This document shows, piece by piece, positions 1 to 64,000 of a DNA stretch of 64,000 nt; the stretch's first letter is position 1; each line of letters starts with the position of its first letter. The stretch spans positions 48,394 through 112,393 of the forward strand of contig CAZDDI010000006.1 in assembly GCA_964504195.1 (NCBI GenBank), in the 5' to 3' direction. The notes below the pieces were generated by a model. It was not told where the DNA came from and made no database searches. It saw nothing but the letters and a program-made list of their open reading frames with translations. The position numbers and the translations under genes are program-made. The stretch is from an uncultured Anaerolineales bacterium (GTDB lineage: Bacteria > Chloroflexota > Anaerolineae > B4-G1 > SLSP01).

Positions 1-327
1 GATCCGGCTGGGAATCTCCGCCAGCCGCCCCACCGCGGCCAACATCGTTAATGCCTCGCCCGTGCGGAAATTCCCCGGCACCAGCCCCACGCCCCACCGT
101 GAAAGCGGACGCACCGCGCGCACGGCCTTCTCATTCAGCACCAACAGCCGAAAGACCCCTTCATCCATCTCGCCATCAAGCAACCAACTCGTGGAATTTC
201 CTTGCGGATCTGCATCAATCACAATCACCCGCTTCCCACTCCGCGCCGCACCCACGGCCAGATGAATCGCTAACGTGGTCTTACCCACACCCCCTTTTTG
301 CGTCGCCAAACCCACAATCGTCCCCAT
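1..327 (-). CDS. parA: ParA/Soj family ATPase (N-terminal part; runs off the window edge; not in the ORF track)
   Basis: Manual translation from ATG 327: MGTIVGLATQKGGVGKTTLAIHLA...VIVIDADPQGNST...GLVPGN; deviant Walker A KGGVGKT and DxDPQ motif. Confidence 0.9.
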   Translation of the reverse strand, partial: MGTIVGLATQKGGVGKTTLAIHLAVGAARSGKRVIVIDADPQGNSTSWLLDGEMDEGVFRLLVLNEKAVRAVRPLSRWGVGLVPGNFRTGEALTMLAAVGRLAEIPSRI

Positions 328-346
328 ACTCCACCCCCTTGATAAT

Positions 347-532
347 TTATGCTTGCGCAGCCTCTTGCTGCACTGGCTCTGCTGGCAGCGTCTCATCCAC
401 CGGCCCTACCAGCAACGCGCCGCCAGTCCGTAACAGCTCCACCGGCTCGCGCCCATACCGCTTCACAAATGCCGCCCGCGCCTTTTCATCTTCGCATTGC
501 GGTGTAAATCCCATATAGGTTGCTCCGATCAT
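347..532 (-). CDS. Small hypothetical protein
   Basis: 61-aa ORF in the operon direction between FtsK and ParA. Confidence 0.6.
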   Translation of the reverse strand: MIGATYMGFTPQCEDEKARAAFVKRYGREPVELLRTGGALLVGPVDETLPAEPVQQEAAQA

Positions 533-542
533 TTCTATCTCC

Positions 543-565
543 TTCCGCGTATCCCCATTAGCGGA
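543..565. repeat. Copy 1 of imperfect palindrome TTCCGC(G)TA..CCCATTAGCGG
   Basis: TTCCGCGTATCCCCATTAGCGGA; related copies at 5509-5532 and 9111-9134. Confidence 0.75.
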
Positions 566-581
566 TATTTATTCAATATCC

Positions 582-648
582 CGTGTCACCACCGTGTCAC
601 CGCTTTTTCCGCCGTGTCACCGCGTGTCACCCGTGTCACCGTGTCACC
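582..648 (-). repeat. Six direct copies of CGTGTCACC (GGTGACACG on the minus strand) at the 3' end of the FtsK gene; clt/TRS-like
   Basis: GTGTCACC at 583, 594, 614, 624, 633 and 641, each preceded by C. Confidence 0.85.
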
Positions 649-2006
649 ACCCCCGCAGCCTGGACGGGGGTGGTGAGCAGCTCCGCCAACTCCGCAGTCA
701 CATACCGCGCACTCGCCGCGTCCGCCTGCCCCGTCAACCAGCCCCGGTGCTCCCATTGCCGCGCCAGCTTCGCCAGTTGGCGCTTACTGATCGCCCCCTG
801 GAACTGCTCCGCCAGCCGGTTGATGATGAAAGCCCCATCCAACTGCAAAAGTGCATAGCGCACCAGTTCCGCCTCCACCGTGTCCAATCCGGCCCGCTGC
901 TCCGGGCACAACGCCAACCCGCCCAGCAACGCCTCCCGCGCGGCCTCATCCACATAGCAAGTCTGCACTTCCTGCCAGTCCCCGCCCACAAATGTCAGGC
1001 AACGTCCCTTATCCCGCAGTTGCTCCGCCCCAGCGCGATCCAGAATCACCCGGCTATCACTATTACTCTTCGTGCGGAATGCAATCGCGGTCGGCAAATT
1101 CGCCTTCACTTGCGCGTCAATGACTTTGGTCGTCGGATGCTGCGTTCCCACCATCACACTGATCCCAAACGCCCGCCCCTTCCGCGCGAGCTCTACCAGC
1201 GTGTCCATCGTCGGCGTCCCCGCGAAGTCCGCCGCCTCATCTACCACCAACAGGATCAGCGGTAGCGTCTCATCCGCGCCCGCGTTGTACTGCTGCCAGT
1301 TGGGGACGCGCGCCCCGGCCAGCAACGCCCGCCGCCGTAATAGTTCCCCCATCGTCTGCTCGATAGCGCGCTCGCACTCTTCAATCTCGTTGGCGATGGG
1401 ATACAGCAGTTGCGGAAGTTCGCTGTACATCGTGAAATCCACTAACTTCGGATCGAGCAGCACCAGCCGAAACTCGTTCGGCCCATGCTTCGCGGCGAGC
1501 TGCACCAGCACACTCTGGATGAACGTCGTCTTCCCGAAGCCGCTTGTCCCGCCCACCAGAATCGCCCGGTGTTCGTCGCCGATGTCCAGCGTCACGGCCC
1601 CCTGCGCCCCATACCCCAGACATACTGCGTAAGGCGCAGCCGGGAGCAGCTCGGTCGTCAATGGCAGATGCGTCGGCACCGTGCACGCTGCATTTCCCAA
1701 CGCCTGCCGCTGCATCCCCGGCTGACGGCTCACCGCCACCGCCAGGCCACCCGCATCCACCACCCACACCGGATGCCCCCCGGCCATGATACTGATGCTC
1801 TCCCGCAACTCCCACGAAAGCCACCGCTCCCGCGTGACATTTCCCAAGCGTTGCATATCCAGCGCAAACACACAATACTCCGGGAAGACAAACCCCGTCG
1901 CTTCTGGCACCACATACCCGCCCTGCTGCGGCCGCTCCAACAGCCACCCCTGCGTGCGCAGCGCCCGCAACACCGCTTCCCAATACGTCTCGATCTCACG
2001 CATCAT
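636..2006 (-). CDS. FtsK/SpoIIIE family DNA translocase (TraB-like)
   Basis: Walker A GGTSGFGKT, LLDPK, Walker B LLVVDEAAD, RKGRAFGISVMVGTQHP, GAEQL..KG; possible C-terminal winged helix. Confidence 0.92.
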   Translation of the reverse strand: MMREIETYWEAVLRALRTQGWLLERPQQGGYVVPEATGFVFPEYCVFALDMQRLGNVTRERWLSWELRESISIMAGGHPVWVVDAGGLAVAVSRQPGMQRQALGNAACTVPTHLPLTTELLPAAPYAVCLGYGAQGAVTLDIGDEHRAILVGGTSGFGKTTFIQSVLVQLAAKHGPNEFRLVLLDPKLVDFTMYSELPQLLYPIANEIEECERAIEQTMGELLRRRALLAGARVPNWQQYNAGADETLPLILLVVDEAADFAGTPTMDTLVELARKGRAFGISVMVGTQHPTTKVIDAQVKANLPTAIAFRTKSNSDSRVILDRAGAEQLRDKGRCLTFVGGDWQEVQTCYVDEAAREALLGGLALCPEQRAGLDTVEAELVRYALLQLDGAFIINRLAEQFQGAISKRQLAKLARQWEHRGWLTGQADAASARYVTAELAELLTTPVQAAGVVTR

Positions 2007-2028
2007 TCACCCCCCGTCTCATGGCGCA

Positions 2029-2250
2029 TCAATGCGACACTAATGCCGCGCCCTCTATGTCTTTAGCATCAGTGCCACATTGATGCAGAGCGTCTTCCAC
2101 AACGACTACATCTAGGCGAAGACCGGCTTTTGCGAGTGTCCAGCGCAGAATGTTAGCACAACTGCGCTCACCCCAAATCATATTTGATTCCTGCTCCAAA
2201 ATCGGCACCATTGCCTCGGCTGCTTTCTCAATCATTTCCTCGTTGTTCAT
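2029..2250 (-). CDS. Hypothetical protein
   Basis: 73-aa ORF, more AT-rich than its neighbours, RBS-like GGAGG upstream. Confidence 0.55.
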   Translation of the reverse strand: MNNEEMIEKAAEAMVPILEQESNMIWGERSCANILRWTLAKAGLRLDVVVVEDALHQCGTDAKDIEGAALVSH

Positions 2251-2267
2251 AGTTCCTCCAATTCCGC

Positions 2268-2507
2268 CTAACCGTTAGACTTCAGCGGCGCGGCGTCGGT
2301 AACCGGTTCGCTGAGTGTGCCTGCTGTAGCCGCGTCCGCTGCAACTAGGCGAAGCCGCATTTGAAAACAATCTCGATGCGGATGAGCACAATACAGATAG
2401 TGATGTACTGGCGTGCGTTGCAGATACTTACAGCCCGTAGACGCACAACCTAAAACCCGCCAACCAGTTACCGGGCAGATTTGTGGAAATACTGAGTGCT
2501 CATCCAT
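2268..2507 (-). CDS. Small Cys/His-rich hypothetical protein
   Basis: CPVTG..GCASTGCKY..HHYLYCAHPHRDC; start codon uncertain. Confidence 0.4.
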   Translation of the reverse strand: MDEHSVFPQICPVTGWRVLGCASTGCKYLQRTPVHHYLYCAHPHRDCFQMRLRLVAADAATAGTLSEPVTDAAPLKSNG

Positions 2508-2529
2508 AATGATTCCGCCTAACACGCGC

Positions 2530-3582
2530 TTAACCCGCGTGCCCCCCGATCACCCGCCACTCCGCCTCAATCGCGTCCGCGATAGGCGCAGGCAACACCC
2601 CCGCCGCTTTCGCGTGGCGGATGCTCCGAAATTCCCGTACCTGGCCCAGCCCCGGCGCGCGGCGCTCCGGCTGGGACTCGCTCACCGTCTTACCCGATGG
2701 ACGGCCCGCGCGCACCAGCATAATGCTCTGATCGCGCTCCGTCACCGCCGATTGCTCTTCCGGCGAGGGCAGCGCCGCCTGCGTATACTCCAACACCGGC
2801 CCCCACGAGCGTCCCGGCAACGCCACACCCCCATTCAACATAATGATCTCCCGCTCCTGCGGGCCGAACTTCACCACCCGCGCCCGCTTTTCTGCGACCC
2901 CCAATAGCCGCCATACCCCTACCAGCAACACCACCGCCATCAACCCGGTGAATACCAGCGGCGCCCACGCCTTCACAGAATTCACCTGCTCCGCGCGCAC
3001 CAGCGATAACTGCTCCTGCTCCACGCGCACCGCCTGGAGCGTGCCCACCGCCTGCAACGCCTGCACCGTCGCCGTAGCCGCCACCGCCCGCGCTTCAGCC
3101 GTGGCCGTGGCCTGCTCTGCGAACACAATCGCCGAGACCGTCGCGGTAGCCTGCGCCGCCTGCGCCGTAGCATAAGCCTGTTGCTGCTGATACCACGCCG
3201 TAGCGGTAGCCTGGGCCTGCTGCGCCTCCACCGTCGTCTGCCATGCCGTAGCCGTAGCCTGGGCCTGCTGCGCCTCCACCGTCGTCTGCCAGGCCCACGC
3301 CTCAGCCGTAGCCGTAGCCTGCACGGCAATCGCCGTAGCCGTTTGCAGCCCATACAACGCGGCGAGCGTGGCCTCCGCTGCGCGCCGCTCCTGCTCCGCG
3401 CGCACCGTATCCACATACAAATCCACCTGGGCTTGCTCAATAGTAGGTTGCAGTGCCGCCGAGGTTACGACAGGCGGCGAGATCATAGCCGGCGTCAACG
3501 TCAACGCGGTATCATTACACGCCATCAGCAACCCGATCAACACGCTCCACACCAGCCCCACCCAGCCGCGCTTTGTCTGCAT
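2530..3582 (-). CDS. Putative lipoprotein/membrane protein with A/Q/T-rich helical repeats
   Basis: Likely start ATG 3582 (MQTKRGWVGLVWSVLIGLLMAC, lipobox-like); duplicated AWQTTVEAQQAQATAT; TM segment WAPLVFTGLMAVVLLVGVW. Confidence 0.75.
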   Translation of the reverse strand: MQTKRGWVGLVWSVLIGLLMACNDTALTLTPAMISPPVVTSAALQPTIEQAQVDLYVDTVRAEQERRAAEATLAALYGLQTATAIAVQATATAEAWAWQTTVEAQQAQATATAWQTTVEAQQAQATATAWYQQQQAYATAQAAQATATVSAIVFAEQATATAEARAVAATATVQALQAVGTLQAVRVEQEQLSLVRAEQVNSVKAWAPLVFTGLMAVVLLVGVWRLLGVAEKRARVVKFGPQEREIIMLNGGVALPGRSWGPVLEYTQAALPSPEEQSAVTERDQSIMLVRAGRPSGKTVSESQPERRAPGLGQVREFRSIRHAKAAGVLPAPIADAIEAEWRVIGGHAG

Positions 3583-3586
3583 CACC

Positions 3587-4042
3587 TCATACCTCCGGAT
3601 ACCACACCGCATCTTCACGCGGCGACACCGGGAGCGACCGTTGGGGATGGGGTGCTTGCATATCCCGCAACATACTGAGCACCTGGAGCTGCACCAACTG
3701 CTGCACCAGCGCTTCCGTGCCCCCTGCGGCGAGTTCTGCGCGCGCCGGGTTGTCTCCAAGTCGCTTCCAGCCCGCATTCGGCCCAGACGCCCACTGCGCC
3801 CGCTGCGCCCGCTGCACCCGTAGACGTAGCCAGACATACCCCCCCATCACCGCCAGCAACCCGACAATCACCAGACCCAGGGTCAACACCAACCCCGCGC
3901 TAGAAGCCGCCGCCGTGTGCTGCGCCGTGAGCGCCACCTGCGCCTCCAACACCCGGGCGTGATTCGCCTGGATGCTCGCCACCGCGAACCCGCCACCCAC
4001 CAGCAAAGCCAATACCACAATCAGCCCAATTAAAAATGTCAT
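3587..4042 (-). CDS. Two-TM membrane protein
   Basis: Two hydrophobic helices; adjoins the next ORF start. Confidence 0.7.
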   Translation of the reverse strand: MTFLIGLIVVLALLVGGGFAVASIQANHARVLEAQVALTAQHTAAASSAGLVLTLGLVIVGLLAVMGGYVWLRLRVQRAQRAQWASGPNAGWKRLGDNPARAELAAGGTEALVQQLVQLQVLSMLRDMQAPHPQRSLPVSPREDAVWYPEV

Positions 4043-4149
4043 CTATCACCCCCACCTGCTTGCCTTTCCCCCGGCCCTGTGCGATAATAAAAGTGGATCA
4101 GCGACCACCTGTATCCACCCCCCAAGGCCCACCGCCCCACCGGTGGGCC

Positions 4150-4731
4150 TCATTCTTTTTCTGCCAACCGTACCAGCGATTCAGCAATCACCGCCAACAA
4201 GCGCACCTGCACTTCCGCCTCCGTCGCCCCGTCATCAAACAAATCCAGGGCTATATCAATACGCCGAATTTGTCGCCCACCCCATAACGGCGGCGCTGGC
4301 TCATGCTCATCTACAATCCGCTCCTCTTCACCCATCGCCACGCACCGCACCGCAACACTCTCCGCAGCCTGCGCCAACCACAGCGCCACATTATGCCGCG
4401 TCGGTACAGGATAAGTATGCTTGTCCAACTCCACCACAATATCCCCACCATCAGCATCACGGTGTAGTTGCACCTTGAACACGAATTTCTGATCGAACGC
4501 CCGAAATTCCACGCGCGCCCACCACCACTCATCCAGGCAATAGAAAACTTCTGGATTCAATGCTGCTAACTCCGCGCTAGATAACTCCATCTCGCACCGC
4601 ACAAAGTCCAGAATAACCGCCTTCATCGCAGCCACCTTAGCAGCCGCCTCCGCCTCTTGCGCCATCAAATACGCCTGCTCTTGCGCCAATAACTCCCGCC
4701 CCTGCCGTAAAATCTTATCTAACCCTGCCAT
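4150..4731 (-). CDS. Hypothetical protein
   Basis: 193-aa ORF with RBS; followed by the hairpin AGGCCCACCG/CGGTGGGCCT at 4125-4150. Confidence 0.7.
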   Translation of the reverse strand: MAGLDKILRQGRELLAQEQAYLMAQEAEAAAKVAAMKAVILDFVRCEMELSSAELAALNPEVFYCLDEWWWARVEFRAFDQKFVFKVQLHRDADGGDIVVELDKHTYPVPTRHNVALWLAQAAESVAVRCVAMGEEERIVDEHEPAPPLWGGRQIRRIDIALDLFDDGATEAEVQVRLLAVIAESLVRLAEKE

Positions 4732-4741
4732 CGTGATCCTC

Positions 4742-4966
4742 CTATCCTAAATCTTCCGGTCTAATCGGAGCGCCCACATTGCTCAGCAGCCAGGCGATCC
4801 GCTGCAACTCATGCAACGCCTGCGCCTGGCGTCGCAACGTCTCCGTCCGATCCAACGCCATCCCCTCCACCAGCGGCGTCAGCAGCCGGATGCCGCGCAT
4901 CGCAGCCTCGGCGGCCTGATCGCGCACCTCCTTCGCTGCATTCGGCCACGGCCGGCGTCCGGTCAT
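4742..4966 (-). CDS. Hypothetical protein (74 aa)
   Basis: ATG 4966 overlaps the TGA of the upstream ORF (ATGA coupling). Confidence 0.65.
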   Translation of the reverse strand: MTGRRPWPNAAKEVRDQAAEAAMRGIRLLTPLVEGMALDRTETLRRQAQALHELQRIAWLLSNVGAPIRPEDLG

Positions 4967-5268
4967 CGCCCCTCCCGCGCCAACTGCTGCGCCCGGCGGC
5001 GCCGCTGCACATGCCGCCACCACGAGCCGAGTACCATCCAAAAGCCAGAGGCCGCAAACGCCCCTAGCATCCCCAGCGCACACGGCCACGCCACCACCGC
5101 CATCGCGCCCAGCGTTACCGCAGTCCCCACCACCACGAGCAACGCCGTATACCCCTCGTCATAGCCATGCTGCTCCAACCACGCCACCACCAGGTTGTAA
5201 ATAAAACCAAAGCCAAAAAGCAGCCCATAAATCAGCCCGATCTTGTCCCAATTTGTCACAGATTCCAT
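4963..5268 (-). CDS. Small multi-TM membrane protein
   Basis: Three hydrophobic segments. Confidence 0.7.
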   Translation of the reverse strand: MESVTNWDKIGLIYGLLFGFGFIYNLVVAWLEQHGYDEGYTALLVVVGTAVTLGAMAVVAWPCALGMLGAFAASGFWMVLGSWWRHVQRRRRAQQLAREGR

Positions 5269-5296
5269 GTTTGCTCATCCTCACCTTACAATGAAT

Positions 5297-5482
5297 TTAA
5301 CCTGAACGCTCGAACAACTGCCGTTGCGCGGGAGTCTCATTCACAAACTGCAACACATACGCATCCACTCGCCGCTCCAACTCCCTGGCCCGCGCCAACG
5401 CCGTGCGCGTGCGAACCGTAAAAAACTCTTGCTGCGCCTCGCGCATCTCACGCACCAGAGCTACAAACTCGGTCTGCTTCAT
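5297..5482 (-). CDS. Small phage/ICE-type hypothetical protein
   Basis: MKQTEFVALVREMREAQQEFF.. helical ORF with a purine-rich RBS. Confidence 0.65.
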   Translation of the reverse strand: MKQTEFVALVREMREAQQEFFTVRTRTALARARELERRVDAYVLQFVNETPAQRQLFERSG

Positions 5483-5508
5483 CCCCTTCCCCTCCGCACC
5501 TTAAAACC

Positions 5509-5532
5509 TTCCGCTAATTCCCATTAGCGGAA
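5509..5532. repeat. Perfect palindrome TTCCGCTAAT-TCCC-ATTAGCGGAA immediately after the recombinase stop
   Basis: 10-bp arms with a 4-bp centre; core shared with 543-565 and 9111-9134. Confidence 0.8.
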
Positions 5533-5537
5533 CATAA

Positions 5538-6917
5538 TTACCGCTTACCGCGGCGCTGCCGCGGCGCCGCCGGTTGCGCCTCTGCGCTGGCCGTAGCCGC
5601 CGCCAAAATCTCCATGAGCGGCGCGCTGGGATTCTCAGCCGCCATATCCACCCAATCAATATACGCGCCGGTGATCTTAGAATCCGCGTGCCCCATGCTA
5701 TACGCCAGCACCTCCCGGTTCACATCCTTGCCCTTTTTCTCCACATACAACGTGGCGTAAGTGTGCCGGAGCGCGTGGCAGCTCACCCCCTCGCGCTTCA
5801 GCCCCGCCGCCTCCAGATACACATCCACCCGCTGGCGAATCGAGCGCTGACTTAACCGCGTGCCCCAGTCATCCCCGCGATGCAACGACACAAACAACGC
5901 GGTCTCATTGAACTTGTACAGCGCCCGCATCCGCAACCACATATCCAGTTCCGTCTGCATCTCCGGGCGCAGAATAATCGTGCGCGGCTTATCGCCCTTG
6001 CCCAGCAGCTGTAGCGTGCCCTGCTCGCCCCGCGCATTGGGTTCGTAATCTTCCAGATTCAACCGCTGCACCTCAATATTCCGCAACCCATGCAACATCA
6101 TCAAATCAATCATCACCCGATCGCGCACCGCTGCCGCCTTCTTATCGGGATTGTCGGCGTTCAAATACACCCCCACCACCGTCGCCAGCAAACGCTGGGC
6201 CTGCCGCTCAGTGAGCGCCTTGATCTTCTCCACTGCCGACCGCTGATCTTGCGGCATCCGCACCACCGTGTCCATATCCTCCAGCGGATTCCCATAAGTG
6301 AGCCGCCGCTTCCTGGTGAAGGTGAAAAATGTGTTCAGGCTCGAGCGCTTCTTGCCCAACGTGGCCGGGCTATAACTGCCATCCGTGGCGCGCGGATTGC
6401 GCGAACCGGTATACTGCGCGTGCCCCGGCGCTACCAGATGCTCCATGAACGCCTGCGTCACTTCGGGCAACACCAGCAACAGCGGAATCCCCTCCGCCGT
6501 CTCCTGCTCCAAGCGCTCCCACAGCGCCCACAACGCCTCTGGGCCAGCAAACCACTCCGGGAGGGGCGGCAACTCCTGCTCTACCAGCCAGCGCAAAAAC
6601 TGCTCGGCATCGCTCAGGTAAGATTCCACTGTGCGCGGCGAGGGGCGCCGCTTGCGCGGGGCTACATTCTGCATAATCCAGGCTTCAAACGCCTCTAAAA
6701 TCTGTGGAATATCCGCACTCGTCACCGGCGTGGTGGGGTTGATGCCCTGCCAGACCTGCGGCGTCCCGCTGGGGCGGGTGGGGCGTTCGGCCAGCGTCGT
6801 CACCTCATCGCCGCGGGCGGGCACATCCACCACCCCCGCCGAGCCGAACAAGTCGGTAGCTGCGACCTCGACAAACTCAACGTCTATCACATCCACATCT
6901 GGTTGCTGCATCGTCAC
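5538..6917 (-). CDS. Tyrosine recombinase/integrase (XerC-like fold)
   Basis: Catalytic set intact: GLRNIE (R), GKGDK (K), HALRH (HxxR), MGHAD (H), GAY (Y); N-terminal SAM-like region. Confidence 0.93.
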   Translation of the reverse strand: MTMQQPDVDVIDVEFVEVAATDLFGSAGVVDVPARGDEVTTLAERPTRPSGTPQVWQGINPTTPVTSADIPQILEAFEAWIMQNVAPRKRRPSPRTVESYLSDAEQFLRWLVEQELPPLPEWFAGPEALWALWERLEQETAEGIPLLLVLPEVTQAFMEHLVAPGHAQYTGSRNPRATDGSYSPATLGKKRSSLNTFFTFTRKRRLTYGNPLEDMDTVVRMPQDQRSAVEKIKALTERQAQRLLATVVGVYLNADNPDKKAAAVRDRVMIDLMMLHGLRNIEVQRLNLEDYEPNARGEQGTLQLLGKGDKPRTIILRPEMQTELDMWLRMRALYKFNETALFVSLHRGDDWGTRLSQRSIRQRVDVYLEAAGLKREGVSCHALRHTYATLYVEKKGKDVNREVLAYSMGHADSKITGAYIDWVDMAAENPSAPLMEILAAATASAEAQPAAPRQRRGKR

Positions 6918-7081
6918 ACCCCCACCAGGGGGAGAGCGTCACCCCAATGGACGCTCTCCCCAGCCACAAGGAGGAAACCCGACCCGCGCAACGCGAGCCA
7001 CGCCCCGCTTGGAGACTCGAACTCCACCCGGCGACCCTTGCGGAGCACCCGTACCAAAGCTGCCTCAAAAGCGGTCTGCAT
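6914..7081 (-). CDS. Small hypothetical protein (55 aa; not in the ORF track)
   Basis: MQTAFEAALVRVLRKGRRVEF...; its TGA overlaps the GTG start of the recombinase. Confidence 0.5.
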   Translation of the reverse strand: MQTAFEAALVRVLRKGRRVEFESPSGAWLALRGSGFLLVAGESVHWGDALPLVGV

Positions 7082-7187
7082 CCCGCCGCTCCCGTCTGCC
7101 AGCGCTCACCCACAACGCCGCATACAACAACACCGCTACCGCACCCACCACCACCCCCGCGCCAAAAGCCAGCAGCAGCCCGCTCAC
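7065..7187 (-). CDS. Small single-TM protein (40 aa; not in the ORF track)
   Basis: MSGLLLAFGAGVVVGAVAVLLYAALW..; GTG overlaps the upstream TGA. Confidence 0.5.
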   Translation of the reverse strand: MSGLLLAFGAGVVVGAVAVLLYAALWVSAGRRERRDADRF

Positions 7188-7405
7188 TGCACACCGCCTG
7201 CGGTGGTCGCCGCCCCGGGAAACGCCCCCAACGGTAACGCCCCGCGCTGCTCCAAAGCCTCGCGCAGCAAGCGCACCGCCATAATCCGCGCATCCTCAAT
7301 CCCCTGGCGCCGCGTCTCATTTCCCAAAGCCACTGAAATTTCCACATCAAATCCAACAGATCGTGAAAGGGTTATTTTTGCAGGGATTCGCCATACATCC
7401 TTCAT
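7184..7405 (-). CDS. First gene of the leftward operon; possible small regulator
   Basis: 73 aa, RBS GGAGG, divergent from the XRE repressor; function inferred from position only. Confidence 0.55.
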   Translation of the reverse strand: MKDVWRIPAKITLSRSVGFDVEISVALGNETRRQGIEDARIMAVRLLREALEQRGALPLGAFPGAATTAGGVQ

Positions 7406-7422
7406 GTGTACCTCCCGTAATG

Positions 7423-7520
7423 CTTACAACTGTAAGTAGTATATATCCACTTGCAGTTGTAAGCACATGATAAATGACCCATATTTTATATGACATTCAT
7501 CCATCGCTTACCACTGTAAG
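7423..7520. promoter_or_regulatory. Divergent promoter region with three operator palindromes CTTACA-NN-TGTAAG
   Basis: CTTACAACTGTAAG 7423-7436, CTTGCAGTTGTAAG 7450-7463, CTTACCACTGTAAG 7507-7520. Confidence 0.8.
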
Positions 7521-7538
7521 TGATTAAAAGTGTAAACT

Positions 7539-7985
7539 ATGATTATGTCAGACTTTACAGATTGGATAAAAGAAGAACTTACTCTTCGAGGATGGACTCA
7601 AAACGACCTTGCGCGAAGAGCTAATATATCTTCTGGGGGGTTGTCATTGATTATGACAGAACAACGGGGGATAACCGCAAGTGTATGCAGGTCTATCTCA
7701 CGCGCATTGAAACTGCCAGAGGAGGAAGTCTTCCGCCGGGCGGGGCTGCTCAGCGACAAAAAAACGCCCATCGTTGCCGATGAGCGTGAAAAACTAAGCG
7801 TGAAAATAATGCTGGATCTACTGAAACACCTTAGCCAACTCGATGAACGCGAACAACAAGATGTTCTGGCCTACGTTCTACGATCACAACAGCATACGGA
7901 CGCGCGTGTACCACAGGTGCGCGGCAAATCGCGCGATACCGCACCCACCCACAAAACCCTCGCGGCCACCAGCGATAGTGAATGA
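7539..7985 (+). CDS. XRE/CI-like HTH transcriptional repressor
   Basis: WIKEELTLRGWTQNDLARRANISSGGLSLIM..RG is a typical HTH_3 pattern. Confidence 0.88.
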   Translation: MIMSDFTDWIKEELTLRGWTQNDLARRANISSGGLSLIMTEQRGITASVCRSISRALKLPEEEVFRRAGLLSDKKTPIVADEREKLSVKIMLDLLKHLSQLDEREQQDVLAYVLRSQQHTDARVPQVRGKSRDTAPTHKTLAATSDSE

Positions 7986-8106
7986 GCAAGACCAACCAAA
8001 TTGTCAACGTATGCAGCCAGTGTTTTATAGAACGCATGACCTAAGTATACCCTAAATTGATCAAAAAGACACTTACAAAACCGTTAAAAATCTGTCTACA
8101 CCTGTA

Positions 8107-8697
8107 ATGAAAACTAAAACTAAATCCCGCATCCCACCCAAAAAGCGACTCACATTAGGCAATGCGCTCATCATCCTCTGCACTCTCTGTTGCTGCATCA
8201 CCTGCATCGGCACCGCCATTGATAACAGCCTGCGCAGCGCGGGGCTGCTTCCTACCCACACCCCCACGGCCACAGCTACCAATACTGCCACGCCAGGCCC
8301 TACCCGTACCCCACGCCCCACCCGTACCCCACGCCCCACCCATACGCCGCGCCCCGTCCCCACCCGCATCCCCACCCGTACCCCTATCCCCACGCCCACC
8401 CCCATCAGCGGCCCCTACGTCATCATCAGCGCAGTCAACAAAATCGCCGAGCACGTCACCCTCAGCAACCTCGGCGACCAGGCGCAAGACCTAAGCGGCT
8501 GGGTACTCGTCAGCGAACGCGGCAACCAACGCTGCCGGCTCAACGGCATTCTCCAACCCCAAACGACCCTCCGCATCTACGCCCAAACCGGCGTAGACGG
8601 CTACAACTGCGGCTTCACAGACAACATCTGGAACGACTCCGAACACGATCCAGCCGTGCTCTATAACCCAGCAGGCCAAGAAATTGATCGCTACTAA
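8107..8697 (+). CDS. Membrane-anchored lamin-tail-domain (LTD) protein with a PT-rich linker
   Basis: TM helix, (PTRT)n linker, VIISAVN..EHVTLSN.G....DLSGWVL..E LTD pattern. Confidence 0.75.
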   Translation: MKTKTKSRIPPKKRLTLGNALIILCTLCCCITCIGTAIDNSLRSAGLLPTHTPTATATNTATPGPTRTPRPTRTPRPTHTPRPVPTRIPTRTPIPTPTPISGPYVIISAVNKIAEHVTLSNLGDQAQDLSGWVLVSERGNQRCRLNGILQPQTTLRIYAQTGVDGYNCGFTDNIWNDSEHDPAVLYNPAGQEIDRY

Positions 8698-8730
8698 TCA
8701 TTTATCTCCCTATAGGAGACTCTTATTTGA

Positions 8731-9066
8731 AAAAGTGGTGAGAACGGTGAGAGTGGTGTAAATCGCAATTCTCACCGGTCTCACCGGTCTCACCACTTCG
8801 CGGGATAAGATACCCCTATAGGAATAAAAGAACCCTCCAAAAGTGACGCCATCCCTAAAAATGGCCTAAAAACAGGGGTAAAGTGGGGGAAAAAGCCCAA
8901 AAACAGGGGTAAAATGATGGGTCTCGCTTAACCCCAAAACCGGCGATTTAGATTCCTCACCACTTTTAGCGAAAATCCTCACCACTTTTGTGGTAAGAGC
9001 CTAAAAAAGTGGTGAGGAAAATTCCTCACCACTTTTAGGCTGCGCGGTCACAAAAGTGGTGAGGAA
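8731..9066. repeat. Iteron-like repeat cluster (TCCTCACCACTTTT and its complement); candidate origin
   Basis: Copies at 8953, 8975, 9005(rc), 9022, 9052(rc); near-copy at 8731; CTCACCGGT tandem at 8769-8798; no long ORF. Confidence 0.7.
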
Positions 9067-9110
9067 ACCGGTGAGGCCACCGGTGAGGCAACGCGGGAGC
9101 AGCAAACAAC

Positions 9111-9134
9111 TTCCGCGTAGTCCCATTAGCGGCA
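9111..9134. repeat. Copy 3 of the TTCCGC..CCCATTAGCGG palindrome
   Basis: TTCCGCGTAGTCCCATTAGCGGCA. Confidence 0.75.
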
Positions 9135-9174
9135 ACAAAAAACAGCCCCCAACAGGCTCTCAAGTACCTTGACA

Positions 9175-9211
9175 CAGACCACGCGGCCTGGAAAAATCCA
9201 GACCACGCGGC
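9175..9211 (+). repeat. Direct repeat CAGACCACGCGGC x2 near att; possible integrase arm-type sites
   Basis: Copies at 9175-9187 and 9199-9211. Confidence 0.6.
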
Positions 9212-9256
9212 TATAGAAAACCTCCATCCGTGAGGGCTACCCTACACCAAACCGCA

Positions 9257-9304
9257 ACACGGTTTGGGTCCGTGAGGTCCGGGGTTCGAATCCCCGCGCC
9301 CCGA
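9257..9304 (+). other. attR: 3' fragment of tRNA-Pro(TGG)
   Basis: Anticodon arm CACGG-TTTGGGT-CCGTG, T arm CGGGG-TTCGAAT-CCCCG and 3' acceptor strand CGCCCCG; the upstream sequence lacks the complementary 5' acceptor strand and a D arm. Confidence 0.85.
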
Positions 9305-9325
9305 TTGTCAGGCACAAAAAAACAA

Positions 9326-9370
9326 AATGCGTGGAATGTGATCTTTATTCACATTCCACGCATTCTGTTT
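9326..9370 (+). terminator. Intrinsic terminator downstream of the tRNA fragment
   Basis: 16-bp stem AATGCGTGGAATGTGA/TCACATTCCACGCATT followed by a T-rich run. Confidence 0.75.
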
Positions 9371-9476
9371 TTGACGGGGTTATGCTGGTACCCGTCAGAA
9401 AATTCCACTATCAGCCGAGACATGGCACTAATTTCTACCAGCACCACTAACGTCATCATGAATTTTCGGATGGGTT

Positions 9477-11108
9477 CTAAGGCAAACCACCTAACTCGAA
9501 TGTAAAGCCAAGGATGTTAATCAGTACAGTATCCACATCATCCGGCCAGGAAAATTGCAGTTCAAAACGTTGCGTTCCCCCTGGGTTAATCGTCCAGGGC
9601 AGAAGCGGCGTGGAGGCACGTAATTCGGTCTCGCCCCGGCTAGAAGTCAGCTGGACATCACTGAGCGTGACGTAGAGCGGTTGCTCACCTACATTGCGTA
9701 ATTCACCATTGACCACAATGACATCGCGAGTGCTATCGGCGAACGCATCGGCAAGCGAGACCTGCGGCTGCGCCGGCTCCGGCTGCGCAGGCTCGTAGGG
9801 AATGGGGAAGCGGGCCATATTCTGTGGCACGGTAGGATCAGCCCGGAAAATCCAGGTAAGCGGCAACTTGAGGTCCTTCGGGACCAGGTAACCGACGCTC
9901 ACATCGGCGCTCTCACCAGGGGCCAAAGCATAGAGTAACGGCCCATAATCACCATCCTCTGAAACCCCGCGACTCTCCGACCATTGTTGACCATTCCCAT
10001 CTTCCAAGATCATATTGAACAATGCCGGGTTGATCTCAGTCGCACCAGTATTAGTAACGCTGAACTCAATGAAAAATTGTAGGTTTTGGCTATCTTCAGG
10101 ATCTTCGGAATCCCAAAAATCCTCGACTTCCACATTCAACCCCGTAAGATTTTGCGCAGCTCCCTCAGCCACGCTCTCCTCAGGCAAATAGCGCGCCTGC
10201 ACCACCAGCCGATTATCCCCTGTATCACTCAACAACACCAGAGTCAAACCTGGTCGCTGCTGCGCCATCACCTCGGCAGTAGCACTACTGCTCACCCGTC
10301 GTGATTCAGGGCTACCGAAGACCAGAGTCACACCGCTGCTCAGGGCCATGGTGAAGCGAGCGCTGCTGTCCAGTCCAGCAAGCCGGGCAGCGGTATACTC
10401 TGTATGCGGTAAGCCGATCACATAATTGATTACCGTCCCGTAAACCCAAACCGCGGTATCCTTATCGGCAGGCATGGGCCAGCGTCCGGCTTCGGGTATC
10501 ACAGCCACCACCGGGTAGTCCACGTCATCTATGGTAAGTAGTGCTGGCGTTGCAGAGTGTAGCGGCGAACCGTTCTGTTGCAGGATATATTGATCAGCAG
10601 GAATGATAGGCGGGGAGAGAAAAGTGCTAAGTTTGCTAATGGAAAGTGGTTCAGCGTCGCTGACAGGGCGTGCGGAAAAGCGCGAGAGCAGCGCAGCCAA
10701 CCCCAATACCAGCACGATGATACAGCCCAACATCAAGAGCAACAAAATCCACACGGGAAAGCTCGGCAAGGACTTGCGCGGGGACGCAGAAGGAGAAGCA
10801 GAGACTACTGGTGAGACTGTGCTCTCAGGTAAGGGCGCGGCAAGCAATACAGGCGGAGTCTCTAATTGAGGTAGCGGCGGTTCAACCGGCATCGCAGGCA
10901 TGGGTTGGGAATCTGGCAACGCCTCAGAGGGCAAGGGCTGAACCGCACCCGCCGACGGGGGCGCGGGCAGCGGATCAATCGGCTCAGGCAAAACAGCTCC
11001 TCCCGACGCAGAAGCAGACTCCGCCGGTGTCTCTAAAGTCTCCAGCGGTGGTGATTCTGGCAAGTCTGAGAGTTCAAACAAAGAAACAGGTTCTTCTTCA
11101 CTCATCAA
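9477..11108 (-). CDS. Membrane protein with a Pro-rich N-terminus and DUF4352-like Ig-fold domains
   Basis: TM WILLLMLGCIIVLVLGL; FSVTNTG..INPALFNMILEDGNG..LAPGESADVSVGYLVP pattern. Confidence 0.7.
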   Translation of the reverse strand: MMSEEEPVSLFELSDLPESPPLETLETPAESASASGGAVLPEPIDPLPAPPSAGAVQPLPSEALPDSQPMPAMPVEPPLPQLETPPVLLAAPLPESTVSPVVSASPSASPRKSLPSFPVWILLLLMLGCIIVLVLGLAALLSRFSARPVSDAEPLSISKLSTFLSPPIIPADQYILQQNGSPLHSATPALLTIDDVDYPVVAVIPEAGRWPMPADKDTAVWVYGTVINYVIGLPHTEYTAARLAGLDSSARFTMALSSGVTLVFGSPESRRVSSSATAEVMAQQRPGLTLVLLSDTGDNRLVVQARYLPEESVAEGAAQNLTGLNVEVEDFWDSEDPEDSQNLQFFIEFSVTNTGATEINPALFNMILEDGNGQQWSESRGVSEDGDYGPLLYALAPGESADVSVGYLVPKDLKLPLTWIFRADPTVPQNMARFPIPYEPAQPEPAQPQVSLADAFADSTRDVIVVNGELRNVGEQPLYVTLSDVQLTSSRGETELRASTPLLPWTINPGGTQRFELQFSWPDDVDTVLINILGFTFELGGLP

Positions 11109-11120
11109 TAGGCCTCTTGA

Positions 11121-12680
11121 TCAAGGGATAGTGGACGGGACCGGCAACGGACTGATACGCACAATCAATTCCGGCGTGCTTGCATCCACATAACGATCCA
11201 TGCCGAGCAGCGGCACGAGGACGCGCACTGGGCCAACTGTAGGCACACTAAAGGAAATTCGCCCTTGCTCATCAGTGTAACCGCGCGCCAGCTCTGTACC
11301 ATTAGTAGTGGAGAGGGCGCGGGCAAAGAAGCCGGAAACCCCTTCACCGGCGCCCGGCTGACCGTCCTGATTGGCATCGTAATAAATGAGCAAGCCAAAA
11401 GTGCGTACCCCGCCCGGCGTGGGAGTAGGGGTGAGAGGAACCGGTGTAGTAAGTGGACGAATGGACAGCTCAACAGTACTCCCCCCCGTGCCGTTACCAT
11501 TTCCGTTATCAGTGGGAGTAGGCAACGGCGAAGTGACTGGCGTCGGGGTAGCAGTAGGTCGCGGCGTGACGACTGGCGGCGTGATGGGATCCTTGCCTGG
11601 AGCTGGTGTGACGGTCCCCACAGCGCCAGGCGCGGTCATCTGACAGCGAAGTTTGTACTCGCTATCAGCAATGTCGGAAACCGACAAACGACCACCGTGC
11701 CCCACCTCAACATAGAGCCAACCCTCGTAAGTGCTGTAATACGAGTAATAGCTGCTATAATCGCCCAGCGCCCGGTCATCGTTACCTCCGATAGGATTGC
11801 GATTACCATCAAAGAAGCGCATGTTAGTATCCACGCCAGGGTCCAGATCAAACGTCTCGCAGCTAAAGACCAGGCCCGGCTTAGCCCAAAGTTTAAAGTA
11901 ATCATTGTCCACTTGCGCCCCTCCCCAGGGAACAAAGTTGAGGTTATAGGTCATGCTAGGAGCAATGATGGCCGCAGTGTCAAAATCGTAATTCGGCTCA
12001 TAGTCATCATGATCCCGACGCGGGGTAGGCGCAGGCCCGGGAGGTGTAGGCGAGGGCGTAGGTGTCGGGGTAGCCGTAGGTGTAGGGGCTGCGGCCCCTA
12101 ACACCAAACTATAGGTACTGGCCCGGTTGGAGCTCCAGCTACACTGACCACTACGTTGAAATACCTTAAAGTAGTAAGGCCCAATATCAGTTGCCTGAAA
12201 GGTAATAATCGCCGAGTTACCATCGAAGGGATTACTATCTGTATAAACAGCAGTGCGGGTGCTGTCGTACAGCACCATGCCCAGGTCATAATTTGTGGTA
12301 AGATCCGGCACAGCACGCACCGTGTAGAGGTACCCCACGCTGGCATTATCCAATCGGTAATAATCGTCCCAGGCGGTGGCTAATGTAGGTGAGGTCACAG
12401 TACCAGCAGTGCCTTGAATCAACGTCTGCAAGGTGTAATTGGAAAGCGGGGCCGCGTTGTTAATATCATTACGATTGTAGGTTGGCTCAGCATCCCAAGT
12501 ATCATAAAAGATGATACAAGTAGCGGGTGCAGTGAGAGGCGCTGGCAATTCGCTCGCCGCTTGCGCAGGAGACATGAACGCCCGCTTGCCACTTTCAGGA
12601 AACAAGGACAACCACAAGAACGAGCTCGCCAGCAGCAAGGTTCCTGCCAGCAGCAACCACGTTGTTTTCAAGGCTTTCAT
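11121..12680 (-). CDS. Secreted protein with PPC-like domains, PT linkers and an SdrD-B-like C-terminal domain
   Basis: Signal peptide; DDYEPN..DNDYFK; IYYDANQDGQPGAGEG..TDEQG. Confidence 0.7.
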   Translation of the reverse strand: MKALKTTWLLLAGTLLLASSFLWLSLFPESGKRAFMSPAQAASELPAPLTAPATCIIFYDTWDAEPTYNRNDINNAAPLSNYTLQTLIQGTAGTVTSPTLATAWDDYYRLDNASVGYLYTVRAVPDLTTNYDLGMVLYDSTRTAVYTDSNPFDGNSAIITFQATDIGPYYFKVFQRSGQCSWSSNRASTYSLVLGAAAPTPTATPTPTPSPTPPGPAPTPRRDHDDYEPNYDFDTAAIIAPSMTYNLNFVPWGGAQVDNDYFKLWAKPGLVFSCETFDLDPGVDTNMRFFDGNRNPIGGNDDRALGDYSSYYSYYSTYEGWLYVEVGHGGRLSVSDIADSEYKLRCQMTAPGAVGTVTPAPGKDPITPPVVTPRPTATPTPVTSPLPTPTDNGNGNGTGGSTVELSIRPLTTPVPLTPTPTPGGVRTFGLLIYYDANQDGQPGAGEGVSGFFARALSTTNGTELARGYTDEQGRISFSVPTVGPVRVLVPLLGMDRYVDASTPELIVRISPLPVPSTIP

Positions 12681-12859
12681 ACCAGCCTCCTAAAGCAAAT
12701 CAGTAAAAGACTTGTCTACCGTACATTTTCCAAGTGTATTCAGTTTTAGCCACGAATTAGCATGAATTTTACGAATTTCTTATTGTTTTCGTGTTAATTC
12801 GAGTGAATTCATGGCAAAAATCTACAAGTGTACGGTAGCAAATAAAAGACAAATCAAAC

Positions 12860-13000
12860 GTAACTACTCAGCCTTGTCATTACGAGCCGCGTCTCCGCGG
12901 TATCCGTTCGTCTCCGAACGGCGCAATCTTGTTCATGGTTGCGATTGCTTCGCCGCAGACGGCTCGCAATGACAAACACAGTCTTAGCCTGAGTAGTTAC
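12860..13000. mobile_element. 141-bp MITE, TIR GTAACTACTCAG, 8-bp target duplication AATCAAAC
   Basis: TIRs 12860-12871 and 12989-13000; AATCAAAC at 12852-12859 and 13001-13008; internal inverted repeat TTGTCATT(A/G)CGAGCCG. Confidence 0.85.
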
Positions 13001-13036
13001 AATCAAACAAAAGAAATATCAGTAATCACAAAGCCG

Positions 13037-13088
13037 CTCGTAGTAACCGCTGTAGCGGTTCTCTCAACGGCTAAAGCCGTCACTACAA
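13037..13088. repeat. REP-like double hairpin
   Basis: GTAGTAACCGCTGTAGCGGTT..AACGGCTAAAGCCGTCACTAC. Confidence 0.6.
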
Positions 13089-13111
13089 ACTTAAATCGTG
13101 TCTACTAAACA

Positions 13112-15286
13112 TCAATGCTGCGACACCGCTTCCAAGGGCGCGTGCGTGGCCAGGAAGGTACGCTCCCCTGCGCCTGTATCAAAGAACAACACAGTGACCA
13201 ACTCTTCGCCGTGTTCGATAACACTCTCGCGCACCACCCCATCGCCAAAACGCCGATGACGCACTGCCTGCCCCGGAGCAAACCGCTGGGCTACGGCTGG
13301 CGGCTCTGGACGCTTCTGTCGCCACGCCGGAACGTTCCAGTTAGTAGCGGGCTGCGTCAACACCGGGCGCTTGCGCACGACGCCGAGCATGGCTGGCGGA
13401 ATGTCATCTAAGAAGCGTGACGGAGCTGCCGGAGAACTTTCCCCATACCAGCTACGCCGGAAGGCATGGGTAAGATACAACCGATCTTCGGCGCGGGTCA
13501 TGCCCACATAGAACAAGCGCCGTTCTTCAGCCAACTCGTGCGGCGTATCCAACGAACGGCTATGCGGCAATAAGCCCTCTTCCAAGCCAGTGATAAAGAC
13601 AATGGGAAATTCCAGCCCCTTAGCACTGTGCAGCGTGAGTAACGTCACCGCCTGCACCTCGGCCCCCAACTCGTCCACATCGGCGACCAGGGCTACATCG
13701 GTCAGAAATTCCTCCAACGCCAAACCAGGCGCTTCCGCAGCGACCGCGCGGAGCGCCAATACATTCTCCCAGCGTGCCTCACCCTCGTCAGTGCCGTCGC
13801 GCAAGTAGCCCTCGTAGCCGATAGCAGCAAGCACGGCATTAGTCAAATCGCGCACATCCGCACCCTGCACACGTAGCGCGTGCCACTCGGCCAGCATCTC
13901 GGCAAAAGGGCGTAAGGCCTTGGCGCCCCGGCTGCCCGCGTCGCTTTGCAGCAAGTGCAGCATCGCCTTATAGCAGCTACCGTGCGTCTGTCCCAGCGTC
14001 ATCAACGAGGCCAGCGTAGTTTTTCCAATCCCCCGCCGGGGGACATTGACCACGCGCTGAAAGCTGATGTCATCATCAGGATTCAAAATCAACCGCAGGT
14101 ACGCCAGCAAATCCTTGATTTCCCGACGCGAGTAGAACCGTGTGCCACCTACCAGCCGGTAAGGGATGGTTGCATAGACCAACGCCTCTTCTAAAGCGCG
14201 CGATTGCGCGTTGGTGCGGTACATCACGGCACAATCGCTGTAAGCATGACCGGCGCGACGCAGCGTCTCGATCTCCCGCGCCACGAACGTCGCCTCCTCA
14301 GCTTCGTCATACGCTTCATGTAAAGTGAGCGGGAGACCCTGCGGCTTGCGCGTGAAGAGCCGCTTGATGGTACGATCCGGGTTCGGCGCAATGAGCGCCT
14401 GGGCTGCATCGAGAATTATTTGCGTAGAGCGATAGTTCTCTTCCAGCAGAATCTCCACCAGCCCCGGATAATCCCCACGCAGACGGGTAATGTTACGATA
14501 GTCCGCCCCGCGCCACGAATAGATGGATTGATCCTCGTCTGCAACAGCGTACAAGCTGCGATGCTCGCCCGTGAGCAGGCGCAACAACAGATATTGCGCC
14601 ATGTTGGTGTCCTGGAACTCATCCACCAACACATAGCGATAGCGCTGGCTGTATTTCTCGCACAAATCGGCGTGCTCTTGGAAGAGCTTGACCGTTTCTA
14701 CCAGCAGATCGTCAAAATCCAACCCCTCGTTACCGCGCAGCGTCTCTTGATACCGCGCGTAGGCGCGCGCTACTACCTGGTCGTAGTAAGTGGCGACGGG
14801 ATACGCAGCGGGCGACGTTAGCTCGTTTTTGGCGTGGGAAATCGCGTTGAGCAAGGAGGCCGGGCGGTAGCGCTTGTCGTCGAGATTGAGGTCTTTCACC
14901 ACCTGCTTCATCACGGCAAGCTGGTCATCAGTATCGAAGATCAGGTAGTTACGCGAAAACCCCGCTGCATCCGCCTCGCGGCGCAACAAGCGCGCACAAA
15001 TCGCGTGAAACGTGCCGATGCTCATCTGGAGCGCCGTATCGCCCGCCAACATGCGCGCGAGCCGCTCACGCATCTCGCGGGCGGCTTTGTTGGTGAACGT
15101 CACCGCCAACACCTGCCAGGGTGCGGCGTGCTGCTCCTGCAACATCCAGGCGATGCGGTGGGTCAACACGCGCGTCTTGCCTGACCCAGGGCCGGCCAGG
15201 ACCAGTACCGGGCCATCAGAGGCCCCCACCGCAGCCTGCTGCTGCGCATTCAACCCCGCCAACAGCGGGTGCGCGGAGTTATTCAT
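13112..15286 (-). CDS. pcrA: UvrD/PcrA ATP-dependent DNA helicase
   Basis: AGPGSGKT, VDEFQDTN, LEENYRST, LLTLHSAKGLEFP, EERRLFYVGMTRA. Confidence 0.95.
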   Translation of the reverse strand: MNNSAHPLLAGLNAQQQAAVGASDGPVLVLAGPGSGKTRVLTHRIAWMLQEQHAAPWQVLAVTFTNKAAREMRERLARMLAGDTALQMSIGTFHAICARLLRREADAAGFSRNYLIFDTDDQLAVMKQVVKDLNLDDKRYRPASLLNAISHAKNELTSPAAYPVATYYDQVVARAYARYQETLRGNEGLDFDDLLVETVKLFQEHADLCEKYSQRYRYVLVDEFQDTNMAQYLLLRLLTGEHRSLYAVADEDQSIYSWRGADYRNITRLRGDYPGLVEILLEENYRSTQIILDAAQALIAPNPDRTIKRLFTRKPQGLPLTLHEAYDEAEEATFVAREIETLRRAGHAYSDCAVMYRTNAQSRALEEALVYATIPYRLVGGTRFYSRREIKDLLAYLRLILNPDDDISFQRVVNVPRRGIGKTTLASLMTLGQTHGSCYKAMLHLLQSDAGSRGAKALRPFAEMLAEWHALRVQGADVRDLTNAVLAAIGYEGYLRDGTDEGEARWENVLALRAVAAEAPGLALEEFLTDVALVADVDELGAEVQAVTLLTLHSAKGLEFPIVFITGLEEGLLPHSRSLDTPHELAEERRLFYVGMTRAEDRLYLTHAFRRSWYGESSPAAPSRFLDDIPPAMLGVVRKRPVLTQPATNWNVPAWRQKRPEPPAVAQRFAPGQAVRHRRFGDGVVRESVIEHGEELVTVLFFDTGAGERTFLATHAPLEAVSQH

Positions 15287-15327
15287 AATATAGCCATTTT
15301 AACATGGAGCGGGCGATAAGCAAGGTA

Positions 15328-16740
15328 TCACTTTTCTCGCTTGCGCCGCACTTTTTTATCTTCCCGATCCACCTGATGTCCCCGGAAGGTAAGCCGGATG
15401 GGCGTGCCGGGAAAGGGGAAGACCTCACGAATACGATTCTCAAGGTAGCGCTCGTAAGAAAAGTGAATCAGGGCCGGGTTGTTAACGAAGAAAACAAATG
15501 TGGGCGGGGCAACCTCTGCCTGAGTGACGAAGTATAGTTTAAGGCGACGGCCTTGTTTAGTGGGCGGTGGATGCGCAGCAAACGCTTGCTTGATCATATC
15601 ATTGAGCAAACCAGTGGGCAAGCGTTGATAGCGGGACTCCACCACCGAGATCGCAGTAGGCAGAATGCGATCCACGCGCTGCCCAGTCAGTGCTGAAACG
15701 AAGAGCATGGGACTTTGCGCCAGGAATTGCAAGTCGTGTTGCGCCTGGGCCTCAAACTGCTGGCGGTTCTGCTTGATTTCCGGATCCACCGCGTCCCACT
15801 TGTTGATAACAATCACACTGCTAACGCCCTGCTCCACAATCAAACCCGCAACGTGGGTATCCTGCGCGGTCACGCCTTCCACAGCGTCAACCACCAATAG
15901 CGCCACATCAGCACGCTCGGCGGCCTTGAAGGCACGCAGCACGCTATATTTCTCTACGCCCTGCTGCACCCGCCCCCGGCGGCGAATGCCCGCCGTATCA
16001 ATCAACACAAGCTTTTGGCCCCCCCACTCCATCTCCGTATCCAGTGCATCGCGCGTAGTGCCGGAAACCGGACTGACGATGGCGCGATCATGACCAAGCA
16101 GACGGTTGAGCAAGGAGGATTTGCCCACATTGGGGCGCCCCAGAATGGCAATGCGAATAACATCCTCATCAATTTCAGATTCCGGTTCCGAGGGCGGCAA
16201 CAGTTCCACCACCACATCGAGCAGGTCGCCCACACCGCGTCCGTGAATCGCCGAAATCGGGTACACTTCGCCCAGCCCCAGCTCGTAGAACTCCAGGGCC
16301 TCCTGCTCGCGCGTAAAGTTATCCGCCTTGTTAGCGACCACCAAGACGGGCCGTTGAGCGCGACGCAACAATTGCGCCACTTCGCGGTCGGCGCCGGTCA
16401 AGCCGGTGCTGGCATCCACCAGGAACAACGTTAAATCGGCCTCTTCAATAGCCAGCTCCGCCTGTGCGCGGATCAGCGGGATGAACGGGGCAGAATCCTC
16501 CAGCAACGGTGCCGGGCCGGGACGGCGGCCCGCCTCGACCGTAGCGGATTGCATTTCAATACCGCCAGTGTCCACAAAAATCAACGGCACACCATTCCAC
16601 TCCGTCTCACCAAAGAGCCGATCGCGTGTGGTGCCGGGAATATCACTGACCACCGCCCGCCGTTCTTCGATCAGGCGATTGAAAAGCGTGGACTTACCCA
16701 CATTGGGACGTCCGACAATAGCAACAACAGATTTAGGCAT
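15328..16740 (-). CDS. der: Ribosome biogenesis GTPase Der (EngA)
   Basis: Two GRPNVGKS G-domains and a C-terminal KH-like domain; likely start MPKSVVAIV at 16740. Confidence 0.95.
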   Translation of the reverse strand: MPKSVVAIVGRPNVGKSTLFNRLIEERRAVVSDIPGTTRDRLFGETEWNGVPLIFVDTGGIEMQSATVEAGRRPGPAPLLEDSAPFIPLIRAQAELAIEEADLTLFLVDASTGLTGADREVAQLLRRAQRPVLVVANKADNFTREQEALEFYELGLGEVYPISAIHGRGVGDLLDVVVELLPPSEPESEIDEDVIRIAILGRPNVGKSSLLNRLLGHDRAIVSPVSGTTRDALDTEMEWGGQKLVLIDTAGIRRRGRVQQGVEKYSVLRAFKAAERADVALLVVDAVEGVTAQDTHVAGLIVEQGVSSVIVINKWDAVDPEIKQNRQQFEAQAQHDLQFLAQSPMLFVSALTGQRVDRILPTAISVVESRYQRLPTGLLNDMIKQAFAAHPPPTKQGRRLKLYFVTQAEVAPPTFVFFVNNPALIHFSYERYLENRIREVFPFPGTPIRLTFRGHQVDREDKKVRRKREK

Positions 16741-16902
16741 GAAACTCCTTGAAAAATCAGTGAATCGCAAATCAAAACTAGTGTAGCGCGAAGCGTCGGC
16801 TTCGCGCCGCAAACAGCGCATTATGCACTGACAGGTCGTTCTCAGGTCGTCATTTTCATTATCATAGTGAGCCAGTGGAAACTTTATCGTGAAGCGTAAG
16901 AG

Positions 16903-18843
16903 CTAACCCGCCACTACATCGGCAGTAGATTCGAGCGCGGGCAGGATAAAAGAGAAAGCGCTACCTTTGCCTGGAGTACTCTCGACCCAGGCCCGCCCCT
17001 GGTGCTTTTCGACAATGGATTTAACGATAGCCAATCCTAGACCGCTGCCGTAGATATCCTCCGTTTCCGGGGTAGAGACACGATAGAAACGGTCGAACAC
17101 CCGCGCCTGCTGATCCGGAGGAATACCGATACCATTGTCACACACCTGTACAATAATACAATGCGTATCACGTTGCACGCGCACTTCCACCCAACCACCA
17201 GAATGGTTGTATTTGATGGCATTGATGATGAGATTATCCACCACCTGCCGCAAGCGGTGCGAGTTGCCCTTCACCCAAAGATCGCCGGTGACAGCGGCTA
17301 AACGCAAAACGACTTCATGCTGGGCAGCCAGAGGCTCCAACGCTTCCACGGCCTGCTCCAGAACGTCACTAAGCAGACAGGGACGCATCTCCAAATCATA
17401 GCCGGTCTCAATCCGGCCCATGTCCAACAAATCGCTAATCAGCATAGTGATATGCCGTAGACTCCTAAGAGCCTTCGCCACAAATTCTTCCTGATCGAAG
17501 TTCAATGGGCCAACCCGATGCAACAGCTCGACATATCCTTGCACCGTAGTCAGGGGGGTACGCAAATCGTGCGAGACCGTGTAGACAAATTCAGACTTCA
17601 GGCGATCAAGCTCTTTCAAGTGCGTGATGTCCTGCATCACCAGCACCCGCCCGACCCCGGCAACAACCGTAAGCTGCGCATTAAAGGTGCGCCCAACATC
17701 AAAGACAATCTCAGTATGGGCTAACATGGCATCAGTTGCGCCCTGCGCGAAAAGCTCCAACACTTTTTCATGATGCACCACGTCCGCCAACGCCGCCCCC
17801 GGCACAACATCGGCAATCCCTAACAGCTCACCAGCAAGTTGACTCCATAACAACAAATGATTATCAGGATCGGTAATCAGAACAGCATCAGTTGCATTTT
17901 GCATAATTGCCTGTAAGCGAGATTTCTCTGCGCTAATAGAGTCGAACAACCGCGCATTTTCTACAGCGATGGCAGCAAAATCTGTCAACGCCGAAAGCGT
18001 GAAAAGTTGTTCCTCAGTGAAAGCATCCTCACGCTGCCGATTGACCACACATAGCACACCCACGACGCCCCGCCCAGGAGCATGTAACGGAAGATACAAC
18101 AGCGCACGCACCAAATAGCCGGTAGCAATCCGCACATCGCGCCGCAGCATGGCCGGACGCCCGGAGCTGACCACCTGCCAGGCAATCGAATCCGCTGCCT
18201 CAACATTAAAACGTTGCACTAAGGCTTCACTCAGATTCTTAGAAACGCGCAAATAGAGACGATTATCCTCATGCAAGAGAATAAAGCCCTCATCGGCCTG
18301 CGTGAGATTGACCGAAGTATCCACAACGCGCTCTAACACTTCATCCAAATTAAGCGAGGAAGCAACAGAACGCCCTACTGTGTAAATGGTGTTGATCTCC
18401 TGAAGCCGTTGATTGAGCCGACGATTGGCTTCACCCAAATCCTGCTCTAGCCGCCGGCGCTGCGCCAGCGCAGCAAACCGTTCCAATGCGCGCAAGAGCA
18501 AGGTCTGTTCTGTTTCTGGTGCGTTCAACGTAAGCAATGCCAACACAGGATTTTCGAGCATCAATTGGCTGGCCGCAAAGCAGGGTTGTGCCGCGTGTGG
18601 ATCAGCTAATAGCACCAACGGCAAACGCGCTGTCAAGCGCAACAGCTGATGTTGTGCCACAGAATCCACAGCTAGCGCCAGATCAACAATAACCAGCGCC
18701 AAGTCGTCCCGACGCTGCAGGGCCACTTCCAGCCCCAGCAGCGTAGATACTTGTTCCAACTGATAACCCACCGGCAGCATGGCGCGCAACTGCGCCACCG
18801 GCGACTCAGCCTCAGTCAAAAGCAAAATGCGTGATGGATACAT
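16903..18843 (-). CDS. GAF-PAS sensor histidine kinase
   Basis: GAF, PAS-like, SHDLRTPL H-box, NAIKY, DNGIGI, GSGLGL. Confidence 0.92.
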   Translation of the reverse strand: MYPSRILLLTEAESPVAQLRAMLPVGYQLEQVSTLLGLEVALQRRDDLALVIVDLALAVDSVAQHQLLRLTARLPLVLLADPHAAQPCFAASQLMLENPVLALLTLNAPETEQTLLLRALERFAALAQRRRLEQDLGEANRRLNQRLQEINTIYTVGRSVASSLNLDEVLERVVDTSVNLTQADEGFILLHEDNRLYLRVSKNLSEALVQRFNVEAADSIAWQVVSSGRPAMLRRDVRIATGYLVRALLYLPLHAPGRGVVGVLCVVNRQREDAFTEEQLFTLSALTDFAAIAVENARLFDSISAEKSRLQAIMQNATDAVLITDPDNHLLLWSQLAGELLGIADVVPGAALADVVHHEKVLELFAQGATDAMLAHTEIVFDVGRTFNAQLTVVAGVGRVLVMQDITHLKELDRLKSEFVYTVSHDLRTPLTTVQGYVELLHRVGPLNFDQEEFVAKALRSLRHITMLISDLLDMGRIETGYDLEMRPCLLSDVLEQAVEALEPLAAQHEVVLRLAAVTGDLWVKGNSHRLRQVVDNLIINAIKYNHSGGWVEVRVQRDTHCIIVQVCDNGIGIPPDQQARVFDRFYRVSTPETEDIYGSGLGLAIVKSIVEKHQGRAWVESTPGKGSAFSFILPALESTADVVAG

Positions 18844-19264
18844 AACACGTTCTCTCTATTGGGCGACGATCTATGAATACTGAGGGGACATTGCTTTTTC
18901 ACAGCAACTTGCCATTTAGCAACCCATTACAGCGGGCTTAAGCTACCTATAAAAACGGACCTGAGCTCCTATAAAAAATGTTGCTGTCAGTTGAGATGAT
19001 CAAGAGCCGTAGTTGGCTTCGATAGCTTCCACCAGTGACTTTGTAAATTTGCGGCAAATTCCTAACTGTTATTCCCTCCCCGGCGCACACTGGGGAAGCG
19101 ACGCTAATCCCAAAGCCGGACAGTTTCTCTGTGCAAGAAAAATGATACATACCCATGCACACCCTTACGCTTGCAATAATAACCCATTTAGTGTAAGATG
19201 CAAACGCAGCAGACTCAAAAAACTGGTTGGCTATTAAATGTAACCATTTTGAGGAGAAAGTATA

Positions 19265-19918
19265 ATGAAAAGTGGATTTTTATTTGGCTTACTTATGATA
19301 GCTATTTACATCATAAGTGTAATCGCCATCATAGGTATAGCCATAGGCTGCGGCTGGGTGCTGCAGCTCCTGCTACCATTTTCTTTATTCGAAGGGACAT
19401 TACTCGCCCTGCTCGCTATGGGAATGTGTTGGGCAATCTGGTCCAAAATAGTACAGGGCTTAATGTCTCCGCTCAACCTCCCGAACAATTTGTATGATGA
19501 AGAACTTGATGAAGATGTGTTTCCGGAAATTCCACAGACCCGCTTCTGGAAAAAGCCACATGCGCGCACCTGGGAGAAATGGATTACCTATACGCTGGCA
19601 AACACCATCTATGATGCACTGCTGGACTTGCCAGAAGCTACTGCGTCCATGCCCGACCAAGAAGTGCAAGACATGAGTGTCAATTTGGCAGAAGCAGCTA
19701 TGCACGCGCTAAAGACAAAGCAAGGTCGCAGCAAACAACTGCGCGTGAACCGAGGTGAATTGGTACAACAAATGGCACGTTTGGGACACCCACCCTACGA
19801 TGAAGAGATTCTAGCTCTAACCATCAGAACGGTTAATGAAGAACTAATCTATCTCAACGAGCCGGTGCTTAATGTTATCAAGCATAACCTGTGGCAAGAT
19901 TTGTCGGATATGATATAA
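19265..19918 (+). CDS. Hypothetical membrane protein
   Basis: Two N-terminal TM helices; 217 aa. Confidence 0.7.
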   Translation: MKSGFLFGLLMIAIYIISVIAIIGIAIGCGWVLQLLLPFSLFEGTLLALLAMGMCWAIWSKIVQGLMSPLNLPNNLYDEELDEDVFPEIPQTRFWKKPHARTWEKWITYTLANTIYDALLDLPEATASMPDQEVQDMSVNLAEAAMHALKTKQGRSKQLRVNRGELVQQMARLGHPPYDEEILALTIRTVNEELIYLNEPVLNVIKHNLWQDLSDMI

Positions 19919-19970
19919 ACTTGCGCCGCTGAAGAACCGCACGCCACCAGTCACAAAAGCCCACCAACGA

Positions 19971-20007
19971 CAACACCCGTCTGGGAAATACTCCCAGACG
20001 GGTGTTA
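19971..20007. terminator. Hairpin between convergent genes
   Basis: AACACCCGTCTGGGA-AATAC-TCCCAGACGGGTGTT. Confidence 0.75.
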
Positions 20008-20019
20008 ACGATTTCCCGA

Positions 20020-20394
20020 CTATGCAACTAACAGCGGCATATCCCGGCTGGCGATGACGTTGATGCCCTCGCCCAGCACATTCTCCAGCACGACCTGGTT
20101 CATCGTCACCGGCGCTTGCAGTTCCAGCTCGCGGAGCTGCGCCAGCAGCTCGAAGATGCGCGGCTTAGGGACGGGCGCGGCGGTGTAGACGGGCAGCAGC
20201 GGGTGGATGCCCCCCCGCACGCGCACCGTGCTCGCCACCATCCGGCGCGGATCGGTGAGCTCTTCCTGGACATATTTCTCACCGCGCTTGCAGGTATTCC
20301 CCTCTACGCTGAGGAGCGTTTGCCCTTCACGGGTCACTTCCAACGTACACCCCATCGGGCAGGTGATGCAGATCATTTTTTCAGTGATGGACAT
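20020..20394 (-). CDS. DUF1667 family CxxC protein (glycerol operon accessory)
   Basis: MICITCPMGC..GNTCKRG..Y..ELTDPRR. Confidence 0.85.
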   Translation of the reverse strand: MSITEKMICITCPMGCTLEVTREGQTLLSVEGNTCKRGEKYVQEELTDPRRMVASTVRVRGGIHPLLPVYTAAPVPKPRIFELLAQLRELELQAPVTMNQVVLENVLGEGINVIASRDMPLLVA

Positions 20395-20504
20395 TGCGTT
20401 TTACCTCTTCATATTTGGGTCAAATCTGACGCTTACGTTAAGAGCGTAAAACGTACTGCGTACTGCGTAAGGGAGAAGGCTCTTTACGCAGTACGCAGTA
20501 CGCA

Positions 20505-21788
20505 TTATTTCGGCACCACACTCACTTTTAATTCCTTCGCCTTCCGCACCGCGTCGTACTCTTTCGCCTTGAGCGTGATACTCACCATCTCGCCGGGGCG
20601 AGCGTAGCGCTCGCTCTTCTTGACGATAAGCGTATCGCCATCGGTGACTTGCACGGTGACGGGCTGCTCCAGCGGCTTGGTGACGCGCATTTGTAACATG
20701 ATGCTATCTTGCGTGAGCGTTTCGGGATCAATCTGATGCGGCACGACGTAGCGCACATTCTCGCCGGCCCTGGTTGGCACATAGACCGGCTCCAGATTGC
20801 AGCAGCCCTGAGCGAACAGCGCCGCACGCTTGCCCGCCGTGCGCCCGGCGGACGTAACCCAATCCACCAGATCGTAGACGTGGACGACGTTGCCCGCGGC
20901 GAAGATGCCGGGGATATTGGTGGCAAAGCCGTCATCCACATACGGCCCGGCGGTGACAGGATCGAGCGCGACGCCGGCCTTTTGCGAGAGCTCGTTTTCG
21001 GGAATCAAGCCCACAGAGAGCAACAGTGTGTCGCAGGGAATAATCTCCTCGGTGCCGGGGATAAACTGCCACTTATCATCCACCGCCACCGCCTCGATAG
21101 CCTCCACACGGTCTTTGCCGATGATACGCTTGACGGTGTGTTGCAGCTGCAAGGTGATGTCGAAATCGAGCAAACACTGGACGTAGTTGCGGCTCAGGCC
21201 GCTGAGGTAGGGCATCACCTCCAGCACGCGCTCGACTTTGGCACCCTCGAAGGTGAGGCGGCGGGCCATAATCATGCCGATGTCGCCCGATCCCAGGATG
21301 ACAAAGCGGCTGCCAGGCATGTAACCTTCGACGTTGACCCAGCGCTGCGCCGTCCCTGCCGTGAAGACGCCTGAGGGACGCGGGCCGGGGATGCGGATCT
21401 GCGCGCGGGTGCGCTCGCGGCAGCCCATCGAGAGCACAATGGACTTGGCGCTGAGCTCCTTGAAGCCTGTGCGCATCCCGGTAGTGTAGACCTTGCGCTC
21501 CGGCGTCACATCTAGCACAATGGTATCGAGTAGATAATCAATGCCCACCGTTTGCGCCTCGTTGATGAAGCGTTGCGCGTAGCTAGGGCCAGGCAGGTCT
21601 TCCTTGAACGTCTCCACACCGAAGCCGTTGTGGATACACTGGAGTAAAATGCCGCCGAGCTCCAGGTCGCGGTCAATCATCAGCACGTCATCCGCGCCGT
21701 GCTTCTTAGCCTCGATGGCGGCGGCCAGGCCGCCCGGCCCCGCACCGATGACGATGACATCGTAGTGTGATTTGAGTGGGTGGGTCAT
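20505..21788 (-). CDS. NAD(P)/FAD-dependent oxidoreductase (glycerol-3-phosphate dehydrogenase-associated)
   Basis: GAGPGG, GGILLQCIHNGFG, MGCRER, GSGDIG. Confidence 0.88.
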   Translation of the reverse strand: MTHPLKSHYDVIVIGAGPGGLAAAIEAKKHGADDVLMIDRDLELGGILLQCIHNGFGVETFKEDLPGPSYAQRFINEAQTVGIDYLLDTIVLDVTPERKVYTTGMRTGFKELSAKSIVLSMGCRERTRAQIRIPGPRPSGVFTAGTAQRWVNVEGYMPGSRFVILGSGDIGMIMARRLTFEGAKVERVLEVMPYLSGLSRNYVQCLLDFDITLQLQHTVKRIIGKDRVEAIEAVAVDDKWQFIPGTEEIIPCDTLLLSVGLIPENELSQKAGVALDPVTAGPYVDDGFATNIPGIFAAGNVVHVYDLVDWVTSAGRTAGKRAALFAQGCCNLEPVYVPTRAGENVRYVVPHQIDPETLTQDSIMLQMRVTKPLEQPVTVQVTDGDTLIVKKSERYARPGEMVSITLKAKEYDAVRKAKELKVSVVPK

Positions 21789-23350
21789 TATGCCACCTCC
21801 TTCGTCTTACGATATAAGAACTCCGACCCCCCGCCCTTCTTGCTGATCTCCAGCACAGCCTGCCCCAGCTCACGCGCGAGGATTTCGACGACGCGCGGCA
21901 TATCGAAGCCGCCGAGGCAGCGGCCCGTGCCGAGCCAGGTGCGGCGCTTGATGGCGTCGTAGGTGGTGGCCGGGATGGGCGCGTGGATTTCGGCGACGAT
22001 TTCGCCCTCGGTGACGTACTCGCAGCGGCAGATGATGCGCCCATAGCGCGGATCCTGCGCCACCAGTGCCGCCTGTTCGTCCTTGGTGAGGTGCCGGAAC
22101 ACAGGCCGCACCGGGCGGATGGGGTTCCAGTCCGCTTTCTCACGCAAGGTCTCGCCCGCGCCGTGCAGCAGTTCCACCACGCGCTCGGCGATGGCGGGCG
22201 CGGCGGTCAGCGCCGGGGATTCCATGCCGCCGAGGTTGACGAAGCCATCCACCTCCGCCGGAATCTCGATGATGAAGTCGTGATTGTAGTTGATCTCCGG
22301 GTTGACACACGGCGCGTTGCCGCCGGGTCGCAACCCCGCAAAGACAGCAATGACATCCCGCTGCTTGAGGTTTGGCACGAGCTTCAGCGCGCCCGCCCAG
22401 ATCTCCGCCATGCCGGCGGGGGTCACGTCTACGTCGGTCTTGTCCTCGATATTCTCCGCGTTCGGGCCGACGAGCGTATTGCCGTGCAGGGTTGTCGTCA
22501 CCAAGATGCCCTTGCTGATCTCGGTGGGCACGGGGAAGAGCACGGTGTTGATCTCCACCTGGTTGCGATCCATGACAAAGTATTCGCCGCGCCGGGGCGT
22601 GATCTTGAACTCCGGGCGCACACCCGCCTTGTGCATCACCTGATCCGCGAAAAGACCAGCGGCATTGACGACCCAGCGGGCGTGAAAGTCACCGGCGGTG
22701 GTGTGAATACCCACAATTTTAGATTTTAGATTTTGGATTTTGGACTCGTCTTCGCGCTCACTCACCTTTTCGCTGACTCGCTGATTCGCTGACTCGCCTT
22801 CCCAGATAAAATCCAGAAACTCCGTGTTGAGCCGGAGCTCCACGCCGTTCATCACGGCGTTCTCGGCGGCGGCGATGGTCGCCCCCCAGGGATCGCAGAT
22901 CGCGCCGGTGGGAATGTGCAGCGCACCGCTCACGTCTGGGTTGATTTGCGGCTCACGTTGACGCATCTCTTCGCCGGAGATGATCTCGGCGGGTACGCCG
23001 TTGGCTTGCGCGCGATCGCGTAGCTGCTCCAGTTTGGCGCATTCCTCCGCGCCGATGGCGACGACGTAAGCCCCCGTCCGCCCGAAGGCAAACTGGAGCT
23101 CCTCCGAGAGCCGATCCCACATCGGATTGGCCTTGACGTTCATCTCGGCCTTGAGCGAGCCGGGGATGGCGTCGTGCCCGGCGTGGACAAGCGCCGAATT
23201 CGCCGCCGTCGCGCCGGTGCAGATGTCGCTCTCTTTCTCGATCCACAGAATGCGCAGATCGTAGCGCGCCAGGGTGCGGGCGGTCATTGCCCCCACAATC
23301 CCCGCACCGATGATAATGATGTCGTAAGGTTCGTGCATGAAGTCCTCCAT
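21788..23350 (-). CDS. FAD-dependent glycerol-3-phosphate dehydrogenase subunit A-like with C-terminal BFD [2Fe-2S] domain
   Basis: GAGIVG, ANSALVHAG, ICRCEYVTEGEI..GRCLGGF; directly downstream of glpK. Confidence 0.85.
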   Translation of the reverse strand: MEDFMHEPYDIIIIGAGIVGAMTARTLARYDLRILWIEKESDICTGATAANSALVHAGHDAIPGSLKAEMNVKANPMWDRLSEELQFAFGRTGAYVVAIGAEECAKLEQLRDRAQANGVPAEIISGEEMRQREPQINPDVSGALHIPTGAICDPWGATIAAAENAVMNGVELRLNTEFLDFIWEGESANQRVSEKVSEREDESKIQNLKSKIVGIHTTAGDFHARWVVNAAGLFADQVMHKAGVRPEFKITPRRGEYFVMDRNQVEINTVLFPVPTEISKGILVTTTLHGNTLVGPNAENIEDKTDVDVTPAGMAEIWAGALKLVPNLKQRDVIAVFAGLRPGGNAPCVNPEINYNHDFIIEIPAEVDGFVNLGGMESPALTAAPAIAERVVELLHGAGETLREKADWNPIRPVRPVFRHLTKDEQAALVAQDPRYGRIICRCEYVTEGEIVAEIHAPIPATTYDAIKRRTWLGTGRCLGGFDMPRVVEILARELGQAVLEISKKGGGSEFLYRKTKEVA

Positions 23351-24871
23351 CTACTCCTCCACCCACTCGAACGTCCGCTCGACGGCCTTTTTCCACCCCG
23401 CGTAAAGCGATTCTTTCTGTTCCGCGTCCATCCCAGGCTCGAAGATGTGATCCACGCCCCAGTTCTGGCGCAGCTCGTCCGTATCCTTCCAGAAGCCTAC
23501 GGCCAGCCCGGCGGCATAGGCCGCGCCGAGCGCCGTGGTCTCGGTGACGGTGGGCCGCACGACCGGCACGCCCAAAATATCCGCCTGGAACTGCATGAGC
23601 AGCGTATTGGCGACCATGCCGCCATCCACTTTGAGCGCCTTGAGCGCCACGCCGGAATCCTTCTCCATCGCCTCTAGCACATCGCGGGTCTGGTAGGCGG
23701 TGGATTCGAGCGCGGCGCGGCAGATGTGATGCTTGTTGATATAGCGCGTGAGGCCCACCACGACGCCGCGCGCATCGCTGCGCCAGTAGGGGGCGAAGAG
23801 GCCAGAAAACGCCGGGACGATGTACATCCCGCCGGCATCCGCTGCCTCGCGCGCCAGCCCTTCGATTTGCGGGGCGCGGTCGAAGAAGCCGAGGTTATCG
23901 CGCAGCCATTGCACCAGCGCGCCGGTGATGGCGATGGAGCCTTCCAGCGCGTAGACGGCGGGTGCGTCGCCGAACTTGTAGCCGAGTGTGGTGAGCAGGC
24001 CGCTCTTCGAGGGCACAATCTCCGTTCCAGTGTTGAGCAACATGAAGCAGCCCGTCCCGTAGGTATTCTTCGCCTCGCCGGGACTGAAGCAGGTCTGCCC
24101 CACGAGCGCCGCCTGCTGATCGCCCAGGTCGCCGGTGACGGGAATCGCCTCGCCGAAAGGGCCGGTGGTTTCTGTGAAGCCGTAGGGCCGCGCGGCGCTC
24201 GAAGGGCGAATCTCCGGCAGCATCGCGGCGGGAATCCCCAGCGTCTTGAGGATGTCCGCATCCCATTGCAACGTCTTGAGATCCATGAGCAGCGTGCGGC
24301 TGGCATTGGTCACATCCGTGATGTGTGCGCCGCCCTGCACACCGCCCGTGAGCTGCCAGATCACCCAGGTATCGGTGGTGCCGAAGAGCGCGTCGCCCTT
24401 TGCAGCGGCTTCCGCCACAGCAGGGACGTTATCCAGCAGCCACTTGAGCTTCGGCCCGGAGAAGTAGGTCGCCAGCGGCAGGCCCACCTGGGCGCGGAAG
24501 CGATCCTGCCCCAGATCGCTCTCGCGGGCGAGCGCGTCGCAGATGCCCTTGGTGCGCGTATCCTGCCAGACGATGGCGTTGTAGAGCGGTTTGCCAGTCT
24601 GACGATCCCACACCACCGTCGTCTCGCGCTGATTGGTGATGCCAATGGCAGCGATTTCGCCACTGGGGATGTTGCCCTGCGTGAGCGCCTGGCGGATGAC
24701 CTTCTGCGTCTTCTCCCAGATTTCCGCGGGGTTGTGCTCCACCCAGCCGGGCTGCGGGTAGATTTGCTCATGTTCCTCGTAGGCCCAAATCGCGGGCTTG
24801 CCGCTATGGTCAAAGAGAATACAGCGGGTGCCGGTGGTACCTTGGTCTATGGCGGCAATGTATTTGCTCAT
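23351..24871 (-). CDS. glpK: Glycerol kinase
   Basis: [35 protein letters not shown]; start MSKYIAA at 24871. Confidence 0.96.
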
Positions 24872-24943
24872 AAATGCCTCCTGCAAATTAGGAAGTTTAC
24901 TCCGATTATACTCTCGGCTAAGTTTTTGTCTAACGTTGAACAA

Positions 24944-24974
24944 CAAAACCCCCGACCATGTAGGTCGGGGGTAA
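24944..24974 (-). terminator. Terminator after the S8 peptidase gene
   Basis: ACCCCCGACC-ATGTA-GGTCGGGGGT with a T run on the minus strand. Confidence 0.65.
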
Positions 24975-24988
24975 TAAACTCAAAACGG

Positions 24989-27598
24989 TCATGGAATACG
25001 TCGTGGAGCTATAACATCTTCCGCTAATGTGGGGGGAAGTGGAATGCTCTGAAGCATCCCCGTAGCCCGAAATTCTACATCATCAATAAAAAGATTGCTG
25101 TTGAGGGATTCATCTGTCTCAACACGGAATTGTAAAGCAACGCTTTGTCCAGCGTAAGCACCAAGATTGACAGAGTGAAGCACCCACCCTCCCGTATTAT
25201 TAGTTTGACAAAGATCATAACTAGACACCGCATCCCCATTGACACGCACACTAGCCCGATCAAAGCCACAAACGTCTTCTGAAGCAATCCAACGATAATA
25301 TGCCAGATAGGGGTGGCTAGCCGGCACTATGACTTGTTGTTGAATGTAGGAAACATCATTAACCTCACCGCCAAGCCAGACAGCCAGATTACCGCTATGG
25401 GGCGAAACCATACCCGGCTCATTAAAACTAACTATGAGCCTCCAATTATGCGAAGAATACTGGGTCCAACCGGTTGCACCTTGCTCAAAATCCCCATTGA
25501 CAATGAACACCGGCACGGGAGGGGTAAAATTACGCAGCACCAGCGGCAGGTAAATGTAGCTGGTAACAACGGCAGTTTGCCGCGCGCTCCACGCGGAGCT
25601 GTTGCCTCCCGATGTAGCCCGCACGCGATAGTGCCAGGTGCCGCCCGGTTTATCTGTGACGCTATACTGTAATCCCGCGCCAGTGTATACCTGCTGCGGC
25701 GCAGTGAAATAGGGAGAGCGGCTTTCTTCCAGAACATAGGCGGTTGCGCCGCCAATCGTGCTCCAAGTGACAATGTAGTCACCGTCACCATCATTGCTCT
25801 GAATAGAAAGGGCGGGCGCAGCAACGCTATAGGCGTTGACCGTAGCGCTGGCTAAACTGCTCCATCCGGTTTGCTGCGTGCCGCTTGTGGCGCGCACCCG
25901 ATAATACCACATTCCGGCAGGCTGCCAGGTAATATCATAGCTGGTCGCGCTGCCCTGATACACCAACGTAGCACCAGTAAAGCCGCTGTTGTTAGCTTCT
26001 TCGAGCGTGTATCCGGTCGCCAAAGCGCTACCCACCCAGGAAACCGTATAGTTGCCATCGTTATCAGCATTGCTGATAGGGGATAGTATGGGGGTATTGA
26101 TCACCGTAGTACTGCGAGTTGCACTCCAGGCGCTCTCTCCCACCGCATTGCCCGCACGCACGCGATAATACCAGACGCCTTCGGTTTTGCCAGCAATGGC
26201 TTGTTGGCTCGCAGTAGGGGTATAGGTCTGGTTGATCGTGATAAATGTGGCTGAAGTAGATTCTTGCAGCTGATAGCTGGTCGCATTGATTGCATCGCTC
26301 CAATCCACCGTAAAGCTACCGGAAGCCGTGGGGTTGCTAATATCATACAACGTAGGAATGCCGGGCACAGCGACCTGCGCCACCGCTGCTTGCGCATTGA
26401 TACGCCCCCAGCCGAAGGCCTGGTCTTTGCCTGCTGCGCCCAGATCAACCGCTGAAGTCTCTATCACCTGGCGCACTTGCGCAACGGTGAGGCTCGGATT
26501 GGCCGACCACACTAGCGCTGCCAGTCCCGCAACGAAAGGCGCTGCCTGCGACGTACCACTCAAATAACCATAAGTGTCGTTATAGTCGGTGCTATAGATG
26601 CTCTGCCCCGGTGCAGCAATATCCACCTGATTACCCTGCGTTGAAAACGCAGCGCGCGTGTCTGTAGAAGTAGTCGCGGCGACCGCAAAGGCGTTTGCAT
26701 AAGCGCCAGGATAGCTGGGCTGGTTTTGATAGGTGCAACCGTTAGCTGCATAGTTGCTGTCGCCACAGTTGCCCGCTGCAGCCACAATAAGACAGCCTGC
26801 TGTGTGCGCGTTATTAACCGCGTTCTCCAACGTAGCATTATTACTTGGTCCCCCCAGGCTCAGATTGATGACTTTTGCACCGTTTGAGCAGGCCCAAGTA
26901 ATGCCATTAGCAACATCCTCTAAATAACCAGAGCCATTGGCATCCAACACCCGCACCGGCATGATGCGCGCGCCCCAAGATACACCTGCCACGCCGCCCC
27001 CGTTGTTGGTAAGAGCTGCGGCGATCCCCGCCACATGCGTCCCATGACCATTGAGGTCTTGCGGGATTGTGTCACCCTCCACAAAATCGTACCCCGCAAC
27101 GATTTTCGCTGCCAGGTCGGGATGATCCAGATCCACACCCGTATCCACGATGGCAATCGTCACGCTGTTGTTGCCAGTGGTGATGTCCCAGGCGGCCGGG
27201 GCGTTAATCTGGGGCAGCCCCCACTGCGAGCCATACGACGGATCGTTCGGGGTCAGCTGGATACGGTAGATATAGTTGGGTTCGGCATAATCAATCGCCG
27301 CATCAGCATTAAGCGCCTGCATAATGGCGAGTTCTTCACCCACTGGAACCTGCCATAACTGCACATCGCTAGCATAGAGATTGCTAAGATATTGCGCTCC
27401 GTAACGGCTCCGCACGGTCTGCGCTGTAGCAATGCTTGCGCCAGGGCTGAAGCGCACCAACAGCTCGCCCGGCTTATAGTCACCGCTCACAGGCGGCAGA
27501 TAAATCGGCGCAGAGCGCGCCATAGGCTGCGTCGGCATGAACGTCACCCCTAACACTAACAACATCACCATACTGATAATACGAAACCAAACTTTCAT
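24989..27598 (-). CDS. Secreted S8 (thermitase-like) serine peptidase with FN3 repeats and a C-terminal beta domain
   Basis: VDTG, GHGTHVAG, GTSQAAP catalytic triad; FN3 WYYRVRA repeats; start MKVWF at 27598. Confidence 0.92.
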   Translation of the reverse strand: MKVWFRIISMVMLLVLGVTFMPTQPMARSAPIYLPPVSGDYKPGELLVRFSPGASIATAQTVRSRYGAQYLSNLYASDVQLWQVPVGEELAIMQALNADAAIDYAEPNYIYRIQLTPNDPSYGSQWGLPQINAPAAWDITTGNNSVTIAIVDTGVDLDHPDLAAKIVAGYDFVEGDTIPQDLNGHGTHVAGIAAALTNNGGGVAGVSWGARIMPVRVLDANGSGYLEDVANGITWACSNGAKVINLSLGGPSNNATLENAVNNAHTAGCLIVAAAGNCGDSNYAANGCTYQNQPSYPGAYANAFAVAATTSTDTRAAFSTQGNQVDIAAPGQSIYSTDYNDTYGYLSGTSQAAPFVAGLAALVWSANPSLTVAQVRQVIETSAVDLGAAGKDQAFGWGRINAQAAVAQVAVPGIPTLYDISNPTASGSFTVDWSDAINATSYQLQESTSATFITINQTYTPTASQQAIAGKTEGVWYYRVRAGNAVGESAWSATRSTTVINTPILSPISNADNDGNYTVSWVGSALATGYTLEEANNSGFTGATLVYQGSATSYDITWQPAGMWYYRVRATSGTQQTGWSSLASATVNAYSVAAPALSIQSNDGDGDYIVTWSTIGGATAYVLEESRSPYFTAPQQVYTGAGLQYSVTDKPGGTWHYRVRATSGGNSSAWSARQTAVVTSYIYLPLVLRNFTPPVPVFIVNGDFEQGATGWTQYSSHNWRLIVSFNEPGMVSPHSGNLAVWLGGEVNDVSYIQQQVIVPASHPYLAYYRWIASEDVCGFDRASVRVNGDAVSSYDLCQTNNTGGWVLHSVNLGAYAGQSVALQFRVETDESLNSNLFIDDVEFRATGMLQSIPLPPTLAEDVIAPRRIP

Positions 27599-27608
27599 GT
27601 CACCTTCC

Positions 27609-28451
27609 TTAACTTTTCTGCACAACACACGTGAAACCAACCACACCCGGCCCAATGTTCGTACCTAACACGGGTGTCAAAGGTACCACAAGCACCTCCT
27701 GATCAGGCAACAGCGCATCAGCAATGGCAGCTTTAAGCGCCGCAGCCTTTTCTGGTGCATTGGAATGCACCAGAGCCACCTTTTCCACTGGAGCGAGTTC
27801 ATAGAACTGACTGACCACCTTTTTGAAGGCCCGCTCACGGGTACGAGTGCGCTCGGCGGTGGGTTTGCCTTTGTGCATCCGGAGCAGGGGAATAATACGC
27901 AGCAAGCGTCCTAATCCGGCAACCGCTGCGCTCATACGCCCACTGCGCCGGAGGTACTCCAACGTATCCAGTGCCGCGTAAGTATGCGTGCGGGCGACCT
28001 GATCCTCAAGCAGCGCGAGGATCTCCGGCATGGAGCGCCCCCCACGCGCCGCCTGCGCTGCCGTGAGCGCCAGAAATCCCGCGCCCATCCCCAGTTGCTG
28101 CGAATCCAACACGGTCACGGGAACAACGGATGTCTGTTGTGCCGCGATACGCGCCACATCCACCGTAGCACTCAAAGTGATAGAGATATGCATGGAGAGA
28201 ATGTGTGTCGCGCCATCTTGCGCCAACTGTTCGTAAACTTCACGGAACATCTCAATGCCAGGCGCGGCGGTGGTTGGTTGCGATGGGTAATACGGTAACT
28301 GCTCGTAGAACTCCTGCCGCGACAGCTCCACACCGTCCAAATATCCCCGCTCCCCGACATTAATGTACAACGGGATCACAGTAATGTCATTTTCGGCTCG
28401 CAGTGATTCTGGAATATCAAATGTGCTATCCACGACAACTTTGATAGTCAT
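27609..28451 (-). CDS. DegV family fatty-acid-binding protein
   Basis: VVDSTFD, PTTAAPG, LDTLEYLRRSGR, GTNIGPG. Confidence 0.92.
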   Translation of the reverse strand: MTIKVVVDSTFDIPESLRAENDITVIPLYINVGERGYLDGVELSRQEFYEQLPYYPSQPTTAAPGIEMFREVYEQLAQDGATHILSMHISITLSATVDVARIAAQQTSVVPVTVLDSQQLGMGAGFLALTAAQAARGGRSMPEILALLEDQVARTHTYAALDTLEYLRRSGRMSAAVAGLGRLLRIIPLLRMHKGKPTAERTRTRERAFKKVVSQFYELAPVEKVALVHSNAPEKAAALKAAIADALLPDQEVLVVPLTPVLGTNIGPGVVGFTCVVQKS

Positions 28452-28612
28452 ACAAAACCTCCATTCTTGATAGGCGTAAATGCAAAAAAGCATGAGCCGT
28501 AGTTACGCGGTTTGTTCCATCAAACACTCTTTAGTGATTTCTAAGAGCATTTTTAACGGCTTTAGCCGCCAAGTTCGCTTTGAGCCAACGGCGCAGGCAT
28601 CACACGTGTATA

Positions 28613-29398
28613 TCAGGAGAAAAGACTACCACCGTTGCCACCGGCCAGATCTTGATCCTGCTCCGGCGACAAGCAGAAGTCAATCAACCGCAACCGCTTG
28701 CGCCCAGGACGTTTGCCCGTGCCACTGCCGCCATCGTAACAACGGGGCACCTGCCACGAGCCATTACACATCCGCCCCAAGTGGTTGTGCCCAAACAGCA
28801 GCACATCTACGTTGCCGTGTTTCTGAATAACCCGCCGCAGCTTGCGGGAGTCTTTAAGCGCGCTCAACGGGATCGAATCGAAAGGGTGATGGTGTAAATA
28901 CAACACACGGTGCGCGCAGGAGCATACGATACTATCGCCGAGCAGCGCATTCAGGCGTTGCAGCTGCAATTTCCCCAGCTCGCCATCAGCAAACATACGA
29001 TCGTACCAGTTAAACTCGGCCTCAAGCGAATTCAAGCCGATGAAGGCTATATCGTCAATTACATTGAGTGTGGGATACAGCAAATGTGGATCACCGCAAA
29101 AAGTTTCATTGAAGCGCGGTAAAAAGCTGGGGTCTAACACAACTCCGTTATTGAAATCGTGGTTGCCGGGTGCGGCCAGCACCATGAACCCGGCACTTTC
29201 CAAACGAGCCAGCAGGTCACGGGCCTGCTGATACTGATTCGTACCCACCGGCTTTTCCACCAGATCACCGGTAATAACGATGATATAATCTGAAGCGGGT
29301 TGCAACTGGGCAATCAAGTCTTGCGTGAGCTGCTGAAAGCTTTCTTCCATCGCTCCAAAACCAATGTGTAGATCGCTCAAGTGTAAAATTTTCTTCAT
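28613..29398 (-). CDS. Calcineurin-like metallophosphoesterase
   Basis: DLH, GD, GNHD, HHH, GHNH motifs. Confidence 0.9.
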   Translation of the reverse strand: MKKILHLSDLHIGFGAMEESFQQLTQDLIAQLQPASDYIIVITGDLVEKPVGTNQYQQARDLLARLESAGFMVLAAPGNHDFNNGVVLDPSFLPRFNETFCGDPHLLYPTLNVIDDIAFIGLNSLEAEFNWYDRMFADGELGKLQLQRLNALLGDSIVCSCAHRVLYLHHHPFDSIPLSALKDSRKLRRVIQKHGNVDVLLFGHNHLGRMCNGSWQVPRCYDGGSGTGKRPGRKRLRLIDFCLSPEQDQDLAGGNGGSLFS

Positions 29399-29648
29399 GT
29401 AATTCTCATACCCTCAAAGATAGCGCGTACATCAATCTTAAAATTACATAACTTACTCACACTTTATAGTGTAACATGATTTTCAAGTTTTGCTATCTAT
29501 GACGGGTGACGGGTAACTCTGCCCAAGTATCGCTTGAAAAAACATGCATTCGGGCGTATAGTCAGAGTCAGCGAAACAGCGAGTCAGCAAGAAAGCGAAT
29601 CTTGCGAAATTTACGCATTACGAAGTACGCATTAGAAAGGAGCACACT

Positions 29649-32600
29649 ATGCGCGATTTTTTGTTCCGTGAACCCTTAACCGAACTGGATCCCGAATTAG
29701 CCCAGCTGCTCAATTACGAGACTGAGCGGCAGGCCCGCAAACTGGTGATGGTGCCTTCGGAATCCCTCTCGCCCCACGCCATCCATGAGGCGCTGGCCTC
29801 TTCGTTCTCCCACATCTACGCGGAAGGCTACCCCGACGAGCGCAGCCGGAAGCAGACCCAGGCCGAGCTGCTCGATTATGAGTTCGAGCTGGGCCACTAT
29901 CGCCGCTACGCCGACCCACGCTACTACAAGGGCGTGGAGTACGCAGACGTGCTGGAATCGCTGGCCCGCCGCCGGGTGGCCGAAGCCTTCGCCACGCCCA
30001 AGACGCCCGCCGATAAGCTCTTCGTCAACGTGCAGACGCTCTCCGGCGCACCCGCCAATACCGCCGTGCAGTACGCGCTCCTCCAGCCCGGCGATACAAT
30101 GCTGACGATGGCACTCCATGTGGGCGGGCATCTCAGTCACGGGAGCAAGGTCGCCTACTCCGGCAAGACCTACACGGCGGTGCATTACTCGGTGGATGAA
30201 GCTACCGAGCGGCTGGATTACGACGCCATCCGCGCGCTGGCGCTTGAGCATCGCCCCAAGATGATCATCGGCGGGTACACGTCGTACCCCTACGCGCCGG
30301 ATTGGGCCAGGTTCCGCGCCATCGCCGATGAAGTGGGCGCATACCTGCTCGCCGACATCGCGCACGTTGCCGGGCTGGTGATCGCGGGCGATTTCCCCTC
30401 CCCCATCGGCATCGCCGATGCGGTGACGTTCACCACGCACAAGACCTTCAACGGGCCGCGCGGCGCGGTCATCATCACCCACAAGCCACTGCTAGGCCGC
30501 AAATTCGACCGGGCCGTGTTCCCCGGCTTCCAGGGCGGCCCGCACATGGAAAATATCGCCGCCGTTGCTGTGACCGCGAAGCTGGCTATGACCGAGCAGT
30601 TCAAAGAACTGCAACATCAAACGGTGCGCAACGCCGCCGCGCTGGCGCAGGCGTTGGAGGCCGAGGGTATCCGCGTGGCTTACGGCGGCACGGATACGCA
30701 CATGGTGCTCATTGACTGCAAGACGGTCAAGGGGCCGGATGGCACGCCGCTGATGGGCGATGCGGCGGCCTGCATCCTCGATCTGGCGGGCATCGTGGCG
30801 AACCGCAACACTATCCCTGGCGACACAACCGCTGCCTTCCCCTCCGGCGTGCGCTTCGGCACGCCCTGGATCACGCAGCGCGGTCTGGATGAGGCGGATA
30901 TGGCGACGCTGGCCGGCTCTATCGCCAAGCTGCTCAAAGCGTGCCAGCCCTACAGCATCGGTTGGCGGCGCAAGCCGGATTATAGCGCGCGTGTGGATTT
31001 CGACACGCTGGAAGAGGTCAAGCGTGAGATTGCCGCGCTGGCAGACAAGGCCAGCGATCCCTACAGCCTGGAGCAGCGCACCGGCTACCCGCATTTCTAC
31101 GGCCTGGATGAGCCGCTGCTGGGTCAGGGCGCTTACGAGCGCATCGAGCTGCACGGGGAGCAGGCGAAGGCGTTTGTGGATTGGCTGACGCCCTCCAACA
31201 CCGCCGATATGCAACCCGGCGACGCGCGCCCCATCACGCTATTAGAGGGGGATGGCGCGCTGCTCACGGCGGGCCTGCTCACGCTGCACGCGCCGGGCGC
31301 GTACTGGCTCGATGTCCCCAGCGATAAGGCCGTCCGCACGCTCACCTGGCTGCGCCAGCTGGTGGATGGCTACGTCGCCACAGATGATGTCTACGGGCGG
31401 TTGCCCTTCCTCACAGCGGTGCGCGATTTGGGCGCGGCCCCTGCGCCGGCCAGCGCGCCGCAGCCGGAGACCGGCGGCTTCACCAAGCCGTACTTCATCG
31501 GCGCGTGGTCGCACAAAACACCGGCGGGCGAGCCGCTGCCCAAGTTCACCTGGGAAGAGCGCGAGCCGGAGAAACTGCTCAAGACGCTGCTCAATGCCAC
31601 CCACCGCGAGCTGGGCGCGCGCATGGTGCCCTTCGGCGGGTGGGATATGCCGGTGTGGTACACGGGCAACCTGGAGGAGCATCGCGTCGTCCGCGAGACG
31701 GCGGGCCTGTTCGATGTGAGCCACATGGGGTGCTGGGACATCCGCGGCAGCGAAGCGGCGGCCTTCCTCAACCTCATCATGGTCAATGATGTGAGCACGC
31801 TGGCGGTGGGCGAATCGCAATACTCCGCCCTGTTCGATGTGGACGGCATCCCGCTGGATGATCTGCTGGTATACCGCATGGCCGAGGAGCATTACCTGGT
31901 GGTGGTCAATGCCTCGAACAACGACAAGGATTGGGCCTGGGTCAACGGCATTCTCAAGGGCGAGGTGTGCATTGATCCCCAGCGTCCCTGGGTGAAGTGG
32001 GCGGGGCAAAATCTGGAACTGCGCAATCTGCGCGCCGAATCTGCCGGGGCGGATATGCGGGCGGAGCTCGCGCTGCAAGGGCCGCGCTCCACGGATATCC
32101 TGCTCGCGCTGGGCGGCGATGCCGCCACGCTGGCGCGCGTCAAGGCGCTGCCGTGGGCGGGCATCACGCGCGCCACGCTGGGCGAGTTCGACATCATCAT
32201 CAGCCGCACCGGCTACACGGGCGAGCGCGTGGCTTACGAGCTCTTCGTCCACCCCGACCGGCTGGTGGATTTCTGGAAGGCGTTGCTGGCAGCAGGCGAG
32301 CCATTCGGGATCAAGCCGTGCGGGCTGGCGGCCCGCGATAGCCTGCGCACGGAGGCCGGGCTGCCGCTCTACGGGCACGAGATGGCCGGCCCGCTCAATC
32401 TCTCGATGGCCGATGCCGGGTTCAAGGCGTACATCAAATACTACAAGCCATTCTTCATCGGGCGGGAAGCCTACCTGACGCGCGAAGCCAAACGCAAGGC
32501 CGAAGTGGTGCGCTTCCAAGTGCCGGAGAAGGGCCAGCCCAAGCCGGAGCAGCTCGACCGGCTGGTGGATGAGAAGGGCAAGGTGGTGGGCTATGTGACC

Positions 32601-32798
32601 AGTTGCGCGCTCGATGCTGAGGGCTTCCTACTGGGACAGGCTTATGTAGACCTGCGTAACACGCAAGAAGGCACGCAGCTCTTCGCGCTGGTGACGCCAC
32701 GCCGCGCCCCCAAGCCGCAGAATGAGCTCAAGCTGGGCGACCGCGCCCAACTGCCCGTGCCGGTGGTGGTCTTGAGCCGGTTCCCGAAGCGGAAGTAG
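29649..32798 (+). CDS. Fused serine hydroxymethyltransferase (GlyA) - aminomethyltransferase (GcvT)
   Basis: N-term YAEGYP, GGHLSHG, TTHKT..GPRG; C-term LFDVSHMG, SRTGYTGE, ARDSLRTEAGLPLYGHE. Confidence 0.92.
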   Translation: MRDFLFREPLTELDPELAQLLNYETERQARKLVMVPSESLSPHAIHEALASSFSHIYAEGYPDERSRKQTQAELLDYEFELGHYRRYADPRYYKGVEYADVLESLARRRVAEAFATPKTPADKLFVNVQTLSGAPANTAVQYALLQPGDTMLTMALHVGGHLSHGSKVAYSGKTYTAVHYSVDEATERLDYDAIRALALEHRPKMIIGGYTSYPYAPDWARFRAIADEVGAYLLADIAHVAGLVIAGDFPSPIGIADAVTFTTHKTFNGPRGAVIITHKPLLGRKFDRAVFPGFQGGPHMENIAAVAVTAKLAMTEQFKELQHQTVRNAAALAQALEAEGIRVAYGGTDTHMVLIDCKTVKGPDGTPLMGDAAACILDLAGIVANRNTIPGDTTAAFPSGVRFGTPWITQRGLDEADMATLAGSIAKLLKACQPYSIGWRRKPDYSARVDFDTLEEVKREIAALADKASDPYSLEQRTGYPHFYGLDEPLLGQGAYERIELHGEQAKAFVDWLTPSNTADMQPGDARPITLLEGDGALLTAGLLTLHAPGAYWLDVPSDKAVRTLTWLRQLVDGYVATDDVYGRLPFLTAVRDLGAAPAPASAPQPETGGFTKPYFIGAWSHKTPAGEPLPKFTWEEREPEKLLKTLLNATHRELGARMVPFGGWDMPVWYTGNLEEHRVVRETAGLFDVSHMGCWDIRGSEAAAFLNLIMVNDVSTLAVGESQYSALFDVDGIPLDDLLVYRMAEEHYLVVVNASNNDKDWAWVNGILKGEVCIDPQRPWVKWAGQNLELRNLRAESAGADMRAELALQGPRSTDILLALGGDAATLARVKALPWAGITRATLGEFDIIISRTGYTGERVAYELFVHPDRLVDFWKALLAAGEPFGIKPCGLAARDSLRTEAGLPLYGHEMAGPLNLSMADAGFKAYIKYYKPFFIGREAYLTREAKRKAEVVRFQVPEKGQPKPEQLDRLVDEKGKVVGYVTSCALDAEGFLLGQAYVDLRNTQEGTQLFALVTPRRAPKPQNELKLGDRAQLPVPVVVLSRFPKRK

Positions 32799-32915
32799 GC
32801 ACGGTAGACAGTAGACGGGGAAGTGGGAGAGAGGGGGAAAGGGGGTGAGTGGGAGAAAGAATCGTTTTCTTGCTTTCTCGCCTTTTCGCCTTTTCGCTGA
32901 CTGCCCCCTAACGCA

Positions 32916-32949
32916 ACGTGGTCGGCAAGCTAAAGCTTGCCGACCACGT
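32916..32949. terminator. 16-bp perfect hairpin between convergent genes (REP/terminator)
   Basis: ACGTGGTCGGCAAGCT-AA-AGCTTGCCGACCACGT. Confidence 0.7.
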
Positions 32950-32985
32950 CACCCCAAAGGAACCAACAGTATTGTTACTACCCGA

Positions 32986-33531
32986 CGTTGTGTCCAAGCA
33001 ACACTATTTCCACAACGCCGCATCCCACCCACTTAACCTACGCTATGCCTGTATTTGGCCTCGTTGTGTCTGCCAACACTATTTCCACAACGTCCTGCCC
33101 AGCCACTGAACCCACGTTAATTGTTCCAAGCAACGCTGTGTCCGATCAATGCTATTTCCACAACGCCGCATCCCACCCACTTAACCTACGCTATGCCTGT
33201 ATTTGGCCTCGTTGTGCCTACCAACACTATTTCCACAACGCCCAGCCAACCACTGAACCCACGTTAATTGTTCCAAGCAACGCTGTGTCCAATCAACACT
33301 ATTTCCACAACGCCGCATCCCACCCACTTAACCTACGCTCAATAGCATTAAGTTTAGCGCATAGACCTGGCAGGTTTGAAGATTTTAACACTGTGCCAAC
33401 CTCTTGTTCACCGGTAAAATACGCCTAAACACACTTTGTGCGAAACCTGCCAGGTCTTAACTTAATGGCATTGAACCTACACTATACCTGTATTTGGCCT
33501 CGTTGTGTCTGCCAACACTATTTCCACAACG
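32986..33531. repeat. Array of six 31-32-bp palindromic repeats with two alternating spacer types
   Basis: CG(T/C)TGTG..CTATTTCCACAACG at 32986, 33062, 33134, 33210, 33281 and 33501. Confidence 0.85.
33340..33473. mobile_element. 134-bp MITE (CAATGCCATTAAG-type TIR) inserted in the array
   Basis: Ends CAATAGCATTAAG / CTTAATGGCATTG; 10-bp duplication AACCTAC(G/A)CT. Confidence 0.85.
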
Positions 33532-34705
33532 TCACGCCCACCATCAAGGGATCGCACGAGCCGGAGCCAGAACCGCTCCCAATACCATCACCCGGCTGGA
33601 TTTGCCCCTGCCCGATAACCGCATATAGGAAAGTACCACCAATGGTTTTGTTGTTCCCGCTCCCGCAGAACTCCAACCGTGCCGCCATGAACCCTACAAT
33701 GTGATAGAAATGTGCATTCGGAAACTTCAGCGGATTGGGCGGTTCGTTATTGCCCGGAAAAGCCGCGCGCATCTCAGCCCGCTCATAGATGTAATCGAAG
33801 ACAGGCAGATAGACCGTTTTGTTCATGTGGGTCTCACAGATAGTTGCGCGGGTAGATTCACGCGCACCCGGATCGCCAACGATGAAGTCCCCATCCAGCA
33901 AGTAGGGCGGTAGGCCGCCGCGCGTCCCAGCAAACAGCGGGTGCGGGCAACCAAACTCTCCCCAGTACTTCAGATCAGCGTTACTAAAGTTAGTGCTGAT
34001 GACCCGATTCAGTGGCGAACTGTAGCTGTTAATGTGAATTTGATTGTTGTAGATGTAGTTGAAGTTGAGCCAACCGCGCTGCGACTGCGCCGATGGATCG
34101 CTAGGACAATCTACGCCATCAGCGCGACAAATTGCGCCACTGCCATCAAACATCTCAAATTCCATCGTTCCGCTATCAATGATGTCTTCCACGCTCTGCA
34201 CGGGGAACCCAATAGGCAACATCCCGCCGCCGGCTTGCAGGATTGGGCCAAACATCGCCGTCGCTGCACCGCTCGCCGACATATCCTCCTGACCGGTAAT
34301 GCGCATGAAGGTGGTAGTCTCTGTGATTATTGTTGCGACCTCAATACCGGTTGTGCCGTTCGGTACATTGCCTGCGCCCACCACACCCAACCGCGTTTCG
34401 TCCTTATTGACGTACCATGCCCAAATGCGGCCAGTCATCAAATCGTGTTCCAGGCCGTTTTGTGCCGCAAAGTCCACGATTTCAGTGGCAACCATGCCAT
34501 CCAGATCAGCGCCAGGTTCGCAGCGCTGGGTGGCAAGCAAGCGCGTCCCGGCTAACGCCGTCGCATCCGCGACGTTTTGCACCTCGCGACGCTTTTGATA
34601 GAGTCGGCCCCCATCAATTGCCAACCCCGTGATCGCCAACAACGCAATCAACGCAAACACAACCAATACTATCGCTTGTCCGCGTTCTTCCTTTGACGTA
34701 TTCAT
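33518..34705 (-). CDS. TadG-like pilus assembly protein with N-terminal Tad domain
   Basis: EERGQAIVLVVFALIALLAITGLAIDGGRLY..VQNVADATALAG; start at 34705. Confidence 0.85.
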   Translation of the reverse strand: MNTSKEERGQAIVLVVFALIALLAITGLAIDGGRLYQKRREVQNVADATALAGTRLLATQRCEPGADLDGMVATEIVDFAAQNGLEHDLMTGRIWAWYVNKDETRLGVVGAGNVPNGTTGIEVATIITETTTFMRITGQEDMSASGAATAMFGPILQAGGGMLPIGFPVQSVEDIIDSGTMEFEMFDGSGAICRADGVDCPSDPSAQSQRGWLNFNYIYNNQIHINSYSSPLNRVISTNFSNADLKYWGEFGCPHPLFAGTRGGLPPYLLDGDFIVGDPGARESTRATICETHMNKTVYLPVFDYIYERAEMRAAFPGNNEPPNPLKFPNAHFYHIVGFMAARLEFCGSGNNKTIGGTFLYAVIGQGQIQPGDGIGSGSGSGSCDPLMVGVTLWK

Positions 34706-34798
34706 CTTCTGCCTCCTTATATGGATACTAAAAATCAGCCCTGGTATAAGCCCTGATTCACATGCAGGCACTGCAGTTGAACCTTGTATCGTTAGCAC

Positions 34799-35239
34799 TC
34801 AAGGTGTCGAGATAATCGCAGAGGTTGCCTGCCCGCGCAAAATCAACCCATTGGGAGCAAAGGTCTCACCGATGAAAGGCGTTAGGAATTCAAAATTGCG
34901 TATCACAGTCACCGTAATAGGTACACCCGTAGCGACCCCGCCCCCGACAGATGCCGTAGCAGCCCCGCTGTTCCCCATCACCACACTCACTTCGTCTGTG
35001 GTAATGTTGACCAAAGCATCCTGGGCCGCACTAGCAGCGCGCAATTTGATGCCATGCTCGTCGTTAGGACGAAAACCAGCATAAATAGCACCCTCCATAG
35101 CCGCGTCATTAAGCGTCACTGTGACGTAATAGGCTCGGCCAAAATCCAGCAGACCCATCATCAAAAGTATTAACAACGGCAACAAAAGCGCAAACTCAAC
35201 GAGACTTTGTCCCTTCTCGCGTTCATGTTTAGTATTCAT
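34799..35239 (-). CDS. TadE-like pseudopilin
   Basis: KGQSLVEFALLLPLLILLMMGLLDFGR..AMEGAIYA. Confidence 0.9.
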   Translation of the reverse strand: MNTKHEREKGQSLVEFALLLPLLILLMMGLLDFGRAYYVTVTLNDAAMEGAIYAGFRPNDEHGIKLRAASAAQDALVNITTDEVSVVMGNSGAATASVGGGVATGVPITVTVIRNFEFLTPFIGETFAPNGLILRGQATSAIISTP

Positions 35240-35286
35240 GACTTTCCTCCTAAAAATACTTTTGTTCCAACAAACAACTCGCGGTG

Positions 35287-35943
35287 TTATTCACCGTTCG
35301 CCATGCGCTGCTGCCCCGTCTGCGTAACGGAAAGCACCACCCCGCTGGTCGCATCCACCAGCACTTCAAGTTCTACCCCGCGCTGAAAAGCTGCCACCAC
35401 CCAAACCGGGCCGCTCTCCTCTTGCCGAAGTCGAAACTGCACCTCTGCTCCGGCATGTTCCTGCAAGAATGTCTCACCTCCGGCAGCCCGGAAGGAAAGC
35501 CAGGCCACATCCGGCCCATACGGCGGCGGGAAGGGAGCGATCTCTGGAAGCGCCTGCGCCAAAGGCGTCGGCGGCGACCAGAAGAGCTGTTGATCCCGCA
35601 CTCCCACAGTAGCCACCATTTCGTGAGATGGAGAATAATAATAGAAGTTCCAGGCCACCAACGGGTAAAAAGTCTGCACCATCTCTGCTGGCGGTCGCCA
35701 GGAAGCGGTCAACCACACCAACCGGCTGTCTTGACTCCACCCCTGCGCCCGTTCCTGCGAGCGTTGATAAGCCTCCTGCAACATCACCGGAGGCGCCACC
35801 CCCGTCCAGAGTTCCCCTAACGTCGTCTGCACAACCGGCTTATCAGTCGCCTGCCCCAACCATAGCCAAAGCAGCATCAGGCTCAAAACTAAGCCCAGAC
35901 CCGCAATAGCCAATAACATCCAGCGTCGTGTACGCGTGTTCAT
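35287..35943 (-). CDS. Hypothetical exported protein
   Basis: N-terminal TM/signal; coupled to the upstream gene. Confidence 0.7.
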   Translation of the reverse strand: MNTRTRRWMLLAIAGLGLVLSLMLLWLWLGQATDKPVVQTTLGELWTGVAPPVMLQEAYQRSQERAQGWSQDSRLVWLTASWRPPAEMVQTFYPLVAWNFYYYSPSHEMVATVGVRDQQLFWSPPTPLAQALPEIAPFPPPYGPDVAWLSFRAAGGETFLQEHAGAEVQFRLRQEESGPVWVVAAFQRGVELEVLVDATSGVVLSVTQTGQQRMANGE

Positions 35944-37253
35944 GGATACCCCCGCATCACTAATGGCAACATGATACTATGTAAGACGGCCCGTCCGGCA
36001 CGATAAACGACTTCTTGCTTGGTTCCCAATACCAGCTCTTCCCAGACCAAATGTACCGTGCCATTGGTAGCACACGCCACCTGTGGAAAAATAGATAGCT
36101 CGGCACTGGTGTTCGCTGCATTAAAAACCGGTGTATTCCAGACCTGCCCGCGCTCCGTAGCACACCGCAGATAAATCTCTTCAGCGGCATTAGCCTCCAA
36201 CCGGTACCCGTGCCAAGCGACGCACACTGTTTCACCGCCAGTAGCAATGACCGGATAGGTCATAGTCGGGAGTTGCGCATTGATTTGTACGGGGCGGTCA
36301 TCCACGTACCCTTCTGCTGAAAGGCCGCCGCCCGGTGTCACCTGCCGATAGCGTATGTACCCCAATCCTGGCGCAGCCAAATAAGAAACCTGTCCCCACA
36401 CCACATGGGCTGTATTAGTATCATCCACCGCGATTGACGGGCGCACGCTAAATCTATCCGCTGTAGAGAGGCGCTGTGGCGTTCCCCATGTCACGCCATT
36501 GCCATTCCACGTCCCGCGTAGATACCAAATGGTGCGCATGGCCCCCGGCCCTTGGATACTGGCGTGCTGTTCCCAAACTACATGTACCGTATCCCCGTCC
36601 GCGCTTAACGCCATATCCACCCATTTGATGCTGCCAACTGTCGGTGTGACCACCTGGGTGCGGGTGATAACGACTTGGGTAGCGGCCCAGGTTACATCAC
36701 CCGGGCGTTTGAAGGTATAGTACAAATCATTCGAGGTTCTTAAATTAACTTCCGAATTCCGGTTCCCACCCACAATCAGGTGCCGTACATTGGCAGCGCT
36801 AATTTCCATTCGTACAGCACTATCAAAAACATACAAATCTGAAATCGCTGCAACCGGAGCAAGTGGAGTGCTGGTCATATCCCGCACCATCACGGTCGCC
36901 GTAAAGGGATCGGTATACGCGCCCTGCAACCACACCGCCACTGGCGTCGCTCCGGCATAGGCTACTTGCGGCTGCCAATAGTCCTGCCCGCCACTCGCTA
37001 CAGTTTGGGGCGTACCCCAAGTCTCTGCAATAAGTGCGCGTTGGCGTAGATAAATACCCTTGGGCGAAGTCCCCGACCAAACCGCCGCCACTGCCAAATC
37101 GCTGAGACTCATATCAGGGCGCTGGGCATTGGCACTGAGCAGAACGAGCGCCCCGCTCCCCGGCCACTCCGGGTCACCGGCCAGGGCCGGCCCGACCAGG
37201 GAGAGAACGAGTAACAGCCCGACTATGCACGCTACCCAATATCGCTTTATCAT
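35940..37253 (-). CDS. Secreted beta-propeller-like protein
   Basis: Signal peptide; repeated HVVW/HLVW blades; C-terminal LPLVMRG. Confidence 0.7.
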   Translation of the reverse strand: MIKRYWVACIVGLLLVLSLVGPALAGDPEWPGSGALVLLSANAQRPDMSLSDLAVAAVWSGTSPKGIYLRQRALIAETWGTPQTVASGGQDYWQPQVAYAGATPVAVWLQGAYTDPFTATVMVRDMTSTPLAPVAAISDLYVFDSAVRMEISAANVRHLIVGGNRNSEVNLRTSNDLYYTFKRPGDVTWAATQVVITRTQVVTPTVGSIKWVDMALSADGDTVHVVWEQHASIQGPGAMRTIWYLRGTWNGNGVTWGTPQRLSTADRFSVRPSIAVDDTNTAHVVWGQVSYLAAPGLGYIRYRQVTPGGGLSAEGYVDDRPVQINAQLPTMTYPVIATGGETVCVAWHGYRLEANAAEEIYLRCATERGQVWNTPVFNAANTSAELSIFPQVACATNGTVHLVWEELVLGTKQEVVYRAGRAVLHSIMLPLVMRGYP

Positions 37254-37254
37254 C

Positions 37255-39390
37255 TCAGTATCCTACAGCCTTCAAAAGCAACTCTACGGTGTCACCTGGC
37301 GATGCAATCTTGAGATCCTCATAACGGGTGTCTCCCAACCGCAATGAGCCTTCTACCGAATAACACGGAGCATCTGTGGTACAGGCCGCCAAACCGGAGA
37401 TAAGATAGTAGCCCGTGATATCAGAGAACGTGCTACCTGCCGGACGCCCAATAGCATCCATCACCACCACAAAGACATTGGATTGCAAGGTCTGTGTCAG
37501 ATAAGTGAACCCATCAATTACCCCTGTGCCGGGCAACGGGGTAGGGGTAGGCTCCGGCGCCGGATTCGCAACGGTCAACGTAACCGTAAGCACTTCACTG
37601 GTATTGTTGGTATCATCGCTTTCCAGGATAATGTTGTAACGGTCTACTTCAGCCATCAACACATGCGTTCCCACTGTGGAGAAACCTTCCAGCACATACA
37701 TCGTGAATGTAATCGTCTCTCGCGCGGGCAACCCGGCAATCGCAACATAATCCACGCTCAACGTCCGGGTGGTAGGCTCGGTGGTATCGTACAAATCCAC
37801 CCAGAACAACGAAGAAACGGCCACATCACTGTCATTTTTGACCGCCACCGAAACGTAGATCGGCGCGTAAGTCCCATCGGTGAACGGCTCCTTGAACTCC
37901 AGGTTCGTGATAATCAAATCAGGCCGCGCGAGGGGTGTTGGCGTCGGTGTAGGAGCCACATAACAGGGCGCATCGAATGTCACGCTGTAAGTCGCCAGGG
38001 CCACGTCTGGATGTTTCTTATCGGTGGCATCCATCCGAATCGTATGCGTCCCAGCGGTGATATTGCGCGCAAAATCCAGCGTAAAATTGGCCGTGCCGAT
38101 TTTGCCATGATCCTGAATCACCGGGGTAGGGCCATCATCATAGAAGACCTGAATGTAGTTACCAATAGGCCAATTGTACGCACTCAGAACAAAAGTCTGA
38201 TTACCGGTGGGATAACATACCTGATTCAATGTAAAGTAAGGGCCTGTCGGAACTGGCGTAGGCGTAGGATTAGCCTGCGCCTGCACTACCGCCAGGTCTT
38301 GCTGCCCGTAGCCCTGCACCAGGATCGTGTAACCCGCCGGCAGCGCCGGGACGCCGGAGAACGTGAAGCGATTGTTCCCCGCCACCGCCACCGATTGCTG
38401 ATAGCCGCTCTGCACCACCCGCAGCGTTACCATGTTGCCGCCCTGCGCATACCCCGCTACCGTCGTCGCCCCGGCCAACACGGGCTTATCAATGTTGATT
38501 GGGACAGGCGTGGGTGTCGGGTTGCTCGGATCGGGGGTGGGCGTAGGCGTAGCCTCCGGACAAGGACTTACAAACGTCCGGCTGTACGTCGTCACAGCTG
38601 CATCCGGATGTTTTTGGTTGGTGGAATCTATCCGAATCGTATGCGTCCCCTCGGTAACATTCACAACAAAGCTGGTTGTAAAGTTGGGGCTACCGAGCTT
38701 GCCATAATCCCGTATCACCGGGTTCGTCCCGCCATCATAGAAGACCTGGATGTACTTGCCGACGGGCCAGTTGTACCCGTAGAGGATAATCGTCTGCGTA
38801 CCGGCAGGATAACAGGTCTGGCTAGTCGTAAAATACGGGCCGGTGGGTGTTGGGGTAGCTTCCCCACCACCGTCGCCCGGCGGCGCAGGGGCCGGAGCCG
38901 GGTCCCCGCCACCTGGCGGCACAGGGCCTTCCGGCGGCGGGGTCGTGATAATCGTTCCTACGGACTGAATTGTGCGCGCTGCCTGCGTATCGAGCAAAAT
39001 CGCCCCTACCAACGGATCGAACAAAGGCGTAAGCGGGCGCACCGGATACTGCACGCGCACCAGCACCCGATCCCCCGGCGCAACCGCCATGTAATCCGTA
39101 TGCGGGTCTTGATCTGGGCCGGCATCGTATTGCACCCACAGGTTGAAATCCGGATCGCTCTCCGCCACCAGAATCACATACTCCTGCGCCCGTCCACGAA
39201 TACCCTCATAGTCACGCGGATTGGTGATCCCATACCGCGTCCCTTCGCGAACAGCATTGTACAAGCTAGAGTAAATCACAAAAATACGCCCAAACTCCAA
39301 AATCCCCACCACAATCATCAAGAGCAAGGGCAAAATCAAGGCAAACTCTACCAGTCCTTGACCGTGCGCTAATTGCTTGAGCTTTTTCAT
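37255..39390 (-). CDS. Large TadE-domain surface protein with duplicated Ig-like modules and a CARDB-like domain
   Basis: GQGLVEFALILP..AVREGTRYG; two copies of PTGPYFT..CYP.G.QT..YNWP.G.YIQVFYD; RPDLIITNL..E.NN. Confidence 0.85.
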   Translation of the reverse strand: MKKLKQLAHGQGLVEFALILPLLLMIVVGILEFGRIFVIYSSLYNAVREGTRYGITNPRDYEGIRGRAQEYVILVAESDPDFNLWVQYDAGPDQDPHTDYMAVAPGDRVLVRVQYPVRPLTPLFDPLVGAILLDTQAARTIQSVGTIITTPPPEGPVPPGGGDPAPAPAPPGDGGGEATPTPTGPYFTTSQTCYPAGTQTIILYGYNWPVGKYIQVFYDGGTNPVIRDYGKLGSPNFTTSFVVNVTEGTHTIRIDSTNQKHPDAAVTTYSRTFVSPCPEATPTPTPDPSNPTPTPVPINIDKPVLAGATTVAGYAQGGNMVTLRVVQSGYQQSVAVAGNNRFTFSGVPALPAGYTILVQGYGQQDLAVVQAQANPTPTPVPTGPYFTLNQVCYPTGNQTFVLSAYNWPIGNYIQVFYDDGPTPVIQDHGKIGTANFTLDFARNITAGTHTIRMDATDKKHPDVALATYSVTFDAPCYVAPTPTPTPLARPDLIITNLEFKEPFTDGTYAPIYVSVAVKNDSDVAVSSLFWVDLYDTTEPTTRTLSVDYVAIAGLPARETITFTMYVLEGFSTVGTHVLMAEVDRYNIILESDDTNNTSEVLTVTLTVANPAPEPTPTPLPGTGVIDGFTYLTQTLQSNVFVVVMDAIGRPAGSTFSDITGYYLISGLAACTTDAPCYSVEGSLRLGDTRYEDLKIASPGDTVELLLKAVGY

Positions 39391-39613
39391 TGTGTCCACC
39401 CCTCTTCCGGTTAAACAAATATCACATGCACGAGCGCCCTCGTGCATTCTTACTGTTTTCTATCTTTAGAATCGCATCCCATAGCAGAAAAGTCACGCCC
39501 TCTTTGTCAAATTAGTACAATAGTACTATTAAAACATATTCCACGTGACTAGACGAAGTTAAGAAACGATTATACAATTGAGGGTACACAGAACTTCCTA
39601 TAAGGAACCCTTT

Positions 39614-40204
39614 ATGTACCCGGCAATTGACATTGACGAGCAACAAATTATACAAAAAGCGGTTAAAGGCAACCAGGCGGCACTCGGAGCGATCTATGAG
39701 CAGCACGCCGACGCAGTCTACCGCTACATGCTCTATCGCACCGGAGATCATCACATTGCTGAAGACATCACAGCTGAAGTCTTCGCCGATATGATTACCG
39801 CAATCCGCAGTTACCGCGATATGGGCGTGCCATTTCGGGCCTGGCTGTTTCGCATCGCGCGCGCACGCCTGGTAGACCACTGGCGCAAAATGCAACGCCG
39901 GGTTGAACAACGGATTACATTCTCAGAAGACGTTGAAGAATTCTTACTTGGGGACTCGCTCGAAGACCGTCACGCTTACGATGACTTACTTGAGGCTTTG
40001 CAATACCTGACGCCGGCAGAACGCGAAATTATACTGTTGCGCTATGCCGCCGATATGGACAACGACGACATCGCCACCGCCGTGCAAAGCAATGCCAATG
40101 CGGTCAAAAGCATGATGTATCGCGCTCTTAAAAAACTTCGTACCATTCTACATAACAAAGCAAAAACGCTGGAAGGTGGAACCAATGATGAGGCAACCGA
40201 ATAA
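39614..40204 (+). CDS. ECF (sigma-70 group 4) RNA polymerase sigma factor
   Basis: AEDITAEVF, FRAWLFRIAR, REIILLRY..VKSMMYRALKKLR. Confidence 0.92.
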   Translation: MYPAIDIDEQQIIQKAVKGNQAALGAIYEQHADAVYRYMLYRTGDHHIAEDITAEVFADMITAIRSYRDMGVPFRAWLFRIARARLVDHWRKMQRRVEQRITFSEDVEEFLLGDSLEDRHAYDDLLEALQYLTPAEREIILLRYAADMDNDDIATAVQSNANAVKSMMYRALKKLRTILHNKAKTLEGGTNDEATE

Positions 40205-41312
40205 TGTAAGCCTTAGTTCAGAAGATAGTAGCATTCAGGCGCAGTTGGAGGCCTTGGGACGCCCGCAGCTATCGCCACAACACCGGCAACGCATCTGGCG
40301 CGAGGCCCGGCATCGCGCGCAGCTCCAAGCCGCTCCCAAGCCAGCCCGGTTCTCTTTATTCCGGCTGGTACCGGCACGTTCATTGGCGGCACTTGTTCTA
40401 GTGCTGACGCTTTTGCTCGGCTCCAATGTGACCGTACTCGCTGCCGGTAACAGCGTTCCCGGTGAGGCACTGTATCCGGTCAAACGCGGCCTGGAAACGA
40501 TGCAACACTCGCTGACCACGGCAGAAGCGCGTCCCATGCTCACCCTGAACTTTCTGGATCGCCGGGTGCATGAGGCCGTCCGGCTGGTCGGCACATATCG
40601 CCCCGTGCCGGAAACTCTGCTGGATGAGATTGCCCTGCTTTTAAACGAAGTGACCGTCTACTCCGACTTGTGGCAGCAGACCGATGTCCTGGCAACCCTC
40701 TCCGCGATCAACATCCAACTGACGGTAGTGGCACGCCAACATCCTGAAGTACAACAACTGGGCACCCTGGCCGGTAGTTCCCGCGCACTCCTGACCCGCG
40801 CCATCGAAGCAGCCGGCGTCACCTTCCCCGCAGAAGATGTGCCACCTATCGGAGTATCACCCACAGCGGCAGATATAGATATTACAGAACCCAACGAATT
40901 AATACCGAAAGAGAACGTCACGCCCCATGCACCGACTCAGACGGCGCAACCGCCAGCCCCCCCCACCCCCACCGCTACCGGTGTACCCCCTGAGAAAACA
41001 GCCACACCACCACCAACGCCTACCACACCACCCGCCATTGGCGAAGATAACCCGCCGCCCGGACTGGGCGGCACCCCGCCGGGCCAGGGCGATGCCCCGC
41101 CCCCCGGACAGGGTACACCACCCGGACAAGAGGAGATTCCGCCGGGACAAGTTGATCCACCACCCAGCCAGGATGAGACCCCGCCAGACGGGGAAGATAA
41201 TCCGCCGCCCGGACAGGGCGGCACCCCGCCGGGCCAGGGCGACGCCCCGCCCCCCGGACAGGGCACGCCACCGGGACAAGATACCCCCCCCGGACAAGAT
41301 AAAAAAGATTAA
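40185..41312 (+). CDS. Anti-sigma-like membrane protein (DUF5667-like) with a PPGQ-repeat tail
   Basis: TM, SVPGEALYPVKRGLE, duplicated GEDNPPPG.GGTPPGQGDAPPPGQGTPPGQ. Confidence 0.75.
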   Translation: MMRQPNNVSLSSEDSSIQAQLEALGRPQLSPQHRQRIWREARHRAQLQAAPKPARFSLFRLVPARSLAALVLVLTLLLGSNVTVLAAGNSVPGEALYPVKRGLETMQHSLTTAEARPMLTLNFLDRRVHEAVRLVGTYRPVPETLLDEIALLLNEVTVYSDLWQQTDVLATLSAINIQLTVVARQHPEVQQLGTLAGSSRALLTRAIEAAGVTFPAEDVPPIGVSPTAADIDITEPNELIPKENVTPHAPTQTAQPPAPPTPTATGVPPEKTATPPPTPTTPPAIGEDNPPPGLGGTPPGQGDAPPPGQGTPPGQEEIPPGQVDPPPSQDETPPDGEDNPPPGQGGTPPGQGDAPPPGQGTPPGQDTPPGQDKKD

Positions 41313-41743
41313 AAGCGTAAAAAGAACCTCATACAATCTCCCGGAAGACCCAAGTCTCCGGGAGATTGCTTTGCAACTCAGGGATATTGCAGCGGTGAGT
41401 GAGCCTGCCGAACCCCACCACCTGCGGAATTTTCGGACAGGTGCTTAACTGAACCGTATTGATGTTAGCCCGGCTTTGCAACTTGGCAAAGTGTAGATGC
41501 GTAGTATCATAGCAGTATGTCATTCAATGCCGTAGAGCAACCCGGAGAAGCTGCGGCGGCTCAGGCTTCGGCAAGCTCAACCACCGGACTTCTTCGATAC
41601 CTGAGCCTGTCGCAGGCCTCTGCGCTCGGCACAGGCCGTACCGCACACAACTAACCCTGTAGAATGCTCAAAACACTCCTATTGACGGCTTTGACAGGGT
41701 GACTGTTGCGCGATTGCGATTTTAGATTCACCAGGAGGTTACC

Positions 41744-42133
41744 ATGAAACTGGTATTACGTTGGATTATTACCGGTGTAGCACTATTTGCAGCAGCGTGG
41801 ATAGTGCCTGGCATCAGGGTAGATGGTGACGGCTGGATAGTCTACGCCGTCATGGCCGTGGTGCTGGGCCTGGCTAATGCCTTCATCCGCCCGCTGCTCA
41901 AAGCGCTCACCTGTTCCTTGATTGTACTGACCTTGGGACTATTCACCCTCGTCATCAACGCGCTGACGCTGTGGCTATCAGCCTGGGTCGCCCAGAACCT
42001 CCTAGGCGTCGGGTTCTACGTCAACGACTTCATGGCCGCGTTCTGGGGCGCGCTTATCGTCAGCATCGTCAGCGTGCTGCTCAACGTGTTCGTGCGCGAT
42101 CCGGACAAACACTCACAGCGCAAGCGCAACTAA
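41744..42133 (+). CDS. 4-TM phage holin family (YvlD-like) membrane protein
   Basis: GLANAFIRPLLKALT..LTLGLFTLVINA. Confidence 0.88.
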   Translation: MKLVLRWIITGVALFAAAWIVPGIRVDGDGWIVYAVMAVVLGLANAFIRPLLKALTCSLIVLTLGLFTLVINALTLWLSAWVAQNLLGVGFYVNDFMAAFWGALIVSIVSVLLNVFVRDPDKHSQRKRN

Positions 42134-42260
42134 ACACCACATTACCCTTTTTTCAAACTTGTGGTATAATTTAATTCAGGGCTGATTAGATCGCGACTGT
42201 CGAGCAGATTCGGATTTGAGAAGCCACACCAAGTTTCTTTAGTTTCAAGGAGTGGATAGG

Positions 42261-42584
42261 ATGAAGAGTATTTACGTTGGTAACTTGCCGTACAGCGCGG
42301 GCGAAGCCGAAATTCGCGAACTGTTTGAACAGTACGGGCCTGTGAATGCCGTTCGGTTAATCACCGACCGCGACACTGGCCGGGCGCGTGGCTTTGGCTT
42401 CGTCGAGATGGAAGAACCCGGTGCTGCTGCTGCCATTGCTGCGCTTAACGGCGCAGAGATGGACGGTCGCACCCTGCGCATCAATGAAGCGCAGCCCCGC
42501 GAAGACGGCGGTGGTGGTGGTGGGCGTGGCTTTGGTGGCGGCGATCGTCGCCCCCGCGAGCCTCGGCGCGATTTCCGTCGCTAA
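42261..42584 (+). CDS. RRM RNA-binding protein with Gly-rich tail
   Basis: IYVGNL, TGRARGFGFVEM, GRTLRINEA. Confidence 0.93.
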   Translation: MKSIYVGNLPYSAGEAEIRELFEQYGPVNAVRLITDRDTGRARGFGFVEMEEPGAAAAIAALNGAEMDGRTLRINEAQPREDGGGGGGRGFGGGDRRPREPRRDFRR

Positions 42585-42607
42585 TCAGCCATTAGCATAA
42601 GCTTTAC

Positions 42608-42648
42608 GGCGAACCGTCGCATGATTACATCATGCGACGGTTTTTTGT
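42608..42648 (+). terminator. Intrinsic terminator
   Basis: AACCGTCGCATGAT-TAC-ATCATGCGACGGTT followed by a T run. Confidence 0.8.
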
Positions 42649-42703
42649 TGTCCCAGCCAAGCGCGATTTTTGCAGAGATAGGTTTGGGAGTATAATAGCA
42701 TCA

Positions 42704-42837
42704 CAATGCCATTAAGTTAAGACCTGGCAGGTTTCGCACAAATTGGGTGAGGTAGTATTTTACCGGTGAATAACGATGTTTTGTAGACTGAAGGCCTGGA
42801 AACCTGCCAGGTCTATGCCCTAAACTTAATGACATTG
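42704..42837. mobile_element. 134-bp MITE with perfect 10-bp target duplication AATAGCATCA
   Basis: Ends CAATGCCATTAAG / CTTAATGACATTG; TSD at 42694-42703 and 42838-42847. Confidence 0.9.
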
Positions 42838-43004
42838 AATAGCATCACATTTCAGGCAAAACAGTAATTTCACCGCAGAGAACGTGAAGTTTGCAAAGAC
42901 TTAGGATTTCCACGGGCCACCACCCCATCACCAACAATAGGAAAACTCGGGAAACTGACGTTCCCTTCAAATCTAGTAGTTAGCACGCGCAATATCATGG
43001 GGAG

Positions 43005-43748
43005 GTGATAATGAAACTCCATGCTTGGCTTTGCATAGTTTTTTTCCTTGCGCTTGCAGGATGTCAAAGTCCACGTTTTGTGAACCACTCACAACCAGAA
43101 TTTGATGTGGACTTTAGCATCTTTGAAAACATCGGCTGTCCTCCCAATCAATACGGCTTTCGGCGTTGCGAGACAGATAGCCCTATGGCCGATTTGGGTT
43201 GTAACGTAATTAGAGAACCATCCAATCTTCTTGGGGCACTTGACCCATCGTATCCTATCGCTCTTTGTCTTGTCATTCCTTCCCTAAACGCGCAAGAACA
43301 GGGAGCAGAAAATGCCCGTATGCTCGCTGAGGGTAGATATTTCTTCAACATTGGGGGCATTATTCCTACATACGTCCGCTATGTAGTATTTCGGAATAAC
43401 CAATTCGAACTTGTAGAAACAGAGGACGAATTCAGAAGCATTTTTGCTCCTATAGCAGGGCCACAAGAAGCACTCAGTTATGCGTTGGCCGTGAGAGACT
43501 TATCGGCTTACTACGGCCTTGAGGTGGATTCTAGGTATCAGTACTTCGTTGACAAAATTGAAGATACTCACGTAGAAGAAACGGCGGACGGCTACCTGGT
43601 ACACTTGTTCTTCTATGAGGGGTTTGGATGCGGGCCACACCTCACATATGCTGTAAACGTAGAGGTCACAGCCCACGGCGATGTGAGGGAAATCAACAGG
43701 GAACCAGTTTACAAAGATCCATCCAAAGATAACTTGTGTGTCGATTAA
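43005..43748 (+). CDS. Putative lipoprotein
   Basis: FLALAGC lipobox; 247 aa. Confidence 0.75.
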   Translation: MIMKLHAWLCIVFFLALAGCQSPRFVNHSQPEFDVDFSIFENIGCPPNQYGFRRCETDSPMADLGCNVIREPSNLLGALDPSYPIALCLVIPSLNAQEQGAENARMLAEGRYFFNIGGIIPTYVRYVVFRNNQFELVETEDEFRSIFAPIAGPQEALSYALAVRDLSAYYGLEVDSRYQYFVDKIEDTHVEETADGYLVHLFFYEGFGCGPHLTYAVNVEVTAHGDVREINREPVYKDPSKDNLCVD

Positions 43749-43829
43749 CAGTGGAAAAGCGCGTGCTAACCCGGCTTGCACTCGACTTGGTTGGGCGGCA
43801 CGCTTATGAGTATAATAGAATTGAATCCT

Positions 43830-44180
43830 CCACAGATCCGCGACGGATTAAATTTTGCAATTCACCATTCGCTATTTTCAAGGGAATTCCTCATTAACTG
43901 GCGTTCACCAGCGGTTGGATGAAAATGTAACGCGAACTTTCAGCGCATGAATGCGCCGTTCGCAACCACGCGAAGCAGACGCTTCGCGCTACACTAGTTT
44001 TGATTCGCCATTCGCCATTTTCAAGGGAATTCCTCATTAACCGGTGGTTCACCAGCGCTTGGATGAAAAATAAGGGAACTGGCGTTCCCCTCAAAGCCAG
44101 CGTGCTCAGAGCGGATCGCCAGATCCGCGATCGGTTAAGTTTTGAGATTCGCCATTCACAATTCGCCATTCGCCATTTTC
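43830..44180. repeat. Composite intergenic repeat; inverted homolog at ~59270-59490
   Basis: Shared blocks GCGGTTGGATGAAAATGTAACGCGAAC, GGGAACTGGCGTTCCCCTC and CAGCGTGCTCAGAGCGGATCG; ATTCGCC heptamer runs. Confidence 0.7.
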
Positions 44181-44195
44181 AGAGGAGGCGCAAGC

Positions 44196-45311
44196 GTGAC
44201 ACAGAACGGACGCACGGTTTTTCCTTTTACGGCTATCGTCAATCAAGAGCGCATGAAGCGCGCGCTCATTCTCAACGCGATCAACTTCCGCATTGGCGGG
44301 GTGCTGATTCGCGGGGAGCGCGGCACGGCCAAATCCACCGCCGCCCGCGCCCTAGCTGCGCTGCTACCGGATATCGAAGTGGTCGCTGATGGCCCGTTCG
44401 GCTGCGATCCCGATCAACCGGCGACCTGGTGTACCACCTGCCGCGAGCGTGCTGCGCGCGGCGAGACGCTCCCCCGCCTCACCCGGCGCGTCCCCTTCGT
44501 AGACTTGCCCGTTGGCGCAACTGAAGACCGCGTTGTGGGCACGCTCGACATCGAACGCGCCATCCAGAAGGGCGAGCGACACTTCGAGCCGGGCATCCTC
44601 GCCGCTGCCAATCGCGGCATCCTCTATGTGGACGAGGTCAACCTGCTCGATGATCACATTGTAGATGTACTGCTCGATGCCGCCGCGATGGGCGTCAATA
44701 TCGTCGAGCGTGAGGGCATCTCGTTCCAGCACCCCGCGCGCTTCATTCTGGTCGGCACAATGAACCCTGAAGAGGGCGATCTGCGCCCGCAACTGCTGGA
44801 TCGCTTCGCGTTGTGCGTGGATGTGCTGGGTGTCCACAGCGCGCCGGCCCGCATGGACATCATGGAGCGCAACCTGGCCTTCGAGCAGGACCCGCAGGGC
44901 TTCTACACACAATGGCTACCGCAGGAGCGGGCGCTGGCGCAGCGCATCGAGGAGGCACGCGCGCTATTACCGCAGGTGCATTATTCGCGCGGCGATCTGG
45001 CGACGATTGCGGTGATGATGGATGATTTGGGCGTGGACGGCCATCGCGCCGATTTGGTCATTCTCAAAACCGCCGCCGCGCACGCCGCGTGGGAGGGGCG
45101 TATCCGCCTCACCGACCATGACATCATGCTGGCAGCGGAGCTCGCGCTACCGCACCGCCTCAAGCGTAAGCCGTTCGATGAAAACCAGACTTCACTGCAA
45201 CAGATCGAAAGCCGCGTGGGAACGGCCCGCGAGCAGGCTGAACAAGAACAGCCTACCGATTCCGCGCCCGCCACGCTGTCTGCGCACGAGGGCGAGTCAA
45301 AAAAAGCCTGA
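44196..45311 (+). CDS. ChlI/BchI-like AAA+ chelatase subunit (short product of a frameshifted chlD-like gene)
   Basis: FPFTAIVNQE, GERGTAKST, LYVDEVNLL, GTMNPEEG; GTG start 44196 after AGAGGAGG. Confidence 0.92.
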   Translation: MTQNGRTVFPFTAIVNQERMKRALILNAINFRIGGVLIRGERGTAKSTAARALAALLPDIEVVADGPFGCDPDQPATWCTTCRERAARGETLPRLTRRVPFVDLPVGATEDRVVGTLDIERAIQKGERHFEPGILAAANRGILYVDEVNLLDDHIVDVLLDAAAMGVNIVEREGISFQHPARFILVGTMNPEEGDLRPQLLDRFALCVDVLGVHSAPARMDIMERNLAFEQDPQGFYTQWLPQERALAQRIEEARALLPQVHYSRGDLATIAVMMDDLGVDGHRADLVILKTAAAHAAWEGRIRLTDHDIMLAAELALPHRLKRKPFDENQTSLQQIESRVGTAREQAEQEQPTDSAPATLSAHEGESKKA

Positions 45312-46273
45312 GTCCTGAGGCGCAACCGGACGCCACGCAGGAACCGGGCGCGCCTCAGGGTGAGCAAGCCGCACAAACGCCCCCCACCTGGCCCACCGAT
45401 GGCAAGTGGTGGGAGGGCGGGCAGCCGGTTGCCGTCGGCGATATCTTCGATCCGCGCCGCCTGGATACCCCACTCGACCGGCTGGAGCGCTCCACTGGCG
45501 GACGGCGCAGCCGCACCGTCACCACGCGCAAGCGTGGACGCTACATCTACGCGCGCCCCTCACCCCGCAACGCCTCCGATCTGGCCCTGGATGCCACGCT
45601 CCGCGCCGCTGCGCCCTTCCAGCGGCAACGCCATGATGCCGACCCCGATGGCCCGGCGTTGCGCCTCGGCCCGCAAGATTACCAGCGCAAAGTGCGTGTA
45701 CGCCGGGCGGGGAACTTCATCCTGTTCGTAGTGGATGCCTCGTGGTCTATGGCCGTATCTGAGCGGATGGAGGCCACCAAAGGCGCGATCATGTCGCTGC
45801 TGACCGATGCCTATCAGCGACGGGACACGGTGGGCATGGTCGTATTCCACAAGGATCGCGCGCTCGAAGTGCTGCCGCCCACCAACAGCGTGGAGCTGGC
45901 GCAGCGCCTGCTCGCCAACCTGCCGGTGGGCGGCAAGACGCCGCTGGCGGCGGGGCTGTGGCTCTCGCTGCAAATCGTCCAACACGAGCGCCGCCGCTCC
46001 CCGGAGGTCGTCCCCCTCATGGTCATCCTCACCGACGGCGCGGGCAATGTCTCGCTGGGAGAGCTGCCCGCCCAAGAGGAAGCATACCGTATCGCCGCGC
46101 AAATCCGCGAGGCCAAAATCCGCGCAGTGGTCATCAACATGGAAACCGCAGCCTTTGATCAAGGGTTGGCGCAATCGCTCGCCGAGCATCTGGACGGGCC
46201 GTGCTACTCGCTGGCAGGGCTACAGGCGGATACGCTCCTGCGCACCGTGCAGGAGGAGCTGGCGGGGCGGTGA
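45299..46273 (+). CDS. -1 frame continuation: ChlD/BchD-type linker plus vWA domain
   Basis: -1 frame open from the A7 run: ..GRRSRT..RGRYIYARP..DLALDATLRAAAPFQ..FVVDASWSM..GGKTPLAAGL..LTDG; no in-frame start before 45659. Confidence 0.8.
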   Translation, partial: KKSLSPEAQPDATQEPGAPQGEQAAQTPPTWPTDGKWWEGGQPVAVGDIFDPRRLDTPLDRLERSTGGRRSRTVTTRKRGRYIYARPSPRNASDLALDATLRAAAPFQRQRHDADPDGPALRLGPQDYQRKVRVRRAGNFILFVVDASWSMAVSERMEATKGAIMSLLTDAYQRRDTVGMVVFHKDRALEVLPPTNSVELAQRLLANLPVGGKTPLAAGLWLSLQIVQHERRRSPEVVPLMVILTDGAGNVSLGELPAQEEAYRIAAQIREAKIRAVVINMETAAFDQGLAQSLAEHLDGPCYSLAGLQADTLLRTVQEELAGR

Positions 46274-46277
46274 TGGG

Positions 46278-46769
46278 GTGATAACAAACGCAACCATACA
46301 CGAACTTTGCGCGCGGGTGGGCGCGGGGCTGCTGCAGCGCGGCTGGCGGTTGGCGGTGGCCGAATCCTGCACGGGCGGACTGGTGGGGCATTGGATCACG
46401 CAGCAGCCCGGCAGCTCGGCGTACTTCGTGGGGGGCGTGATTGCCTATGCCGATGCGGTCAAACAGGGGCTGCTGGGCGTGTCCCCGAACAGCCTGGCAC
46501 AGTGGGGCGCGGTAAGCGGGCCGGTGGCGTTGGAGATGGCGCTCGGCGCGCAACGGCGGCTCGGCGTCGAGGCGGCGGTCAGCGTGACGGGCATCGCCGG
46601 GCCGGGCGGCGGGACGCCGCACAAGCCGGTGGGGCTGGTCTTCGTGGGTATCGCGCTACCCGGCGAGCGCTGGGTCTGGCGCGCACGCTGGGACGGGAAT
46701 CGCGCGGAGAACAAGCAACACTCGGCGCAGTTTGCGTTGGAGCGGCTGGCGTGGCTGTTGAGGGTGTGA
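46278..46769 (+). CDS. CinA C-terminal domain protein (NMN deamidase-like)
   Basis: AVAESCTGGL, GAVSGPVALEMALG, SVTGIAGPGGG..KPVGLV. Confidence 0.9.
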   Translation: MITNATIHELCARVGAGLLQRGWRLAVAESCTGGLVGHWITQQPGSSAYFVGGVIAYADAVKQGLLGVSPNSLAQWGAVSGPVALEMALGAQRRLGVEAAVSVTGIAGPGGGTPHKPVGLVFVGIALPGERWVWRARWDGNRAENKQHSAQFALERLAWLLRV

Positions 46770-46915
46770 AAACAGTCGCCAAGCCAAGAGCCACGAAGCA
46801 ATGTGTCCCCCCTTCGGCAGGCTCAGGGGGCAGCAGGCTCAGGGAACGCCACACACGTGAAAATTCACAAGGCCATTGTTTCCGCCCAGCGCTACTTCCG
46901 GCAATAGGCTAGCCT

Positions 46916-47782
46916 TTACCGCTCCACCACCTGCAACACAGCCGGCACCTGCGCAAACGAATCTATTTGCGCTGAAGTCTCCTCCGCTAACCACAGCCCC
47001 GCAGATGCGCCGCCATCAAGGTTGAGCGCAATATCCACATCCAAATCGGAATCCACCAACCACACTGCCAGTTGGTGCAAATTGAAGTACCCACGCGGCG
47101 CGATGAGGAACAACAACTGCCCGGCGCGGTCTTGTGCGATGACCGTACGGCGCGCAAGACGTCCATCATCACCATCGGCAGGGAAACCCATGACCCCACC
47201 GGGTTTGACCAGCACCGGGAAGCTCTGTACTGCATAGGCCAGCGGTTCATCTGCGTCATAGTGCCACTCGCGGAGCCAACGCACGCTGGCATCCCCATCA
47301 TCACGCACCGCTACCATGCCAGCGAAGTCAGCATAACTCACACCCTGCGGGCGGCCACGCAACACAAATAACCCCGTGAGGACATTTTCCTGCGTGAAAT
47401 ACCCTGCATTGACAACGAGCAGTCCGCCCGCTTTATTCTCCCACGCACTCACGGTCATCGGGACTTGCGGCAAGTATTCCAATTGCAACGTGAAGCGCGT
47501 CGGGTCTACACGCACCACCGTCACCCGTTCCAGACCACCGGGCAGCGAAACATCCAGGCTGCGGAACTCCAATCCGGAGCTGCTCACCTGCCAACCGGTA
47601 TCGGGCGGCAAGGGCGTCGACGTAAAAATGCCAGTAGCGGTGGAAGTCAAAGTCGGTATAGCAGTAGGTAACGGCGCGGGCGTGGTAAAGATGGGCACGG
47701 CGCAGGCCAATGCCAACAACAGCAACGCCGCAAGCCAAAGCACAATACGGCGGGATTGGGACTTGTAAGCATCAAAAGTCAT
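46916..47782 (-). CDS. Phosphodiester glycosidase (NAGPA/DUF2233) family lipoprotein
   Basis: LALAC lipobox; VNAGYF, ARRTVIA, ALNLDGGAS. Confidence 0.85.
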   Translation of the reverse strand: MTFDAYKSQSRRIVLWLAALLLLALACAVPIFTTPAPLPTAIPTLTSTATGIFTSTPLPPDTGWQVSSSGLEFRSLDVSLPGGLERVTVVRVDPTRFTLQLEYLPQVPMTVSAWENKAGGLLVVNAGYFTQENVLTGLFVLRGRPQGVSYADFAGMVAVRDDGDASVRWLREWHYDADEPLAYAVQSFPVLVKPGGVMGFPADGDDGRLARRTVIAQDRAGQLLFLIAPRGYFNLHQLAVWLVDSDLDVDIALNLDGGASAGLWLAEETSAQIDSFAQVPAVLQVVER

Positions 47783-48035
47783 AGCAACACCCTTTCACTA
47801 TGTTGAGAAGCAACAAGCAGCGCTATTGTAACACATATCCCAGCTGATTACCAAAAATTCGTGTTGCCACCTGGATGGGTCTGGAGAGTAAGGATACGGA
47901 TTTTACGAATCAGACGGATTATCTTTTTTGAATTCGCCCACTCCCTCGCGCTTGGCATCAGGGCTGAAGGTGATATAATTAAACTAAGAAACAGAAACGC
48001 TCAAAAAGCAGCAACATCATTGACGGAGGCAGGGT

Positions 48036-48710
48036 ATGAGCCCATCCCAAATCAGCGGCGCAGACCGTAAAAAAGCCGAGCAGCTCTATCAAGAGGCGCT
48101 AGAAGCCCATGAGCGCTGGGACGTTGAGGTTGCCATCAAAAAGCTGGAGAACGTCCTCAGCCTGACGCCTAACAAACCCGCCTATCACATGAGCCTGGCG
48201 CAAGCATTAGCGCGCTCTGGCGACTTCGACCGTGCGCTACGCGCATTGGCGAATTATCTGCGCCTGGCGCCTGATTCAGCCGTGGCCGGTCGCATCGAGC
48301 AACTTTTTGCCAGCGGTATGGATCAGGTAGAGGAAATCCTTACCGCGCACATGACAGCTGAACAGTTACCACTAGAAATGATCGGGGCAGCGATTCAGAT
48401 GTGGGTAGAATTTCGCATCGCGCTTGGCGAAGAGCCACTTTCCATCCCCAAGCCCGAAACCTGGGCCGCGGCGCTCGATTATACCGTCCGTAAGGTAAAC
48501 CTACGCGATGTCTCCCTGGACAAAATCGCGGCTAGCTACAATGTCGCGCCCACAACGGTACACAAGCACATGGATGAGCTTATCAAATTGCTAGACATCA
48601 TGCCCTGCGATTATCGCTATTTCATCGCCGAGCAAAACCCGCTCGATAAGCTGGTCGAAGCGGCGGAACTGCTAGAAGAGCTTGAGAGTAAATTCCGCGC
48701 AGAGGGCTAA
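48036..48710 (+). CDS. TPR-containing protein
   Basis: N-terminal TPR helices (AYHMSLAQALARSGDFDRALRAL). Confidence 0.75.
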   Translation: MSPSQISGADRKKAEQLYQEALEAHERWDVEVAIKKLENVLSLTPNKPAYHMSLAQALARSGDFDRALRALANYLRLAPDSAVAGRIEQLFASGMDQVEEILTAHMTAEQLPLEMIGAAIQMWVEFRIALGEEPLSIPKPETWAAALDYTVRKVNLRDVSLDKIAASYNVAPTTVHKHMDELIKLLDIMPCDYRYFIAEQNPLDKLVEAAELLEELESKFRAEG

Positions 48711-48780
48711 TCCGCATCTACACACAAACGGAGATAGAGTCAATCTCCCCGTTTGTAGACTCTTGAAGATGCTATTTCTA

Positions 48781-48812
48781 AGACCTGGCAGGTTTGCAAA
48801 CCTGCCAGGTCT
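48781..48812. repeat. Stand-alone REP palindrome AGACCTGGCAGGTTT-GC-AAACCTGCCAGGTCT
   Basis: Same arms as inside the 134-bp MITEs. Confidence 0.8.
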
Positions 48813-48827
48813 TATCTGAGGGACAGC

Positions 48828-49016
48828 ATGCAAGTCATACACAGAGACGCACATTGGCAATTCGAGGAAAGTTTGCTAGTCAAGCAATTGTTGGAACGGT
48901 TAGAGCTGCTTCCGGAAAGTGTGCTTGTAGTGTGTAATGGACAGCTAGTAACAGAAGATCATCGCCTGCAACCCGACGACGCCGTGAACATCGTTAGCGT
49001 GATTTCAGGAGGCTGA
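48828..49016 (+). CDS. ThiS/MoaD-like sulfur carrier (TtuB-like)
   Basis: 62 aa, C-terminal ISGG. Confidence 0.85.
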   Translation: MQVIHRDAHWQFEESLLVKQLLERLELLPESVLVVCNGQLVTEDHRLQPDDAVNIVSVISGG

Positions 49017-49017
49017 G

Positions 49018-49974
49018 GTGCGCTGTCGCAAGTGTGGGGAACGCGCCGCGATTAATCTCCGCCAGCACCGGCTGGCACTTTGCGCGGAGCATTACCTGGC
49101 CTGGTTTGAGGAACAGACCGCACGCACCATCCACAAGTACCGTATGTTCGAGCCTGACGCGCGCATCCTCGTGGCCGTCTCTGGCGGTAAGGACAGCCTG
49201 GCGCTTTGGGAAGTGTTATTGCGGCTAGGCTATCATGCTGACGGCCTCTACATTGACCTGGGGATTGACAAGGGCCTGCACTACTCAACCCATTCAGGAG
49301 AAAAGGCGGCGGACTTTGCAGCACAGCACCCCACCGCGCACTTACACATCATCAACATCGCCGAAACGTATGGCGAGAGCATCCCCCAACTAGCGCGCCG
49401 TAAGCGCCAACACCAACGCCCCTGCGCACTCTGCGGCCTCATCAAACGTCACGAGATGAACCGGATTGCTCTGGAAAGCGGTTACGATGTTCTGGCGACC
49501 GGCCACAACCTTGACGACGAAGCTGCCACCCTCTTCGGCAACACGCTGCACTGGCAGGCCAGCTACCTCAAACGGCAAGCGCCCGTACTGCCCGCCGATG
49601 GCGAGGGTCTGGCGCGCAAGGTTAAGCCTTTTTGTCGCTTCTACGAGCGCGACACCGCCGCCTATACTTTACTACGGGGCATTACATATATCTACGACGA
49701 ATGCCCCTATGCTATAGGCGCGACCAGTATCCAGCACAAGCTCACACTTACACAATTGGAGAGTCGCGCGCCGGGGACCAAATTGCAATTCTATGTAAGT
49801 TTTCTCAAAGCTAAAGAGGAAGGGCTTTTTTGTCGCGAAGAAATGCCGCCCGCAGACTTGCATCCTTGCAAGGAATGTGGACAGCCCACCCTCGCGCCAG
49901 AGCGCTGCGCTTTTTGCCGCCTCTGGTACGCAGAGGATCAGGTGGAAGCGGAAAATCTGCAATCCACCAGCTAA
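49018..49974 (+). CDS. TtuA/TtcA family tRNA 2-thiolation protein
   Basis: N- and C-terminal CxxC zinc fingers, VSGGKDS PP-loop, CxxC, ATGHNLDDEA. Confidence 0.88.
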   Translation: MRCRKCGERAAINLRQHRLALCAEHYLAWFEEQTARTIHKYRMFEPDARILVAVSGGKDSLALWEVLLRLGYHADGLYIDLGIDKGLHYSTHSGEKAADFAAQHPTAHLHIINIAETYGESIPQLARRKRQHQRPCALCGLIKRHEMNRIALESGYDVLATGHNLDDEAATLFGNTLHWQASYLKRQAPVLPADGEGLARKVKPFCRFYERDTAAYTLLRGITYIYDECPYAIGATSIQHKLTLTQLESRAPGTKLQFYVSFLKAKEEGLFCREEMPPADLHPCKECGQPTLAPERCAFCRLWYAEDQVEAENLQSTS

Positions 49975-49991
49975 AAGTCAAGGAGTTAGCA

Positions 49992-50861
49992 ATGCAAATA
50001 GTCACCGATACTGGCATGGATTTACATTTTCCCAAAGAGATGATGCCCGACGTGAAAATTCATGTCATGCCCCAAATCATCACCATTGAGGGCGTCTCGT
50101 ACCGCAGTGGGGTAGATATTACACCCGAAACGCTGTACCCACTGCTAGAAAAGCAAGGCGTGTACCCGACCACTTCACTGCCCTCAGCAGGTGAGTTTGC
50201 GGAGCTCTACCGCAAAGTGGCGGCTGAAGACCCGGATATCCTCTCGATCCACATGTCTTCTGGACTGAGCGGTACCTACAATGCCGCCTGCGCCGGAGCG
50301 GAGATGGTTCCGGAGGCGAACATAACGCTCTATGACACGAAGACCTTGTGCGCAGCGTTGGGCTGGCAAGTATGGGCAGCGGGTCGCGCCATCGCCGCCG
50401 GGTGGAGTGTAGAGCAAATTCTCGCGCTGGTGAAGCAAGTGGGCGACGCTACGGAAAGCATGTATACACTCAAGGATCTCAAATACCTCATCCACGGGGG
50501 CCGTATCAGCCACATGAAGGGATTGATTGCTTCGGCGTTACGCATCAAACCACTAATCGGCGTGGAGAAAGTGGGAGGGACGTACACCCAGATGGGCATG
50601 GCCCGGAGCTTCAGTTCGGCGCTAGACGGACTGATCAAGCAAATGCTGCGCTACCATCCTGCCGGGTCGGCATTACGCACCCAAGTGTTGCACTCTTACA
50701 ATCCTGAAGGGGCAGCGATGTTGCGCGAGAAAGTCGAAGCAGTATACCAATGTGATTGGCTACCGACATTCCCCATGTCGCCGCCACTGGGTGCGCACAC
50801 CGGACCGACGATGACGGGCGTAGCCTTCGCCGCTGCGCATGTGTTTACCAACATACCCTAG
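49992..50861 (+). CDS. DegV family protein
   Basis: IVTDTG, PTTSLPS, SSGLSGTY, GAHTGP. Confidence 0.92.
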   Translation: MQIVTDTGMDLHFPKEMMPDVKIHVMPQIITIEGVSYRSGVDITPETLYPLLEKQGVYPTTSLPSAGEFAELYRKVAAEDPDILSIHMSSGLSGTYNAACAGAEMVPEANITLYDTKTLCAALGWQVWAAGRAIAAGWSVEQILALVKQVGDATESMYTLKDLKYLIHGGRISHMKGLIASALRIKPLIGVEKVGGTYTQMGMARSFSSALDGLIKQMLRYHPAGSALRTQVLHSYNPEGAAMLREKVEAVYQCDWLPTFPMSPPLGAHTGPTMTGVAFAAAHVFTNIP

Positions 50862-50940
50862 TACGTCCCTGAGAAAACCAGATTTCATCAGAGCCTGTCT
50901 GGCAATCCAACCAGATAGCAATCTGAAAGGTAGGTACGCC

Positions 50941-51696
50941 GTGAAGACACGTCGCACTTGGGGCATGGGCATTGCCCTGCTTGCTTTCCTACTGACAATA
51001 GCCTGTGGAGGAACGTCTACCAGCAACGCCGATTGGCAGACACCATTAAAAGCCCTGTTAACGCTCCACGCCACACAGCATAACGCACCCCGACATTTAC
51101 TCGACGGGGAACAACGCCGAGAAGAGGATTTCGATCCTAACACCTACTTCACGGCACTGGAACGGCTCAGCCTGGAACCGGGTTATGTGCTGGACTATGT
51201 CTACTATGCAGACTTCCTTGGCGGCGCACCGGTGCTGTACGCACGCGCTACAGATCAGCCCCCCTACTCCAGCGAGAGTGCGCTACCACGCACGCTTCCC
51301 CCCTACCTGGACTCCATCCACGCGGAAGACAGCATTGAAGGGTTCTACCAGCTGGCGTTATTACGAGTTTTGGGGGGGCAATTCTATCTCTACTGGCATG
51401 CCGGTTACAATGACCGACAAGTGCTAGTCACGCCAGCAGCAATCACAGCATTGCTAGAAGCAGGAGATGGCTTCGAGCAGGCCTTCCCACATGATATGCA
51501 CCGCGAGGCCCAAAATCTCAATCCTACACCGCAGGTAGTACTGAACGAGACGACCGTCACCGTTACCCTACTCACCTTCACCAATTGGGGCGGGTTTGAG
51601 CAGTATACGGTCACGTTCCAGCGTGCTTTTCCGCATACCCGCATTGAAGAGACTATCAAAACGCTGGTAGAATACGATTGCGGGGTAGTATTTTAA
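50941..51696 (+). CDS. Putative lipoprotein
   Basis: GTG start; LLTIAC lipobox. Confidence 0.7.
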   Translation: MKTRRTWGMGIALLAFLLTIACGGTSTSNADWQTPLKALLTLHATQHNAPRHLLDGEQRREEDFDPNTYFTALERLSLEPGYVLDYVYYADFLGGAPVLYARATDQPPYSSESALPRTLPPYLDSIHAEDSIEGFYQLALLRVLGGQFYLYWHAGYNDRQVLVTPAAITALLEAGDGFEQAFPHDMHREAQNLNPTPQVVLNETTVTVTLLTFTNWGGFEQYTVTFQRAFPHTRIEETIKTLVEYDCGVVF

Positions 51697-51859
51697 TGCG
51701 CGTGTTACCTGGGCCAATTCAGAGATTCAGGACACGGATTTTACGGATCAGAAAGATTTTTCTGGTTTTTATCCATGAAATCCGTGTCCTATAAATATTT
51801 TAGCGAATAAATAGCAATTTTGATTGTTTCAATTCGCGAGGTGCAATATAGACACACAA

Positions 51860-52480
51860 ATGCTTTATGAGATCATCGGCTACATAGCTTCAGGTCTAGT
51901 AGCCGTGTCACTGATGATGAGCTCGCTATTGCGGCTGCGGCTCATTAACCTAGTAGGTGCGATTTGCTTCACGGCTTACGGACTGCTCATCGGCGCCTAC
52001 CCAGTGGCGGCAGTCAATGCGTTCATTATTGTCATAAATAGCTACTACCTCTACCAGATGCTGCGTTCCCGCGAGTATTTCACCCTGCTGGAGGTACTGA
52101 AAGGCTCGCGCTTTTTACATTACTTTCTCAATTTTCACCAAGCCGAAATTGCCGCATTTTTCCCCGGCTTTATGTACAAAGAAACGGAGGAACAGTTAGC
52201 GTTCTTCGTGTTGCGTGACATGGTTCCCACCGGGCTGTTCATCGCACAGCCTGCGGGTGAAGGCATAGCGCGCATCTTGCTAGATTATGTCGCCCCCGGC
52301 TACCGAGACCTACAAGTGGCACGTTTCGTCTATCGTGAGCATGCACATCTATTCCGCGAGAAAGGCATCCACCGCCTTGTCGCCGAGGCCGCAACCCCCA
52401 AACACGCCCGCTATCTGGAGCGGATGGGCTTTCGGGCCGGAGATGACACCGCCAAGACTTATACCCTCAACGTCCACTAA
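51860..52480 (+). CDS. Membrane protein (YgjV-like N-terminus, GNAT-like C-terminus)
   Basis: IGYIASGLVAVSLMM..LRLINLVGA; DYV..YRDL..ARFVY..YLERMGF. Confidence 0.7.
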   Translation: MLYEIIGYIASGLVAVSLMMSSLLRLRLINLVGAICFTAYGLLIGAYPVAAVNAFIIVINSYYLYQMLRSREYFTLLEVLKGSRFLHYFLNFHQAEIAAFFPGFMYKETEEQLAFFVLRDMVPTGLFIAQPAGEGIARILLDYVAPGYRDLQVARFVYREHAHLFREKGIHRLVAEAATPKHARYLERMGFRAGDDTAKTYTLNVH

Positions 52481-52742
52481 CCCTAAACATGCAGCTGCAT
52501 CGCTTTGATACGAATCGCACATAGTACAATAGTTACACGATGACCGTTTGCGCCACCGGCTCAAAGCGAACTTGGCGGCTAAGCCCGCCCCCGCAAATCA
52601 CTCTTAAAAATCACTTTTTGAGCTTAAAGAACGTTTGATGAAACAAACCGTGTAACTACTGATAGTACATATTTCCCATCTGCTCAGCATCTCAAAAGGA
52701 TTGCCTAAAGCACTTTTCTGATGTACAATGTAATAAGTAAGT

Positions 52743-52875
52743 CAATGTCATTAAGTTTAGGGCATAGACTAAGCAAGTTTCAAGGCCTTGAGTCTACAAA
52801 ATGTCGTTATTCACTGGTAAAATACTACCCAACCCAATTTGGATAAAACCTGCCAGGTCGTAACTTAAGATATTG
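52743..52875. mobile_element. 133-bp MITE (same family), TSD (A/C)TAAGTAAGT
   Basis: Ends CAATGTCATTAAG / CTTAAGATATTG; internal sequence shared with 42704-42837. Confidence 0.8.
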
Positions 52876-52929
52876 CTAAGTAAGTACTCAGTTTGAACTA
52901 TATAAAGCAATGGAAATAGGCGAGCATAG

Positions 52930-53916
52930 ATGAAAACAACCAGAATGATTGCCAGAGCCGGGCTGTTTCTGAGTCTCGCTCTCATCATGCTTGTTGCAAC
53001 GCTACCCAGTTTAACTCAGGCACAAGAGGACTCCCGTTATTTTCCAGAAACGGGGTTTACAGTACGTGGCCCCCTTTTGAATTTTTTCGATACGCGCGGC
53101 GGCCTGGCTATTTTTGGGTATCCAATCACCGAGGCATTTGTTGAGCGTGGGGTACAGGTGCAGTATTTTCAAAATACCCGGATAGAATGGCGCCCTAACA
53201 ATCCCGACCCCTACAAAGTGCAGTTAGGGTTACTTGCCGACGAGCTGCGGTATGGACAGCCGCGTGTACCTGCGCCCACACTGCGCTCTCGCCGCCGCAT
53301 CTATTTCGCAGAAACCGGACACACTGTCGCTTATGCATTTCTCGATTACTTCAACGCTAACGGCGGGCTAGACGTTTTCGGCTATCCTATCACCGAAATG
53401 CACTATGCCGATGGCATCATTGTCCAATACTTCCAACGGCTGAAGATGGAATGGCGACCGGAAGACAGCACCAATCAAGTACACATTGGCAACCTCGGTG
53501 AACAGTATGTCAACCTATACCGTGATCGCATCCCGGCTGCGGCACTAACCCGTACTTCCCCAATCATCAGTGTCACCCCCATCCCAACAACTGGTAGCAA
53601 TATCACTGCGCTCCGAGCAGTGGTCTCGTTGCGTTTTTCTGTATTGGGACAACCCAACGCCACACAAACCATCTCGATCCTGGTAACCGATAATAACGGT
53701 AATGCTATTGAAGACGCAACCGTCAACATCAACCTGGTTGGTGCTGGCGGAAAGAATTTAGGCGTACTTACCGCAAGAACCGATACGCGTGGCTTTGCAC
53801 GTCTGGACACCCTGGTAAGAGAAGGTAAAACCGGAGATCAGGTAGTGGTGCAAGCGACCGTAACTTATGGCACGTTGGTCACATCTGCACAGAATGTGTT
53901 CCTGCTCTGGTGGTAG
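52930..53916 (+). CDS. Secreted protein with YFPETG-type repeats and a C-terminal Ig-like domain
   Basis: RYFPETGFTV..GGLAIFGYPITE..VQYFQ twice. Confidence 0.75.
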   Translation: MKTTRMIARAGLFLSLALIMLVATLPSLTQAQEDSRYFPETGFTVRGPLLNFFDTRGGLAIFGYPITEAFVERGVQVQYFQNTRIEWRPNNPDPYKVQLGLLADELRYGQPRVPAPTLRSRRRIYFAETGHTVAYAFLDYFNANGGLDVFGYPITEMHYADGIIVQYFQRLKMEWRPEDSTNQVHIGNLGEQYVNLYRDRIPAAALTRTSPIISVTPIPTTGSNITALRAVVSLRFSVLGQPNATQTISILVTDNNGNAIEDATVNINLVGAGGKNLGVLTARTDTRGFARLDTLVREGKTGDQVVVQATVTYGTLVTSAQNVFLLWW

Positions 53917-53957
53917 TAGTAGTCCGAAACATAACCCCATATCCACGTAACTCAAGG

Positions 53958-54032
53958 ACGTCGTTATTCACCGGTAAAATACTACCGAACCCAATTTAGG
54001 CGAAACCGGTCAAGTCTTACCTTAATGGCATT
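53958..54032. mobile_element. Truncated copy of the 134-bp MITE family
   Basis: CGTTATTCACCGGTAAAATACTAC..CTTAATGGCATT; flanked by ACTCAAGG on both sides. Confidence 0.6.
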
Positions 54033-54108
54033 AGACTCAAGGGGAATTACGTCACAAAAAATCACGCGGGACTTGTATCCCGCGTGATTTCTGTATTCCT
54101 GCATCCGC

Positions 54109-54375
54109 TCATTCAGTAGGGGTATCGTTCTTAGGGCCAAGCCCCAGGCGCAGCAACAAGCTCGCTTTGAAGCGTGCCCACAATGAGGGCTGTCCCGGCA
54201 GCACCTGATCCCCAGAACGTAATCCCCGCAAGCGATCTACAGCCCGCCGCAACTTCTGCATTTTCACAACCCGATTTTCCGTAGGAACACGTTCTTCTTC
54301 CATGTTGCTTTTCCTTTTCCCTAAAGGTCTCACTTCCAATAACCCTATTGTACCGTAAATCAACACGGCACGCAA
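54109..54375 (-). CDS. Hypothetical protein
   Basis: Short ORF downstream of the response regulator; start uncertain (possibly MEEER). Confidence 0.45.
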   Translation of the reverse strand: MRAVLIYGTIGLLEVRPLGKRKSNMEEERVPTENRVVKMQKLRRAVDRLRGLRSGDQVLPGQPSLWARFKASLLLRLGLGPKNDTPTE

Positions 54376-54386
54376 CCGCGCAACCG

Positions 54387-55196
54387 CTACTCTGGTGACG
54401 TTTCCGGCGACACCGAAGCGAACATGTATCCCACTCCGCGCACGTTCAAAATATAACAGGGGTGTTCAGGGTCTGGCTCCAGCTTGCGGCGCAAACGCCG
54501 GACATGTACGCGTACAATAGAGCGCGCGCCCCACGGGTCAGCCTCATACCCCTGCGCACAACGGACAAGATTCTGTGGTGTGCAAACCTCGTCCACCCGC
54601 ATCATCAAACACTCTAACAGACGGAACTCAGTAGGGGTAAGTTCTACCGGCGCACCATGCAAAGTGACAAGATGCTTGGCTCGATCCACGAGCACAGCAT
54701 CTACTTGCAAAAAACGTTCGGTTTCCAGTGGTTCTGGCTCCAATGGAACGCCCGTCTCGCGTGTCACTAACTCCTGGAGCGTGGCTTGCAACTTACCCAT
54801 CAACGCGCGCCGGTGGCGTTCCTTTTCCAAATCCGTCACTCCGCGCCGCACAGCTGCCAAAATTTCCTCAACCGGGCAGGGCTTGAGCAAATAATCATAA
54901 GCCCCTTTGCGCATAGCCTGGATAGCCGTTTCTAATGTGCCATAGCCGGTAATAAGTATGACTACCGTTTCCGGTGCGAAAGCGTGCAAATGCTCCAAAA
55001 CCTGCACGCCATCCATGCCAGGAAGTCGCAAATCCAGCACCACCACATCAAACGGGCCATTCTGTTGCGCGGTGAGCAAAGCCGCTTCCCCCGAAGCTGC
55101 CAGCTCGACACGATAACCTTCCAAGCGCAACACTTCGCCCAGCGTAATACGCTCGGCGGCCTCATCATCCACAACCAAAATACGCACGTCAGGCAT
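54387..55196 (-). CDS. OmpR-family response regulator
   Basis: ILVVDD, VLDLRLPGMDG, YLLKP, LTPTEF..IVRVHVRRLRRKLE..NVRGVGY. Confidence 0.93.
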   Translation of the reverse strand: MPDVRILVVDDEAAERITLGEVLRLEGYRVELAASGEAALLTAQQNGPFDVVVLDLRLPGMDGVQVLEHLHAFAPETVVILITGYGTLETAIQAMRKGAYDYLLKPCPVEEILAAVRRGVTDLEKERHRRALMGKLQATLQELVTRETGVPLEPEPLETERFLQVDAVLVDRAKHLVTLHGAPVELTPTEFRLLECLMMRVDEVCTPQNLVRCAQGYEADPWGARSIVRVHVRRLRRKLEPDPEHPCYILNVRGVGYMFASVSPETSPE

Positions 55197-56859
55197 GAGA
55201 CTCCTCCTGGTATCGAGGCAGGCGCACAATAAACGACGCACCGCCACCGGTGGGACTTTCCACCTCAATCACGCCACGATGGCGCTCAACAATACCGTAG
55301 CTAATCGCTAAACCCAAGCCCGTACCAGTGGGTTTGGTGGTAAAAAAAGGCTCGAAAAGATGCTCATAAACCTCCGGGGAAACACCCGCCCCACTGTCGC
55401 GAAACGCCGCTACGATCTGGTTACGCTCCTCGTGATACGCAGTTCCCACCCAGAAAGTGCCGCCCACAGGCATCGCTTCAATAGCATTAATGATGATGTT
55501 CAAGAAGACCTGAGTTAGCTGATTGGCACTACCCCATACCGGCGGCTGGTTGGCGGAAAACTGCGCCACAGTCTGGATGTCAGCCTGTTGCAAGCGTTTG
55601 TTAGCGATAACCAACGCGTTCTCGACCGTCTTATTCACATCCACCACTTCCATCATGTTGGAGGAAGGGCGATAGAAATCCAGCATCCGGCGCACAATCT
55701 GCACCAGCCGATTGATTTCGTCCTGAGCCATCCCTAGATAGCGCCGCCGCCCACCCTCGTCCAACTGCGGATGAAGCGACAAATGCAGGCTATTCTGAAT
55801 CGCCTGCAACGGGTTGTTAATCTCATGGGCGATAGAGGCCGCGAGTCGCCCTACTGCTGCCATCTTCTCAGCTTGCACCAGCTGGCTCTGCGAACGTTCT
55901 AGCTCGTCGGCAAACGCGGCTAACTCGCCGTAGAGCCGGGCGTTATCCACAGCAATAGCGATAGTCGCCGCAATATGCTTCAACAGAGGTATCGAATCCT
56001 CACTGAGGGTCCCATCACGTCCAATGACCACCAACAGACCTACTGGCGTTTCATGAGAAAGCAGCGGTACCGACAACAGATCGAGCGGCGCGAAACCAAG
56101 CGCATCCACCCAAAAGCCCTCTTGCTGCTGGGTAAGTAACAAGGGTTCCATACGCGCCAACGTGGCTGCAATCGAGGGGTCTGTAACTGGCGCTACACGG
56201 CCTTCCAGCCACGCGCCTTCTGGAGCGCGCGATGTGCGCACCATCCATGTCCCCGATTCCTCGTCATTAAGCACCAGGGCTAACGCATCAGCCTGCATCA
56301 GTCGCTCCAAACCCGCCAACGCCGAAACCAGCACTTGATCCAGGTCAAGACTGGCCGAGACCATTTGGTTGATTTCGTTGAGCGCGGCCAGCTCCTGGTT
56401 GCGCTGGCGTAGCATCTGCTCAGTGCGCCGAATACGGAAAACGGCCCCGATGCGCGCCAACAGCTCTTGGGGATCGAAGGGCTTAGTAACATAATCATCC
56501 GCCCCCATTTGCAAGCCGCGCGTCTTATCTACCACCGAACCCAACGCAGTGATCAGGATAACCGGCAATTGTTCCAGGTCAGGATCGGATTTCAGCATTT
56601 GTAAAACACGAAAACCGTCGGCACCCGGCATAACCACATCCAGCAATACCGCATCCACCGGACGCCCAGCAGCCTTTTCTTTGCGCAACAACGTCAACGC
56701 CTCTGCCCCCTGCAAGGCGGGTAGCACGCTACAATCAATCAGGGACAGCACTTCGCTCACCAGCTTGATGATCTCTGGATCATCATCCACCACCACCACA
56801 CGTGGCTCGGTGAACTGCGTAGTATGCGCCGCCAGGCCTACGAGTTCCATGTATGACAA
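55189..56859 (-). CDS. Hybrid REC-GAF histidine kinase
   Basis: REC domain, GAF, AHEINNPL, NAIEAM, FFTTKPTGTGLGL. Confidence 0.92.
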   Translation of the reverse strand: MSYMELVGLAAHTTQFTEPRVVVVDDDPEIIKLVSEVLSLIDCSVLPALQGAEALTLLRKEKAAGRPVDAVLLDVVMPGADGFRVLQMLKSDPDLEQLPVILITALGSVVDKTRGLQMGADDYVTKPFDPQELLARIGAVFRIRRTEQMLRQRNQELAALNEINQMVSASLDLDQVLVSALAGLERLMQADALALVLNDEESGTWMVRTSRAPEGAWLEGRVAPVTDPSIAATLARMEPLLLTQQQEGFWVDALGFAPLDLLSVPLLSHETPVGLLVVIGRDGTLSEDSIPLLKHIAATIAIAVDNARLYGELAAFADELERSQSQLVQAEKMAAVGRLAASIAHEINNPLQAIQNSLHLSLHPQLDEGGRRRYLGMAQDEINRLVQIVRRMLDFYRPSSNMMEVVDVNKTVENALVIANKRLQQADIQTVAQFSANQPPVWGSANQLTQVFLNIIINAIEAMPVGGTFWVGTAYHEERNQIVAAFRDSGAGVSPEVYEHLFEPFFTTKPTGTGLGLAISYGIVERHRGVIEVESPTGGGASFIVRLPRYQEESHA

Positions 56860-57284
56860 CCTCCCACAGCAGCACTTATAACAGTTTACAGGATGCGGAT
56901 TGCATGTTCAACATTGTAACACCGGGGTTAGCACGCCCAAATCAACGGGTTTTATCACTGCTTTTAGCTCCGTCTCACATCAAGTATACTTGATTTTGAT
57001 TAAATTGTGAAGAGACAGCAAGATTTATCAGGGATTTGCAAGCGAAAGGTTCTCATAGATTCCAGGCTATTCCCAAAATAATCCTGCCCCTTACTCTCAC
57101 TGGACGGCTAACTCCAGCAGGTTACCAGACACTTGGTAGTCCAAAAATGGAAACTCCACAATCTACGCCGAGCACGTGTATAGAGGTTTTAAGTTTTGAC
57201 AAGGCCCTTAAATACACAGGGCGAGGAAATTTCCTCGCCCTGTGTCAGATGCAAATTTATGCAGATTATGTACTTACAGCCACT

Positions 57285-59225
57285 TTACCGCTGCAAGTCA
57301 AAAACCTCGATGTTCCAAAGATCCGAATCTTCGGTCGAATCCATGATAAACCCAACAACCTCAGGACGATAGACGGCAAGTTTCGCGTGCAGGAAAAGTG
57401 GAATTACCGGTAGCTGCTCGGAGAAAATACGTTGTGCTTCTTTATGCCCTTCGATATAAGCATCAGTGCCGGGTAACGACTCCAAGGCCCTACGACAAGC
57501 CACATCATACGCCTCATTACTAAAGCCAAGGATATTATGCCCCCCCCACACATTCTCTGCGGAGGGAATTTCCCAGGAAGCGTAGAGATGGCAAGATGGC
57601 TCAACATCTGGGAGCCAGGCAAACGAACTTACATCAAATTGCCGCCCGAACAATGGGCCAGTAGGGCCATCAGCAAACCACTCAGCAGCAGAAAAATTCT
57701 GGAGGTCAACCTGGATGCCACAGTCGGCCAGGTTCTGCTGGAAAAGTCGCATGTATTGTATGCGCAAAGGCAAGGTGGTAGAGGCCCAAATGAACGCCAG
57801 CTGAGTGCCATCAGCAACCCCTTCAACCTCCTGGGCCACCCGCATCCCAGTGTCTGCATCAGCTACCCATCCCATTTCGTCAAGTAACGCCCTACCCTGA
57901 TCTGGATCATAAGCATAGGTGGTCAGACGGTCATCGGCATAGAGGGGATGGTCGGGAGGAATATAAGTATCAATGACTTGAGAGCGCCCGTACATAACAT
58001 CATCAACCACGCTCTGCCGATCCAGACAGTAGGCAATCGCCTGACGCATACGGACATCTTCAAAAAAATTAGGACGCTCGTAAGTTTCCACTGGCGTAAT
58101 ACCAAAGTCCAGATGTTCCCAAATAGCATTCGTGACAAACTGTAGATTCAACACATTATACTCTTCCATTTGGAGGAGTAGTTCGGCTTGATTTGTCAAA
58201 GCCACATCTTGTGTAACAATATCACAATCCCCGGACAACAGTTGCACCACCGCAGCATTCACATCACTCACAAAGCGGAAGATGACCCTATCCACATACG
58301 GTAAACCCTCAGCCGCACGGAAGTAGTAAGGATTCCGTTCAACAGTGATATGATCGCCAGCTACCCACTCAGTGATGAAAAATGGCCCCCACCCTAACGG
58401 CAAACGCGATGATTCCTCAGCTTCGACCAGGTCTCTGGGCATATAGCCCAAGAGCTCCTGCCACTGGTGACGGGGCAAGGGCGGCCAAAAGTTAGTGAAA
58501 TAGACATTATCAATATAACCCGGCAGCCCAGTCCAAACAGTGGTACGGGCATCCCGGGCCTCATAATAAGCGGTACGCTGATGGGTATACGTATAGCGGG
58601 ATACAGGGGTATCAGGAGCGCCGACCAGCTCAAAGCTGTACACCGAGTCGTCGGCAGTCAATGGTGTGCCATCCGACCACTGTACCCCTTCTTGGATGAC
58701 AAAGGTTGCTGACATCTGATCCATCTGCAACGGCTCACCGAGAAACTCGACCTCACAATCAGCATTGCGACAACCGGCAGGACGCAGCTGCACACCCGTC
58801 ACCAATTCAACAACCTCATCCGCTGCATTGACGATTAAATCACCTGCCTGCACAATCACCACACTCAAATCAGCATCATCATCGGCAAGACTGGGGAGCT
58901 TCTCAAGGATAATGGGCTGATAGGTATATGTACGATTATCAATCGGGCCATCATATATGGCCTGGTGAATGTGTTGTGCAGCTGGCTGCGCGCCGCCCCA
59001 CAAATACAGATTGTCCGGCTCCTGACTCTGGCACACAATCAAAGTTTTAGGTTCAGGAAGCACCTCTTCCGGTGTGGGGGTAGCAAGCGGCACCGCATCC
59101 ATCGTAGGCTCGCTCACTGGAGACTGTGTTAAAGGTATTTGCGTTTGATCAGGCCCACAGGCAGTCAACACCAGACCTGAAACAATTAAAAGAGCAACCA
59201 CAAGCATTAACTTTCTGCGAAACAT
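57285..59225 (-). CDS. Peptide ABC transporter substrate-binding lipoprotein
   Basis: VLTAC lipobox; WSDGTPLTADD, RMRQAIAYCLDR; start MFRRKL at 59225. Confidence 0.9.
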   Translation of the reverse strand: MFRRKLMLVVALLIVSGLVLTACGPDQTQIPLTQSPVSEPTMDAVPLATPTPEEVLPEPKTLIVCQSQEPDNLYLWGGAQPAAQHIHQAIYDGPIDNRTYTYQPIILEKLPSLADDDADLSVVIVQAGDLIVNAADEVVELVTGVQLRPAGCRNADCEVEFLGEPLQMDQMSATFVIQEGVQWSDGTPLTADDSVYSFELVGAPDTPVSRYTYTHQRTAYYEARDARTTVWTGLPGYIDNVYFTNFWPPLPRHQWQELLGYMPRDLVEAEESSRLPLGWGPFFITEWVAGDHITVERNPYYFRAAEGLPYVDRVIFRFVSDVNAAVVQLLSGDCDIVTQDVALTNQAELLLQMEEYNVLNLQFVTNAIWEHLDFGITPVETYERPNFFEDVRMRQAIAYCLDRQSVVDDVMYGRSQVIDTYIPPDHPLYADDRLTTYAYDPDQGRALLDEMGWVADADTGMRVAQEVEGVADGTQLAFIWASTTLPLRIQYMRLFQQNLADCGIQVDLQNFSAAEWFADGPTGPLFGRQFDVSSFAWLPDVEPSCHLYASWEIPSAENVWGGHNILGFSNEAYDVACRRALESLPGTDAYIEGHKEAQRIFSEQLPVIPLFLHAKLAVYRPEVVGFIMDSTEDSDLWNIEVFDLQR

Positions 59226-59745
59226 ACACTCCTCCTCAGGAAATCTCAAATCAACAAATCTCAAAGCAAAACTAGCGTAACGCGGAGCGTCTGCTCCGCG
59301 CGCGTGAACGGCGCGCATCTATGCGCTGACAGTTCGCGCTACATTTTCATCCAATCGCTGGGGAACCACCGGTTAATAGGAATTCCCGTGAAAATAGCGA
59401 ATGGCGCATCTCAACTGCTTATCCAATCGCGGATCTAACGATCCGCTCTGAGCACGCTGGCTCTGAGGGGAACGTCAGTTCCCCGAATTTTCAGATTCTT
59501 CATCTTAATGGCATTGACTACTGTATTATAAACGACTTTCCTAAATATCAAGCTATTCTTAAACCGCCACACAAGTACAGAATAACAGCATTGGGCCATT
59601 CAAAGCAGCCCGTACGCATACACCCTACAACGCAAAACGTGAAACGCGAATGAATTCACGTTTCACGTTTTGTGCGTTTCATAGCGCACGAACAGGCAGA
59701 GACTAGACTCCAGACATTGCCCGGCTCAGCCAAATCCTTAGCAAT

Positions 59746-59958
59746 TCACTTATCCTGTTCGCGCTTGTGAGTTTGAACATACAAAACCCCGCCCACAAAG
59801 CCCATAACCATCCCCGCCAAAGAGGCGGCATACGAGGCGAAGTTCAAGAAAAACGTGGATTCTAACAGGCGCAAAACCATCAGCAAAGGGCCGAGAAATC
59901 CTAAGATCACCAGCACCATGCCAACAAGAATCAATCTACCGGGCGACCACCACATCAC
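59746..59958 (-). CDS. Small two-TM protein
   Basis: Coupled to the ABC ATPase stop. Confidence 0.7.
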   Translation of the reverse strand: MMWWSPGRLILVGMVLVILGFLGPLLMVLRLLESTFFLNFASYAASLAGMVMGFVGGVLYVQTHKREQDK

Positions 59959-60995
59959 TTATACAACCAACAAGCCACCAGATGATCCGGCTCCGTCTCA
60001 AAGTGCGGCGGCTCTTGTTCATTGCACAAGCCCGCAATCATCTGCGCACAACGCGGATGGAAGCGGCAGCCCTTGGGGGGCTTGACCAGGCTGGGCGGTT
60101 CCCCAGGCGGCACATCTCGGAAGCGGGTTGCGTTGTCTGCGTCTGGGTCAGATGTAGCCGCCAGCAACGCTAGCGTGTATGGATGATTGGGATTGCGAAT
60201 CAAATCCTCGATGCGGGACTTCTCCACGGCCTGCCCCGCGTACATCACAAAGACCCGCTCGGAGAAGTAACGCACGGTGGAAAGGTCATGCGTGATGTAG
60301 ATGAAGGCCAGGTTGTGCTCTTCCTGCAAACCGCGCAGCAACTTGAGAATCTCGACACGCACCGACGCATCCAACATCGAAACCGGCTCGTCGGCTACGA
60401 TGAGCTTAGGCTCCAAGAGCATAGCCCGTGCAATCACGATACGCTGTTGCTGACCGCCGCTCAACATATGAGGGAACTTCTGCAAGAAGTCCTCCGGCGG
60501 GGACATCTTCACCTCACCCATTACCTTGTTAATGCGCCGGACCCGTTCTTCTTTACTCTTAATACCATTGACGATTAACGGCTCTTCCAAAATGCGTTGG
60601 ATGGACATAAAGGGCGCAAGAGCGCCGTAAGGGTCCTGCTGCACGAAGCCAATCTTGGAGCGATAGATGCGCAAGTTCTCGCCACGCTGTGCGGTCAGCT
60701 GATCCCCGCCAAAGTAGATATCCCCTTTGGTCGGCGTGTTCAAGCCCAGGATCGTCTTCATCAGGCTCGACTTGCCGCAACCACTTTCACCAACAATGGC
60801 AATTGTTTTACCGTAGTGCAGATCAAAATCCACCCCATCCACTGCACGTACATAACCAGCGTGCCCAAAGCCAAAGCGGCGCAGCTCGAACCATACGCGC
60901 AAGTTCTGCACCGACAACAACACATCATCCGCTATTTCTCTGTCCATTGCCAATCCCCCATTCTGGGCTTTCCCGATTACATTTTGCTCAGCCAT
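59955..60995 (-). CDS. Oligopeptide ABC ATP-binding protein (OppF/AppF)
   Basis: GESGCGKS, LSGGQQQR, ADEPVSMLD, C-terminal CRFHPRC. Confidence 0.93.
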   Translation of the reverse strand: MAEQNVIGKAQNGGLAMDREIADDVLLSVQNLRVWFELRRFGFGHAGYVRAVDGVDFDLHYGKTIAIVGESGCGKSSLMKTILGLNTPTKGDIYFGGDQLTAQRGENLRIYRSKIGFVQQDPYGALAPFMSIQRILEEPLIVNGIKSKEERVRRINKVMGEVKMSPPEDFLQKFPHMLSGGQQQRIVIARAMLLEPKLIVADEPVSMLDASVRVEILKLLRGLQEEHNLAFIYITHDLSTVRYFSERVFVMYAGQAVEKSRIEDLIRNPNHPYTLALLAATSDPDADNATRFRDVPPGEPPSLVKPPKGCRFHPRCAQMIAGLCNEQEPPHFETEPDHLVACWLYK

Positions 60996-61011
60996 GTGTA
61001 CCTCCTGCACC

Positions 61012-61968
61012 TCAGCTGTACAACCAGCACTTAACCAGACGGCCATCCTGTTCGGTAATAGGCGGCTCTTGGGAACACCGGTCGAAGCGCTTGGTGCAAC
61101 GCTCAGCAAAACGACATCCCGTAGGCGGGAATAGCAAGCTCGGCGGCTGCCCAGTGATAAAGTCCGGCTCCTGATGTCCACGCAAGCGCGGCACACTCGC
61201 CATCAGCTTTTGGGAGTAAGGATGCAACGGTTCATGGAAGAACCGGTGTGCGTCGCTGGTCTCGACGATCTGCCCGGCATACATCACGGCCACGCTATTC
61301 GCCAACTCACTAGAGGTAGCGATATCATGCGTGATCAGGATAAAACTGATCCCCAGCTCACTTTTGATACCCTTGAGCACGTTAAAGATATTGGCCTGGG
61401 TCAATACATCCAGCGCCGAGGTCGGCTCGTCCAACACGATCAGGTCAGGCGATGTAACCAACGACATGGCAATTGCGACACGCTGACGCATCCCCCCACT
61501 CAGCTCGAAGGCATAGCGATGCAGGAAATCCAACGGAACACCCACATGCTGGAACATCTTACTCGCCTGCGCCAATGCTTGCTCTTTGTTTAGGCCGTTG
61601 TGAATGATACAAGGCTCGGCAACCTGATCACCAACTTTCATTACCGGGTTGAGCGAGTTCATTGCCGCTTGAGGAACCATGGACATGCGCAACCAGCGCA
61701 CCTGGCGCCGGTACTGCTCGTCACTCAGCTGCATCACATCTTCGCCGTTGAGGTACACCCGGCCACTATAGGTACTGACATTCTTGGGTAACAACCGTAG
61801 AATAGCCTTCGCCAACGATGTTTTACCGCACCCCGACTCACCCAAGACCACAACGGCCTCGTCACGACCCAGACGGAAATTTACCCCGTCAACAGCCCGC
61901 ACATCACCTTTAGAAGTACGGAAATGCAACACCAGGTCTTCTACACTCAACAAAATTTTATCGGTCAT
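61012..61968 (-). CDS. Oligopeptide ABC ATP-binding protein (OppD/AppD)
   Basis: GESGCGKT, ELSGGMRQR, DEPTSALD. Confidence 0.93.
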   Translation of the reverse strand: MTDKILLSVEDLVLHFRTSKGDVRAVDGVNFRLGRDEAVVVLGESGCGKTSLAKAILRLLPKNVSTYSGRVYLNGEDVMQLSDEQYRRQVRWLRMSMVPQAAMNSLNPVMKVGDQVAEPCIIHNGLNKEQALAQASKMFQHVGVPLDFLHRYAFELSGGMRQRVAIAMSLVTSPDLIVLDEPTSALDVLTQANIFNVLKGIKSELGISFILITHDIATSSELANSVAVMYAGQIVETSDAHRFFHEPLHPYSQKLMASVPRLRGHQEPDFITGQPPSLLFPPTGCRFAERCTKRFDRCSQEPPITEQDGRLVKCWLYS

Positions 61969-61972
61969 CGCT

Positions 61973-63316
61973 CTACACCTCTCGCAAGCGTGGGTTGAAG
62001 ACGCGATCCAGGGCAAACCCCACCATCGCAAACGCCAAGCCAGTCAACATCAGCAACACAGTCGGCTGTAAAATCCAGTAGTATTGCCCATTGTACAGCG
62101 CCCCTTGTGAATGCGCATCATTAATCAGCTTGCCCCAAGTTGGCAGCACTGGGTCACCCAGACCTAACACAGCCAGCGCGGCCTCCAGGAACACGAAACC
62201 AGGGATGCCGTTGACCAGATTCGGGATCAGCACCGGAATGATGCGCGGAATCAGGTAAAGGGTAATGATGCGCGCGTTACCGGCACCATACGCCTTCGCC
62301 GCCTCGATGTAGGGCGCTTCTTTGACCTGGAGGAAAATCGCGCGGTACCCTTTGACTGCCCCCCCGAAAATGCTCAACGCAATAATCCAACCCAACATGG
62401 CCCAGATACTCCGCGATTGGAAAGTCCCCACCATAATCAGAATGGGTAAAGTGGGTAAGAGCATGTTCACCTCGGTAATGCGCTGAATCAGTTCATCCAG
62501 CACGCCGCCGAACCACACACCGATAGCAGCTATGAACATTGAGAGAATCGAGGTACCCAGTGCGCCCAACAGCCCGAACGAAAGCGCAAGAGGAATACCC
62601 CAGAGCAACGCCACACTCAGATCGCGCCGCCGATGATCCGTGCCGGCCAACCCATGCACCTGCCCGTACAAGACGAACTTCGCATCCAGGTCTGCATCTG
62701 CCTCGAAAAGCAATGCCTCGACACGCAACGTATAGGTCCCTCTAAGCGGCTGCTCACCATCAACTTCAGGATCATCGAACAGCGCAACTTGCGGTTGTAT
62801 CCCCCGAAGGCGGCGCATCAGCCGATCATCCTGATCGAAGCGGTAAGTCTGTGAAGGGCGTGAAGTAAAATCACCCAAACGAATCTCACGTCCATCTGGC
62901 GTCACCCAGAACATTGCCACATACGGGGCAAGCGACTCATATTTAGCGGTATAGAATACAATTAAATCTCGGGGGAAAGCATCGTAGTTATAATCGAAGG
63001 TATATTCTAGCAATACATCTGTCATACCATCGCTCATAGCCGTCATCTGCTTGCCCACCAGCTCACTCTCGTCAGTCAACACGACGCTCTCAGGAAGCTT
63101 CTGCTGACGGAAGAGATTAGTCCAGGCAGGCGGCACAGCGCGCGGATTATCGCCCCACACCTCCTCACCACCACGCCACAAGCGAATGGCCTCACTGTAC
63201 GGGATTGTAACGATGGTATAGATAGACAACAGCACCAGCGTAAAAATTATCAACAACCCGACTACTGCGGTAGGGAACTGCATCACATCCTTAAAGGCCC
63301 GTCGCAACCCACTCAT
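61973..63316 (-). CDS. Oligopeptide ABC permease (OppC-like)
   Basis: GTDHRRRD, EAAKAYGAG, LEAALAVLGLG. Confidence 0.9.
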   Translation of the reverse strand: MSGLRRAFKDVMQFPTAVVGLLIIFTLVLLSIYTIVTIPYSEAIRLWRGGEEVWGDNPRAVPPAWTNLFRQQKLPESVVLTDESELVGKQMTAMSDGMTDVLLEYTFDYNYDAFPRDLIVFYTAKYESLAPYVAMFWVTPDGREIRLGDFTSRPSQTYRFDQDDRLMRRLRGIQPQVALFDDPEVDGEQPLRGTYTLRVEALLFEADADLDAKFVLYGQVHGLAGTDHRRRDLSVALLWGIPLALSFGLLGALGTSILSMFIAAIGVWFGGVLDELIQRITEVNMLLPTLPILIMVGTFQSRSIWAMLGWIIALSIFGGAVKGYRAIFLQVKEAPYIEAAKAYGAGNARIITLYLIPRIIPVLIPNLVNGIPGFVFLEAALAVLGLGDPVLPTWGKLINDAHSQGALYNGQYYWILQPTVLLMLTGLAFAMVGFALDRVFNPRLREV

Positions 63317-64000
63317 AATTTCGCACCTCCGCTACCAACACGCACACGAGGATCTACCAGCGCATAGATGAAGTCCAACAAGAAAACTGTGATTACCAGC
63401 ATGTAAGCATAGATAACCGTCGTGCCAACAATCACGGGGGAGTCAAACAGCCCAATTGCACGCTGTATCAAGCTTCCGAGACCCGGCCAGTTAAAAACTG
63501 ATTCCAAAATGATCGCGCCCTGCCACAAACTAATCAACATCAGGAGGAAGTTGGTGATGATGTTGGGTAAGGTGGGGCGTAATACGTACCGGCGCTCGAT
63601 TTCACGCGCGGATAGGCCCTTAGCACGCGCCAACTCCACATAGTCTTCCATTGAGAAGATCAGAAAGAAAGTGCGATATCCATACGTACTAGCGAAGAAC
63701 CCGCTCAACATCCAGGCTGTCACCGGCAAAATCAAATGGCGCAACAAACTAAGCGTATACTTCACAGGATCCTCGGGCGGGGGCGCTGCTACCATGCCCC
63801 CAAAGGGCAACCACCCTAATACCGCCGAGAACAATAGTATCAAGAAGATACCGTAAAACCAGGCCGGTGCGGCAGAGAAAGGCGACATGCCAATAACCAG
63901 CTTATCCAGAATGTTCCCGTAATTACGCGATAAATATAAGGCGAAGAAAACACTGGTGAAGAAGAGTAAGAGGTTAGCGGTTGCCATCAAGAGCAAGGTA
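63313..64000 (-). CDS. Oligopeptide ABC permease (OppB-like), 5' end outside the window
   Basis: YVELARAKGL, LESVFNWPGLG, LVDPRVR. Confidence 0.9.
   Translation of the reverse strand, partial: TLLLMATANLLLFFTSVFFALYLSRNYGNILDKLVIGMSPFSAAPAWFYGIFLILLFSAVLGWLPFGGMVAAPPPEDPVKYTLSLLRHLILPVTAWMLSGFFASTYGYRTFFLIFSMEDYVELARAKGLSAREIERRYVLRPTLPNIITNFLLMLISLWQGAIILESVFNWPGLGSLIQRAIGLFDSPVIVGTTVIYAYMLVITVFLLDFIYALVDPRVRVGSGGAKL

Follow-up and report, generated by a model that had tools for sequence, protein, structure and literature searches.

The window analysed here is a 64,000-nucleotide stretch of contig C6 of an uncultured Chloroflexota bacterium. Its first 9304 positions hold a leftward run of early genes, a divergent repressor gene and the 3' part of a tRNA gene, with the following features (window positions, strand and supporting evidence):

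1..396, minus: N-terminal 132 codons of a ParA partition ATPase (Pfam AAA_31 1.6e-28, CbiA and ParA; phrog_164 2.8e-42; NCBIfam ParA_partition)
347..532, minus: 61-aa ORF between the F2 array and parA (ORF list, codon-model gene call)
543..566: palindrome copy 1, about 24 bp, of the type TTCCGC..ATTAGCGGA, just 5' of the ribosome-binding site of the 61-aa ORF
582..648, minus: array of six direct GGTGACACG units (gene strand), straddling the F2 stop codon at 636-638
636..2006, minus: F2, a soluble 456-aa FtsK/SpoIIIE-type ATPase (PF01580 1.8e-20; phrog_1358 1.9e-57)
2029..2250, minus: 73-aa ORF between F1 and F2 (ORF list, codon-model gene call)
2530..3582 (longest ORF to 3837), minus: F1, the partner of F2 (alignment, hydropathy)
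4150..4731, minus: 193-aa early-operon protein (ORF list)
4963..5268, minus: 101-aa membrane protein of family F10, also found in viral contig G005
5509..5532: palindrome copy 2, perfect, TTCCGCTAAT-TCCC-ATTAGCGGAA, just 3' of the Int2 stop codon
5538..6917, minus: Int2, a 459-aa Xer-like tyrosine recombinase (PF00589 1.5e-17; phrog_1 1.2e-31)
7421..7521: switch region with palindromes, where the early operon and the repressor gene diverge
7539..7985, plus: CI-like repressor with an N-terminal HTH_3 domain (PF01381 1.3e-7; phrog_3 'transcriptional repressor' 2.1e-8)
8107..8697, plus: lamin-tail domain protein with a Pro/Thr-rich linker, secreted or membrane-bound (PF00932 9.8e-12; PADLOC candidate 'SNc+LTD' 8.5e-12)
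8702..9090: repeat-rich non-coding arm beside attR with 12 GGTGAG/CTCACC cores
9111..9134: palindrome copy 3
9258..9308, plus: attR, the 51-nt 3' part of tRNA-Pro(TGG) (repeat comparison with attL)

The features listed in a first-pass annotation of this DNA, which were ParA, the FtsK/SpoIIIE gene with short direct repeats at its 3' end, small membrane proteins or lipoproteins (2530-3837 and 4963-5268, minus strand), an intact tyrosine recombinase, a repressor switch, an iteron-like region (8702-9090) and a tRNA-Pro 3' att fragment, were all recovered at the same positions. The full parA gene spans C6:47980-48789 and encodes 269 residues. Outside the window come a 123-aa ParB-like gene and then a separate array of GGTG(A/T)TAT repeats. 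The 61-aa ORF has no family match in the PHROGs search. The CI-like repressor gene is divergent from one long leftward operon, and the switch region between them contains a palindrome with 17-bp arms (7421-7465) and a related half-site copy (7506-7521), both candidate operators.

The same annotation had proposed an AICE-like conjugative element. Its observation that positions 1-9304 hold no relaxase, T4SS or capsid gene is borne out by Pfam and PHROGs profile searches, but the proposal itself does not survive inspection of the contig 5' of window base 1, where the DNA between two att repeats was read by profile searches and found to form a 42.5-kb element. The 33 kb that the annotation had not seen encode TerL (phrog_38 1.2e-71), a major capsid protein (phrog_3990 4.1e-20), portal, MuF-like head protein, scaffold, major tail, tape measure, Dit and minor tail proteins and an endolysin (Amidase_2 2.1e-21), and include the terminase and capsid genes that the annotation had itself named as evidence against its proposal. 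Because a full virion gene set lies between the two att repeats, the element is a prophage and not an AICE. Window positions 1-9304 make up about 22% of a siphovirus-like temperate prophage of about 42.5 kb, namely its arm of lysogeny and early genes. The leftward operon includes Int2, F1, F2, ParA, the ParB-like gene, a DnaG-type primase fusion and a DndC-like gene, and it also takes in the lysis, terminase, head and tail genes. A 53-kb IMG/VR viral contig (G005; CheckV completeness 100%) is colinear with the element and matches its TerL, portal (2.3e-79), MuF (41% identity), major tail (37%), primase (33%) and F2 (50%). Its gene order, recombinase, F10, partition gene, F1-F2, recombinase, primase and terminase, is that of the window's element.

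Integration occurred at tRNA-Pro(TGG). The intact plus-strand tRNA gene that was predicted upstream of base 1 is present at C6:15083-15158, 42.5 kb to the left of the tRNA fragment, and the window itself contains no complete tRNA (ARAGORN). The intact gene and positions 9258-9308 share an imperfect 51-nt repeat, with attL at C6:15111-15161 within the tRNA. The two copies match at 46 of 51 positions and are identical over the first 22 nt, and their differences in the T-stem are compensatory changes. A hairpin lies 3' of attR at 9318-9372. Int1 (351 aa) adjoins the attL tRNA and is likely the integrase of the prophage; a similar integrase (42% identity) adjoins tRNA-Pro(CGG) on contig C77. Int2 is placed within the early operon and adjoins neither att site, and its XerC/XerD/XerA-like NCBIfam matches all fall below the cut-offs.

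F2 lacks a membrane domain; its alpha+beta motor occupies residues ~1-360, and a winged helix lies at the C-terminus (~376-441). The AF2 model (pLDDT 89.6) matches the FtsK motor (6t8o/2ius) with a Foldseek E of ~1e-24, and the PDB profile match to the FtsK motor has an E of 3e-41. The C-terminal domain has a predicted H-b-H-H-wing topology. In isolation it is a MarR-type wHTH with FtsK gamma (2j5p) at rank 8 (TM 0.66, rmsd 2.6 A), and it resembles MarR or the winged-helix centromere binder AspA as much as FtsK gamma; FtsK_gamma (PF09397) was not detected in F2 by sequence searches. F2 scores 96 bits against the FtsK equivalog, for which the cut-off is 1566. When the FtsK tree that the annotation had called for was built, F2 grouped with neither septal FtsK nor EccC, and the host's own FtsK proteins (775 and 806 aa) formed a separate clade.

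F1 likely starts at 3582, which makes it a lipobox protein with the lipoprotein signal LLMAC. The extracytoplasmic part includes about 200 residues of Ala/Thr/Gln-rich repeats. A single transmembrane helix, at residues ~290-312 of the long ORF, then leads to a conserved cytoplasmic tail of about 115 residues. F1 has no match in Pfam, PHROGs, NCBIfam or PADLOC. It is adjacent to F2 in all 12 loci where both genes were called. Where F1 alone was called (L027), tblastn places F2 directly after it, and where F1 was missed by our gene caller (L005) the source annotation has a 399-aa gene upstream of F2.

The six units of the array are co-oriented and read CGTGTCACC on the forward strand of the window. 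No other copy of the unit occurs in the 42.5-kb element, and the 9-mer is found 56 times on both strands of the 4.9-Mb genome, corresponding to ~3e-4 expected per 67 nt. The pairing of an F1 lipoprotein of ~350-400 aa with F2 is found in about 35 Chloroflexota loci, among them G005, and homologues have repeats of their own element at the corresponding position. In 26 of 32 loci, the 3' end of F2 is marked by 5-10 copies of a unit of 8-9 bp (GGTGAYASG) that is specific to the element, and motif density is 17.6 per kb there vs 0.71 per kb elsewhere, as counted with motifs (types A and B) that were themselves taken from the arrays. In six loci neither type is clearly present; L003, L007, L046, L056 and L058 have a variant unit outside both patterns, and L014 is the sole locus of the 32 that shows no array at all. 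A paralogue of F2 in this genome (31% identical) has the same layout with seven copies of GTGTTTTAAGG, and the layout recurs in an Actinoplanes TraB-like gene used as a control, while Bacillus-type and IMG/VR-type relatives that were examined lack a 3' array. In about six loci (L007, L026, L036, L047, L012/L044 and L027) the array runs opposite to the gene, which is hard to square with a strictly polar loading signal.

The length of the unit follows that of the wing in the F2 winged helix. An 8-aa wing (28 loci) pairs with the 8-bp unit RT[GAC]AYASG, and a 12-aa wing (L009, L011, L012=L044, L027 and L045) pairs without exception with the 9-bp unit RTGAYRWSG. Those longer-wing loci that are on the tree fall into three separate motor-domain subclades (L009, L011 and L012+L027). 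Since winged helix and array are less than 100 bp apart, co-inheritance is expected from linkage alone. Apparently, F1, F2 and the matching array form a conserved cassette that has not been described; neither an F1 partner, a cognate array nor wing/unit covariation was found in the literature consulted on phage FtsK-like genes.

The explanation that we favor, and consider reasonably probable as a whole, is a tRNA-Pro prophage carrying F1, F2 and the array as a sequence-loaded DNA-pump cassette. F1 would be a bitopic lipoprotein that probably keeps F2 at the membrane by its cytoplasmic tail, and F2 a soluble motor of the FtsK alpha-beta type that ends in a winged helix like gamma. The array is the proposed loading or recognition site of this winged helix, which most likely binds it and thereby loads the motor at one defined site on the phage DNA. 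Site-specific motor loading is the logic of FtsK-gamma/KOPS, SpoIIIE/SRS and TraB/clt, and the cassette most likely works as such a dsDNA pump. More speculatively, the motor could pump the phage genome, whether replicating or episomal, relative to the host membrane or septum, in concert with the ParA partition genes or, in relatives, ParM-like ones. A less likely variant would be virion-independent passage of phage DNA into a neighboring cell; the host is presumably filamentous, judging from the labels of its relatives.

Other motors of this kind share parts of this arrangement. Septal FtsK and SpoIIIE share with F2 the alpha+beta fold, a gamma-like winged helix and recognition words that are G-rich and 8 bp long, but F2 lacks their membrane domain and linker, and its words form a single cluster whereas KOPS and SRS are spread with polarity over the replicon. 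TcpA of pCW3-type Clostridium plasmids has an FtsK-like soluble motor domain and is an equally good structural match (6o1x, E 5.9e-24). TcpA has membrane helices and works with a relaxase-based Tcp conjugation apparatus, genes for which are absent from the window's element. The FtsK/SpoIIIE-like proteins of temperate phages (Mycobacterium cluster J-type phages such as Thibault and many Bacillus phages) share the phrog_1358 match and short soluble format of F2, but only the ATPase core matches (residues 128-350, ~35% identity). A putative Chloroflexus phage is already on record as having an FtsK/SpoIIIE gene (PMC8597652).

Alternatively, the array could be the centromere or operator of a partition system of the type Ib parA or type II parM layout, bound by a small centromere-binding protein, with F2 an unrelated accessory ATPase whose gene happens to end at this position. 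In type Ib and type II partition loci, direct repeats ahead of the par operon are the established arrangement and the classic centromere position, and 5 of 13 loci have a partition NTPase gene downstream of the array. The window, L003 and L013 have the array ahead of parA, and L009 and L010 have it ahead of a ParM-like gene (phrog_691). The AspA fold match is also consistent with this possibility. However, the array keeps its position whatever gene comes next (parA, parM-like, an F11 protein gene or PAPS reductase). It is still found at the F2 stop codon in loci without a following par gene (L005, L008 and L007) and in those whose parM-like gene is 4 kb upstream (L026 and L012), a second array, unlike the first, directly follows parA and parB in the window's element and L007, and unit length follows the F2 wing. 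We consider a centromere or operator unlikely.

The annotation had also suggested a TraB/clt-type system, and F1, F2 and the array could accordingly mediate dsDNA transfer, by which the phage or capsid-less relatives would spread in a conjugation-like manner within or between filaments. In the traB/clt loci of actinomycete plasmids and AICEs, an FtsK-like motor with a C-terminal wHTH is encoded by a gene with 8-bp direct repeats at its 3' end (PMC4447253). This part of the comparison stands, for the pSVH1- and pSAM2-type plasmids and AICEs, like the element studied here, combine a hexameric-motor-type ATPase and a C-terminal winged helix with element-specific repeats that lie at the 3' end of the ATPase gene or just beyond it and with integration at a tRNA gene, and the large extracytoplasmic domain of F1 would also fit transfer. 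Membership of the TraB family does not stand, as F2 scores 46 bits against NCBIfam plasmid_TraB (NF041214), for which the cut-off is 800, and lies outside the TraB-like branch of the tree. F2 further differs from TraB in lacking an N-terminal membrane domain, pairing instead with a separate lipoprotein, and in residing with ParA in a 42.5-kb tailed prophage of a Chloroflexota host. No Spd-like, kil-kor, relaxase or VirB4 genes were seen in the window's element, which has a full virion and lysis gene set. Contig C1 of the same genome has two colinear blocks (~93-130 kb and ~352-301 kb), each with F1, F2 with an array, ParA/B, a Rep-like gene and a T2SSE/TadA-type ATPase cluster. No terminase or capsid gene was recognized in either, which would suit transfer, but both their borders and their capsid-less status are provisional, and F2 and T2SSE genes are never on one contig in 8 other genomes. 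We regard transfer as improbable.

It is very improbable that the locus is composite, with a plasmid-like integrative element (Int2, F1, F2, ParA and primase) in or beside an unrelated prophage. Such an origin might account for the two tyrosine recombinases and for F1-F2-ParA modules without recognizable phage genes on contig C1, but the att core has only two copies on the contig with up to 3 mismatches allowed, the genes share one orientation without a break from the switch region through the tail genes, and the independent contig G005 has the same gene order. That F2 is a HerA-, SspH- or DndH-like defense or exclusion ATPase carried as a prophage moron, with regulatory repeats, is scarcely credible despite its PADLOC matches (SspH 8.3e-33, mad8 and HerA) and its PHROGs category ('moron, auxiliary metabolic gene and host takeover'), as the matches are limited to the shared FtsK-type motor at the C-terminus of 1,500-1,800-aa proteins, partner genes of those systems are not adjacent, and F2 lies in the early replication/partition block rather than in a moron position.

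The lamin-tail protein encoded between the repressor gene and attR is probably a moron expressed in lysogeny. Beyond it, the non-coding arm at 8702-9090 may hold integrase arm-type sites or an origin; it has copies of AAAAGTGGTGAGGAA in both orientations, and its 12 GGTGAG/CTCACC cores compare with 0.95 per kb across the window, those 12 counted in.

The stretch at window 1-9304 is the right-hand end of a siphovirus-like temperate prophage in a tRNA-Pro gene, with complete-looking virion, lysis, lysogeny, replication and partition gene sets. It carries a cassette that is conserved among relatives and consists of three parts:

window 2530-3582, minus strand: gene for a lipoprotein (F1)
window 636-2006, minus strand: gene for a 456-aa FtsK/SpoIIIE-like ATPase (F2)
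window 582-648: array of 8-9 bp direct repeats at the F2 stop codon

The window corresponds to C6:48394-112393 in an assembly that comprises 4.9 Mb in 137 contigs. No complete tRNA is present in the window, and window 9258-9308 resembles the T-arm and acceptor end of a tRNA. The sole tRNA found by ARAGORN on the contig (C6, CAZDDI010000006.1) is a tRNA-Pro(TGG) at C6:15083-15158 on the plus strand, and its 3'-terminal 48 nt, together with three flanking bases, agree with window 9258-9308 at 46 positions out of 51. The initial 22 nt of the two att copies (CACGGTTTGGGTCCGTGAGGTC) are identical, and their T-stems carry compensatory differences (GTGGG/CCCAC versus CGGGG/CCCCG). Since the att core occurs only twice on C6 with up to three mismatches allowed, the element is about 42.5 kb long, with window 1-9304 as its rightmost fifth. 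Integration at a tRNA, as proposed in the first-pass annotation, is thus borne out by the tRNA-Pro gene, the 51-nt repeat and an integrase (Int1) beside the tRNA. Gene calling in C6:13-60 kb used a codon model that had been trained on this genome, and the predicted genes were scanned with Pfam, PHROGs and NCBIfam. Except for Int1, the repressor gene and a gene for a lamin-tail-domain (LTD) protein, the genes between the att copies form a single leftward block. The lysogeny module consists of an integrase, att sites and a repressor switch.

Prophage genes recognised upstream of the window
Int1, tyrosine integrase of 351 aa: rightward, 140 bp from the tRNA (PF00589, 5.7e-40)
TerL (phrog_38, 1.2e-71; Terminase_6C)
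Portal, SPP1-type (phrog_104)
MuF-like head protein
Scaffold
Major capsid protein (phrog_3990, 4.1e-20)
Major tail protein (phrog_117)
Tape measure (phrog_1535, 9.1e-40)
Dit and minor tail proteins (phrog_33/5577 and phrog_538)
Amidase_2 endolysin (2.1e-21), with small membrane proteins alongside
DnaG-type primase fusion of 1035 aa

A homologue of Int1 (42% identity; C77:6135-7372) adjoins a tRNA-Pro(CGG) on another contig, in a position equivalent to that of Int1, which supports Int1 as the tRNA-Pro integrase. At about C18:42360 there is a single copy of the tRNA-Pro core with no tRNA. The integrase on C77 and the core on C18 probably belong to another integrated element that is split over the two contigs. 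For an empty-site comparison, the right-flank gene was found in 31 of 31 relatives, all of them from other genera, and the seven loci fetched had no tRNA within 1.5 kb. Rfam, promoter and terminator scans of the region gave nothing above threshold. The prophage itself is ordinary. For annotation, it adds a tRNA-Pro prophage that looks complete, in a genome that is probably Chloroflexota, judging by the labels of relatives; to our knowledge, very few phages of this phylum have been characterised.

All of the features listed in the first-pass annotation were found (ParA, the FtsK/SpoIIIE gene, its 3' repeats, membrane proteins and lipoproteins, a tyrosine recombinase at window 5538-6917, the repressor and the tRNA fragment). 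Its reading of them as an AICE-like element does not hold, as the rest of the element contains TerL, portal, major capsid, tail and endolysin genes, which that annotation had itself named as evidence against such an identity. Of the conjugation genes, which it had likewise named as evidence against, none was found: no relaxase, VirB4 or coupling-protein family was matched by the prophage proteins scanned against the three libraries. Whereas AICEs measure about 9-24 kb and lack virion genes, this element has 42.5 kb and virion genes. No matches to Spd or to RepSA/RepAM-type families were obtained among the proteins scanned, Spd being poorly modelled in the libraries, and the replication gene seen instead is the primase fusion. 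No protein in the whole genome scores above the cut-off of NF041214 (plasmid_TraB).

F2 belongs to the FtsK-type motors and stands apart from the named families within them. Its motor matches PF01580 and a PDB profile (E 3.1e-41). An AlphaFold2 model built from a 33-sequence alignment (pLDDT 89.6) has an FtsK-type motor fold with a winged helix. In Foldseek searches the model aligns with the FtsK alpha and beta motor over about 385 columns (6t8o, E 2.9e-24, and 2ius, E about 1e-24), the TcpA motor matches equally well, and EccC and HerA match much more weakly. Septal FtsK and SpoIIIE have an N-terminal membrane domain and a linker, whereas F2 has neither; no hydrophobic segment was noticed in its sequence or is present in the confident model. 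Residues of about 376-441 are predicted with confidence to form a winged helix (helix, strand, helix, helix, wing). Folded alone (pLDDT 80.8), the C-terminal domain matches winged helices of the MarR type; the gamma domain of E. coli FtsK (2j5p) ranks eighth (TM 0.66, rmsd 2.6 A) with MarR-type folds scoring alike, and the centromere binder AspA is also among the matches. At the sequence level, MarR_2 is matched weakly by 9 of 31 F2 members and FtsK_gamma (PF09397) by none of the 31.

The NCBIfam scores of F2 fall far under the equivalog cut-offs (FtsK, 96 bits against 1566; EssC, 92; EccCa, 75), and the TraB-type translocase proposed in the first-pass annotation finds no backing in the plasmid_TraB score of 46 bits against a cut-off of 800. 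In a maximum-likelihood tree of the motor core, which the first-pass annotation had called for, the F2 family is a clade with 100/99 support, separate from an EccC-like clade and from the septal FtsK clade that includes the 775-aa and 806-aa proteins of the host. A TraB-like sequence of Actinoplanes falls outside the F2 clade on a long, unresolved branch. The closest neighbours of F2 come from mobile elements and phages and are likewise short and FtsK-like. Among annotated phages the match is limited to the ATPase core, at about 35% identity; it is with the 'FtsK-like DNA translocase' that Mycobacterium phages (Thibault, for example) and many Bacillus phages encode. A role for F2 as a defence ATPase was rejected, the similarity being confined to the motor domain.

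The clt-like repeats placed by the first-pass annotation at the 3' end of the translocase gene stand up well. The unit GGTGACACG is repeated six times across the F2 stop codon, and relatives keep such repeats, with units specific to each element. Expressed as the 9-mer CGTGTCACC, the array has six co-oriented copies in 67 nt, one of which overlaps the stop codon (636-638). This 9-mer has 56 copies in the whole genome, counting both strands, and none elsewhere in the prophage, so its clustering in the array is far beyond chance. A protein search with F2 gave about 300 homologues, the best 120 of which are full length and 43-62% identical; the named sources among the best homologues are Chloroflexota or Anaerolineae MAGs. 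About 35 loci were gathered from assemblies, GTDB genomes, IMG/VR and JGI metagenomes; among the last, samples 3300033174 and 3300033178 contain the protein of the second element. In IMG/VR, a single-protein search gave no close relatives and a profile search gave two.

F2 directly follows F1 in all 12 loci where both genes were called. In L027, one of the numbered relatives, F1 was called and F2 was placed after it by tblastn; in L005 our gene caller missed F1, and the calls of the source place a 399-aa gene upstream of F2. F1 is a predicted lipoprotein in whose signal the lipobox cysteine is conserved. It also has Ala/Thr/Gln-rich repeats that take up about 200 aa, a single predicted transmembrane helix and a conserved, putatively cytoplasmic tail, and it matched nothing in any library scanned. 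At least four units of the GGTGAYASG kind lie within 305 nt at the end of F2 homology in 26 of 32 non-redundant loci. By counting patterns that were derived from the arrays themselves, unit density is 17.6 per kb at the F2 end versus 0.71 per kb in the remainder of the loci. The units differ among elements as follows.

Array units at the F2 end
GGTGACACG: window, L008, L033, L039
GGTGCTACG: L003
GGTGATACG, nine copies: L013
GGTGATAGG / GGTGACAGG: L005, L038
GGTMACAGG: L035, L037, L040
GGTGCCACG (inverted): L007

In many loci (L008:1899-1976, L033, L034, L039, L047 and others) the array is translated, the F2 frame continuing into tails like GDTVTRVTRGDT, and in other loci it is non-coding and placed after the F2 stop. 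Since the array is coding in some elements and non-coding in others, the conserved feature is the DNA and not the peptide.

The arrangement extends to more distant proteins. A paralogue in the same genome (C1:340064-341446, 31% identical to F2) has an F1-like lipoprotein gene upstream and seven copies of GTGTTTTAAGG after its stop, and a metagenomic relative (L061, 22% identical) has four copies of CCGTCCGGCCA. No 3' array was found at the Bacillus-type and IMG/VR-type short FtsK-like genes examined. The Actinoplanes sp. locus served as a positive control for the clt layout (NZ_JBFBAJ010000016.1; L025:9418-9600). Its TraB-like ORF scores 92.5 bits with NF041214 and is followed immediately after the stop by three copies of CTGTCGCG/GTGTCGC and two inverted copies of GCGACAC, which reproduces the published traB/clt arrangement (PMC4447253). 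The traB/clt layout is therefore not confined to actinomycete conjugative elements, and searches for AICE-like elements by layout alone will catch prophages.

The winged helix and the array unit vary together. The wing loop, taken as the residues between GWLT and RxVT of F2, is 8 residues long in 28 loci and 12 residues long in six others (L009, L011, L012 = L044, L027 and L045). With the 12-residue wing, the 9-bp unit RTGAYRWSG is present 5-6 times in every locus and the 8-bp type no more than twice. With the 8-residue wing, the loci have the 8-bp unit RT[GAC]AYASG, in at least four copies in 22 of 28, and the 9-bp type occurs once at most. In the motor-domain tree, L009, L011 and L012 with L027 fall in three separate, well-supported subclades. 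This covariation of length is what direct recognition of the unit by the winged helix would predict; however, the winged-helix domain adjoins the array, so recombination would carry both together anyway. A further correspondence, between the third helix residue (Q/R) and the last bases of the unit (CG/GG), looked promising in nine loci and failed with L036, L038, L041, L043 and L051.

Taken with the layout, these features suggest that the motor is loaded at a single site on phage DNA through recognition of the array by the F2 winged helix, and that F1 tethers the motor to the membrane. Judged from its sequence, the cassette would work like TraB/clt and FtsK-gamma/KOPS while being a member of neither family. 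The words of septal FtsK and SpoIIIE are dispersed and polarised on the replicon, whereas GTGTCACC occurs in the prophage in a single cluster only, and in this the recognition word resembles clt or parS more than KOPS. The array is inverted in about six loci, which speaks against a polarity fixed strictly by the direction of the gene. As a speculation, the motor could shift replicating or episomal phage DNA relative to the septum or membrane, along with ParA or ParM; a TraB-like passage of phage DNA into a neighbouring cell, equally speculative, is less likely than such movement.

The main rival to a loading site for F2 is that the array is a partition centromere (type Ib/II parC/parS). It gains this standing from five loci in which the array lies upstream of par genes, namely parA in the window, L003 and L013 and a ParM-like gene (phrog_691) in L009 and L010. 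These five are, however, the only ones of 13 loci in which the array flanks a par operon directly. The array keeps to F2 where another gene follows (L005, L008 and L007) and where the ParM-like gene is 4 kb upstream (L026 and L012). Moreover, the element of the window has a separate second array with different units right after its ParB-like gene, and L007 likewise has one after parA and parB. The second array (C6:about 47530-47600; L002:14530-14600) lies about 800 bp left of window base 1, between the ParB-like and primase genes, and consists of ACGGTGATATTTA, ACGGTGTTATTTA, TGGTGTTGTTTA and TGGTGTTATCTA plus an inverted copy; it has the GGTG core alone in common with the F2 array and the repeats of the attR arm. 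This second array is the likelier partition site or origin.

The cassette is found in more than one kind of element. A 53-kb IMG/VR contig (CheckV completeness 100%; TerL phrog_2, portal 2.3e-79) shares with the prophage MuF (41% identity), major tail (37%), tail chaperones (43% and 55%), primase (33%), an Int1-like integrase (38%) and F2 (50%); F1 is present and a ParM-like gene replaces ParA. The cassette is therefore an early-region component of at least two diverged tailed phages. The TerL of the prophage found no match in the records behind the related loci, and the TerL of the 53-kb contig belongs to a different family (phrog_2 as against phrog_38).

In the same genome, two colinear paralogous blocks on contig C1 (about 93-130 kb, partly L003 and L087, and about 352-301 kb, partly L085) also carry it. 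Each has an HTH gene, DUF6884, SSB, F1, F2 with array, ParA (83% identical between the blocks), ParB-like, DnaA_N-type Rep and HNH genes, then genes for a protein of about 1300 aa, a T2SSE/TadA-type ATPase (PF00437) and TadB/C-like proteins. No terminase or capsid gene was recognised in the two blocks, and no att repeats were found for them (a tRNA-Gln lies at one end, and integrases at 167 kb and 258 kb). The gene run at C1:146-166 kb, which had been suspected of encoding phage structural proteins, contains a primase/polymerase and a helicase and no capsid genes. The blocks may be capsid-less integrative elements, satellites or unrecognisable phages. In eight other genomes, all with short contigs, F2 and T2SSE/Tad-type ATPase genes were never on one contig. 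It is conceivable, but improbable, that a lineage of Chloroflexota elements uses F1, F2 and the array as a split TraB-like machine by which its double-stranded DNA crosses membranes or septa with no capsid involved. Such a lineage would comprise both temperate tailed phages and 40-50 kb elements, apparently capsid-less, that have a TadA/T2SSE-type ATPase cluster. If true, phages and integrative elements outside Actinobacteria would share a conjugation-like or 'spreading' mode of transfer.

Genes annotated as FtsK/SpoIIIE-like occur in hundreds of temperate Bacillus, Mycobacterium and Streptomyces phages, and we know of none with an established function. In a limited literature search, neither a cognate array nor a dedicated lipoprotein partner nor wing/unit covariation was found to be described for such genes. 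Those of Streptomyces phages have been loosely ascribed to replication (PMC11536984), and an FtsK/SpoIIIE-like accessory gene is known from a putative Chloroflexus phage (PMC8597652). The cassette offers handles absent so far from other phages: a cis site beside the gene, a conserved membrane partner and a specificity swap made by nature, in which the 8-aa wing is paired with the 8-bp unit and the 12-aa wing with the 9-bp unit, and which is directly testable by binding assays.

Several further features of the prophage deserve mention. The repressor (HTH_3) gene diverges from the early operon, with palindromic candidate operators, and a repeat-dense non-coding arm of 390 bp occupies the right end near attR. 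Three co-oriented copies of a palindrome of about 24 bp are present:

window 543-566: copy 1, overlapping the ribosome-binding site of a 61-aa ORF that precedes parA
window 5509-5532: copy 2, perfect (TTCCGCTAAT-TCCC-ATTAGCGGAA)
window 9111-9134: copy 3

GCGGAAG follows every copy. The palindromes may serve a dimeric regulator as its operator, or they may form a hairpin in RNA. The LTD protein (window 8107-8697), encoded on the lysogeny strand beside the repressor with six PT-rich 18-nt repeats, matches the PADLOC candidate-defence model 'SNc+LTD' (8.5e-12). In the early region, a DUF5131/radical-SAM-like protein (C6:41961-42752; L002:8961-9752) and a DndC-like protein of the PAPS-reductase family (1.7e-31; C6:43070-44281; L002:10070-11281) may form a DNA-modification module; in L007 a PAPS-reductase-like gene directly follows the F2 array. 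An ECF-type sigma factor (Sigma70_r2/r4) is encoded between two secreted proteins of 373 and 507 aa (C6:30066-33122; L001:17066-20000 and L002:1-122), and this trio separates the gene of the MuF-like head protein from that of the scaffold, an unusual spot for a regulatory moron.

Follow-up and report, generated by a model that had tools for sequence, protein, structure and literature searches.

FtsK-family pumps are known to load at specific sequences both on chromosomes, at KOPS and SRS, and on Streptomyces plasmids, at clt. FtsK and SpoIIIE are hexameric double-stranded DNA (dsDNA) pumps whose C-terminal winged-helix (wHTH) domain reads oriented 8-mers, and these sequences, KOPS and SRS, are dispersed and strand-skewed over the whole chromosome. 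TcpA of Clostridium perfringens pCW3 is the FtsK-like ATPase of a conjugation system; it works with the relaxosome and the Tcp secretion apparatus on single-stranded DNA and possesses N-terminal transmembrane domains. To our knowledge, phage-encoded FtsK-like genes are widespread and stand without an assigned function. The closest known system to the locus described here is TraB/clt of Streptomyces. In conjugative plasmids and AICEs such as pSVH1, pJV1, and pIJ101, an FtsK/SpoIIIE-type motor with a C-terminal wHTH is paired with 8-bp TRS repeats (PMC4447253, PMC3429521). FtsK/SpoIIIE-like genes also occur in temperate phages, namely Bacillus gamma-like phages, phiCM3, and a Chloroflexus-associated viral contig, where the available parts of the two reports leave their function unknown (PMC4113786, PMC8597652).

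The locus analyzed here lies in a 64-kb stretch of DNA, referred to as the window (C6:48394-112393), and combines an FtsK-like pump gene with a direct-repeat array. Its resemblance to TraB/clt is twofold. Both systems comprise an FtsK/SpoIIIE-type motor with a C-terminal wHTH, whose fold is predicted here, and both place 8-9-bp direct repeats of element-specific motif at or just after the 3′ end of their own motor gene. The putative sequence specificity of the phage pump's wHTH is drawn from covariation. Differences lie in the motor, which is only about 25% identical to the Streptomyces proteins, and in the missing membrane domain, a separate membrane protein being encoded upstream. The host belongs to the Chloroflexota (Anaerolineae), and the carrier is a tailed prophage, not a conjugative plasmid or AICE with spd and TraR/KorA. 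Moreover, the units are set at fixed 8-9-10-20 spacings, and translation of the array often yields a linker before a conserved C-terminal peptide.

With FtsK gamma/KOPS and SpoIIIE/SRS, the locus shares a dsDNA pump with a matching motor fold (E about 1e-24) and a wHTH of predicted gamma-like fold, although the phage pump lacks the N-terminal 4-TM domain and the long linker. The motif is concentrated in one local array, whereas its 9-mer occurs at chance level in the rest of the genome. One-mismatch copies of the motif in the element stand 6:0 on the coding strand, and this skew is not significant, as 38% of permuted motifs are at least as biased and 3.5% reach at least 6:0. A KOPS-like dispersed code is unsupported, given the single cluster and the lack of significant skew against permuted motifs. 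The first-pass annotation had invoked both clt and KOPS as models. The likeness to clt stands on the one local array; the likeness to KOPS, with its dispersed and skewed 8-mers, does not. TcpA is the second-best structural match of the pump motor (Foldseek), but no relaxase or secretion genes were found in the annotated parts of the prophage, and the pump has no transmembrane segment. The described phage FtsK-like genes share a position in the early/lysogeny region of a temperate siphovirus, whereas the available parts of those reports describe no cognate repeat array or winged-helix specificity module (PMC4113786, PMC8597652).

The repeat array and its prophage

On the plus strand, CGTGTCACC occurs six times in the same orientation, at 582-590, 593-601, 613-621, 623-631, 632-640, and 640-648, with a single C common to the last two copies. 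The motif reads GGTGACACG on the coding (minus) strand (Table 1). The stop codon TGA of the FtsK-like gene, TCA at 636-638, falls within the fifth plus-strand copy. The gene shares its final codons and its stop with the array, inside which the pump protein ends (...VVTR*). On the coding strand, the units start 8, 9, 10, 20, and 11 bp apart, leaving spacers of 0, 1, 2, 12, and 3 nt between copies of the core 8-mer GTGACACG. Within the window, CGTGTCACC has no copy outside the array, and dinucleotide shuffles of the 64 kb yield 0.43 expected copies and a maximum of 2. The whole 4.9-Mb genome contains 56 copies, of which 50 lie outside the array. These are single, scattered, and approximately as numerous as base composition predicts, and no second cluster exists in the genome. 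Since the non-array copies are isolated at chance level, the motif is not a dispersed repeat. The first-pass annotation had reported six co-oriented repeats straddling the FtsK stop and unmatched elsewhere in the window, and each of these points is borne out.

A scan of positions 300-900 for promoters and terminators gave no match. An RNA element at the array is unsupported, as Rfam gave no match over 300-1000 and the array region has an unremarkable predicted RNA fold (z = -1.7).

Table 1. Features of the array locus and its prophage, with the pump paralogues of the same genome. Positions refer to the window unless a contig is given.
Feature	Position	Strand	Description or evidence
ParA-type partition ATPase, 5′ part	1..327	-	Gene runs past the window start
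61-aa ORF	347..532	-	First gene downstream of the array; strong ribosome-binding site (GGAAGGAGAT)
Imperfect palindrome with CCCATTAGCGG	543..566		Between array and 61-aa ORF
Array, six GGTGACACG units	582..648	- (coding strand)	Exact copies; geometry recurring in homologous loci
FtsK/SpoIIIE-like dsDNA translocase, 456 aa (paralogue 1)	636..2006	-	Pfam PF01580, PHROG 1358, AlphaFold, Foldseek; array GGTGACACG
Predicted C-terminal wHTH, residues 372-445	672..893	-	AlphaFold, Foldseek, covariation with array motif
73-aa ORF	2029..2250	-	Between membrane protein gene and translocase gene
Membrane protein, 435 aa	2530..3837	-	Likely start at the Met near position 3585
Second tyrosine recombinase, 459 aa	5538..6917	-	2.4 kb from attR
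attR	9258..9304	+	47-nt duplicate, 91% identical, of the tRNA-Pro 3′ part (C6:15111-15157)
Pump paralogue 2	C1:96938-98296	+	Array GGTGCTACG
Pump paralogue 3	C1:340076-341377	-	Array GTGTTTTAAGG x6

The array is carried by a 42.6-kb element (C6:15111-57697, comprising 33 kb upstream of the window and the window itself up to position 9304) integrated in tRNA-Pro. Its right end is marked by attR, and a third att copy, which would be a sign of two tandem elements, was sought and not found. An integrase of the tyrosine recombinase type adjoins tRNA-Pro (L095 1299-2354). The element carries minor tail, Dit, and tape-measure genes as well as genes for a major head protein, head morphogenesis, portal, and large terminase, and nearly all phage genes lie on one strand. 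The presence of tail, head, portal, and terminase genes between the two att copies identifies, at the level of gene content, a complete siphovirus-like tailed prophage. By Pfam, no Spd or TraR family was detected in the genes scanned. The element is neither an AICE, the impression conveyed by the window part alone, nor a plasmid. Outside the element, a histidine-kinase gene of the host has named homologues from Anaerolineae, Anaerolineales, and Chloroflexi alone.

All genes around the array lie on the minus strand. The pump gene is preceded by the 73-aa ORF, the membrane protein gene, small ORFs, and the tyrosine recombinase gene. The array is followed by the 61-aa ORF, ParA, a 123-aa ORF, and a 1035-aa DnaG-type primase, beyond which lie a PAPS-reductase-like gene, DUF5131, and an amidase. 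Neither the 73-aa nor the 61-aa ORF has a family match. The 435-aa protein displays a hydrophobic N-terminus, an Ala/Gln-rich middle, one strong transmembrane helix, and a C-terminal domain of ~130 aa. Proteins of this family, with one or two transmembrane helices and a conserved cytoplasmic tail, are encoded directly upstream of the FtsK-like gene in relatives too, and hence the membrane protein is a probable membrane partner of the pump. The CCCATTAGCGG motif occurs in three co-oriented intergenic copies in the prophage, at 543-566, 5509-5532, and 9111-9134 (cores 554, 5520, and 9122). The first lies 16 bp from the array and just upstream of the ribosome-binding site of the 61-aa ORF. A related 10-mer has only single occurrences elsewhere in the genome. 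The palindrome is probably an operator or another protein site, distinct from the array.

Arrays and neighboring genes in relatives

The pump family has at least 296 matches and is named only in Chloroflexota. Loci were fetched from GTDB MAGs (8) and from metagenomes (about 45), resulting in 44 non-redundant homologous loci, all from Chloroflexota or metagenomes, with 35-62% protein identity. A scan of genome contigs with the single protein recovered no relatives, whereas alignment-based scans did. IMG/VR contains two relatives only. Among 301 genomes of the phylum, the full-length family is present in 2, and the other matches are chromosomal FtsK.

An array was scored when at least four same-strand copies of an 8-mer, one mismatch allowed, started 5-50 nt after the wHTH. 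Such arrays, which the first-pass annotation had proposed to look for beside homologs, are present in 35 of the 44 loci (about 80%), compared with 15% of 774 control windows from the same loci that reach four copies. Thirteen loci reproduce the 8-9-10-20 spacing exactly, and 11 have a partial or degenerate version of it. Three others differ in orientation: L006, L023, and L038 have the whole array inverted relative to the gene with its order kept as 20-10-9-8, and this retention of internal spacing marks the array as an autonomous DNA module. The ORF runs through the array in 27 of 41 loci, with changing frames and tails such as GDTVTRVTRGDT, while the array comes only after the stop codon in 7 loci and, in the window, contains it. 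An array placed after the stop, within the ORF, or in shifting frames indicates selection on the DNA. On this comparative basis, the conserved object is the DNA and not the peptide that it sometimes encodes.

Motifs vary by locus and include GGTGACACG, GGTGATACG, GGTGA(C/T)AGG, GGT(C/A)ACAGG, GGTGCTACG, GGTACGACG, GTGGTAACG, CACGTCACG, CGTGATATC, and CCGCACAGG, among others. A clear array is absent after the gene in L050, L058, L059, and the G015 homologue (L104, G015:C567, 2190-2480). In these array-less members of the family, the site is either elsewhere or lost.

Several further layouts were observed. At 100-170 nt after the wHTH, the tails of many relatives close with a conserved short peptide, ELPPFL or GFPVPTFS (for example, L002, L004, L005, L007, L020, and L039), which the window's protein does not have. 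The codons of this peptide vary synonymously, which shows that it is truly coding, and it may serve in docking to a partner. In the most distant subgroup (L052-L057, L060), the proximal CCGCACAGG array is not the only one: beyond it, another tandem array of different sequence (AATGACC / AATGACAG, period 7-8 bp) lies 50-130 nt after the gene, and L060 has a further copy about 300 nt downstream. Units of the CGTGACACC type at 12-bp spacing are found in L040 (1-1200) and L101 (4293-4400); in L040, they lie inside a tandem repeat of 42 bp whose translation gives a long protein tail.

The pump gene and the membrane protein gene upstream of it are the only constant genes among the loci. Downstream neighbors include ParA, a ParM-type actin, a tyrosine integrase, a large serine recombinase (L005), and unknown genes. 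The ParA gene next to the array is not conserved in relatives, as it adjoins the array in three loci only, namely the window, its paralogue, and L009. Elsewhere, ParA lies far upstream, ParM is present instead, or recombinases follow downstream, and the array stays at the 3′ end of the pump gene. In L099 (5659-6651), L100 (5700-6671), and L021 (3393-4364), an actin-like (ALP_N/ParM) gene replaces ParA; the family thus swaps partition systems and keeps the pump/array module. Similar arrays also occur together with replication genes of at least four unrelated kinds (DnaG-type primase, DnaB-like helicase, D5-type primase-helicase, primase-polymerase, and HTH_36/DnaA_N Rep). One relative, on a 45-kb contig, also has a large terminase gene.

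The genome of the window encodes three pump paralogues, each with its own, different array at the stop codon. The two others are 56% and 31% identical to the window pump and lie inside other integrated elements. Judged from their motifs, the three co-resident pump/site pairs are apparently orthogonal.

The pump, its predicted winged helix, and motif covariation

The pump ORF matches PF01580 (FtsK_SpoIIIE, E 1.8e-20) in Pfam and PHROG 1358 (E 1.9e-57), which is classed as an auxiliary gene. Residues 1-362 form the alpha/beta motor, which begins at residue 1 and contains Walker A (GGTSGFGKT) and Walker B (LLVVDEAAD) motifs that are invariant among 32 family sequences. The AlphaFold model has a mean pLDDT of 88.8, and Foldseek matches the whole model to the FtsK motor (6t8o/2ius) at E about 1e-24 (7e-25 over about 393 columns). 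A hydropathy scan detected no transmembrane or hydrophobic segment in the 456 residues.

The C-terminal winged-helix segment suspected by the first-pass annotation is recovered as a predicted fold. Residues 372-445 are modeled as three helices and a beta wing (pLDDT 82-89, AlphaFold), with the recognition helix at residues 408-421 (KRQLAKLARQWEHR) and the wing at approximately residues 424-437. Modeled alone, the domain matches wHTH-DNA complexes of AspA, the MarR family, and DtxR in Foldseek, with the FtsK gamma domain (2j5p) also ranking near the top. These matches have TM scores of 0.5-0.7 with marginal E-values and correspond to a generic wHTH. Among PDB sequences, a profile of the domain had insignificant hits only (TnsB HTH, E 0.11).

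Mutual information between motif positions and residues was scored over 412 alignment columns in 36 sequences. Motif position 4 has its top values with residues 412 and 408 in the recognition helix and position 8 with residues 429-432 in the wing, where mutual information is inflated by variable columns and the highly variable motor residue 132 also ranks high. The associations can be read at the residue level. Among loci with AGG-ending motifs, the wing is HATD in 19 of 20 and NAVD in the remaining one; ACG-ending motifs have HATD in none of 12 loci, and the closest wing is HAAD. All four loci with T at motif position 8 carry a 4-residue GHKxG wing insertion. Motifs with a non-G at position 4, GGT(A/C), are accompanied by SRRQ(I/L)(V/L)K in the recognition helix instead of SK(R/Y)xLT. 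In the distant CCGCACAGG group, the HATD wing is found together with another helix, TAWRIR. On the motor-domain tree, these pairings turn up repeatedly, in separate clades. They suggest that the 5′ half of the motif is the target of the helix and the 3′ half that of the wing, and the co-variation of motif and wHTH that had been posed as a check is found at positions 4 and 8.

The wHTH-coding DNA lies less than 100 bp from the array, and recombination could co-transfer both without a functional link. Parsimony counts of motif-class changes on the wHTH tree versus the motor tree are 5 vs 5, 7 vs 8, and 21 vs 23. Because these counts are nearly equal, it is on the residue-level associations that the covariation claim rests.

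A candidate recognition site and competing readings

The array is probably a clt-like recognition, docking, or loading site for the adjacent FtsK-like pump. This reading, in essence the one put forward by the first-pass annotation, draws support from the homologous arrays, the covariation, and the predicted wHTH fold. Other functions of the repeats have to be weighed against it. That they are a by-product of a low-complexity protein linker or of replication slippage, with no function at the DNA level, is extremely unlikely. The read-through of the ORF in 27 of 41 loci is what such an origin would leave, but the units of 8, 9, and 10 bp shift the reading frame, and the array follows the stop in 7 loci, is inverted in 3, and contains the stop of the window protein. 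In addition, DNA motif and spacing are conserved and the encoded peptide is not. Short direct repeats are also typical of iterons and of recombinase arm-type sites, and in many relatives a recombinase gene follows the array within 0.1-2 kb. Even so, we regard an iteron-type origin or an arm-site cluster located beside the pump by chance as very unlikely. Near-identical motifs accompany the unrelated kinds of replication genes listed above, the recombinases belong to two unrelated families (tyrosine and, in L005, serine), and the att sites of the window prophage lie 8.6 and 33.9 kb from the array. Plasmid-origin iterons measure 17-22 bp, unlike the 8-9-bp units with spacers of 0-2 nt found here.

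A partition function has more local appeal. Type Ib par loci have short repeats upstream of parA to which a small ParB/ParG-like protein binds, and the array could analogously serve as centromere and operator of the downstream operon (61-aa ORF, ParA, 123-aa ORF). In the window, the 61-aa ORF follows it after ~50 bp and parA after ~250 bp, a small ORF comes after parA, and AspA, a centromere-binding wHTH, is the best structural match of the pump's C-terminal domain. We nonetheless consider this function quite improbable, given that only three loci have ParA beside the array and that about 780 bp, including another ORF, separate the array from the start of ParA in the paralogue. The array keeps its place, geometry, and similar motifs where its neighbors are ParM, a recombinase, or unknown genes, and the separate palindrome between array and operon is a better candidate for the operator. 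Alternatively, the pump's wHTH may bind the array for autoregulation of downstream transcription or for static tethering of the phage genome to a membrane complex. The evidence linking wHTH and array is equally compatible with static binding, and the array lies just upstream of the next operon in several loci. This option appears improbable, since the motor is intact, with its invariant Walker motifs and FtsK alpha/beta fold, the genes downstream of the array vary and include convergent ones, and Streptomyces precedent ties such arrays to translocation (PMC4447253). The ParA centromere, the iteron origin, recombinase arm sites, and a pure linker repeat are each contradicted by the comparative data.

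Recognition of the array by the adjacent pump would operate as follows; in this scheme, we infer that the pump physically binds the array, how many subunits it has, that it associates with the membrane, and what the system is for. The array would act in cis as a docking or loading site for the translocase whose gene overlaps it. The C-terminal wHTH domains of the pump would read the 9-bp units with the helix directed to the 5′ half and the wing to the 3′ half, and several domains of one oligomer, presumably a hexamer, may sit on the tightly packed units. Occupancy of the array would then mark the phage genome as the specific substrate of the pump. The soluble motor probably acts at the membrane together with the conserved membrane protein encoded upstream.

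Two purposes may be envisaged for such a system. Excised or replicating phage DNA may be moved across the septa between cells of a filamentous host, similar to TraB-mediated transfer and spreading in Streptomyces. Alternatively, the pump may clear or segregate an extrachromosomal form of the phage at cell division; elements with the array carry ParA or ParM genes. A stronger version of the former option is that a family of temperate tailed phages of filamentous Anaerolineae possesses a second, virion-independent mode of spread in which the excised, array-recognized genome is pumped as dsDNA across septa into adjacent cells of the filament, with the membrane protein taking part. We put this forward tentatively and think it unlikely. 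If true, it would extend conjugative spreading of the Streptomyces type beyond the Actinobacteria, to a bona fide phage.

For a phage FtsK-like pump, the new elements are a candidate cognate cis site, its conserved geometry, and a readable code of putative protein-DNA specificity. Through the cis site and the code, pump function becomes directly testable. The family also offers a compact natural set of apparently orthogonal pump/site pairs, three of them in one genome. Finally, these loci prompt the question whether phages of multicellular filamentous bacteria use a conjugation-like dsDNA pump to move or segregate their genomes.

The repeat search was also applied to other FtsK-family genes. 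As a positive control, two of three Streptomyces traB-like loci displayed 8-bp arrays, starting 0 to ~60 bp after the stop codon, and about a dozen chromosomal ftsK genes had no 3′ array. In the Streptomyces loci L013 (7008-7130) and L014 (7014-7160), the traB-like gene is immediately followed by direct 8-mer blocks and then by the same 8-mers in inverted orientation (CCGCTGG / CCAGCGRAT; GACCGTCA / TGACGGTC). This clt layout is convergent, whereas the Chloroflexota arrays are one-directional.

Follow-up and report, generated by a model that had tools for sequence, protein, structure and literature searches.

A chlD-type gene with a probable programmed −1 frameshift signal, predicted to yield a short and a long product, in an uncultured Anaerolineales bacterium

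Within the window, the whole 64,000-nucleotide stretch of DNA analyzed here, one locus very probably represents a frameshift-dependent chlD-type gene (fs-chlD), from which a short and a long product would both be made. The initial annotation had interpreted the locus as one chlD-like gene subject to programmed −1 frameshifting, and this interpretation was supported by an end-to-end match of the fused product to TIGR02442, a conserved reading frame lacking a start codon, the split structure of most related loci and a covarying hairpin. The features of the locus are listed below.

44181 to 44187, forward strand: Shine-Dalgarno (SD) sequence GAGGAGG, read directly from the sequence, 8 nt 5′ of the GTG start.
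44196 (GTG) to 45311 (TGA), forward strand: 0-frame open reading frame (ORF) for a ChlI-like AAA+ ATPase of 371 aa, based on translation and on Pfam, TIGRFAM and PDB matches.
45288 to 45292, forward strand: internal SD-like GAGGG, a possible upstream stimulator, 6 nt 5′ of the heptamer and corresponding to a motif of the clade.
45299 to 45305, forward strand: slippery heptamer A_AAA_AAA (A7), in phase with the 0 frame, based on the sequence and on a register conserved in the clade.
45305 to 46273, forward strand: −1-frame continuation (AGC at 45305 onward), ending in a TGA stop at 46271 to 46273, based on translation and on Pfam, TIGR02442 and PDB matches.
45309 to 45311, forward strand: 0-frame TGA stop, one codon past the slippery site and within the spacer, read from the sequence.
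45313 to 45360, forward strand: putative stimulatory RNA hairpin with an 11-bp stem and a 26-nt loop containing a small inner helix, based on folding and covariation.
Predicted junction peptide of the fused 692-aa product: ...GESKKSLSPEAQ...

The 371-aa protein is the predicted short product of standard decoding. A GGAGG sequence was present 6 to 8 nt ahead of the equivalent GTG or ATG start in the 11 orthologous loci inspected. Pfam matches to AAA_lid_2, Mg_chelatase and AAA_5 were detected in this ORF, and the closest PDB structures were ChlI (8osf and 6l8d) and BchI (1g8p). The ORF scored 421 bits against TIGR02030, the ChlI/BchI equivalog model, whose cut-off of 466.95 was not reached (range, 418.9 to 421.3), and it matched positions 1 to 347 of TIGR02442. 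The Walker A (GERGTAKS) and Walker B (YVDEVN) motifs are present and both are kept in orthologs.

Open from 45242 to its stop, the −1 frame overlaps the 0-frame ORF. Its downstream part encodes an acidic/Pro-rich linker, followed by conserved WPTDGKWWEGG and RGRYIY..DLALDATLRAAAP segments and then by a VWA domain in which the MIDAS motif (DASWS) is intact, this motif being present in 80 of 81 loci. This part had Pfam matches to VWA_2 and VWA, corresponded to the VWA structure of BchD (2x31) and matched positions 358 to 640 of TIGR02442; in many loci, tblastn matches started at its residue 1. Two separate genes could also occupy the locus, the VWA protein being translated from its own start, whether by internal initiation or through translational coupling, without a fusion being formed. 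Two adjacent genes are usually called at such loci by RefSeq-style annotation (PMC3711429), and a VWA-only protein of 204 aa could begin at a TTG (45659). This TTG is, however, the first ATG, GTG or TTG of the −1 frame, which runs for 139 codons before it without a start codon. The stretch of 120 codons from the slip site to 45659 nevertheless shows conservation at the protein level, as seen in the linker segments described above, and aligns from position 358 onward with the ChlD linker of TIGR02442. Continuous orthologs also exist in which exactly the AAA+, linker and VWA parts are fused. We regard independent initiation of a VWA protein as barely credible.

Fusion of the two frames at the slippery site generates a predicted product of 692 aa consisting of an AAA+ module, the linker and the VWA/MIDAS domain. 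This product aligned with TIGR02442 in one stretch covering positions 1 to 640 of 641, with a score of 777.7 bits that was 1.7 below the "putative cobaltochelatase" cut-off of 779.45 even though the alignment was full-length. The ChlD/BchD equivalog model TIGR02031 also failed to reach its cut-off (451.8 versus 499.55).

The register at the end of the 0-frame ORF, tcA AAA AAA GCC TGA (45297 to 45311), forms a perfect X_XXY_YYZ heptamer. An xxA AAA AAA Gxx register was common to all 33 loci of a clade characterized by A7 or A8 runs, and columns A4 to A10 and G11 were invariant in the slippery-site alignment. In 31 of these 33 loci, 3 nt separated the A-run from the stop codon, which was mostly TAG. 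Upstream, the clade consensus (33 loci) reads CcGGgGAGGacCg approximately 7 nt before the heptamer, amid an otherwise poorly conserved linker; GGGGAGGA is kept across the clade at a distance of about 7 nt upstream of the heptamer, and the GAGGG copy of the window is weaker than the GGAGG-like motif of the relatives. By analogy with dnaX, this SD-like motif perhaps stimulates frameshifting. An interpretation of the A7 run as a statistical oddity was rejected, as the window contains 6 such runs where 7.5 would be expected.

In the hairpin, CCTGAGGCGC (45314 to 45323) pairs with GCGCCTCAGG (45350 to 45359) and the stem is extended by a U45313-G45360 pair, so that the structure begins 7 to 8 nt past the heptamer. 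The centroid fold had an energy of −31.5 kcal/mol, with a z-score of only −2.25 in this GC-rich single sequence. As A7 runs are not rare and the fold energy is modest, the weight of the evidence rests on position, phase and conservation across relatives. A covarying hairpin of 11 to 12 bp is shared by the 33 loci of the clade. In an alignment of 34 sequences, pairing was observed in 88% of cells compared with 31% to 41% when the 3′ partner was slid by 1 to 3 columns; changes on both sides were found in 7 of 12 pairs, and none of 500 shuffles reached the observed covariation score. The arms also code in the −1 frame, and part of their conservation is therefore a coding constraint, but the compensatory changes argue for RNA pairing despite this constraint. 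An Rfam scan of 45150 to 45500 at an E value of ≤1 gave no match, placing the element outside every curated family.

These analyses bore out all the sequence-level statements of the initial annotation, among them the A7 run at 45299 to 45305, a 371-aa AAA+ ORF ending TCA AAA AAA GCC TGA, a −1 frame with a ChlD linker and a VWA domain but no start of its own, and predicted products of 371 and 692 aa. Its 10-bp stem at 45314 to 45359, 8 nt past the slippery run, was recovered with the additional U-G pair.

Among related Chloroflexota loci with both halves, a −1 split at an in-phase A-run was detected in 71 of 75, and the remaining 4 were continuous yet retained an A9 run at the same place. The type combining an A7 or A8 run, a stop and the hairpin formed one clade of 33 loci with a support of 100; the window lies inside this clade, and its chlD clusters with sequences from Thermoflexus/Thermoflexales. 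In sister clades within the orthogroup, the runs are A9 to A11 and no hairpin is conserved. The initial annotation had proposed examining orthologs for the A-run, stop and hairpin, and all three were conserved in the 33-locus clade; a pattern of continuous orthologs without the signal was not found, the few continuous ones keeping A9.

Conservation also bears on whether the split could be a homopolymer error in sequencing or assembly (the true run being A8) or a recent inactivating mutation giving rise to a pseudogene. Miscalls in homopolymers are frequent, the draft assembly comprises 137 contigs, and continuous genes exist in approximately 69 of the 226 genomes of the class that have a chlD-like gene. 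Against this explanation, 33 independent clade assemblies agree in phase, in having a stop one codon past the run and in the hairpin; both genomes of the same family are likewise split, the catalytic and MIDAS motifs are kept in both halves, and no second ChlI that might provide the short subunit is present in the genome. An error or a pseudogene is, in our view, very improbable. The separate-gene, pseudogene and assembly-error readings were thus all judged unlikely.

The frames could alternatively be joined by transcriptional slippage, in which RNA polymerase adds one A in the run and a subpopulation of mRNAs carries the fused frame. Polymerase slippage is known for runs of approximately 9 or more A or T residues. 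The A9 to A11 runs of the sister clades, which lack a conserved hairpin, and the A9 run of the continuous genes fit such a mechanism, and published frameshift efficiencies climb with run length (PMC3711429). The window, by contrast, has only an A7 run, and in its clade the short run accompanies a covarying hairpin at the 7- to 8-nt spacing of ribosomal stimulators as well as the upstream SD-like motif. Neither element would be of help to the polymerase, as the hairpin would not yet have been transcribed. Transcriptional slippage is unlikely to account for the fusion in this locus, and we infer that slippage is ribosomal.

Under ribosomal frameshifting, standard decoding from GTG44196 to TGA45311 would produce the 371-aa ChlI-like AAA+ ATPase. 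A fraction of the ribosomes, with lysyl-tRNAs on AAA-AAA, would slip back by one base at A_AAA_AAA, probably aided by the hairpin that lies 8 nt downstream, with a possible contribution of the upstream SD-like GAGG. After slipping, these ribosomes would continue from AGC CTG... in the −1 frame as far as 46273, generating the 692-aa ChlD-like protein. The efficiency of frameshifting would set the ratio of short to long product and may resemble that of the published A7 chelatase cassette, which was 10% in an Escherichia coli reporter. A mixed AAA+ ring complex formed by both products would be expected from the analogy with ChlI/ChlD and CobS/CobT. Such a complex would not be a classical Mg- or Co-chelatase, because no large subunit is present in the genome.

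This absence was noted for the window in the initial annotation, which found no cobN or bchH there, and it extended to the genome: a search with the PF02514 profile, for which the controls were positive, detected no cobN/chlH, either in the window or anywhere in the 4.9-Mb assembly (94% complete, 137 contigs). No separate chlI gene was detected in this assembly, nor were cbiC/CobH or the cobalamin synthase CobS found in the draft. In a survey of 251 genomes of the class, a chlD-like gene was present in 226 (∼90%) and CobN in 18 (∼7%), which points to a conserved CobN-independent function. Two CobN-positive genomes contained, besides an A-run ortholog, a distinct chlD paralog (45% identical) that lacks the A-run and in one of them adjoins cobN; this pattern hints that the orthogroup is not the partner of CobN. 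Three other CobN-positive genomes, by contrast, apparently had the split gene alone, which weakens this hint. The initial annotation had treated the partner and substrate as an open question; the absence of cobN proved real, but this situation had already been published as the "stage 1" genotype (PMC9227772).

No conserved partner neighbor emerged when the ORFs within 4 kb of chlD were clustered for 80 loci, the best cluster containing 18 loci. The sole recurrent same-strand gene directly downstream was a CinA-C/PncC-like gene in 17 to 20 loci of the close clade. Other recurring neighbors, judged from sequence alone, resemble housekeeping or regulatory genes. A promoter and terminator scan around the gene returned nothing informative.

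For annotation, the two called ORFs should be merged into a single recoded gene giving two products, and the locus provides no evidence for cobalamin or chlorophyll synthesis. It adds a well-documented member to fs-chlD, with a clean, putatively tripartite signal and covariation, and contributes numbers to a question already posed in the literature, namely, what role ChlI/ChlD complexes play where no large chelatase subunit exists. As both the phenomenon and the question are in print, neither will surprise a specialist. A wider reading is offered tentatively, and we consider it somewhat less probable than its negation: the chlD-like gene may encode an AAA+/VWA machine acting on some client without CobN or ChlH, and the mode of making two products may have been exchanged within the orthogroup. 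On this reading, the clade of the window would use a dnaX-like ribosomal cassette (A7/A8, SD-like motif and covarying hairpin), while sister clades would use A9 to A11 runs, probably with polymerase slippage, in either frame polarity.

The closest known systems are the frameshifted "magnesium chelatase" genes described by Antonov et al. in 2013 (PMC3711429); fs-chlD is also treated in Antonov 2020 (Mol Biol Evol 37:2268), as cited in PMC9227772. The initial annotation was correct in stating that frameshifting in prokaryotic chlD genes had been described; the published accounts, which include genomes without the large subunit, date from 2013 to 2022. Reporter tests of chelatase fs-genes gave 63% (A11), 40% (A9) and 10% (A7) frameshifting (PMC3711429), and the A_AAA_AAA of the window is identical to the 7-A cassette of the last of these. 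The locus further resembles fs-chlD in having a ChlI-like AAA+ ORF, a poly-A slippery site, a −1-frame linker and VWA domain, and a downstream RNA structure. Kuznetsov, Milenkin and Antonov (2022) described fs-chlD in genomes without the large subunit or the B12 or chlorophyll pathways, including Chloroflexi, with the "stage 1" genotype described for the Chloroflexi member Brevefilum fermentans and related cases in Anaerolineaceae (PMC9227772). [quoted passage not shown] Whereas the published accounts treat the signals in general terms (PMC3711429, PMC9227772), the covarying hairpin and SD-like motif accompanying a short A7/A8 run are detailed here.

Among chelatases, ChlI/ChlD (BchI/BchD) of Mg-chelatase and the CobS/CobT or ChlI/ChlD-type subunits of the aerobic cobaltochelatase CobNST likewise combine an AAA+ small subunit with an AAA+-linker-VWA medium subunit bearing a MIDAS motif. 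The genome of the window differs from these systems in lacking ChlH/BchH/CobN and corrin-pathway markers and in encoding both predicted subunits in one gene, and the products score below the BchD and BchI equivalog cut-offs. In E. coli dnaX (tau/gamma), an upstream SD-like element, the heptamer A_AAA_AAG and a 3′ stem-loop direct frameshifting, and both products occur in one complex. The chlD-type gene resembles dnaX in its putatively tripartite signal and in the predicted derivation of two products with a common AAA+ module from one gene; the slip, however, gives the short product in dnaX but would give the long product in the chlD-type gene, and the proteins are unrelated except for the AAA+ fold. 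In MoxR-type AAA+/VWA pairs (CbbQ/CbbO, NorQ/NorD and RavA/ViaA), an AAA+ ring and a VWA/MIDAS adaptor act on a separate client. These pairs belong to another AAA+ subfamily, and the chlD-type loci differ in having no consistently conserved neighbor, but as an analogy they are plausible for a ChlI/ChlD complex that lacks the large subunit.

The chlD-like gene was found to match the initial annotation, made from the DNA alone, at every point listed; the A7 run, predicted products of 371 and 692 aa and a -1 frame lacking a start codon were each borne out by sequence and translation.

Features of the chlD-like gene and its immediate surroundings
44196 to 45309-45311, + strand: 0-frame ORF, GTG start to stop (direct reading; 371 aa by translation)
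8 nt before GTG44196, + strand: GAGGAGG (same arrangement in 11 orthologs)
44316-44339 (residues 41-48), + strand: Walker A motif GERGTAKS (motif comparison among 76 loci)
45242 to 46271-46273, + strand: open -1 frame, to its stop (translation)
45299-45305, + strand: A7 run, heptamer A_AAA_AAA in the correct X_XXY_YYZ phase (direct reading)
45314-45323 and 45350-45359, + strand: inverted repeat CCTGAGGCGC / GCGCCTCAGG (folding)
46278-46769, same strand as chlD: CinA C-terminal/PncC-like gene with motif AESCTGG; GTG start 5 nt past the chlD stop

The 0-frame ORF ends with ...GAG TCA AAA AAA GCC TGA, and a slip on the heptamer would produce the predicted 692-aa protein, with ...HEGESKK joined to SLSPEAQ.... 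The open -1 frame contains no ATG, GTG or TTG before 45659, where the first of these codons lies. On its own, the A7 run is unremarkable because six such runs were observed in the window against 7.5 expected.

Profile and structure matches identified the short product as an AAA+ ATPase of the ChlI type (Pfam AAA_lid_2, Mg_chelatase and AAA_5; 421 bits against TIGR02030, BchI-ChlI), its best solved relatives being ChlI (8osf, 6l8d) and BchI (1g8p). The -1 part contains the ChlD linker and a VWA domain, with matches to VWA_2 and VWA, to positions 358-640 of TIGR02442 ('putative cobaltochelatase') and to the BchD VWA structure 2x31. The fused product covered positions 1-640 of 641 of TIGR02442 with 777.7 bits, 1.7 bits below the curated cut-off, and clearly missed the cut-off of the BchD profile (451.8 against 499.55 bits); that of the BchI profile was also clearly missed (418.9 against 466.95 bits). 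Walker A was GERGTAKS in 70 of 76 relatives and GERGTGKS in the other 6; the residue before Lys is Ala in the window protein but Gly in ChlI/BchI. Walker B (YVDEVN) was kept across relatives, and the MIDAS motif DASWS was present in 80/81 loci.

Relatives were collected by scanning the C-terminal part against one genome per species. This yielded 80 loci, of which 79 were labelled Chloroflexota, mostly Anaerolineae (including Thermoflexus/Thermoflexales, Promineifilaceae, Ardenticatenaceae and Aggregatilineales). In tblastn searches with both halves, the frame of the N-terminal half was one ahead of that of the C-terminal half, as in a -1 split. Among the 75 loci with both halves that were placed in a maximum-likelihood tree of the joined proteins, 71 were split and 4 continuous. 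The split loci had two kinds of junction. In type 1 (33 loci, including the window), the run is A7 or A8 and its register is xxA AAA AAA Gxx; 31 of the loci have a stop (mostly TAG) 3 nt past it, and a covarying hairpin, GGTTGAGGCG...CGCCTCAACC, begins 7-8 nt past the run. Type 2 (38 loci) has A9-A11 runs, for example GTA AAA AAA AAG CCC TAG, and no conserved hairpin was found near the run in these loci. Type 1 formed a single clade (33 rows, SH-aLRT support 100), within which the window was sister to L001 (83% identity); the sister group of this clade was the continuous A9 genes, and A9+ genes made up the other half of the tree. Continuous orthologs devoid of the signal, named at the outset as evidence against frameshifting, were not what was found, since the four continuous genes retain an A9 run at the same site, with one A more than the canonical split gene. 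One locus labelled Candidatus Sulfomarinibacteraceae (Acidobacteriota; L056, DATHSI010000109.1) carried an fs-chlD gene, the published family of chlD genes with a -1 frameshift, nested deep within the Chloroflexota clade and separated from L032 by very short branches; mis-binning of the contig or mislabelling of the MAG is the probable explanation.

The count of seven A's in this assembly would be supported by this comparison across relatives. An assembly error in the run, decay of the split gene to a pseudogene and independent initiation of the VWA part are all unlikely because phase, stop and hairpin are conserved in 33 independent assemblies and the conserved linker has no start codon.

Folding recovered the proposed stem 8 nt past the A7 run, with 11 bp when U45313-G45360 is counted and a centroid energy of -31.5 kcal/mol, for which the z-score was only -2.25. 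No Rfam family matched the hairpin region. In an alignment of 34 type-1 junctions, standard pairs occupied 88.1% of cells, compared to 31-41% when the 3' arm was slid by 1-3 columns; both sides had changed in 7/12 pairs, and the covariation score was reached by 0/500 shuffles. Compensatory changes included CC...GG in the window and L001 versus GU...AC in others, and GAGCCG/CGGCUC in four loci (L028, L030, L039 and L070) versus GAGGCG/CGCCUC in others. Part of the arm conservation is due to coding constraint, since the arms also encode protein in the -1 frame; the compensatory changes are beyond what this constraint explains, and the covariation indicates that the hairpin is an RNA structure. 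The clade also retains CcGGgGAGGacCg ∼7 nt 5' of the heptamer, where the rest of the linker is poorly conserved; the window's counterpart is weaker (GAGGG), and we infer a putative role for this SD-like motif at the slippery site. Overall, the arrangement resembles that of the dnaX cassette.

These observations make it very likely that the window site is a genuine case of programmed recoding with two products. In the window's clade, the long product would arise by ribosomal -1 frameshifting, favoured over polymerase slippage because the short run is accompanied by a conserved hairpin and SD-like motif; slippage is plausible for the A9-A11 relatives.

Across the 80 loci, no conserved neighbour was detected except the CinA-C/PncC-like gene, directly downstream of chlD in 17-20 close-clade loci including the window and absent there in more distant loci; shared descent probably accounts for its place next to chlD in an operon. 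The leader just 5' of the chlD SD and GTG contains three direct copies of a ATTCGCCATT unit (44147-44180), which may serve as an operator or may be an intergenic repeat typical of the lineage. Short direct repeats of other sequences occupy the same place in several orthologs (CGACTAA-like in L003; TTTGAC/TTCGAC-like in L002 and L015). Elsewhere in the window (39578-41312), an ORF that by inspection of its sequence likely encodes a sigma factor overlaps the beginning of another, of 378 aa, whose long repetitive tail is rich in Pro (PPGQG.../TPPGQ... units), and together they look like a sigma/anti-sigma pair. A 730-aa ORF (37255-39447, - strand) has an internally duplicated ∼200-aa module (TGPYFT..CYP.G.QT....YNWP.G.YIQVFYD...THTIR.D) after a TadE/pilus-like N-terminal segment.

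The lack of cobN, initially noted for the window, extended to the whole assembly (4.9 Mb, 137 contigs, 94% complete; window on contig 6), in which no CobN/ChlH (PF02514), second ChlI-type gene, CbiC/CobH or CobS cobalamin synthase was found. The sole other Mg_chelatase-family match was a 558-aa open frame (324 bits), presumably a YifB/ComM-type protein; the rest were weak AAA+ matches. Among 251 genomes sampled evenly from the class, CobN was present in 18 and a TIGR02442-type gene in 226 (∼69 continuous, the remainder split). Two CobN-positive genomes were inspected (G103 and G047). Both kept an ortholog of the window gene (L091 and L093; 65-68% identity, A9 run) and had, elsewhere in the genome, a second, continuous chlD paralog (L090 and L092, on G103:C85 and G047:C6; ∼45% identity to the window protein) with no A-run, which in G103 directly adjoins cobN. 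A role of the window-type gene with CobN, where CobN exists, is possible because only the split gene was seen in three other CobN-positive genomes (G116, G139 and G182). In the window's genome, the products cannot act as a classical class I chelatase; by analogy, they might form an AAA+/VWA machine that, like those of the MoxR type, works on some other client.

Frameshifting in prokaryotic chlD genes had already been described, as the initial annotation stated. In the work of Antonov et al. (2013, PMC3711429), 'magnesium chelatase' genes containing a -1 frameshift make up a defined cluster, in which the Chloroflexi genus Herpetosiphon is represented; frameshifting in their reporter assays was 63% for A11, 40% for A9 and 10% for A_AAA_AAA (7 A's). 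[quoted passage not shown] Their 'stage 1' denotes genomes that have fs-chlD but lack any large subunit as well as the chlorophyll and B12 pathways, as in Spirochaeta thermophila and Brevefilum fermentans, a member of the Chloroflexi; what the complex does when no large subunit is present was stated to be unknown (PMC9227772). This genotype matches that of the window's genome, which is therefore a further 'stage 1' case, from the same class as B. fermentans.
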